Shown here: positions 1 to 34,430 of the stretch, one piece after another
How positions within the stretch are numbered: the first letter of the stretch is position 1
How the letters are laid out: each line of letters starts with the position of its first letter
Source of the DNA: Microcystaceae cyanobacterium
GTDB taxonomy: Bacteria > Cyanobacteriota > Cyanobacteriia > Cyanobacteriales > Microcystaceae
Length of the DNA stretch: 34,430 nucleotides
Direction: 5' to 3'
Assembly (NCBI GenBank): GCA_041746575.1
Contig: JBGTGT010000037.1
Span: 1 to 34,430, forward strand
Notes under the pieces: model-generated
What the model was told of the DNA's origin: nothing
Databases searched by the model: none
Seen by the model: the letters and a program-made list of their open reading frames with translations, nothing else
Translations under genes and position numbers: made by a program

Positions 1-184
1 TATTCCTCAGAAATGAATCTGATTGAAGCAGAATGGCATCAAATAAAAACACATGAACTGGCTGGTCGGATTTTTGAAGACGAATATGATTTGGCGATCA
101 CTGTAATCGAGAGTGTAGAAACTCGCGCACAACGATCGCAATATACTACAGAACGTTTTCTATTTAATTCTGCCTAGCTACTTA
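1..184 (+). mobile_element. IS630-family element, 3' end (transposase C-terminus 1-177 and right end)
   Basis: Frame 1 reads YSSEMNLIEAEWHQIKTHELAGRIFEDEYDL...FLFNSA*, matching the IS630/DDE_3 motif YSPELNPIExxW. Stop at 175-177. The element ends at a TA (183-184), the IS630 target dinucleotide. Confidence 0.85.
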
Positions 185-206
185 ATTGCCCTCGTCGAAC
201 TCACGT
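183..206 (-). mobile_element. Terminal 24 bp of a MITE copy (same family as 33774-33968)
   Basis: Reverse complement acgtgagttcgacgagggcaatta matches 33774-33797 acgtgagttcgaggagggcaatta at 23/24. Confidence 0.85.
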
Positions 207-286
207 TACAATAAGATATTTAGAATTTCTATGTTAGGGTGAAAAAAATAAAAACGAGGTATCGTTGATTGAAGGAGTGATCAACA

Positions 287-535
287 ATGCGGACTTGGTT
301 AACCACTGTTATTTTCTTATTTTTAGCCATTCAAGCTTTTCAATGGGTTAAAGGGTTTATCCTTCCTTTGCCGATATATGTGATGGCCGGTGCTTTTTTA
401 GCGATCGCTTCTAATTATGATAAAGGACTTGCCCCTTTGTTCAAATCTTTCTCCCCTTCTTCGGCTAATCCCATTATGGAAACAACTGCTACTCTCGTTG
501 AGGAGCCACCTCAAGTTTTAAACGGAGGTCAGTAA
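287..535 (+). CDS. Small membrane hypothetical protein (82 aa, two hydrophobic segments)
   Basis: RBS AAGGAG upstream; hydrophobic N-terminal half and polar tail. Confidence 0.7.
   Translation: MRTWLTTVIFLFLAIQAFQWVKGFILPLPIYVMAGAFLAIASNYDKGLAPLFKSFSPSSANPIMETTATLVEEPPQVLNGGQ
401..408. repeat. HIP1 octamer GCGATCGC (representative; also at 4993, 6900, 8538, 10996, 16729, 20585, 24484, 33354)
   Basis: Read directly. Over-representation is a cyanobacterial hallmark. Confidence 0.9.
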
Positions 536-540
536 TTCGT

Positions 541-578
541 TTTCGTTATGGTTGAATTCTTTCGTTATGGTTGAATTC
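541..578. repeat. Perfect 19-bp tandem duplication (tttcgttatggttgaattc x2)
   Basis: 541-559 equals 560-578; lies between convergent genes. Confidence 0.95.
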
Positions 579-597
579 TACTGTTGCTTTCAAAAGT

Positions 598-1092
598 TTA
601 GTATTCTTGTCCGCGATAAGTGCGAGGTTTTTTACGTTGAGGCAAAGCTGAAGGGGTGACTTCAAGAGATTCTGAGTTAGAAGCATAAGCAATCCCTCGA
701 TAGACTTTGCCACTGGGGGCATTAACGACTTCTTTCTCGCTTTTTATTGATTTTTGGGATTCGGCTGTTTCAGGAGAAGTATCGTAAGCAATTCCTCGAT
801 AAACTTTGCCAGTAGGGGTATCACTTGCTTTTTTGTTTTTTTGTGGCTCTGAACTGTTTTGTCGCTTTTCTTCAGTCCACAGGGTAATTAAAAACGGGGT
901 TTCCACTAAGAAACTATTTAAGGATGCTTGTTGACAAACTTGACAAGCCCGAATGGCTTCTTCTCGAAACCGTTTAGGAAAATCCCCATTTCGTACAAAG
1001 ATTTTATCAAAAAACGTCAGCTTTAAATGTTCTTTAAAAGCTTGATAATCAATGCCGTGAAGATTTAGATCTTGCACCGTGTAAACTTTCAT
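598..1092 (-). CDS. Hypothetical protein with three YRGxxY motifs (DUF4278-like) in a low-complexity tail
   Basis: GKVYRGIAY twice plus RTYRGQEY at the C-terminus; RBS GAGGAGG upstream. Confidence 0.75.
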   Translation of the reverse strand: MKVYTVQDLNLHGIDYQAFKEHLKLTFFDKIFVRNGDFPKRFREEAIRACQVCQQASLNSFLVETPFLITLWTEEKRQNSSEPQKNKKASDTPTGKVYRGIAYDTSPETAESQKSIKSEKEVVNAPSGKVYRGIAYASNSESLEVTPSALPQRKKPRTYRGQEY

Positions 1093-1175
1093 GTTGTCCT
1101 CCTCGATGAGTCCTCTTTCTCTGAATGATTACTGAAATGGGGGGTTAGAATTTTACGATTTGTAAACCTGTTATG

Positions 1176-1218
1176 ACTATATTAAACTGCCGATGGAGTC
1201 TCAGTGATCTCTGTCACC
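1176..1218 (-). promoter_or_regulatory. Putative class II CRP-family promoter for the 598-1092 gene
   Basis: Minus strand GGTGA-N6-TCACT (1218-1203), 21-bp gap, then -10 TATAGT (1181-1176). Confidence 0.6.
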
Positions 1219-1308
1219 TGCATCGGTGATTAAAATAATTAAACTGACCCCATAGCAGGGATTCTGAAAATGTTACAGTAAAGCAGACATCAAATTTACC
1301 GAGACAGA

Positions 1309-1932
1309 ATGGAACGGGAGCAGGACATCCAAACACTTATTCAAGCGGTGGAAAGGGCAGATTCAGCCCCTCAATTGGTTGAAACCGTGCAATCGCTTGC
1401 TCAAGCCCAGCATAAAGAAGCAATTCCTACCCTAATTAAAGTTTTAGGCTACAATAACCCTGGTGCGGCAGTGGCGGCAGTAGATGGCTTAATTACCTTG
1501 GGAGAAATGGCGGTTTCCCCTATGTTAGAAAGTATTGATGGTTATAATTATGGAGCGCGGGCTTGGGCGATTCGGGCTTGTGCGTCAATTGGTGATCTGA
1601 GGGCATTACCTGTTTTACTCGAAGCCGCAAAGGGGGATTTTGCTTTGAGTGTGCGGAGGGCGGCGACCAAAGGATTGGGCAATATTAATTGGTCGGGTTT
1701 ACCTGAAAATAAGCAAAAAGAACTGCAAAAGCAAGTTGTCGAAACGTTATTCGCTGTTTCTCAAGATCCGGAATGGATTGTACGCTACGCGGCAGTGGTT
1801 GCCTTAGAAGCTTGGCTAAAAGGTCAGCCCTCCTTTCAGGCAACCCTTCTCTCCCATCTACAGGCAATGCGTCATCGAGAAGAAGACCTAACAGTAAGTG
1901 CTAGGATACACAAGGCTTTGCTTCTAATTTAA
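1309..1932 (+). CDS. cpcF: Phycocyanin alpha phycocyanobilin lyase subunit CpcF (HEAT repeats)
   Basis: Motifs [45 protein letters not shown] and [11 protein letters not shown]. Confidence 0.9.
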
Positions 1933-2825
1933 GGCATGGCTTCTAAATGGTTCGCTTTCTTCTTAAGCGTTCTCATGGCACGATTGGTTAATTGACGCAC
2001 TCTTTCGTGACTGATGCCACACTGTTTGCCAATTTCTTGATAACTCATTTTTTTGCCATTGTTTAAGCCATAGCGGAGGGCAATGATTTCTCGCTGACGT
2101 TCGGGTAAGGTCTCTAATAAATGGGTAATAGTATCGCTTACCTCTTCCTCTTTGATAAAATCTTGAGGAGAAGCAGATTGAGAGGGTAAAACTTCCCCTA
2201 ATTCGGTTTGATTATCATCGAGAATGACATTCAAACTGCGATCATGAGTGCGATAGGAGGCCTGCCGGATAAAGCGTAACTTATTGATAGAGATGTCCAT
2301 TGCTTCGGCAATTTCTTCTTCTGTGGGTTTTCTGCCTAACTCGATGTTCAAATGACGCACCGATTTGCGGAGTTTATTCAAACTCTCGGTAATATGGATG
2401 GGTAAGCGAATATTGCGACTTTTCTCAGCAATTGCCCGCGTGATTGCCTGACGAATCCACCAATATGCATAAGTGGAAAATTTATAACCTCTTTCGGGTT
2501 CAAATTTTTCGACTCCTCGCATTAATCCTAAACTTCCTTCTTGTACAAGATCTAAGAGGGAAATTCCTCGATTTTGATATTTTTTGGCGATGGAAACGAC
2601 AAGGCGTAGATTGGCTTCGACCATTTTTCGCTTCGCTTTTTTTCCTTTCGCAATAATCGCTGTTTCTTCTGCAGTTAGGTTTTCTTTTTCGAGTAGAGGA
2701 ACCATGGCGCGGATTTGATTGGCTAGCAGGATTTCTTCCTCTGGTTTAAGAAGAGGAATCTTACCAATTTCTTTGAGGTAAGTCCGCACCGTATCTATTT
2801 GGACTTTTGTTGATGTTCTAGGCAT
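1929..2825 (-). CDS. Group-2 sigma70 factor (RpoD/SigA family), compact
   Basis: Region 1.2 [11 protein letters not shown]; region 2 [13 protein letters not shown]...[16 protein letters not shown]; region 4 ISHERVRQ; no region 1.1. Overlaps the cpcF stop by 4 bp. Confidence 0.92.
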
Positions 2826-3289
2826 AGAAAATTGATAAATTCTTCAGATCAATTCGTATCGTTAACCTTTTTATCCACTCCTCATTTTCTCACCCAATTT
2901 CTACTAAATTGAAATCAGCGAAAAATGAAGATTAACATTACAGATAAAGCAAGCACACTCTCTAAAAACTAAAAAGGGTCAAGCCGACAATGAGAACCGA
3001 CGTTATCTTAAGAGCAGGTTAGGGTCGGCAAAATGATGATTTAATTATAGACAATTTCCCAATAAGCGTCAAGAATGGTAAATGAGTTCAAGATGCGTTT
3101 TTTGCGGAATTTGGATGACTAAAATGTATACTAATTATAACGAAATATTCTTAACTGAGGGATCTATAATTTGGTAGAGGATGAGGATATTATCAGCTAT
3201 TCTATGTTCATTCGATGGTCTAAAAAGTGATTTTATAGAGAACGGAAAAAGCTGAACTTTACCTTTTATCTCGCCAAAATTGTCAAGCC

Positions 3290-3916
3290 TTATGAAGAGG
3301 TAACTAACGGCATCACTCGCAACCAAGGAAAAACCGAGAAATAGGGAAAGTACGTCCATTGGTAAATTTTTCGAGATTTTTGTTTTTTTAAGCTTAGATT
3401 TACGGATAAAAAGGGGAAAAGTGGCGAGATATCCACGTCTAAAGCCAGTGCTTGAGAGGAAAATGAAAGGGGGGGAGATAGCGACTTATCAAAAGACCAA
3501 GCTGTCACATTAAAGGGTTCTCTAATCCACTGCTGTTCTTGTTCGGTAATCTGGACACAAGACCGAATCGGACTATAAACTAAGCACATACTATTGCCCA
3601 CGAAATTGTCATTGGAGGCAATAATTAATAATTCTTCTGTCTTTTCTGTCAGATCGAAACAAGCAAAATCTTGACCCTCCCAATGCAATAATCGGGTTTT
3701 GCCGTCATTACTGATATAGTCGGCTTCAATGCGTTCAATCCTTAACCAATCTGGCTGAGTTGCCTCAAAGTTTCCTTCGAGAATTCCTTTTAATAAACTC
3801 CCATCCTGAAACTGATAAGACCATTGCAGTTGCCGATGCGGAGAAGAAGCAGGAGATTGACGCTCAAAAAGAGGAGTGACTGCTTGTGCTTTAATACGGG
3901 TCAGGGAAGTGTTCAC
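3290..3916 (-). CDS. Hypothetical protein (208 aa, GTG start)
   Basis: Long ORF with plausible composition; no family recognised; start uncertain. Confidence 0.5.
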   Translation of the reverse strand: MNTSLTRIKAQAVTPLFERQSPASSPHRQLQWSYQFQDGSLLKGILEGNFEATQPDWLRIERIEADYISNDGKTRLLHWEGQDFACFDLTEKTEELLIIASNDNFVGNSMCLVYSPIRSCVQITEQEQQWIREPFNVTAWSFDKSLSPPLSFSSQALALDVDISPLFPFLSVNLSLKKQKSRKIYQWTYFPYFSVFPWLRVMPLVTSS

Positions 3917-4045
3917 GTCCAGTCAAGGGAGTTAATGTTTAGGAAAATACTTAATACTCATTAGCTTAACTAAATTTAAGGCATTAGCCTTTTAAACTGT
4001 AACATAAGTTATAATTTATCCTAATATTTTAGCTTGCGATCAGAC

Positions 4046-4089
4046 TTGCTTTCAAAATTCATTCACTGTAGAATGATAATCATTATCAT
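4046..4089 (+). promoter_or_regulatory. Sigma70 promoter overlapped by a perfect Zur/Fur box
   Basis: -35 TTGCTT 4046-4051, 17-bp spacer, -10 TAGAAT 4069-4074. Palindrome TGATAAT-C-ATTATCA 4074-4088 extends to 8-1-8 (4073-4089). Confidence 0.85.
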
Positions 4090-4109
4090 AAAAAGGCTTT
4101 CCCCCATTC

Positions 4110-4370
4110 ATGAAAAATCTTAACTTAGGCTTTGGCCGTCTGATTAAAACCGATGAGATTTTAGGAATCGTCGACCCTAATAGTGCGCCAATTAAGCGGT
4201 TGATTGCGGAAGCGCGTCAAAATCAAAAATTATTAGACGCAACTCAGGGTCGCAGAACTCGTTCTGTCGTTATTCTGACGTCTGGGCAAATTTGGCTATC
4301 CTCTCGACAACCCGAAACCTTATCTCAAAGCTGTACTTTAAAAATCAAATCGGCAATCCCTCTAAAGTAA
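4110..4370 (+). CDS. remA: RemA/DUF370-family protein, divergent paralog
   Basis: Motifs NLGFG, SAPIKRLI, LLDATQGRRTRSVVI and LSSRQPETL. Confidence 0.85.
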   Translation: MKNLNLGFGRLIKTDEILGIVDPNSAPIKRLIAEARQNQKLLDATQGRRTRSVVILTSGQIWLSSRQPETLSQSCTLKIKSAIPLK

Positions 4371-4427
4371 TACATTAAAAATTCAGTTATATTTAATAGG
4401 TCTTCGTTGCCACCTTCTTAGAGAGCT

Positions 4428-4847
4428 ATGTCTATTCGACTCACCAAAAACCAACAGCAAATTTGGACACTTCTCCAGCAACTCGGCAAAGAAATGAGCG
4501 CACAACAATTACACCTTGAATTGCGCCAGAATGGGTCAAAAATTGGACTTGCTACGGTTTACAGAACCCTAAAATCTCTTCATTTAGAAGGAATTATTCA
4601 AGAACGAGTCACCCTTCTCGGGGAATCCTTTTACTATCCGATTACCGAAGCCGATCATCCTCATCATCATCATCTCAATTGTGTTCACTGTGGTCAATCT
4701 ATTCCTCTCAAAGATAAAGATTGTCCGATTGGTCGATCGCTCATTCAATGGTGTCAATCCCAAAACTTTAAAGTTTATTACCATACCCTCGAATTTTTCG
4801 GGTTGTGCGATACGTGCCAAGCGCAACAAGAAGGAATAAAAATTTGA
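4428..4847 (+). CDS. Fur-family metalloregulator, Zur/FurB-like
   Basis: IGLATVYRTL helix, HHHHLNCVHCG, and YYHTLEFFGLCDTC (two CxxC motifs). Confidence 0.88.
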   Translation: MSIRLTKNQQQIWTLLQQLGKEMSAQQLHLELRQNGSKIGLATVYRTLKSLHLEGIIQERVTLLGESFYYPITEADHPHHHHLNCVHCGQSIPLKDKDCPIGRSLIQWCQSQNFKVYYHTLEFFGLCDTCQAQQEGIKI

Positions 4848-4859
4848 TACGCTCGAAGT

Positions 4860-5966
4860 TTATCCCTTAGAAAGACGACTGGGGGAACGATAAAAAGGCT
4901 TTTTCACGACTTTAGCGGGATAGAATTTACCTCGGATTTCAATTTCTAAAACTTGCCCTACCTTCGCCACCGATGAATCCAGATAAGCAAGAGCGATCGC
5001 TTTTTCGACCGTCGGACCTTGAGTGCCACTGGTCACTTTCCCAACGACATTACCCCTTACAAAGATGGGATATCCATGACGAGCGATGCCTTTCTCGGTC
5101 ATTTCTAAAGCGATTAAACGCCGTTTAATCCCCTCTTTTTTTTGTTGTTCTAGGACGTTTCGCCCAATAAAATCGCCTTTTTTGTCTAAATGCACAACCC
5201 ATCCCAATCCTGCCTCCAAAGGCGTAGTCATTTCGTCAATATCTTGTCCATAGAGACACATTGTCGCTTCTAGTCGGAGGGTATCTCTTGCCCCTAAACC
5301 GCAAGGAATCACGCTTTTCTTGGCAAAAACCTGCCATAAAGACTGACCGGCACTCGCCCCCATCATAATTTCAAAGCCATCTTCTCCCGTATATCCTGTG
5401 CGGGCAATAAAGGCGGTTTCTCCCAATAAGTCGGTTTCTAAGTGTTCAAAGGCATTCAAAGTACTCAAATCGACTTCTAGTAGCGGCTGAAGGGTAGAGG
5501 TGGCTTGGGGACCCTGTAGCGCGATGAGGGCTTTTTCTTGGGAAATGTCGGTTAAGTTAAGGGAATCAAAGGGAAATTGAGCTAATATCCACTCTTTATC
5601 TTTATTTTTTGTGGCCGCATTAACAATTAAGATCCCTTTTTCTTCATTATGGGATTTTCCTTGGTAATAGAAAATAATATCGTCTATGATACCACCTTGA
5701 GGGTTTAAAAGTACCGTATATTGCGCTTTTCCAACTTCTAGCCCTTCTAAATCTGAGGGGACGAGGGGCTGTAATTGCTGACGGAGGTTTTTCCCTTCTA
5801 AGACAAATTTTCCCATGTGAGAAATATCAAACATTCCCACCGTGTTTCTAACCGCTTGATGTTCCGCTTTTAGTCCACTGAATTGAATCGGCATTTCCCA
5901 GCCTGCAAATTCGGTAAAACGAGCTTTTTGAGCAACGGTTAAGTCATAAAGAGGAGTATGAAGCAT
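4860..5966 (-). CDS. gcvT: Glycine cleavage system aminomethyltransferase T
   Basis: Motifs FAGWEMP, GMFDISHMG, ARTGYTGEDGFE and GLGARDTLRLEA. Confidence 0.97.
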   Translation of the reverse strand: MLHTPLYDLTVAQKARFTEFAGWEMPIQFSGLKAEHQAVRNTVGMFDISHMGKFVLEGKNLRQQLQPLVPSDLEGLEVGKAQYTVLLNPQGGIIDDIIFYYQGKSHNEEKGILIVNAATKNKDKEWILAQFPFDSLNLTDISQEKALIALQGPQATSTLQPLLEVDLSTLNAFEHLETDLLGETAFIARTGYTGEDGFEIMMGASAGQSLWQVFAKKSVIPCGLGARDTLRLEATMCLYGQDIDEMTTPLEAGLGWVVHLDKKGDFIGRNVLEQQKKEGIKRRLIALEMTEKGIARHGYPIFVRGNVVGKVTSGTQGPTVEKAIALAYLDSSVAKVGQVLEIEIRGKFYPAKVVKKPFYRSPSRLSKG

Positions 5967-6112
5967 TATAAATAATTAGAAATAGATTTTAAATGATAAA
6001 CGATTTCGGAATTCCCGTAAAGACAGGACATAAAGACCCCGTTTAGACCTTTTCTGAGAGTCTTATTTATTTTGGTATTTCCAATGGGCGACTTCGGTTT
6101 GGATTTTTTTGC

Positions 6113-6211
6113 TTCTACTTTTTTCGACTTAGTTCTACTTTTTTACCCCTAAAATGAGTCACATTTCCCAATTCTCTGGGACTGACATCCGAAGATTGGG
6201 TAAATTACAGT
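6113..6211 (+). promoter_or_regulatory. Putative regulated promoter: 10-bp-period TTCnACTT repeats, TGGGA-CTGACA-TCC core and -10 TACAGT
   Basis: Repeats start at 6113, 6123 and 6133; core 6177-6190; CTGACA 6182-6187, 18-bp spacer, TACAGT 6206-6211. The same core occurs at 28751-28764. Confidence 0.55.
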
Positions 6212-6245
6212 AAAGGGCAACAAACCTAGTCAAAAGGATCGGGCT

Positions 6246-6734
6246 ATGTTGAATCTATCTCGCTTTTTGCTTGCTTCTATTTTAACATTAACAACTTCAT
6301 TTTTTGCAGGAACTAATTTTGTATTTGTAGAAGAAATCACCTGTCAAGAGATGATAGGTTCAGTGACGGTTTATAACCTCAGAGTTCCTGCCGGTAAGAC
6401 GTGTCGTTTAAACAGAACAAATGTGAAAGGAACGGTTAAAGTAGAAGAAGATGCCACCCTTAATGCAACGGAAATCCAAGTAAGGGGCAATATTCAAGCC
6501 AAAAATTCGAGCGTTGTTAACATTGCCAATTCAAGCGTTGGCGGCAGTCTTCAGCTTCAACAAAAGAATCAAGCTCGTGTCATCGGTTTCAAAATTAATG
6601 GAGATTGGCAATCTGAGTCGAATCGTCGTCGATTAGAAGCGGAGCGTAACCCAATGGGCGGTAGTTTACAAGCTTTTCAAAATCGTCAAGGAATTACGAT
6701 TGTTAGTCATCGAATTGATGGCAATTTACAGTGA
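6246..6734 (+). CDS. Secreted beta-solenoid-like repeat protein, probably C-terminally truncated or decaying
   Basis: Signal-like N-terminus; repeated (V/I)xG(N/S/D)(L/I)Q units; ends abruptly at GNLQ-TGA. Confidence 0.6.
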   Translation: MLNLSRFLLASILTLTTSFFAGTNFVFVEEITCQEMIGSVTVYNLRVPAGKTCRLNRTNVKGTVKVEEDATLNATEIQVRGNIQAKNSSVVNIANSSVGGSLQLQQKNQARVIGFKINGDWQSESNRRRLEAERNPMGGSLQAFQNRQGITIVSHRIDGNLQ

Positions 6735-6754
6735 AAAAAATGCGCTTTACAGAA

Positions 6755-6988
6755 TTAAGGCAAATTTTGCCAAACTTGGGTGATAATTTTGCTGAGCCAT
6801 CCTCGTTGTGCTGAATCCAAAAGAGGATCATCAGCTAAGACTTCTGCTGTTAGATCATCCAGGGATTGCCCGTTAGAGCGTGCTAACTTAATTACGCCCG
6901 CGATCGCGACTGCCACCATTTCTTCGTCGACTGGACGATTTTTCAAAGCAAGCATTTGTGAAGAATTAATTGGGATGGGATAGTGCAT
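6755..6988 (-). CDS. Small conserved cyanobacterial hypothetical protein
   Basis: 77 aa with AIAGVIKLARSNGQSLDDLTAEVLADD, recognised as a typical cyanobacterial small-protein family. Confidence 0.7.
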   Translation of the reverse strand: MHYPIPINSSQMLALKNRPVDEEMVAVAIAGVIKLARSNGQSLDDLTAEVLADDPLLDSAQRGWLSKIITQVWQNLP

Positions 6989-7150
6989 AGCGATCTCAAT
7001 AGAGGATTTGTCAATAAAATTTGTATAATAGGATTCCTTAAGCGGTTAACTTTTGTTAAGAGTCTCTCAGGATTTATGATAAGGAAGTGTAGCGTACTTT
7101 CGAGGCAAACACCTCGCTAATTTTAGGGAAATTTCCGTATTGACTTAATC

Positions 7151-9148
7151 ATGAATATCCGAGAAATCCACTACTTAGAAGTCCCGACCCCTGATACGGC
7201 GAGCATTATTGCTTGGTTACAGCAGGTGTGGCAACCCTCAATCGGACATAAGACTAACACAGTCCAAGGGATTCGGTGGCGAAATGCTTACAATCCTTCA
7301 CAATTTGCTAAATCGGAACTTTCGGTCTTTGTTTGGTCAATTCAACGTACTACTTATCTTAAAATCTTTCGGTGGGGCGAGCAAGCAATTCCCCAAGAAA
7401 AAGCGATCATTACAGAATTAACCTCAGCAATTCAAAAACGGTTTCCGCTTCAGTATCCTGAACCACCTGAGATTGATTTAACACGGCAATCTATCTTTGA
7501 CGCATTAGAACCCTATTATCCTCAAACAGTTCATTTTTTTCGCAAATTTCCCCAAGGAGACTTTGATCTTCGGCGGGTTTATTGGTGGGAAAAACGCTGG
7601 CGTGAGAGTGTGAGAAAACCTCAGCAACCTAAACAGGTGATTTTTGCGGCGGATCCCTTAACGGAAGGAAATACTCTAGAATATGACTTAATTTATATTG
7701 GTGGGGCTTTAGGGGCAATTCACAGTGCTGTCATGGCGCGTTTAGGGTATCGGGTGTTATTAGTAGAACGCTTACCCTTTGGACGAATGAATCGGGAATG
7801 GAATATTTCACGGGATGAATTTCAGCGTCTGATTGAGTTAGGGCTGTTCACACACGAAGAATTTGAGAGATTCATTGCCAAAGAATATAAAGACGGCTTT
7901 AATAAGTTTTTTGATGGGAATAATCCCCCTCACCTTAAGGCGGACGTTCTTCATACCCCAAAAGTTCTCAATATTGCCCTTGATTCAACGAAATTACTGC
8001 AAGCGTGCGGAGAAAAGCTAAAAGCAGCTGGGGGTGAAATTTGGGATGAAACGGAGTTTGTTCGTGCCGATATCAGTGAAAACCAAGTAACCGTTCACTT
8101 GGTTCAATTAAGTAATAATATGCTGAAACAAGCAACAGGACGTTTACTGATAGATGCGATGGGGACAGCTTCACCGATTGCTTGGCAGTTAAACGGTCAA
8201 AAAACTTTCGATAGCGTGTGTCCGACGGTGGGGGCAGTGATTGAAGGAATAGATGATGTCGTTTGGGATCGTCAGTATGGCGATGTTTTAAACTCCCACG
8301 GTGACATTTCCAAGGGAAGACAGTTGATTTGGGAGTTATTTCCGGGAGCAGGACAAGAATTGACTTTTTATCTTTTCCATTATCATGAAGTGCATCCTGA
8401 TAATCCGGGGTCTTTATTGGAAATGTACGAGGATTTCTTTCAGATTTTGCCTGAATACCGTCGCTGTGACTTGGAACAATTGACGTGGAAAAAAGCAACC
8501 TTTGGGTATATCCCCGGACACTTTAGCTTAGGAAAAAGCGATCGCCAAGTGGCCTTTGATCGTCTCTTAGCCATTGGGGATGCAGCTTCTTTACAATCTC
8601 CCTTAATTTTTACGGGATTTGGCTCATTAGTACGAAATTTGCGCCGTTTGACTCATTTGCTCGATACGGCTTTAAAACATGATTTACTCAAAGCAGGGAA
8701 CTTAAAGGATATTCGAGCTTATCAAAGCAATGTTGCGGTGACATGGCTTTTTTCTAAAGGAATGATGGTACCAACGGGACAAAACTTACCCCCACAAAGG
8801 GTTAATACCATGTTAAACACCTTTTTTGGATTACTGGCTGATTCCCCACCAGCAGTAGCCGACACCTTTATTAAGGATCGCACCACTTGGATGATGTTTA
8901 GTCGCTTGGCATTAAAGGCGGCTCGAAAAAATCCCCAATTATTGATCTGGATTTGGCAAATGGCAGGAATTGAAGACTTAATGAAGTGGCTTGCAGTTTA
9001 TCTGGAGTTTACCCTTGATTCGGTGATGAATGGTCTATTTTCTCCTTGGTTTCCCCAATGGTTGAAACAAGCGCAACCTTGGTTAGAAGAAAAATTCCCA
9101 GCGTTATGGTTGCGATTACTCAGTTTTCGTTACTATTTGCAAGGTTGA
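7151..9148 (+). CDS. cruA: CruA-type lycopene cyclase (FAD-dependent)
   Basis: YDLIYIGGALG FAD motif, REWNIS, DAMGTASPI and IGDAASLQSPL. The 665-aa length with an N-terminal extension fits CruA rather than CruP. Confidence 0.8.
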   Translation: MNIREIHYLEVPTPDTASIIAWLQQVWQPSIGHKTNTVQGIRWRNAYNPSQFAKSELSVFVWSIQRTTYLKIFRWGEQAIPQEKAIITELTSAIQKRFPLQYPEPPEIDLTRQSIFDALEPYYPQTVHFFRKFPQGDFDLRRVYWWEKRWRESVRKPQQPKQVIFAADPLTEGNTLEYDLIYIGGALGAIHSAVMARLGYRVLLVERLPFGRMNREWNISRDEFQRLIELGLFTHEEFERFIAKEYKDGFNKFFDGNNPPHLKADVLHTPKVLNIALDSTKLLQACGEKLKAAGGEIWDETEFVRADISENQVTVHLVQLSNNMLKQATGRLLIDAMGTASPIAWQLNGQKTFDSVCPTVGAVIEGIDDVVWDRQYGDVLNSHGDISKGRQLIWELFPGAGQELTFYLFHYHEVHPDNPGSLLEMYEDFFQILPEYRRCDLEQLTWKKATFGYIPGHFSLGKSDRQVAFDRLLAIGDAASLQSPLIFTGFGSLVRNLRRLTHLLDTALKHDLLKAGNLKDIRAYQSNVAVTWLFSKGMMVPTGQNLPPQRVNTMLNTFFGLLADSPPAVADTFIKDRTTWMMFSRLALKAARKNPQLLIWIWQMAGIEDLMKWLAVYLEFTLDSVMNGLFSPWFPQWLKQAQPWLEEKFPALWLRLLSFRYYLQG

Positions 9149-9405
9149 CTCTCTGTATAGAACGATATTTGCTAATATTAAAGTAGAGAAGCTTAAACAG
9201 AAAAAGAACATTATTTTCTGCAAATCCTAGCCTTTATCCCCTTGTTCCCATTTACCTCTATTTTTGTAAAAAATTCAGCCGCTGGGCAGAAATGATTAGA
9301 AACTTGATACCTTTGCGTCTTTTGATTTCTCCAATTTGAAGGAGGATTGTGTTTACTGAGATTTGTTATTAATAGAGTAGTTATACTTAACGAAGGAGGC
9401 ACGCC

Positions 9406-9840
9406 ATGCAACGTGGTTTTTTACTAACCCTAGCAGTCGCTCCCATTATTTTATCTTCTCCGGTTTTCGCGGAAGATCCAGCTCATGTACAGAAATTAAG
9501 AGATACATACGCTTGTGTCGCTTGCGATCTTTCAAATGCGGATTTAAGCGGCGCGCATCTGACAGGTGCCGACCTTCGCCATGCTAATCTTAGGGGAGCC
9601 AATTTAAGCGACGCTAATCTTGAAGGGGCGGATCTATACGGCGCAAACCTACAAGGGGCGAACTTAACGGATGCTTTCGTCACCAATGCCAGTTTTAATC
9701 GAGCAAACCTCAATGAAGTCAATTTTACCCGCGCGATGATTTACGATGTGGATGTCACGGGGGCTTCGATGAAGGATTTAACGCTAATGAACGCACAAAT
9801 CTACAATACTGATATCAGTGTCGGCGGAGAAGCCCCATAA
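9406..9840 (+). CDS. Exported pentapeptide-repeat protein
   Basis: Signal peptide ending VFA, CxxC, A(D/N)Lxx repeats; RBS AAGGAGG. Confidence 0.92.
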   Translation: MQRGFLLTLAVAPIILSSPVFAEDPAHVQKLRDTYACVACDLSNADLSGAHLTGADLRHANLRGANLSDANLEGADLYGANLQGANLTDAFVTNASFNRANLNEVNFTRAMIYDVDVTGASMKDLTLMNAQIYNTDISVGGEAP

Positions 9841-9918
9841 TGATCGCGGTTTCGGGCGTTAACTATGGTAACTTAAATAGGCAGTCTCTTAACTGTTAAC
9901 GCTTGAAAATAATACGCA

Positions 9919-10758
9919 TTGTCTATGGAAGCCGTTTGGGAAACCGTTAAAACCTACGAAGATATCTTGTATCACAAATGGGATGGAATAGCGAAAATTA
10001 CGATTAATCGCCCTCATAAGCGCAATGCTTTTCGCCCTCAAACGGTCTTTGAACTCTATGATGCGTTTTGTGAAGCGCGTGAAGATCCACACATTGGTGT
10101 AATCTTATTAACGGGGGCGGGACCCCATACAGATGGTAAGTATGCCTTCTGTGCGGGAGGCGATCAAAGTATTCGGGGCAAGGCAGGTTATATTGACAAT
10201 AAAGGTGTCCCTCGTCTCAATGTCTTGGACTTACAACGGCTGATTCGTTCTATGCCTAAAGTCGTTATTGCATTAGTAGCAGGTTATGCTATTGGTGGCG
10301 GCCATGTATTGCATATTATTTGTGATCTAACCATCGCGGCAGATAATGCAATTTTTGGGCAAACCGGACCAAAAGTAGGTAGTTTTGATGGGGGTTTTGG
10401 CTCTAGTTATTTGGCGCGGATTGTGGGACAAAAAAAAGCCCGCGAAATTTGGTTTTTGTGCCGTCAATATTCTGCCCAAGAAGCGTTAGAGATGGGGTTA
10501 GTGAACTGTGTTGTTCCTATAGCAAAGTTAGAGGCTGAAGGGATACAATGGGCGCAAGAAATTTTACAGAAAAGTCCTTTAGCGATTCGCTGCTTAAAGT
10601 CAGCTTTTAATGCAGACTGCGATGGTCAAGCTGGGCTACAAGAATTAGCAGGAAATGCCACATTACTTTATTATATGACTGAGGAAGGGACAGAAGGAAA
10701 ACAAGCCTTTTTGGAGAAAAGAAATCCTGATTTTCGTCACTATCCTTGGCTACCCTGA
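9919..10758 (+). CDS. menB: 1,4-dihydroxy-2-naphthoyl-CoA synthase (start may be ATG 9925)
   Basis: Motifs [27 protein letters not shown] and [13 protein letters not shown]. Confidence 0.97.
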
Positions 10759-10783
10759 TAGGCTATTCAGTAACCCGTAATTC

Positions 10784-11896
10784 TTAATGCAACATATCGG
10801 CAGTTTCTGGAGAAGAGGCTAATTCTGCTAGTTGTTCTTGCTGATCTTGGGTAATACAGGATTGTATCATCTCATCAATATCTCCTTCCAATACCCCTAT
10901 TAAAACGAAATTTTGACCTAAACGATGATCCGTTACTCGGTTATCTTTGTAATTATAGGTGCGAATTTTCTCTGAGCGCGCTCCCGTACCCACTTGCGAT
11001 CGCCGCAAAGAACTGACGGCCTCCTGTTGTTCGCGCAGTTTAATTTCGTATAATTTCGCGCGTAAAATTTGCATAGCGCGTTCTCGGTTTTGTAATTGAG
11101 AGCGTTCCTCGGTGCAGAAAATACGAATTCCTGTCGGTTTGTGCATTAAATCGACGGCGGTCTCCACTTTATTGACATTTTGTCCTCCTGCTCCCCCCGA
11201 ACGGGCGGTGGTCATCTCAATGTCTTTGGGATCAATTTGAATTTCCACATCATCAACTTCCGGCATGATGGCGACAGTCGCTGTTGAAGTATGCACCCTC
11301 CCCCCCGCTTCGGTGACGGGAACTCGTTGCACTCGATGGACTCCCGCTTCATATTTCAGCTTACTATAGACGCTTTCGCCTTTGATTTCCAAAATTGCCT
11401 CTTTAAATCCGCCCATCTCTGCTAGGGATTCGCTGACCAATTTTACGGTCCATTTTTGCGATTCAGCGTATTTTGAGTACATCCGCAGTAAATCACCCGC
11501 CCAAATACCGGCTTCGTCTCCTCCTGTTCCCGCCCGAATTTCGAGCATAATATTCTTATCGTCGTTTGGATCTGTAGGTAGCAGGAGAATGGTGAGTTTT
11601 TTTTCTAATTCTTGGTTTTTTTCTTCGAGTTCTGTCACCTCCGAGGTGGCCATTTCACGCATTTCAGGCTCATTAGCGGCTTCTTTGAGGATTTGCTTGG
11701 CGCCGTGGAGATCTTCCTTGTTTTTTTGCCAAATATAGTAAGTATTGACGGTTTCTTCTAAAGATGAACGAGCTTTTGCTACCCGTTGCAATTCATCGGG
11801 GTTTGTGGCAATATCAGGATCAGCCAAACGACGGGTTAATTCGTTATAAGTTTGTTCAACGGATTGAAGTTTTTCTAATAGATATGCTTCAGCCAT
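10784..11896 (-). CDS. prfA: Peptide chain release factor 1
   Basis: PVT recognition motif (QRVPVTE) and GGQ motif. Confidence 0.97.
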
Positions 11897-11999
11897 AAAA
11901 TTTCTCGCTTTATTTATCTATATTATCTCTAATTCTATAATAACCTTTTTTTTCAGCATTTTTGAATCAATTTTTTTATCGTTTACCTTTTTTCTTTTT

Positions 12000-12626
12000 A
12001 TGCCATTACCCGAAGATTTTAGAAAGGTTGCACCTGCAACGCAACGAAATCGTCAGCCTATTTTAGGGGTCTTACGAAACGGTTTGAATCAAAAGGGAAA
12101 TATTTTAGAAATTGCCAGTGGCACGGGGGAACACGCTGTTTTTTTTGCCCCCCACTTCCCCAATAGTCTTTGGTTTCCCTCGGATAAAGATGAAACTTTA
12201 CTCCGTAGTATTAGGGCATGGCAATGCTTTCAGCCAAAGGAGAATTTACAATCTCCTCGACAAATTAATGTCGCGGATGAACAATGGTGGCGAGACTTAG
12301 CGGACTTAAATATTACCAGCATTATTAACATCAATATGATTCATATTAGTCCTTGGTCTGCTTGTTTAGGATTGATCAAAGGAGCCGGTGAATTATTACC
12401 GAAGCAGGGCGTTTTATATCTTTATGGAGCTTATAAAGAAAAGGGAAAAGTGATGGCTTTGAGCAACCAATCTTTTGATCAATCTTTACGTTTACAAAAT
12501 TCAGAGTGGGGAATCCGCAGTCTAGAAGATGTGACTAATATTGCTCAAGAAAATCGTTTAGAACGACAGGCAATTGTGGAAATGCCGGCTAATAATTTAT
12601 CAGTCATTTTTCAAAAAATAGGGTAA
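12000..12626 (+). CDS. DUF938-family SAM-dependent methyltransferase
   Basis: Motifs APATQRN, LEIASGTGEH, NMIHISPW and EMPANNL. Confidence 0.9.
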   Translation: MPLPEDFRKVAPATQRNRQPILGVLRNGLNQKGNILEIASGTGEHAVFFAPHFPNSLWFPSDKDETLLRSIRAWQCFQPKENLQSPRQINVADEQWWRDLADLNITSIININMIHISPWSACLGLIKGAGELLPKQGVLYLYGAYKEKGKVMALSNQSFDQSLRLQNSEWGIRSLEDVTNIAQENRLERQAIVEMPANNLSVIFQKIG

Positions 12627-12627
12627 T

Positions 12628-13503
12628 TTATAGATTAAACAAACCCACGACTCGAAAGCCAATATCATACAACGAGCCGTCTGCCTCTAATTTACCGCGA
12701 TAGGCACTACGACACTTATGAGGGCCACCATTCCAAGATCCCCCCCTTAAAATTCGTTTACTGGGATGACCGCCGTCTAACCAAGGACGATCATGATTGG
12801 GTGCATTTTGATAATTGAGATGCCAAGGATCTGCACACCATTCTCGCACATTTCCGTGCATATCTGACAATCCAAAGGCATTTTTGACAGAAAAATAGTC
12901 AATAGGTGTTGTTTCTCGCCTATCTTCTCCCGTCTTTCCCTTACCGTATCCTCCCCTACTACAAACCTTACCTAGATACTCCCAATCCACGCCCGAATAA
13001 TTGGCTAAATCAGTGGAGAGGGTTTGACCAAAATGAAAGGGAGTGGTGGCATTGGCACGACAGGCATATTCCCACTGCGCTTCACTGGGCAATTGATAGG
13101 TTTTTCCTGTTAATTGCGATAGTCTAGCACAGAATTCTTTGGCATCCTCCCAAGAAACTTGCTCAACAGGACGGTTAGGTTCAACAAAGTTAGCGGGAGT
13201 GGGAGCAAGATAGCAGTCAATTGGGGGTAATTTTGCTACTTTTTTCCACTGTGCTTGGGTAATAGGATAAACACTCATCCAAAATGGGGAAATATGCACA
13301 GAATGTTGCGGACTTTGTGATCGCAGATATCCTTCTTCGGATTCCGGTGAACCCATCAGAAAATCCCCTTCAGGTATCACTACCAAATCTAAATAAACGT
13401 TTTCTGCCAATTTTTCTGGATAATGAGGAGCAGAATGCTTCTGACGTTTAACGATTTCTCCTTCTTCGTTCACACATACGACTTCAAATTCTAGTTGAGA
13501 CAT
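12628..13503 (-). CDS. Stand-alone FGE-sulfatase (SUMF1) domain protein
   Basis: Motifs FLMGSP, LPSEAQWEYACRA, DMHGNVREWC, RGGSW and GFRVV. Confidence 0.92.
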   Translation of the reverse strand: MSQLEFEVVCVNEEGEIVKRQKHSAPHYPEKLAENVYLDLVVIPEGDFLMGSPESEEGYLRSQSPQHSVHISPFWMSVYPITQAQWKKVAKLPPIDCYLAPTPANFVEPNRPVEQVSWEDAKEFCARLSQLTGKTYQLPSEAQWEYACRANATTPFHFGQTLSTDLANYSGVDWEYLGKVCSRGGYGKGKTGEDRRETTPIDYFSVKNAFGLSDMHGNVREWCADPWHLNYQNAPNHDRPWLDGGHPSKRILRGGSWNGGPHKCRSAYRGKLEADGSLYDIGFRVVGLFNL

Positions 13504-13680
13504 ACAGAGGAGCAGGGTAAAGCAATGGCGTTTACCCCCTTATCATACGTTTAATGAGTGACGAATCATCAATTTTTTGGCGATAAGTCATCCCTAGCTT
13601 GACTTTTTAACCTTTATTTAATGATTGATGATTGATAAACTTTGCTGGGAATTCTCTTTTTTGAAACCAAAGTGTCTTTT

Positions 13681-13917
13681 CTACTTATTCATAACGACGG
13701 CTGTTTTTGCGGAAATGTGAGACGTGAGAACCGATTTTTCGTATTGTTGATGCGTCACCCATCCTGTTCCTTGACAAAGATGACAATTCACCATTTCGAC
13801 TTCGCTATCGAACGATAATTTTCCCATTCCTTCGCAGTAAGGACAGAGAAGTTTTTCTTGATCCCAATATTTTGCCAAAAAATGTTCGTCCGTAATATAA
13901 CTAAAATCTTCGTACAT
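13681..13917 (-). CDS. Small DnaJ-type zinc-finger protein
   Basis: CPYCEGMG and CHLCQGTG (two CxxCxGxG); RBS GAGG. Confidence 0.65.
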   Translation of the reverse strand: MYEDFSYITDEHFLAKYWDQEKLLCPYCEGMGKLSFDSEVEMVNCHLCQGTGWVTHQQYEKSVLTSHISAKTAVVMNK

Positions 13918-14242
13918 TGTTTTTACCTCTTAATCTTGTGATGCTATAGAAAAAATTAAACAAACTAAGCTGTTAAGATTCTTGCTAGAATTCTCCTAAA
14001 TCGGTCAAGATATAAATGGTGTACTTCTTTCGGTACATAAGATAACTTGCCCTTTTTCTAGCTAAGATATCTTCATTATCCAGTGTAAAAGTAAAGATCC
14101 ACTCAAGTTAGTGACTGTGATAAATCTTTACTCGGTGGTCGCTTTGAGTTTGCTTATCATTATAAACTTTGACCCAAGGGTGTTTCATCTGTCTAATGCA
14201 AGAGTTTATCTTGGTCGCAATATTTTCTTTGCAAAAATGCTT

Positions 14243-14683
14243 TTAATCACAGCGAATTTCTAAAAGAAATCCATCGGGATCATAAAAATAAATGCCTCTT
14301 CCTGTTGGACGTTTAATAGGTCCATGATCAATATTAACGTGATGTTGTTTTAAGATTTTAACAGCGTCATCAAATTGAGTGGAATCAATATCAAAAGCTA
14401 AATGATTGGCACGGGTAAATTGTTTTTGGGGATCAGGATTGGGGGGAAGTAAATCGGGTTCAGCGAATAAATCAATGACTGTTCCATCTGGCAGTTTGAA
14501 ATTAGCGACTTTTCCGTTTTGAACCAGCTTTTTCAGCGTTTCTGGAATTTCTTCTCCTGTTAATTCATGAAGTCCTAAAATTTGTCCATAAAAATAGCGA
14601 GAAGTGTCCATGTCTTTGACATTGAAAGCGATGTGATGGATACGGCGTAATGTGCCTTGATTTAGCGTTAAATTTTGTGTCAT
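14243..14683 (-). CDS. VOC/glyoxalase family protein
   Basis: Motifs IHHIAFNV, FYGQILGL, HLAF and YFYDPDGFLLEI. Confidence 0.9.
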   Translation of the reverse strand: MTQNLTLNQGTLRRIHHIAFNVKDMDTSRYFYGQILGLHELTGEEIPETLKKLVQNGKVANFKLPDGTVIDLFAEPDLLPPNPDPQKQFTRANHLAFDIDSTQFDDAVKILKQHHVNIDHGPIKRPTGRGIYFYDPDGFLLEIRCD

Positions 14684-14694
14684 GACGATTATAG

Positions 14695-14999
14695 ATGAAA
14701 GAAAAATTAGTAATAGGGAAGATTTTATTCTTTATCCTATTTTAGTCATTGAAATAGGATTTCTATCAACAGAGGCATTCAATAGAGGCGAAAAAGTTGT
14801 GAGCGATTAAGCTTGTCCGACTTTACTAGAATATGTTCTGATTCATCAAGCGCAACTAAAAATTGAATGCTATCGTCAGAAAGTAACAGAAATTTGGACA
14901 GAAGAAATCTACGAAAAAGATGATTAAGTGACTTTTAAAAGTATTAGCTACGAGGGATTAATGGAAGAAATTTATCCTAGAGTTTTGAGTATTAAATAA
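14695..14999 (+). pseudogene. Uma2-family endonuclease remnant (C-terminal part, two in-frame stops)
   Basis: Reads DER...FILYPILVIEIGFLSTEAFNRGEKVVSD*ACPTLLEYVLIHQ...IECYRQ...DD*VTF...EEIY, resembling the Uma2 pattern PxLIVEVLSPST..DRG.K...LQEYVL. Confidence 0.75.
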
Positions 15000-15067
15000 T
15001 TTGAACGTTAATGGTATGATGCAAATAAGCCCTAAGCTAACCTCTTTTTTTCTGAGATTCGTTTTAA

Positions 15068-16258
15068 ATGACTGCTGATTCTGTTCGTAATCTTTACAAT
15101 ACTTATCCTTTTCCCCCTGAACCCCTGTTAGATGAACCCCCACCGGGATACAATTGGCGATGGAATTGGACAGCCGCCTACAATTTTTGTACGAATTATA
15201 AACCCAGTCGTCAAAAGATTCGCATTTTAGATGCGGGATGCGGTACAGGTGTAGGAACAGAGTATTTAATTCACTGGAATCCAGATGCAGAAATTGTAGG
15301 GATTGATATTAGTGAAAAAGCGTTAGAAATTGCTGAAAAACGCTGTAATCAATCGGGAGTGTCTCTAAAACACCCTTATCCTATCACATTTCGTCAGCTT
15401 AAACTTGAAGAGGCCTCTCAGTTAGCAGGAGAATTTGACTTAATTAACTGTGTAGGCGTGTTGCATCATTTGCCGAATCCGATACAAGGGATTCAATCGT
15501 TGGCACAAAAGTTAGCAAAGGGAGGAATTTTTCATATTTTTGTTTATGCAGAGTTAGGGAGACGGGAAATTCAATTAATGCAGGAGGCGATTTCGCTATT
15601 ACAAGGGGAAAAACAGGGAGACTATCGAGATGGCGTTTCAGTCGGTCGCCAATTGTTTCAAAATTTACCTCCCGATAATCGAATTGTACAGGAGGATAAA
15701 AAGCGATGGTCTTTAGAAAATCATCGGGATGAATCCTTTGCAGATATGTACGTTCATCCGCAAGAAACGGATTATAATATCAACACTTTGTTTGAGTTGA
15801 TTGATGCGTCAGGATTAGCGTTTTTAGGTTTTTCCAATCCCCAATACTGGCAGTTAAACCGCTTAATTGGTCAATCTTCGGAATTAATGGAACGAGCAGA
15901 GCAGTTATCGGAAAGAGAGTATTATCGTTTAATTGAATTGCTTGATCCTGAATTAACTCATTATGAGTTTTTCTTGGGTAAACTTCCCTTAAATCGGATA
16001 GATTGGTCGGAGGATGAATTATTGCTAAATGCTATTGCAGAACGTCATCCTTGTATGTTTGGATGGGAAAGTCAAAGTATTTTGGATTATGATTATCGTC
16101 CGGTGACGTTATCAGATGAAGAATTTGCTTTTATGAAAGCATGTAACGAGGGTAAAATGGTTAAGAAAATTTTAGAAAATGTCCATTGCAGTTTAGATAA
16201 TATTCGTTCTTTGCAACAACGACAGTTAATTCTCTTAACCTCTTCTGAACAAAGGTAA
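15068..16258 (+). CDS. Class I SAM-dependent methyltransferase
   Basis: Motifs ILDAGCGTG and FDLINCVGVLHHL. Confidence 0.9.
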   Translation: MTADSVRNLYNTYPFPPEPLLDEPPPGYNWRWNWTAAYNFCTNYKPSRQKIRILDAGCGTGVGTEYLIHWNPDAEIVGIDISEKALEIAEKRCNQSGVSLKHPYPITFRQLKLEEASQLAGEFDLINCVGVLHHLPNPIQGIQSLAQKLAKGGIFHIFVYAELGRREIQLMQEAISLLQGEKQGDYRDGVSVGRQLFQNLPPDNRIVQEDKKRWSLENHRDESFADMYVHPQETDYNINTLFELIDASGLAFLGFSNPQYWQLNRLIGQSSELMERAEQLSEREYYRLIELLDPELTHYEFFLGKLPLNRIDWSEDELLLNAIAERHPCMFGWESQSILDYDYRPVTLSDEEFAFMKACNEGKMVKKILENVHCSLDNIRSLQQRQLILLTSSEQR

Positions 16259-16396
16259 TCAGATCATTCAGCACCAAGTTAGACCTCTTGTAAAATTAGA
16301 AATTTAATTAGTTTCAGCAGAAAAAATATTAATATATCTTAACTATTGCTAAGAAGTTTATTGAATCAAAACTTGTTACTTTTTAGTTGTCAATTA

Positions 16397-17413
16397 TTAA
16401 TGACTATTGGTAATTTTACCTCGAAAAACTAAATAATTGTAGATATTGTAAGCCAATAAAATGGGAATCAAAAAACCGACAAACGTTAACATAAACACCA
16501 ATGAACTAGGGGCGGCCGCCGCTTCATAAATAGTGACACTGGGGGGAATAATTAGTGGAAAAACAACAAATCCTAAACCCACAAACGAGAGAACAAAAAT
16601 GAGAAATGTCCAAATTAAAGGAGTCGTATCTTCTCGTCGCCGCAGACTGCGCAAGAGTAACCCAATTAATAACAATCCTAATAAAGGAATTGCCCCAAAG
16701 ATATAGACAAGAGGGGGATTTAAAAGTTGCGATCGCAGTTGAATGGAAAAAATAGGCGTTGTTACCGTAATAAAGATAGCCCCGATTAGAGTAGTCCAAG
16801 TAGCAATCGTTGCCGTTTTATAGTGAATTTTCTGTAAATCTCCGGTTGTTTTGAGAATTAAGTAAGTTGAACCGATTAGAACGTATCCTTGAATAAGGGT
16901 AAGCGCAACGATAACAGAACGCCATGTCAACCAATCCCACATGCCCCCTGCAAAATGCCCCAATTCATCGACGGTAATGCCTTCAAAGATGCTGCCCAAG
17001 GCAAATCCTTGCCCCAACGCCGCCAAAAAGCTCCCTATCCCAAAGGTCAAATTCCAGATTAATTTTCGCTTGGAATTTTCCCGAAACTCAAAAGAAACTG
17101 CTCTGAAAATAAGCCCAACTATCATAATCACAGCAGGAAGGTAAAGAGCGTTTAAAATCGTTGCATAAGCCAACGGAAAAGCCCCAAAGAGTGACCCCCC
17201 CATTAAGACTAACCATGTTTCGTTGGCATCCCAAACGTTGCCTAAACTGGTCATTAAGAGACTACGACGTTCTTCGGTAGAAGCGGTCAGAGAGAGAATA
17301 CCAACGCCTAAATCAAAACCATCGAGCAAAACGTAGAGAAAAAGAAATAAGCCTAGAATAAAAAACCAAACTTGCGGTAAAAACTGTTGTAACGGTGCTA
17401 AGGCATCCATCAT
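16397..17413 (-). CDS. cydB: Cytochrome bd quinol oxidase subunit II
   Basis: Motifs LDGFDLGVG, VWDANETWL and RAVSFEFR. Start moved to ATG 17413 (or 17410), which has GAGG upstream. Confidence 0.93.
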   Translation of the reverse strand: MMDALAPLQQFLPQVWFFILGLFLFLYVLLDGFDLGVGILSLTASTEERRSLLMTSLGNVWDANETWLVLMGGSLFGAFPLAYATILNALYLPAVIMIVGLIFRAVSFEFRENSKRKLIWNLTFGIGSFLAALGQGFALGSIFEGITVDELGHFAGGMWDWLTWRSVIVALTLIQGYVLIGSTYLILKTTGDLQKIHYKTATIATWTTLIGAIFITVTTPIFSIQLRSQLLNPPLVYIFGAIPLLGLLLIGLLLRSLRRREDTTPLIWTFLIFVLSFVGLGFVVFPLIIPPSVTIYEAAAAPSSLVFMLTFVGFLIPILLAYNIYNYLVFRGKITNSH

Positions 17414-17530
17414 TGACCTCTTAAATAAAAAATAGAGAAGCTGAAATTCAGAAAAAAGAAGGATCAACATAAGAAGAAACACTTCGTTTGTCATTTTTCC
17501 TTCTTTGTTCAACGATATGATTCATTACTG

Positions 17531-18961
17531 TTAATTTTGGGCTTCTGCCGGACGTTGATTGGCTTGATGTTGAGCAGGATTTACCATAATGCCTTGAGGC
17601 GAGGGTAAGTCTAAATTCGGTCCATTACGAATAATGCGACTGCCAAAATACAAGGTAGCAGTAAAGAGAACAAGATAAAGACTGGTTAACCCAATTAAAG
17701 AGAATAAAACCTCTCCGGCGGGTAAATTTGAGGCAGAATCTACGGTTCGTAACTCTCCATAGACAATCCACGGCTGTCGACCGACGCAACGCACAATCCA
17801 TCCTGATTCTACGGCGAGATATCCTAAGGGTGCTGTCCAAATCCACGACGCCATTAGCCATTTTTGCTGTTTTATGCCTTCAACAGATAATTTTCCTCGT
17901 AGCCATTGCACCACAGTTACTGCCATTAACGCCCCGAAAAATAAACCAATTCCCACCATTAGACGGAAAGAATAGTAAATTAAACCCACCATGTGGGGAC
18001 GATTTGAGGATTCCCACGATTTTAATCCTTGTACGGGTTGGTCTAAGGTGGGCTTCAGTTCTAAAATATAGCTCAATGCCCCCGGAATAGTGATTTCCCA
18101 GTCATTTTGTTCTTTTTTGTCATTAGGCAAGGCGATGAGACTCCAATCGGCTGATTTTCCTGCCGGAATCGTTTCCCATTGAGCTTCCATCGCCGCTAGT
18201 TTAGTGGGTTGATAGCGATACACTTGTTCGGCACTGAGATGACCGATAAAAATCTGTAATGGGGCAACAGCAATGATAATAATTAAAACCACCTTAAGAG
18301 ATTTTAAGTAAAAGTCTACATGACGTTTGTTAAACAAATACCATGCGCTAATTCCGCCGATTACGAATAGAGACGTTTCTAAGGTAGCGAAAAACATATG
18401 CAAGAAACTATTAACCATGAAGGGATTCGCAATGGCGGCAAAGTAATTTTGCACAATAAACTTTCCGTTGACAAATTCTCCACCAGCAGGGGTTTGTAAC
18501 CAAGAATTTGCACTCAGAATCCAGAAAGTCGAAAGATTTGCACCAAAAGCGACTAAAATAGTGGCAAGCCAATGCACAAGCGGCGGAACTCGTTCCCATC
18601 CAAATAACATAATGCCGAGAAAGCTAGCTTCTAGCATAAAGGCCATCGTTCCTTCAAAGCCAAGGACTGTGCCGAAGAAATCTCCGACCGATTCCGAAAA
18701 GGGCGCCCAATTTAAGCCAAATTGAAAGGCCATCGGTAATCCAGTCGCAACCCCAATGCCAAAGTTGAGAACGTAGAGTTTTGCCCAAAAGCGAGCATGA
18801 TGATAATAGACAATATTACGGGTTTTCAGCCATAATCCTTCAATAATAACCAAATAAATAGCCATTCCTGTGGTTAATACCGGCCAAAGCATATGAAAAA
18901 TGGCAGTCAGGGCAAATTGCAGTCGCGAAAGAGCGACGGTATCGGACAGAAAACCAGTCAT
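17531..18961 (-). CDS. cydA: Cytochrome bd quinol oxidase subunit I
   Basis: Motifs LSRLQFA..H, FGIGVATG, QPTKLAAME and GRQPW. Start moved to ATG 18961 (MTGFLSD). Confidence 0.95.
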   Translation of the reverse strand: MTGFLSDTVALSRLQFALTAIFHMLWPVLTTGMAIYLVIIEGLWLKTRNIVYYHHARFWAKLYVLNFGIGVATGLPMAFQFGLNWAPFSESVGDFFGTVLGFEGTMAFMLEASFLGIMLFGWERVPPLVHWLATILVAFGANLSTFWILSANSWLQTPAGGEFVNGKFIVQNYFAAIANPFMVNSFLHMFFATLETSLFVIGGISAWYLFNKRHVDFYLKSLKVVLIIIIAVAPLQIFIGHLSAEQVYRYQPTKLAAMEAQWETIPAGKSADWSLIALPNDKKEQNDWEITIPGALSYILELKPTLDQPVQGLKSWESSNRPHMVGLIYYSFRLMVGIGLFFGALMAVTVVQWLRGKLSVEGIKQQKWLMASWIWTAPLGYLAVESGWIVRCVGRQPWIVYGELRTVDSASNLPAGEVLFSLIGLTSLYLVLFTATLYFGSRIIRNGPNLDLPSPQGIMVNPAQHQANQRPAEAQN

Positions 18962-19142
18962 GTGAATTTTTGAGAATAAATGTGTATGAAGATTAAGCGT
19001 TCTTTTAGTTTGTAACAAATTCTTTTTGATGAAAGCAAGCGACAGCGCGTCAAACTTGTTAAATTTACAGATTCTCTTTATAATTTCTGGGTATTCTTTG
19101 CTTGTCAAGAAATTATCTTAAAATCAATCAGAATGAGGAATT

Positions 19143-19904
19143 ATGGCGGAACTTAAAGCATTAATTTTTGACGTGGATGGTACATTAGCTGAAACCGAAA
19201 AAGACGGTCATCGGGTAGCGTTTAATCAGGCGTTTCAACAATTGGGATTAGATTGGCAATGGTCGGTGGATTTATACGGTCAGTTAACCGAAATTTCTGG
19301 AGGAAAAGAACGAATTGGTTATTATATTGAAACCTATCAAGCGAATTTTAAGGGTAGCGAATCTTTAGACGATTTTATTCCTCGTTTGCATCAGTGCAAA
19401 ACACAACTTTATCAACAATTATTAGTGACAGGCTCAATTCCTTTACGATTAGGGGTTAAGCGTTTATTAACTGAAGCCAAAGAGCAGGGAATTCGCTTAG
19501 CAATCGCCACTACCAGTGCGTTACCTAATGCTTTAGCCTTAATCGAAAAACACCTTAATCCATCTTGGTTTGAAGTGATTGCCGCCGGGGATATTGTTCC
19601 TCATAAAAAACCCGAACCTGATATCTATTATTATGTCTTAGATAAGCTTAATTTAGAACCTCAAAATTGTTTGGTTTTTGAAGATTCTTGTCAAGGTTTA
19701 ACAGCTTCAACACGAGCAGGATTAAAAACAATTATTACTGTCAATGACTACACAATTAATCATGATTTTAATCATGCTATGTTAGTTTTGAATCATTTAG
19801 GTGAACCCCATCAAAATTGTGAAATTTTACAGGGCAAAGATATTACTTTTCCTTATTTAACGGTTCAAAAACTTATTCAACTTAACTCACCCGACCTAAT
19901 TTAA
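19143..19904 (+). CDS. HAD-IA hydrolase, CbbY-like
   Basis: Motifs FDVDGTLAETE.DGHRVAFN, GGKERI, KKPEPDIY and EDS. Confidence 0.9.
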   Translation: MAELKALIFDVDGTLAETEKDGHRVAFNQAFQQLGLDWQWSVDLYGQLTEISGGKERIGYYIETYQANFKGSESLDDFIPRLHQCKTQLYQQLLVTGSIPLRLGVKRLLTEAKEQGIRLAIATTSALPNALALIEKHLNPSWFEVIAAGDIVPHKKPEPDIYYYVLDKLNLEPQNCLVFEDSCQGLTASTRAGLKTIITVNDYTINHDFNHAMLVLNHLGEPHQNCEILQGKDITFPYLTVQKLIQLNSPDLI

Positions 19905-20752
19905 ATACTCAAAAATGAGCGAACATGATTCAAATACGTCTCCGCATCTTCTAACATCGGAAAATGAGAAGTTTCTGCCATTTCTATAAATTCAATTTTC
20001 TCGTTCAACTCAGCCGCTTTTCGTCCCATTTCAGCAGAAATAATTTGGTCTTTTTCACCCGAAATAATTAAAGTTGGCACTTGAATCATGGCAAATTTTT
20101 CAGGCATAATATCCACAGCTTTCTTACTCACTGATGTATGAATTGTGCCTAGTGCCGCTTCATATTCTGCCATTAAGAAATCTTCTAAGAATGCTTTTTG
20201 TTCTAAAATATCAATCGAACGATTCAAGAAACGTGCCATAAACATTCGTTCCATAAAAGGAATTTTGAGAAACCAAGGATAGCGAAACTTAACGACATAT
20301 CCCCCAAACCGGTGGAAAGCATTAAATGCTTTTTCATCATAGTCAAAAATCCCGCTACAGGTTAAAATTGCCCGTTCAACTTTATGAGGATATAAAGTTA
20401 AAAAAATCGCCGCAATAGATGCCCCCATTGAATGGCTATTAAGATACACCTTATTCAGGTTGAGTTGCTCAATTAAACAAGATAAATCCTCCGCATAGGT
20501 TTCGAGTTCGTAATCTAAACTGAGGGGAGATAAGGGAAGTTTAGAACGACCAAATCCTCTTAAATCGTATAATAAACAATCAAAGCGATCGCACAAATTA
20601 CTTGCCGTCTGCCGCCAATAACGACCTGAGCCACCCCATCCGTGTAAAAATATCATAACGGGCTTTTTGTCTGTCTGACTCGGATGGCAAATCCATTCGG
20701 AGTAATGCTCCACCCCTCTAATCTTAATTGTTTGTTCTTGTATTTGGATCAT
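19901..20752 (-). CDS. Alpha/beta fold hydrolase
   Basis: Motifs FLHGWGG, DLRGFGRS, HSMG nucleophile elbow and C-terminal SHFP. Confidence 0.9.
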   Translation of the reverse strand: MIQIQEQTIKIRGVEHYSEWICHPSQTDKKPVMIFLHGWGGSGRYWRQTASNLCDRFDCLLYDLRGFGRSKLPLSPLSLDYELETYAEDLSCLIEQLNLNKVYLNSHSMGASIAAIFLTLYPHKVERAILTCSGIFDYDEKAFNAFHRFGGYVVKFRYPWFLKIPFMERMFMARFLNRSIDILEQKAFLEDFLMAEYEAALGTIHTSVSKKAVDIMPEKFAMIQVPTLIISGEKDQIISAEMGRKAAELNEKIEFIEMAETSHFPMLEDAETYLNHVRSFLSI

Positions 20753-20823
20753 AAATTAAGGGTATAATTCTTTAACATCTTACTATAGCAAAAATTTAGC
20801 CCCTTATCTTCTAAGGAATTAGC

Positions 20824-21909
20824 GTGAAATTTGGACAATGGCTAGGATTTATTGGTTTACTGATATCCTTTTATATTCTCTGGCAAATTCGTCAATTATT
20901 ACTATTGATTTTTACAGCGATTATTTTGGCAACTGCATTAAATCGCATTGTGCGCTGGTTAAAAAACCATAAAATTCCACGTAGTTGGGCAATTTTGATC
21001 ACTTTTTATGGTTTAATTGGGTTGATTGTTCTCTCATTTCAGTTAATTGTTCCTCCTTTTGCTGAACAATTTCAAAATCTACTGGATTTACTCCCCGATG
21101 CTTGGACGAAATTACGACTTATTTTACTAGATTTAAAACAAAACCAGTTTAAATTTGACTGGCTTCCCGCTCCACCAACAACAACGGAGTTAATTAAGCA
21201 ATTTCAACCGCTAGGAACTCAATTGTTTAAAAATTTCTTTGCAATCTTTTCAAATTCAGTTACCATTATTTTACAAATATTATTTATTTCAATTTTTACC
21301 TTATTTATGGTAATTGATCCCCAAGCTTATCGTCGTAAAGCGTTGAAACTTTTTCCTTCTTTTTATCGCCAGCGCGCCGATGAAATTTTAACCCAATCAG
21401 AGATTGCTTTAGGAAATTGGTTACAGGGAACAATGATTAATTGTATTTTTATTGGACTTTTGAGCGGTATTGGCTTACTTATTTTAGGGGTTAATCTGGT
21501 TTTGGTTCATGCCCTTTTAGCAGGATTATTAAATTTTATTCCCAATATTGGACCTGCCACCAGTGTCATCTTTCCAATTATGATTGCTTTATTAGATAAA
21601 CCGTGGAAAATTATTGCCATTTTAGTTTGGTATTTCATTATTCAAAATATTGAAAGTTATCTTTTGACCCCTACGGTAATGGCCAAACAAGTATCGCTAT
21701 TGCCTGCCGTTACGTTGCTTGCACAAATTTTCTTTGCTCAAACCTTTGGTTTGCTAGGATTATTATTAGCCCTCCCTTTAACTGTTGTTGCTAAAACATG
21801 GATTGATGAAGTAATCTTTAAAGATATTCTAGATCAATGGCAACATTCGTCTGTTTTTGTTTCGTCTTCTAAAAAGAAGAGAATAACAAATTCCTCTCAA
21901 GTCAACTAA
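20824..21909 (+). CDS. AI-2E family transporter
   Basis: Multi-pass membrane protein with NFIPNIGP, IQNIESYLLTP and FGLLGLLLALPL. Confidence 0.9.
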   Translation: MKFGQWLGFIGLLISFYILWQIRQLLLLIFTAIILATALNRIVRWLKNHKIPRSWAILITFYGLIGLIVLSFQLIVPPFAEQFQNLLDLLPDAWTKLRLILLDLKQNQFKFDWLPAPPTTTELIKQFQPLGTQLFKNFFAIFSNSVTIILQILFISIFTLFMVIDPQAYRRKALKLFPSFYRQRADEILTQSEIALGNWLQGTMINCIFIGLLSGIGLLILGVNLVLVHALLAGLLNFIPNIGPATSVIFPIMIALLDKPWKIIAILVWYFIIQNIESYLLTPTVMAKQVSLLPAVTLLAQIFFAQTFGLLGLLLALPLTVVAKTWIDEVIFKDILDQWQHSSVFVSSSKKKRITNSSQVN

Positions 21910-21928
21910 ACACATAAACGATTAAATA

Positions 21929-22783
21929 ATGATTAAATTTTTTGCGAAACTGTGTTTAATCAGCGTCATGGGCATGATGATCACATCACCTGCCTTTAGT
22001 TTGCCCGTATTAGAAGAAATCAAAACCACAGGCTTGCTCAAAGCCGCTACTAGGGAAGATGCCGTTCCCTTTGGTTATCGAGATTTAAACAATAATTTAT
22101 CGGGCTTTTGTCTGGATTTAATTGAGCTAATTAGACAAGAAGTGATTGAAAGCTTAAATCAAGAAATTATATCTATTAGACTTTTCAAATCTAGTTTATT
22201 TAATCGCTTTGAATTAGTCGAAGACCGTGCTGTTCATTTAGAATGTGGGCCAAATACGATTCGTCCTCTCACAAATCGTTCTGTACAGTTTTCTGAGCCT
22301 TTTTTTGTCACAGGCACTCAATTTCTTATTAAAGCAGAAGCTCAAAAAAAGTTTGATTTTAATCGCTCTCTAGAGGGGGTAGTAATTGGGGTTTTAAAGG
22401 ATAGTACCAATCAAAAAAGAATTGAAGAAAGATACCCTCAAGCAACCATCAGAGAATTTTTAGGCATTACAGGAAGGTTACGGGGAATTCAAGCGTTAAA
22501 AGAGGATAGAATTGATGCTTTTGCCAGTGATGGTATTTTACTAATTGGAGAATCCGTACTAATGGGACTTGTTTTAGGCGATGATTATCTATTAGTCCCT
22601 TCTGTTCCCTTAGAATGTGATTATTATGGGTTAATTCTACCCAATAATGATCCCCAATGGAAAGCACTAATTGACCGCAGTATCGAAAAAGCTCGTGAAC
22701 AACAAATCTTTCGAGAATGGATTGGCGTCATTATTCCAGAAATTAGAGACAGCTATCAATACTGTCGTCAACAACCTCGTTAA
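21929..22783 (+). CDS. Amino-acid ABC substrate-binding protein (family 3), orphan
   Basis: Signal peptide; REDAVPFGY, RFELV, LECG, FSEPFF and IDAFASD. Confidence 0.85.
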   Translation: MIKFFAKLCLISVMGMMITSPAFSLPVLEEIKTTGLLKAATREDAVPFGYRDLNNNLSGFCLDLIELIRQEVIESLNQEIISIRLFKSSLFNRFELVEDRAVHLECGPNTIRPLTNRSVQFSEPFFVTGTQFLIKAEAQKKFDFNRSLEGVVIGVLKDSTNQKRIEERYPQATIREFLGITGRLRGIQALKEDRIDAFASDGILLIGESVLMGLVLGDDYLLVPSVPLECDYYGLILPNNDPQWKALIDRSIEKAREQQIFREWIGVIIPEIRDSYQYCRQQPR

Positions 22784-22937
22784 TTGAGTCGAAAGAAGCA
22801 GTTGTGATCATTACCTATTGTCAATTATTAAGGGTTAAATCCATCCGTTAGGCATAAATCTTGCTAGAATCCAATTATCTCCTCATGTCTTTTACCCATA
22901 CGAATGCCTTCCTGACCCTTTACTCTGTATCTTGGAA

Positions 22938-23540
22938 ATGTTGCTGAAACGTTCTTCGACAAAAATTCCTCAAAAATCTAGATTATTACCAAAAAGATGG
23001 CGAATTTTTTTACTATTATGGATTAGTCTCTCTCTATTGACCTATAAGTATTTCCAACGTCTGTGGGTAAAACCGGAAGCGATTTTAGTGCTAGGCGGAC
23101 ACGAAGATAGGGAACGATTTGCTGCTAAATTTGCCCAAAACTATCCCAATTTACCGATCTGGATATCGTCAGGAAGTCCAGAAGCTTATATTGAGCGAAT
23201 TTTTATCAAAGCAGGGGTCGACCTTCGTCGGGTTCATTTGAACTATCAAGCAAAAGATACCGTCACGAACTTTACCACCCTTGTCGGTGAACTGAAAGCC
23301 CACAAAATTGATAGTGTCTATCTCGTCACTTCCGATAGCCACATGAGACGGGCTAGACTGATAGGAGAAATTATTTTTGGCAGTCAGGGTATTGTTATTG
23401 TCCCTTTAACGGTTCATTCTCCCACTGCCGATGAACCCCTTGAAAAAATCATTCGAGATGGGGCAAGGGCAATTTTATGGGTGATGACGGGAGAAACAGG
23501 AGAAAGTCTGATTTATCAATTTAAAAAAACGTCTTTATAA
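22938..23540 (+). CDS. YdcF/DUF218 family protein
   Basis: Motifs ILVLGG, DTVTNF and LVTSDSHMRRA; N-terminal TM. Start ATG 22938 or TTG 22932. Confidence 0.88.
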   Translation: MLLKRSSTKIPQKSRLLPKRWRIFLLLWISLSLLTYKYFQRLWVKPEAILVLGGHEDRERFAAKFAQNYPNLPIWISSGSPEAYIERIFIKAGVDLRRVHLNYQAKDTVTNFTTLVGELKAHKIDSVYLVTSDSHMRRARLIGEIIFGSQGIVIVPLTVHSPTADEPLEKIIRDGARAILWVMTGETGESLIYQFKKTSL

Positions 23541-23547
23541 CTAAAAA

Positions 23548-24951
23548 ATGTCAGCCGATAACCATATTGATGTAGATTGGTTTACCCGTCTTCAAGAAGA
23601 TTTAAATTATCAACAAGCCCAACAGTCTCTCAGAAACTTAGTCCAACATTTAGACCTCTGTGATGATGAAAAAAAAGGATTAGAGACAGAAATAAACCAT
23701 CTTAGCGAAATGTTAGAGCGTTTAGACCAATTTGTCGTTCAAATCGCCGCTTTTGGACTTGTGGGACGGGGTAAATCCTCCCTTCTTAATGCCTTAGTCG
23801 GACACTCCCTTTTTCAAACAGGCCCCTTACATGGGGTGACGCAAACTGTCGAAAGCACGAAATGGGTGTTAACAGAAGATGAAAACCTCGAAAATGTGCA
23901 ACGTTTGACCTTATTAGGCTTAGGAAATAGCAAAATTCACCTGATTGATACTCCCGGCTTAGATGAGGTTGCAGGAGAAGCCAGAGAAGCCTTAGCGTGT
24001 GAAATGGCCAAGAAAGTTGACTTAATTCTCTTTGTTATTGCTGGAGATATTACGAACGTTGAATATCAAGCGTTATCGAAACTGAGAGAAGCAGGAAAGC
24101 CTATTATCCTTGTTTTTAACAAAATTGATCAATATCCTGAGGCCGACCGTTTGGCCATCTATCAGAAAATTTGTGATGAAAGGGTAAAGCAACTCCTCTC
24201 CCCCGATGAGATTGTTATGGTGTCTGCGTCTCCTTTAGAGACAGAGGCGATTAAAAATGCGATAGGAAGGGTCAAAATTGAGCGTAAACGGGGAAAACCC
24301 CAGATTGATGACTTAAAACTCAAAATTATTGAAATCCTACAGCGTGAAGGCAAATCCTTAGTGGCTTTGAATACCCTATTGGTGGCCGACGAAGTTAATG
24401 AGCAAATTGTGCAGAGAAAGATGGAAATCCGAGAAGAAAGAGCCAATCAACTGATATATCAAGGAATGATGATTAAAGCCAGTGCGATCGCCCTCAATCC
24501 GGTTACAGTGCTGGATCTTTTTTCGGGGGCGGTGATCGACGTTGCCCTGATTTTATCACTTTCCCGTTTTTATAACCTACCCATGACGCAACGGGCGGCC
24601 ATTGGCTTACTGCAAAAAATTGGCGTGAGTATGGGCGGCATTAGTGCTAGTGAATTTTTAGCGTCTTTAGGCTTAAGTTCTCTCAAAGGGTTATTGGGCA
24701 TTACAATTCCGCTTTCAGGCGGCTTATCTCTTGCACCCTATCTTTCTGTTGCAATTACACAAGCAAGTGTAGCGGGAGTAACCTCTTATGCCATCGGACA
24801 AATTACCAAAACCTACCTAGCCAACGGCGCATCTTGGGGAGAAGATGGCACAAAAGCCGTAGTTAAGCGTATTTTAACCTCTTTAGACGAAACCTCTATC
24901 CTTAATCGCATTAAATGGGAATTAGGCGAAAAACTAAACTATAAGCTTTGA
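23548..24951 (+). CDS. Era/HSR1-like GTPase with C-terminal YcjF/DUF697-like region
   Basis: G1 GLVGRGKS, G3 DTPG, G4 NKID; hydrophobic C-terminal region. Confidence 0.88.
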   Translation: MSADNHIDVDWFTRLQEDLNYQQAQQSLRNLVQHLDLCDDEKKGLETEINHLSEMLERLDQFVVQIAAFGLVGRGKSSLLNALVGHSLFQTGPLHGVTQTVESTKWVLTEDENLENVQRLTLLGLGNSKIHLIDTPGLDEVAGEAREALACEMAKKVDLILFVIAGDITNVEYQALSKLREAGKPIILVFNKIDQYPEADRLAIYQKICDERVKQLLSPDEIVMVSASPLETEAIKNAIGRVKIERKRGKPQIDDLKLKIIEILQREGKSLVALNTLLVADEVNEQIVQRKMEIREERANQLIYQGMMIKASAIALNPVTVLDLFSGAVIDVALILSLSRFYNLPMTQRAAIGLLQKIGVSMGGISASEFLASLGLSSLKGLLGITIPLSGGLSLAPYLSVAITQASVAGVTSYAIGQITKTYLANGASWGEDGTKAVVKRILTSLDETSILNRIKWELGEKLNYKL

Positions 24952-25033
24952 TTATCCATTTGAAAATTGGCATTGTCAAAATTAACTTGAAATTGAACCC
25001 CCAATCTGCTTATAATAGTAAGTCGGGAATCTT

Positions 25034-25107
25034 CGGGGCGTAGCGCAGCTTGGTAGCGCACTACTTTGGGGTAGTAGGGGTCGTGAGTTCGAATCTCGCC
25101 GCTCCGA
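25034..25107 (+). tRNA. tRNA-Pro(GGG)
   Basis: Cloverleaf: acceptor cggggcg/cgctccg, anticodon arm ctact-ttGGGgt-agtag, T-loop GTTCGAATC; CCA not encoded. Promoter TTGAAA-18 bp-TATAAT at 24987-25016. Confidence 0.96.
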
Positions 25108-25200
25108 TTCAAAAGAGACCATCAATCACACGGATTTATCTTAGATTTCGCTCTCATCCATTGAAGTCTAAGATGAAAGTGTCAACATGGGAAAAGTACG

Positions 25201-26460
25201 ATGAAAAGTCCGCTGAGCATCTTCTTAATAGGTATTTCAGCCTTAATTAGCTTAACAGGGTTTATTTACCTCGAAATTTTCTCTTTTTCAGTTCACGCCA
25301 ACGAAAGCACGGGTTATCTGATGACGCAACAGCATGATTCCCCTGATAACCGCTTAAAACAAGCTTACACTCGATTTGGCTTAAATCTCTTCACCGCCAT
25401 GACTAAGGATAAAATAGCGGAAAATATCTTAATTTCCCCCCCTAGTGTGGCAATTGCCCTTTCTCTGCTTTACAATGGGGCAAGTGGGCAAACTCAACAA
25501 GAAATGTCCCAAGTGTTAGCCTTACAAGGCATGACTTTAACGCAAATTAACCAAGCTAATCAACGATTTCAGAAAAGTTTAGACCGTTCGGACCAAGGGG
25601 TCAACATTCATTCAGCAAACTCCCTCTGGGTGAGACAGGGCGTGGCGTTACGTCACAGTTTTCTTCGCAACAATCGCAACTATTATCAAGCAGAAGTCAC
25701 CAATTTAAACTTTAATAATCCTCAAGCCGTTGGTATTATTAATCGTTGGGTATCTCAGCAAACTCAGCGAAAAATTACAGAAATCATCGATAAAATCAGT
25801 CCAAATGATATTCTTTTTTTAATTAATGCGATTTATTTCAAAGGTGTTTGGCAATCTCCTTTTAATGCTGATTTGACTGAATCCGACACTTTTTATCTTA
25901 GCAATGGGAAGACCGAAAAACATCTTTTTATGATAAAACAGGGGGACTTTCTCTATCAAGAAACGACTTATTTCCAAGCCGTTAGTTTACCTTATGGTGA
26001 TACAGACTGGCGATTTGATCTCTTCTTGCCAAAAGAAAACAGTAACTTAAAAAACATAATTATCCAGCTTAATGAGACAAACTGGAATCAATGGCTAAAA
26101 CGTTTTAAAAAAAAAGAAGGATTCTTAAAAGTCCCTCGCTTTCAGTCAGAATTTGTAACAGACTTAACGCCTACGTTGAAAGCATTAGGCATGAAGACAG
26201 CGTTTATCGCAAACAAAGCGAATTTTAGCCAAATGACCTCTGATCAGGTGGTAGTTGATAGCATTAGGCACAAAACCTTTATTGAGGTCAATGAAGAGGG
26301 AACAGAAGCGGCCGCCGTGACTTCTATCGGGGTTAGGGTTACTTCTGCTTTGCCCTCTGCCGATCCCTTTAAAATGATTGCAAATCGCCCTTTTTTCTAC
26401 ACAATTCGTCAGGCCAAAACAGGTACAATTCTGTTTATCGGAATCATGGCTAATCCTTAA
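25201..26460 (+). CDS. Serpin family protein, exported
   Basis: Motifs NILISP, LINAIYFKG.W, hinge EEGTEAAAVT and NRPFFY; N-terminal hydrophobic segment. Confidence 0.95.
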   Translation: MKSPLSIFLIGISALISLTGFIYLEIFSFSVHANESTGYLMTQQHDSPDNRLKQAYTRFGLNLFTAMTKDKIAENILISPPSVAIALSLLYNGASGQTQQEMSQVLALQGMTLTQINQANQRFQKSLDRSDQGVNIHSANSLWVRQGVALRHSFLRNNRNYYQAEVTNLNFNNPQAVGIINRWVSQQTQRKITEIIDKISPNDILFLINAIYFKGVWQSPFNADLTESDTFYLSNGKTEKHLFMIKQGDFLYQETTYFQAVSLPYGDTDWRFDLFLPKENSNLKNIIIQLNETNWNQWLKRFKKKEGFLKVPRFQSEFVTDLTPTLKALGMKTAFIANKANFSQMTSDQVVVDSIRHKTFIEVNEEGTEAAAVTSIGVRVTSALPSADPFKMIANRPFFYTIRQAKTGTILFIGIMANP

Positions 26461-26517
26461 ATTTCAGATAATGGGTTATTTATTTAAGGTGGGTTTCCGA
26501 ACTTAACTCATGTTATT

Positions 26518-27540
26518 TTATTGTAAAAATTCAACCAACTCAGTTAGTTTTTGCCACGCTAGTCCGCTTTTGAGAATCTCTTTCGCTTTTTCGATTCCTT
26601 GTTGATGTTCTTCCATTGCCACAACCTTAGCAACCTGTAAGGCAAACGAAGCATTCAAAGCCACCGCATCAGTTTGGGCAAGTGTTCCCCTTCCTTGAAG
26701 AACGTTTTGCAAAATTTCTTTATTTTCAAGTAAATCTCCCCCCTTTAAAGCACTTAAAGGCATATTTAGCAAGCCAACTTCTTCAGGATTGACTGTACTC
26801 ATTTTGACTTGACCATCGGTTAAAATTGCCAAATCAGTAATATCGCCTAATCCCCCTTCGTCTAATTTTTCTCGTCCATGTAACACCATCCCCTGAGAAA
26901 TGCCAAGAAGTTGTAACGCCTCCGCCATCGGCATGAGAAATTGGGGAGAATAAACCCCAATAATTTGCCCTGTCGGACGAAGCGGATTAACTAGAGGTCC
27001 TAATAAATTGAAAACGGTGCGAACCTTTAAGATTTTTCGTAAATTTGCCACACTTTTGAGGGCAGGGTGCCAACCGGGGGCAAATAGAAAGGTAATCCCT
27101 ACCTCCGTTAAAGCAGTCTCTACCTTGTCTATGGCGGCCGTTAAATTCACGCCTAACGATTCTAAAACATCCGCCGACCCTACTTTACTCGAAGCTGAAC
27201 GGTTACCATGTTTAGCAACCTTTACCCCTGCTGCTGCGACTACAAAAGCGACTGCTGTCGAGATATTAAAGGTTGAAGCCCCGTCTCCCCCAGTTCCACA
27301 CGTATCAATCACAGAAGTATGATGGCTAATAGGGGTTTGATAAAGAGATTGTGATTGCAAAACCCCAGCCATTCCCGCTAATTCTGAAGCAGAAACCCCT
27401 TTTGCTTGAATGGCGGCTAAAATTGCTCCTGAAACGACATCGGGAATTTCACCTTTTAACCATCCTTCCATCAATTGACCCGCTTGATCTTGAGAAAGAG
27501 ATTGTTTATCTAAAAGTTGTTGTAGAATGTCTATCATCAT
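26518..27540 (-). CDS. trpD: Anthranilate phosphoribosyltransferase
   Basis: Motifs [20 protein letters not shown] and [12 protein letters not shown]. Confidence 0.97.
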
Positions 27541-27758
27541 TATTGACCTAAATCCGTCAGCAATTACCCTTATTAATTGTCTATCGAGACCGACCAGAAA
27601 ACAAGAAGAAAAGAAAAGTGAATTTTAATCTTGCAGTAAAGGGTTAACGAATTTCAATTTATTGTCAATGATATCATCAAGCAGAAATGAGGTTTGATAA
27701 GCTAGAAGGATTGGGGACCATGATGAATATAAAAGTATCCCCAAATTAAACATTTATA

Positions 27759-28428
27759 ATGCTAATTACTGTCAGCGAAGATACCTTAATACTAGCACCG
27801 GGTAATGGGGTGATTTTTCCTCAGCAAACGTGGAAAGACTACGAAGAATTGTTGAATATCCGTTAACCCCAAAAATATCCCAAATTATCTTTGTAATGCT
27901 AAAACTCGACAACTTCACCTTATATCCCCTTTACCCAGTCACGGCAAGTGCATTGATACCCTCCGAGATTTAGTCAAAATTCTTTTACGTCGGAAGGGCA
28001 GAGATTGGGAGTGTTTTGAGCCAATTACTCTAAAAATAACGCTTAAAGCAGGTTTAGAACCCGATACGTGTTTTTATCTCGCCAAGAGACAAGCCATCTT
28101 AGGAAAAGATAAAATTGATTTAACCCTTGATCCGCCGCCTGATTTAGCCATAGAAGTTGATTGTACCTCAATTACCGACGTAGAAGTCTATAAATTGCTT
28201 AAAATTCCAGAGTTATGGGTCTATTGTCAGGAAAGTCTAAAGATTTATCTTTTGCAAGGAGAACATTATCAAGAAAGCGAAGAAAGTCGCCTTTTTCCTG
28301 ATCTGAATCTTCCGAAGATTTTACCCTATTATATTGAACTCGCTTGGACTCAAGGTTCAAGTGTTGCCTTGCGTCAATTTGAAGCGTTAGATAATTTCGA
28401 TGAGTCAATACCGGGCGATTTAGATTAA
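27759..28428 (+). pseudogene. Uma2-family endonuclease pseudogene
   Basis: ATG 27759 reads MLITV...QTWKDYEELL; TAA at 27864-27866; +1 frameshift near 27890; then GLEPDTCFY...DPPPDLAIEVD...IPELWVY to 28428. Confidence 0.88.
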
Positions 28429-28443
28429 TATGCTTTTACTTGG

Positions 28444-28481
28444 TTCCCCTAAAGACATTAACAATAACCTCTTTAGGGGAA
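28444..28481. terminator. 12-bp perfect hairpin between convergent genes
   Basis: ttcccctaaaga (28444-28455) pairs with tctttaggggaa (28470-28481); 12 nt past the peptide stop. Confidence 0.7.
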
Positions 28482-28493
28482 AAGCAACTGAGA

Positions 28494-28646
28494 TTAACAG
28501 TTATCTTTATTAGGGTTACCTGGACATTGATCATTCATCACGACCGTTGAATCAGCGATGGGATTAGCAAAGGCTACTCCGGCAGTGTTTAATCCAACGA
28601 TTAAGAATAAAATCCCAATTAATCCTAGTTTAATCGGCTTTTTCAT
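28494..28646 (-). CDS. Unannotated 50-aa secreted peptide precursor with C-terminal Cys-x8-Cys
   Basis: MKKPIKLGLIGILFLIVGLNTAGVAFA-NPIADSTVVMNDQCPGNPNKDNC*; RBS AGGAGGA 28657-28651; signal peptide ending AFA; own promoter and downstream hairpin. Confidence 0.85.
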   Translation of the reverse strand: MKKPIKLGLIGILFLIVGLNTAGVAFANPIADSTVVMNDQCPGNPNKDNC

Positions 28647-28729
28647 TATCTCCTCCTGATTGCACCCTGATTGATCCGCAGAAAGGTCAATGTTGATCCC
28701 AAAAAACCAACTTATCTCTTTCTGCCTAT

Positions 28730-28788
28730 AGCATAAGCAATCTCAAAGAAGGATGTCAGTCCCATTGAACATGGAAAAAAGTGGAACT
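28730..28788 (-). promoter_or_regulatory. Putative promoter of the peptide gene: TTCCA repeats, TGGGA-CTGACA-TCC core and -10 TATGCT
   Basis: CTGACA 28759-28754, 18-bp spacer, TATGCT 28735-28730. 28777-28751 is 22/27 identical to 6164-6190. Confidence 0.6.
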
Positions 28789-28850
28789 CTTTGTTCAAAT
28801 TGTGAATAATAAAATGGATAGACGATTACCCTGATATCTAAAATAACACT

Positions 28851-30230
28851 ATGAAACCGACAGGTTGGGATCAGTTTCTCAGAGAGATTATTATCGATTA
28901 TGGCTTAAAAGGCAAACTCAAAGATATTTTTTTGGTGCGTTTTGCTTACGAAAACTGGCGAAAACCCGATACAGAGGTGTGGGAATTAGCGGAAGCGGCG
29001 AGCCACGAAACCTATAAGAAGCAAATGACCGAACTTTACCGCTTTTTTGCCAGTGATCAACCTAACGGTTGCCCCGAATTGGTGTCCCATAGTAAAGGTC
29101 CGGGAAAATTCTCGATTGTGCGAGATTGGCTGAAAGATATTAAATATCCCGACTGGAAACAGCATAATTCTCCTTATTCTGTTGCTAATGCTCCTATTAC
29201 CTTGCCAAATGTCAATTCAAGCGATACGAGCATCTATATTCCGCGTCCTCCCGTTGAAACTGAATGTTTTCTAGAAATAACCCAAGCAGGAGCGTTAATT
29301 CGGATTAAAGCCCCTGAAAAAATGGGTAAAACCTCTCTTTTATCAACAATTTTAAACTACACAGATACCCTCAATTATCGAAGCGTTTATTTAAACCTTC
29401 AAGGGGCAGAAGGGGCAATTTTTAGTAGCTTGGACAAGTTCTTGCGGTGGTTTTCCGCTAATATTGCTAGGGAACTTAATATGAAACCGAATTTGGATGA
29501 TTACTGGGATGAGGAATTATTTGGTAGTTTGGTTAGTTGTAAAACATATTTTCAGAGTTATCTTTTGGCGGAAATTGGGCAACCTTTAGTCTTAGGATTA
29601 GATAATGTGGATCGCTTATTTGATTATCAAGATATTGCTCAAGATTTCTTTCCAATGCTTCGTTTTTGGCATGAAGAGGCAAAAAACAGTGAAATATGGC
29701 AAAATTTACGTTTAATTATTGCCAATTCGACAGAAGCCTATATCAAACTCGATGTCAATCAATCTCCCTTTAATGTAGGGCGACAGGTCAAATTACCCGG
29801 CTTTACCCTCGAACAGATGACCCAACTTGCCCAAGCCTATCAACTCAATCAACAGAATTTAAGCTCTTTCTTGACGAAATTGAGAGATTTAGTCGGTGGT
29901 CATCCCTATCTTTCTCGTTTAGCTTTAGAAGCTGTGCAAAATGAAAAAATTGACCCTTATACTCTCTTAACAGAAGCCTCGACTCAAGGTGGAATCTATG
30001 CCGCTCACCTACGCCGTCATTGGAATGCTCTCCAATCTTCTCCCGATTTAACCAAGGCGATGAAAGCAGTTGTCACCTCAGAAACGGGGGTTCAATTAGA
30101 TCCAGCGGTCGCCTATCGTTTAGAAAGTATGGGATTAATTACCCTCAATGGCGATGAAGCCCAAGCCAGTTTTCAATTGTATTTAAATTATTTTCGTGAT
30201 AACTTCAATCTGGGCGAAACCAGTCGCTAA
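28851..30230 (+). CDS. AAA_35-family P-loop NTPase with probable N-terminal HTH domain
   Basis: YIPRPPVE, Walker A APEKMGKTS, Walker B LVLGLDNVD, SPFNVG, GGHPYL. The N-terminal IFLVRF...ETYKKQMTELY...GPGK...WL resembles a LuxR/sigma-4-like HTH (inferred). Confidence 0.85.
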   Translation: MKPTGWDQFLREIIIDYGLKGKLKDIFLVRFAYENWRKPDTEVWELAEAASHETYKKQMTELYRFFASDQPNGCPELVSHSKGPGKFSIVRDWLKDIKYPDWKQHNSPYSVANAPITLPNVNSSDTSIYIPRPPVETECFLEITQAGALIRIKAPEKMGKTSLLSTILNYTDTLNYRSVYLNLQGAEGAIFSSLDKFLRWFSANIARELNMKPNLDDYWDEELFGSLVSCKTYFQSYLLAEIGQPLVLGLDNVDRLFDYQDIAQDFFPMLRFWHEEAKNSEIWQNLRLIIANSTEAYIKLDVNQSPFNVGRQVKLPGFTLEQMTQLAQAYQLNQQNLSSFLTKLRDLVGGHPYLSRLALEAVQNEKIDPYTLLTEASTQGGIYAAHLRRHWNALQSSPDLTKAMKAVVTSETGVQLDPAVAYRLESMGLITLNGDEAQASFQLYLNYFRDNFNLGETSR

Positions 30231-30282
30231 AACCCCAGAAAAATTCCTTTAAATTAAGCGGATTGCTTTTTTTTCTCTGAGC

Positions 30283-30348
30283 AGTGATAACCGTCACCCA
30301 GAAGGGGTGATCTTGATCATCGGCGATGCCCTCAACCCATACTACAAT
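30283..30348 (+). promoter_or_regulatory. Tandem CRP-type sites and -10 (class II promoter) upstream of the prepilin gene
   Basis: AGTGA-N6-TCACC 30283-30298; GGTGA-N6-TCATC 30306-30321; 21-bp gap; TACAAT 30343-30348. Confidence 0.6.
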
Positions 30349-30392
30349 CTTCGGCATAGATGGAGCTTGTGCCAATACGGGAGATTTTTTAA

Positions 30393-31580
30393 ATGGAAAT
30401 AGATCGCAGAGCAGGTCTTAAAAAAAGGCCGAACTTCAGCAAAAATACCCTTTTCAGCCCCCTTGGGCATTCTTATTTAGCTCGAGGATATACACTACTT
30501 GAATTACTAATTGCCGCTTCCTTAATCGGCGTTGTAGTCAGTGTTGCTGGATATGCAATGGTGCTTTCCATTACGAAGAACCAAAAATCCAGTGCCAATA
30601 GTACCATTTCCTACAATATTAATCGTGCCGCCGAGTTTATCCAAGAAGAAATTCGGGCAGCGAACTACGTTGAATCGAATGTTGCCGCCGCCGTTTCGTC
30701 CATCTCTGGCTTCACCTTACCGACGGGTGCGACCCCCATTTTGATTCTAAGCAGTTCTGGCGGTGATAGCATTGTTTATTATACCCAAACCGCTTCTAAG
30801 CCTTGGGTTGGCCCGAATGCCATCTATCGCTGGGGCTATCCTCTCGATGCAGATGGTCGCTACGATACGACGAAATCCCCTAGTAGTGAAATTTTAGTTG
30901 ATAATGTGGATAATCGTGCCGCTACTCCTCAATGTCCTACGGGTTGGCAATCTACGACTTCCTCGTCCAATACCAACAGAGGTTTTTCTGCTTGTGTTAG
31001 AAATAATCGCCTTGTTGAATTTAGCTTAAATGCAACTGTGACGCAGGCAGTGGGAGCAACGATGAACTATGGGACACAAACGTCCTCTTATGCAAGAAGT
31101 AATAATAATATTGTTGATATTACTTTTGAAGTGCTTGGAGGATCTGCGCAGTGTTCTTCTACTTCACCGGAAGTCCCGATGGATACGCAAATTACAATCA
31201 CAGCTAACGGGACACCAATAGATTATACCTTAATCAAAGGGACACCCTTAGACCTTTTCGAGATACCAGCCTCAGCAAAGATTGATGTTACCACCACTGC
31301 TTACTGGCAATGCTCATCAATCAAAGTAGTAAGTACCAAAACGCCGAATGTGCAGGTTAGAGCTTTACGTAATGGGGATAGTATCCCGAGTATTACCCCT
31401 TTTGGCAATCAATCTACCATAGATCTCTTTTTACGGAAATATATACAAAGTGGCAAGATTGTTTTGCCAGACAACCAAATTATCTATTTATTTGAAATGT
31501 ATGGTAGTGATCCTAATGCTTCTTATTTTGATTTACAAGACAATGTGGTATTGGCCACCATTAAAGTTCCTAAGCCTTAA
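30393..31580 (+). CDS. Type IV prepilin-like (minor pilin) protein with an extra C-terminal domain
   Basis: Class III signal RG-YTLLELLIAA with E at +5, followed by a hydrophobic helix; two Cys pairs. Confidence 0.88.
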   Translation: MEIDRRAGLKKRPNFSKNTLFSPLGHSYLARGYTLLELLIAASLIGVVVSVAGYAMVLSITKNQKSSANSTISYNINRAAEFIQEEIRAANYVESNVAAAVSSISGFTLPTGATPILILSSSGGDSIVYYTQTASKPWVGPNAIYRWGYPLDADGRYDTTKSPSSEILVDNVDNRAATPQCPTGWQSTTSSSNTNRGFSACVRNNRLVEFSLNATVTQAVGATMNYGTQTSSYARSNNNIVDITFEVLGGSAQCSSTSPEVPMDTQITITANGTPIDYTLIKGTPLDLFEIPASAKIDVTTTAYWQCSSIKVVSTKTPNVQVRALRNGDSIPSITPFGNQSTIDLFLRKYIQSGKIVLPDNQIIYLFEMYGSDPNASYFDLQDNVVLATIKVPKP

Positions 31581-31696
31581 TTAACAAGGTAATTTCCTAC
31601 TGCGCCCATTAATTTCCTCATCGAGATCCGTCAGTGACCAGTAACCCGCTATGATTAATGACAATCATCCTTAATTCATACTGAATGGGTTAATTT

Positions 31697-33391
31697 ATGT
31701 TGCCGCAGATGCGCCGTTTTCTTTATTCTCTGGGCATGGGTGTAACGTTATCTTTGTTCATGACGCTTCCCCTTAAGGCCGCTGATCGTTTATATTTTAT
31801 CTTTGGTCCGCTTAATTTATCATTAGGAATTGATTCATTAGAAGAATTTACCGAAACGGGTAACGTTAACCCAGAACTCGCTTTTTATTTTAGAGTGGCG
31901 AATGCTGACGCCGCTCAACAGGCGGCCTTCCGAGAAGCCTTAACTCGACGTATCGATCTCGAAAATCCAGTTCAGTTGTCTCGTTTTTTTAATAGTGCTT
32001 TAGGAGAGGAAATATTAACGAAAATAGGGAATTTATTGCAGATTCGGGGAGGAAGAAACGGAAAATATGCGATTAGAGGGGCCTTAGTTCAATCTGCTTT
32101 AGATCAAGAAAACGGGCTGACCCTACTTAACTTTCTCCGGCACTTGCCCACCTATATGCAACTGAATTTAGACGCCATTCAGGTAGCCTCAAGGTCATTA
32201 GAAGCTTTGGATCGAGGAACGCAATTACTAATCGAAGAAATGGAGCGATTGACCGCTGAAAAAGCGAAGAATGAGCAAAATATTGACTTCGCTAGTTTGC
32301 CCGACTTAACTCAACCGGGGAATTACGGAATCGCTGAACGAGAAATATGGAAACTTACCGATTCAACGCGTAATCGGGTATTTAACGTTCTTGTTTATCA
32401 GCCTCAACGGTTACGAGAGGACAAGACACCGATTATTGTCATTTCTCACGGTCTAGGCTCGCGCCCTGAGGATTTTGAGCATTGGGGACGACATTTAGCG
32501 TCTTATGGGTATGTGGTGGCTTTACCACAACATATTGGCAGTGATACTCAACAAACACAAGCGTTTTTGACAGGTTTATCCAGAGAGGTTTTTACAGTAG
32601 ATGAGTTTATTAATCGTCCCAAAGATGTGAGTTTTGTCATTGATGAATTTGAACGCCGCAATCAAGCTGAATTTGGCGGCAGATTGGACGTAGAAAATGT
32701 AGGGGTGGCAGGACATTCTTTTGGCGGTTATAATATGCTGGCTTTAGGCGGTGCGACCTTGAATTTTGAAAATTTAGACCGAACCTGTAACCAAGACAGA
32801 TGGTCTCCTAATGTGGCTTTACTGTTGCAATGCCGCGCCCTAGATTTACCCTCTTCCGATTTCGATCTTCCGCTTAAAGATGAACGGGTGAAGGCAATTA
32901 TTACGCTAAATCCAGTTTCAGGAGACATTTTTGGCGCAGAAGGCTTGAAAAATCTGAAAGTTCCTGTTGCTTTTGCCGCCGGAAGCAGTGATCCAGCCAC
33001 CCCAGCCGCACTTGAACAATTACGTGCTTTCGTTTGGGCGGGCAGTCAAGATAAATATTTTGCTTTGGTTAAAGGGCAAGCTCACGTTGATTTTACGCGC
33101 CTCGATGGTCATAGTCAGTCCATGTTGGATAGTTTTAATTTTATTGTTTTTCCTCAACAGGATATTTTAGATCGCTATGCCCAAATTTATACAGTTGCCT
33201 TTTTTGGACGACATCTCCTAAACGATGCCGCTTATGCCCCTTTTTTAACGCCTTCCTATAGTCAGTACATTAGTCGCTCACCCCATAACATTTATGTTGT
33301 CAATCAAGCGGCGGCGGTACCTTTAAGTGAACTGTTTAATCGGCATCGTCCTCGCGATCGCCCTCCGATTTATCCTCCTTTTCAACCTTAA
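31697..33391 (+). CDS. DUF1400 + alpha/beta hydrolase, exported
   Basis: Signal peptide, N-terminal DUF1400-like region, ISHGLGS, RPKDVSFVID and GHSFGG. Confidence 0.88.
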   Translation: MLPQMRRFLYSLGMGVTLSLFMTLPLKAADRLYFIFGPLNLSLGIDSLEEFTETGNVNPELAFYFRVANADAAQQAAFREALTRRIDLENPVQLSRFFNSALGEEILTKIGNLLQIRGGRNGKYAIRGALVQSALDQENGLTLLNFLRHLPTYMQLNLDAIQVASRSLEALDRGTQLLIEEMERLTAEKAKNEQNIDFASLPDLTQPGNYGIAEREIWKLTDSTRNRVFNVLVYQPQRLREDKTPIIVISHGLGSRPEDFEHWGRHLASYGYVVALPQHIGSDTQQTQAFLTGLSREVFTVDEFINRPKDVSFVIDEFERRNQAEFGGRLDVENVGVAGHSFGGYNMLALGGATLNFENLDRTCNQDRWSPNVALLLQCRALDLPSSDFDLPLKDERVKAIITLNPVSGDIFGAEGLKNLKVPVAFAAGSSDPATPAALEQLRAFVWAGSQDKYFALVKGQAHVDFTRLDGHSQSMLDSFNFIVFPQQDILDRYAQIYTVAFFGRHLLNDAAYAPFLTPSYSQYISRSPHNIYVVNQAAAVPLSELFNRHRPRDRPPIYPPFQP

Positions 33392-33467
33392 GAATAAGAG
33401 TAGAAATTTCTGATCTCTTTTGCTGTTTAACAGGGAATACTAAACCCATCATTTAATTTCTACCTCA

Positions 33468-34296
33468 ATGATCATGAATAAACCCCATTGGTTAGATATC
33501 ACGGAATATATAGCGCTCGCTATATCGGTTGGCGGCATGATTGGCACAATTATCCCGAAAGAAGTGATTTTGACGGCGACACCGCTAACAATTGCCTTAG
33601 TATTAAATATGATTAATCGTCAAAGACAGCTTGTCAATATTCGTCAACTTCCTGAACATCATAAGCTAGTTGAAATTTATGATTATCTAATTTCTGCCAA
33701 CGAAAGTTATCGCTTCTCTAAGTTAGAAATACAAAAAAAACTTGAAATATTTGAACAGAATCAGGCTTCGTTAACGTGAGTTCGAGGAGGGCAATTATCT
33801 TAATCTTTTTGTCTATTATAATTGGGATTAGGAAAGAAAAACAAATTATTGATTGGGGGACTAGCCCCCCAAACCCCCCAACGGGGGACGGAGTGCCTCC
33901 CTCGCACCCCCTGCACAAAAAAATTCAATAAAGAAGGCTCGTAGATTTTTTGAGGGTCGAACTCACGTTTCGTTAACGTCTTTTTTAGAACAGCTTAAAG
34001 AGGTTTATAAAAACGAGATGTATAATCTCTATAAAAAGGTTTAGATATTAGAAAATCAGCAATATGAAGCGAAAATTAATTCAATTATATTTATCTATCA
34101 TACAACAAATTGAAAAAATGACAAATTTGGTGAATTCAGAAAATCAAAAACATCATTATTCTACGTTAGAAATTAAGGAAAATTTGAATCTTTATTAGAA
34201 AAAACTGAAAGAGAAAATCTACAACTAAATTTAATAGAAATTTCTCAAAATACTTCTCAATTTAAACAAAATTCTACCACAACAATTCAAGAATAA
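33468..34296 (+). pseudogene. Membrane-anchored coiled-coil protein gene interrupted by a MITE and further decayed
   Basis: Its stop (33777-33779) lies inside the MITE end. Excision restores ...QASLTSFLEQLKEVYKNEMYNLYKKV*, and E/K/Q/L-rich fragments continue in shifted frames. End approximate. Confidence 0.65.
33774..33968 (+). mobile_element. 195-bp MITE with IS982-like ends
   Basis: 12-bp perfect TIR acgtgagttcga/tcgaactcacgt; 7-bp flanking duplication TTCGTTA (33767-33773 and 33969-33975); no transposase. Confidence 0.9.
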
Positions 34297-34306
34297 ACTA
34301 TGATTA

Positions 34307-34430
34307 ACCTGAGTTCTGGATAAGGAAAGGGAGAGATGATAAGCTGAAAAAGAACAAAATGTACAGCTAGCTCTCCCTATGATTAGTTTAGAAGATTTAT
34401 TCTGTCATGTCGCTGACTTTTGCCTTATAT
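34307..34430 (+). mobile_element. IS982-family element, left end and transposase start (ATG 34379), cut by the window edge
   Basis: End sequence acctgagttctggataag; ORF MISLEDLFCHVADFCLI resembles the IS982 N-terminal LFCxVDDF. Confidence 0.7.

Follow-up and report, generated by a model that had tools for sequence, protein, structure and literature searches.

The locus raises two questions: whether a 50-codon reading frame on the minus strand (28494..28646 of the window, the whole 34,430-nucleotide stretch that was analysed) is a gene, and if so, what its product does. An earlier note had read it as a hidden gene for a secreted peptide, closed by a disulfide and acting as an extracellular signal or inhibitor. 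On the evidence of sequence comparison it is a real gene of a conserved, uncharacterised family, here called the Ssr2153 family, whose product is predicted to be exported and to carry two cysteines. We assign the gene to a STAND-based circuit, so far undescribed, whose operator is defined and which would be categorically new if the step from peptide to receptor holds. Our main reading, to which we give a probability of roughly 0.45, is that the peptide acts as feedback ligand on a STAND sensor that spans the membrane and controls the peptide's own promoter.

The frame is present exactly as the earlier note wrote it, and the parts named there are found on the minus strand. The strong ribosome-binding site is AGGAGGAG at 28650..28657, and an AGGAG-like site is conserved in the aligned upstream regions. 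Residues 1–27 (28566..28646) form a predicted Sec signal peptide, with MKK, a hydrophobic core and a terminal A25-F-A27, the motif from which the cleavage site is predicted. Cleavage there would leave the mature peptide of 23 residues (28497..28565) that had been proposed, ending in Cys41-x8-Cys50, with a predicted disulfide between the two cysteines. Just 3′ of the stop is a perfect 12-bp inverted repeat (28444..28481; arms 28470–28481 and 28444–28455, loop of 14 nt). It has no U-run and is therefore unlisted in the terminator scan; it is probably a 3′ stabiliser or terminator. The combination of a ribosome-binding site, a signal-like start and a terminal cysteine pair is found in one of the 8413 ATG reading frames of 40–70 codons in the same genome, namely the peptide frame, and no paralog of the peptide was found there. 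On the plus strand, at 27759–28428, fragments in several frames converge on the hairpin; they resemble what is presumably a Uma2/DUF820-type gene, and the two pieces tested gave no Pfam match.

Searches of Pfam, NCBIfam and the PDB sequences with the peptide gave no match, in keeping with the earlier failure to recognise a family, and the ESM Atlas, searched with a Ssr2153 homolog, returned only unnamed clusters with scores of at most 0.80, which is at chance level. A direct single-sequence homolog search gave only two proteins, so synteny and profiles were needed. In the slot beside the divergent neighbouring gene, frames of 50–60 residues ending in C-x6-8-C are found in Crocosphaera, Microcystis, Hydrococcus, Pannus and diatom endosymbionts. 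The peptide profile matches all 21 genomes of the bacterial family in a sample of the phylum, once each and with strong E-values, and 21 of 24 in a sample of relatives; inspection of two that it missed (G008 and G023) revealed a divergent member in each, so that the peptide is single-copy in 23 of the 24. It is single-copy in every genome with a match. Among 1.84 billion representatives there were 33 matches, 32 of them short family-like proteins (30 sequences viewed). The other match, of 390 residues, was rejected as a hydrophobic chance match, and weak profile matches in 11 genomes outside the family, lying in long frames at E 7e-4 to 9e-3, are likewise put down to hydrophobic chance.

An exact-sequence look-up of the protein from genome G199 identifies the Synechocystis ortholog as Ssr2153, which matches the peptide profile with E 2.1e-13. 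The gene is thus not hidden in every genome, its ortholog being annotated as ssr2153. Members of the family share homology over the leader and the cysteine loop, are single-copy and have a common promoter. Both cysteines are invariant in 43 of 43 aligned members, and D48 is nearly so. The spacing between them is 7 in 35 homologs, 8 in four and 6 in four; the Cys-x8-Cys ending therefore describes the gene's own lineage but is not a family rule. Both the x8 spacing and the neutral charge of the loop are peculiar to that lineage, whose loop exceeds the family consensus in length; 39/43 homologs have a net acidic loop. An AxA-like motif follows the hydrophobic core in 42 of the 43, which agrees with the Sec-type signal originally proposed, whereas a lipobox cysteine at this place is seen in none of the 43, so that the family does not look like one of lipoproteins.

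Pairwise dN/dS is 0.09–0.25 in four groups of relatives and lowest at the loop, indicating purifying selection. Over the last 12 codons it is 0.04–0.08 in the two groups where it was computable, the value being saturated in the gene's own genus and based on only two changes in the Synechocystis group. Only the last 10–12 residues are constrained, and the spacer drifts. The loop is nearly identical in Microcystis, Crocosphaera, Synechocystis and the endosymbionts, with strong conservation within and between most genera and few lineage variants (for example CKYPPCD in loci L062 and L064). The gene is intact in intracellular diatom endosymbionts with reduced genomes. Because it is kept there, and because the loop is conserved across genera, a periplasmic and cell-autonomous role fits somewhat better than a strain-specific extracellular signal. 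The check that had been suggested, for a conserved frame and cysteine pair in cyanobacterial genomes, came out positive, the frame, leader and both cysteines being kept across the family. The reading as a signal or inhibitor also gains from the context described below (linkage, co-retention and a promoter common with a STAND pair).

Divergent from the peptide gene, at 28851..30230 on the plus strand, is the gene for a type I AAA_35 protein, ortholog of Sll0877 of Synechocystis (AAA_35 is presumably the Npun2340/2341 family). It has a helical N-domain (residues 1–106) and a STAND-like NTPase. Its AF2 model (pLDDT 86.5) has as top Foldseek matches PABY2304 (E 5e-9), SSO1545, CED-4, Apaf-1 and NRC, and the MalT fragment 8bob is also among the fold matches. 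The model thus has the fold of a STAND NTPase, a P-loop NTPase extended by STAND/CDC6-type helical and winged-helix parts, and the type II protein discussed below links to it through the common PF14516. The Walker B motif reads D-N in 30/31 type I proteins, as against D-E in 86/86 of type II. Among 64 loci, the peptide gene faces type I head-to-head within 700 bp in 37, stands at a greater distance in 6 and is absent from the fetched flank in 21; these 64 exclude a paralog (L054) and NTPase-only proteins (L066–L080), and L063, which ends before the peptide position, is not counted as near. The neighbours vary; among those listed, judged by their N-terminal sequences, no recurring transporter, tailoring gene, modifying enzyme, exporter or histidine kinase was seen beside the peptide.

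Some other neighbours are worth recording. In many genera a gene for a protein of about 145 residues (starting MNASE) is convergent with the peptide gene, even where type I lies elsewhere (L013, L016, L019–L021, L025, L084, L085, L096, L121, L133, L137, L206–L208). At some Crocosphaera loci (L020, L022, L216) inserted transposase-like and other genes separate the peptide from type I, but not from its promoter. In distant lineages the gene for a secreted protein, rich in Arg and Asp and with a cysteine pair, is inserted between a variant-element promoter and the peptide gene (L062:2094–2729; L063:132–641; L064:2243–2755 (-)).

The promoter was missed by a generic promoter scan. Its parts, all on the minus strand, bear out the earlier claim that the gene has a promoter of its own. 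The −10 element TATGCT lies at 28730..28735, with a start predicted near 28724 from conservation and from the geometry of three mapped Synechocystis starts. The element GGGACTGACAT at 28753..28763 occupies −39 to −29, overlapping the −35 position, and its core is invariant in 26/26 sequences. At 28769..28786, alignment and a repeat scan show a direct-repeat box of TTCYACT-type units with a period of about 10 bp, a predicted activator site. All 26 aligned upstream regions contain GGGACTGACAT, a TAnnnT box 16–17 nt further on and T-rich direct repeats further up, and these elements travel with the peptide gene when it is apart from type I. A second copy of GGGACTGACAT, with upstream repeat units, is found in the window at 6178..6188 (+), heading a 162-residue frame (6246–6734, +) that has a signal-like N-terminus and a weak match to β-solenoids.

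The element marks a small regulon. It has 3–13 matches, some overlapping, in 23/24 and 21/21 genomes of the bacterial family, nine in G033 and none in G013; in other genomes there are one or two matches in 21 of 379, similar to the reversed control. The present genome has nine exact sites, two intragenic and seven of promoter type. Each of these seven heads a frame whose N-terminus is signal-like or membrane-type. The frames encode the peptide, two Ssr2194-like proteins, a HExxH protease-like protein, a Slr1704-like protein and two other signal-bearing products. In G199 three of the five sites are of promoter type and belong to ssr2153, ssr2194 and slr1704, in each of which the element begins exactly at −39 of the mapped start. 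A double repeat lies upstream of 79 of 88 promoter-type sites (many of them orthologous), compared with a background of 0.1%; the units are in helical phase, and a 10-bp spacing is dominant. When the element sequence was searched for in papers, the best 30 of 304 matches were of primer type and unrelated to cyanobacteria.

The Ssr2194 family consists of single-helix proteins of 58–71 residues with a GGGACTGACAT-type promoter, in 1–6 copies per genome. The present genome (G000) has members at C8:1311–1490 (-), C98:22670–22858 (+) and C12:49232–49408 (-), and another is found at L234:1565–1762. The family adjoins type I or type II in L050, L165, L176, L179 and L205, and is probably a fourth core part of the circuit.

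The candidate reader of this promoter is the type I N-domain. It is a highly conserved helical domain of 106 residues in which a helix-turn-helix (HTH) is weakly predicted. It has no Pfam match, and Foldseek gave nothing below E 0.001. The best structural match is the C-domain of Spo0A (Z 4.7, rmsd 3.8, 89 aligned), with many HTH proteins in tied rows, and hhalign aligns it weakly, in register, with sigma region 4 (E 0.0098, probability 4%). Distant homologs of the N-domain occur in other families, fused to other long proteins. The box or element is present upstream on the outward strand in 8 of 18 of these, as against 18 of 2763 control genes, with a box pattern slightly loosened after the distant loci had been viewed; the other 10 have no box, and neither box nor element is found at any of 15 type I paralogs with other N-termini. 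Because the box follows distant homologs of the domain, we infer that the N-domain reads the promoter, with the repeats and the −39 element as candidate sites; in having in-phase repeated boxes that travel with it, the domain resembles that of MalT-like activators. At several loci in other families (L215, L242, L243, L245, L246, L251, L253) the N-domain fusions face small membrane-protein frames, and the intergenic region holds that repeat box, sometimes in palindromic form.

It is very unlikely that the promoter is instead read by a sigma factor or unlinked regulator, the AAA_35 pair being a neighbouring defence or signalling module irrelevant to the peptide. Such a reading would account for the location of GGGACTGACAT at the −35 position, 17–18 nt from a sigma70-type −10 box, and for the modest fall of ssr2153 and slr1704 in group 2 sigma mutants in extracts of published data; moreover, STAND-WD40 proteins are described as often being defence sensors in a passage of PMC13581612. 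However, each genome with type I orthologs has 3–13 matches to the promoter, whereas other genomes do not rise above the control; the box is found with the N-domain in other families too, and in proteins of different architecture; and single-copy retention in endosymbionts is atypical of defence loci.

The proposed sensor is encoded outside the window. The type II protein, of 1166 residues and orthologous to Slr0143 (Hat), is at G000:C115:22363–25863 (-) and combines AAA_35 with a single membrane helix and some 14 WD40 repeats, which are predicted to form a double propeller. Basic residues number 6.2 before the membrane helix and 2.6 after it, and because of this charge bias the propeller is predicted to lie outside, in the periplasm. 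In a tree of 17 rows (N-terminal halves, midpoint root), the type II proteins of clustered loci, that of contig C115 and Slr0143 form one clade (99/98), apart from four paralogs of the present genome. A complex prediction for peptide residues 21–50 with type II residues 488–1166 scored 0.03 against a mark of 0.32, which is no evidence either way.

The genes for peptide, type I and type II cluster in G033, G008, L062 and L064. In G023 the peptide gene abuts that of type II, and stays beside it although type I has moved. In most genomes, including the present one, type II is not linked to the others, and ssr2153, sll0877 and slr0143 are scattered in Synechocystis. In 24 genomes of the bacterial family, the peptide, the type I N-domain, type II, the Ssr2194 family and the promoter are each present in 23; G013 (1.5 Mb) is without all five, and G033, from outside the family, has all five. 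These genomes, being related, do not count as independent cases, so that the shared absence of all five comes down to a single loss, in G013. The small genomes of three diatom endosymbionts and of three Synechocystis-type organisms keep one AAA_35 protein of each type and no others. In G297 and G131 the genes of a type I-like and a type II protein diverge; neither a peptide in their vicinity nor an exact match to the promoter was found there. Among other AAA_35 proteins of the present genome, membrane sensors of the WD40 or CHASE2-like kind are paired with what look like response-regulator, GGDEF or other HTH fusions, the domains being assigned partly by eye (C123:127829–133520, C80:1842–6962, C5:9525–16033, C123:93415–96123, C66:13835–15187 and C54:13472–14881). 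Because other pairs carry GGDEF, response-regulator or CHASE2 domains, the design of the AAA_35 pair looks modular and widespread.

On the basis of these observations, we propose a circuit whose five parts are those present together and missing together. Type II is predicted from its sequence to keep an intact ATPase inside the cell and, beyond a single membrane helix, to expose a double WD40 propeller to the periplasm. When active, it would co-oligomerise with type I, its partner in gene order, whose ATPase looks impaired. The clustered type I N-domains would then dock at the TTCYACT repeats, which are in phase, and at the −39 element, a step that is well supported, and the bound oligomer would activate, as MalT does, a handful of exported and small membrane proteins. 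In the last and weakest step, the peptide, as the most abundant and most tightly linked target, may occupy the periplasmic propeller and damp the sensor; an envelope disturbance such as salt shock would lower the level, oxidation or binding of the peptide, and so release the circuit.

A hetero-oligomer of types I and II acting through in-phase boxes seems to us likely. Given such a circuit, we think it reasonably probable that the peptide is the ligand, and overall its chances in this role are about even; it is more likely to be inhibitory than activating. The peptide is a likely feedback signal because its promoter and its all-or-none distribution are common with those of the predicted sensor and the DNA-binding partner. 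These features do not single it out, because the Ssr2194 family has an identical distribution and adjoins type I or II, and Ssr2194 could be the modulator of the circuit instead of the peptide.

RNA data are available for Synechocystis, and the transcription check suggested for the gene succeeds there, the ortholog ssr2153 being very abundant. In two raw runs of one study its peak-bin depth is 89,000 and 204,000, compared with mostly below 7,500 in flanking genes, and a 2.4-kb stretch took 1.3% and 2.8% of the records read, nearly all on ssr2153. At two positions in the gene (L147:5505 and 5551), some 11–17% of RNA reads have A>C, near frequent loose read ends; this is probably a chimeric-read artefact. 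In table entries of a dRNA-seq study (PMC4195498), start-site reads of ssr2153 reach 132,515 and are highest under iron limitation; they are already high in exponential growth and high light, unlike those of ssr2194 and slr1704. In passages of PMC4759255 the latter two are named as salt-inducible, and both rise in a lexA mutant, as they do in a sll1252 mutant in an excerpt of PMC10743179. In the lexA data as excerpted, ssr2194 rises 42- and 21-fold, compared with changes of 2.4- and 0.79-fold for ssr2153 (PMC4759255). The slr1704 gene is strongly up in flocculated cells and is called a hypothetical S-layer protein in a passage of PMC11053131. Taken together, the published data fit an envelope-stress regulon; that ssr2153 tracks ssr2194 and slr1704 only partly is counted against the circuit, as are the separate location of type II in most genomes, the weakness of the HTH prediction, the 10 of 18 distant N-domain homologs lacking the box, and the neutral, long loop of the gene's own lineage.

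These expression data bear on two other readings of the peptide. It may be no more than a product of the regulon, a mini-protein abundant in the periplasm or at the surface, such as a wall or S-layer accessory or a redox or metal buffer using the cysteine pair and acidic loop, while the STAND pair senses something else. We regard this as doubtful, if credible. It would explain the very high transcript and its maximum under iron limitation; it agrees with the export of other members of the regulon, of which slr1704 is called a hypothetical S-layer protein in the passage just cited, and a regulator usually adjoins its main target. It sits poorly with the confinement of constraint to the last 10–12 residues with a drifting spacer, which is the pattern of a ligand precursor and not of a structural protein, with the single copy wherever the gene is found, and with the place of the peptide beside the sensor gene in G023 after type I had moved. 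Improbable, in our view, is a released autoinducer whose level would rise with density or within colonies and which would switch the circuit on by binding the WD40 propeller, as peptide quorum sensing in unicellular cyanobacteria. The anatomy is that of a pheromone precursor, the gene appears to be controlled by the circuit that it would trigger, loop variants by lineage exist (CKYPPCD among them), and slr1704 responds to flocculation in the passage cited. But start-site reads of ssr2153 drop from 78,842 in exponential to 15,491 in stationary phase, a roughly fivefold decrease in the table entries of PMC4195498, the loop is near-constant across genera, unlike pherotypes, the gene is kept intact in intracellular endosymbionts, and Sec export leads only to the periplasm, with no dedicated exporter seen alongside.

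Hat is annotated as controlling high-affinity inorganic-carbon uptake, a role that the proposed circuit leaves unexplained. A full-text search that was largely without subscription papers, the original Hat studies among them, gave no paper linking ssr2153, sll0877 or slr0143 or reporting the promoter; in the passages retrieved these genes are list entries only. In passages on ssr2194 and slr1704, which are recurrent in stress transcriptomes, no regulator was found for them. AAA_35 is mentioned once in the excerpts of PMC11119718.

The circuit would join ssr2153, ssr2194, sll0877 and slr0143/hat, all of them orphans in the main cyanobacterial model, with slr1704 under one defined operator, and it is near-universal in the family, including bloom-forming Microcystis, marine nitrogen fixers and diatom endosymbionts. 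We give even odds to the wider proposal that Synechocystis, Microcystis, Crocosphaera and the nitrogen-fixing diatom endosymbionts have a phosphorylation-free, NLR-like transmembrane receptor which reads a self-made disulfide-looped peptide through a WD40 double propeller on the outside and, with a helper STAND, forms a DNA-binding oligomer, and that this is the mechanism of Hat. If true, two-component systems would have an alternative in a STAND receptor whose sensing reaches across the membrane and whose signal is relayed to DNA by a helper STAND. It would also be a bacterial counterpart of a peptide-hormone/NLR pair wired straight to transcription, and would supply the missing mechanism of the long-orphaned Hat.

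The closest relatives of the three proteins are their direct orthologs in Synechocystis sp. PCC 6803, Ssr2153, Sll0877 and Slr0143 (Hat), which stand there as separate entries, respectively an 'unknown protein', a 'hypothetical protein' and a WD-repeat protein tied to inorganic-carbon uptake. Among regulators, MalT of E. coli and activators of the AfsR type combine a STAND NTPase with an HTH, and the boxes of MalT are in phase, with one at about −38/−39. Type I resembles MalT in having a STAND NTPase, joined to a weakly predicted HTH, in its predicted oligomer and in its several in-phase boxes, one at about −39. It differs in that the sensor and DNA-binding parts are two proteins, that the sensor is transmembrane and the DNA-binding domain N-terminal, and that the proposed ligand is a gene-encoded peptide instead of a sugar.

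In MgrB-PhoQ and CpxP-CpxA an exported regulon product damps its own histidine-kinase sensor, and MgrB bears a disulfide. The peptide, too, is a small product of the regulon, predicted to be exported, and in our proposal it would restrain its own sensor within the envelope. Unlike these it has no Pfam or NCBIfam match, its linked sensor is AAA_35-TM-WD40 and not a histidine kinase, and it is predicted to be cleaved free, whereas MgrB is membrane-anchored. PatS/PatX, with the motif RG(S/T)GR, and the Gram-positive peptide pheromones agr AIP, Phr and ComX resemble it in having a short precursor, an export signal and a conserved C-terminal business end. The motif is absent from all 43 homologs, as the earlier note had observed of this one peptide, and, unlike the pheromones, the family shows no linked modifying enzyme, exporter or histidine kinase among the neighbours listed, and little strain-level variation. 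Nor does it resemble a double-glycine bacteriocin or RiPP: the leader is of the AxA-type Sec kind in 42/43, in line with the earlier remark that a double-glycine leader is lacking, and no peptidase-ABC exporter or tailoring gene recurs among the neighbours listed.

[quoted passage not shown] As in Apaf-1 and the NLR sensor-helper pairs, we find a STAND with a predicted double WD40 propeller and a pair of intact and eroded NTPases that is predicted to form a hetero-oligomer. The present pair differs from them in having a membrane helix between the NTPase and the propeller, and in its predicted output, which is transcription and not cell death or a nuclease.
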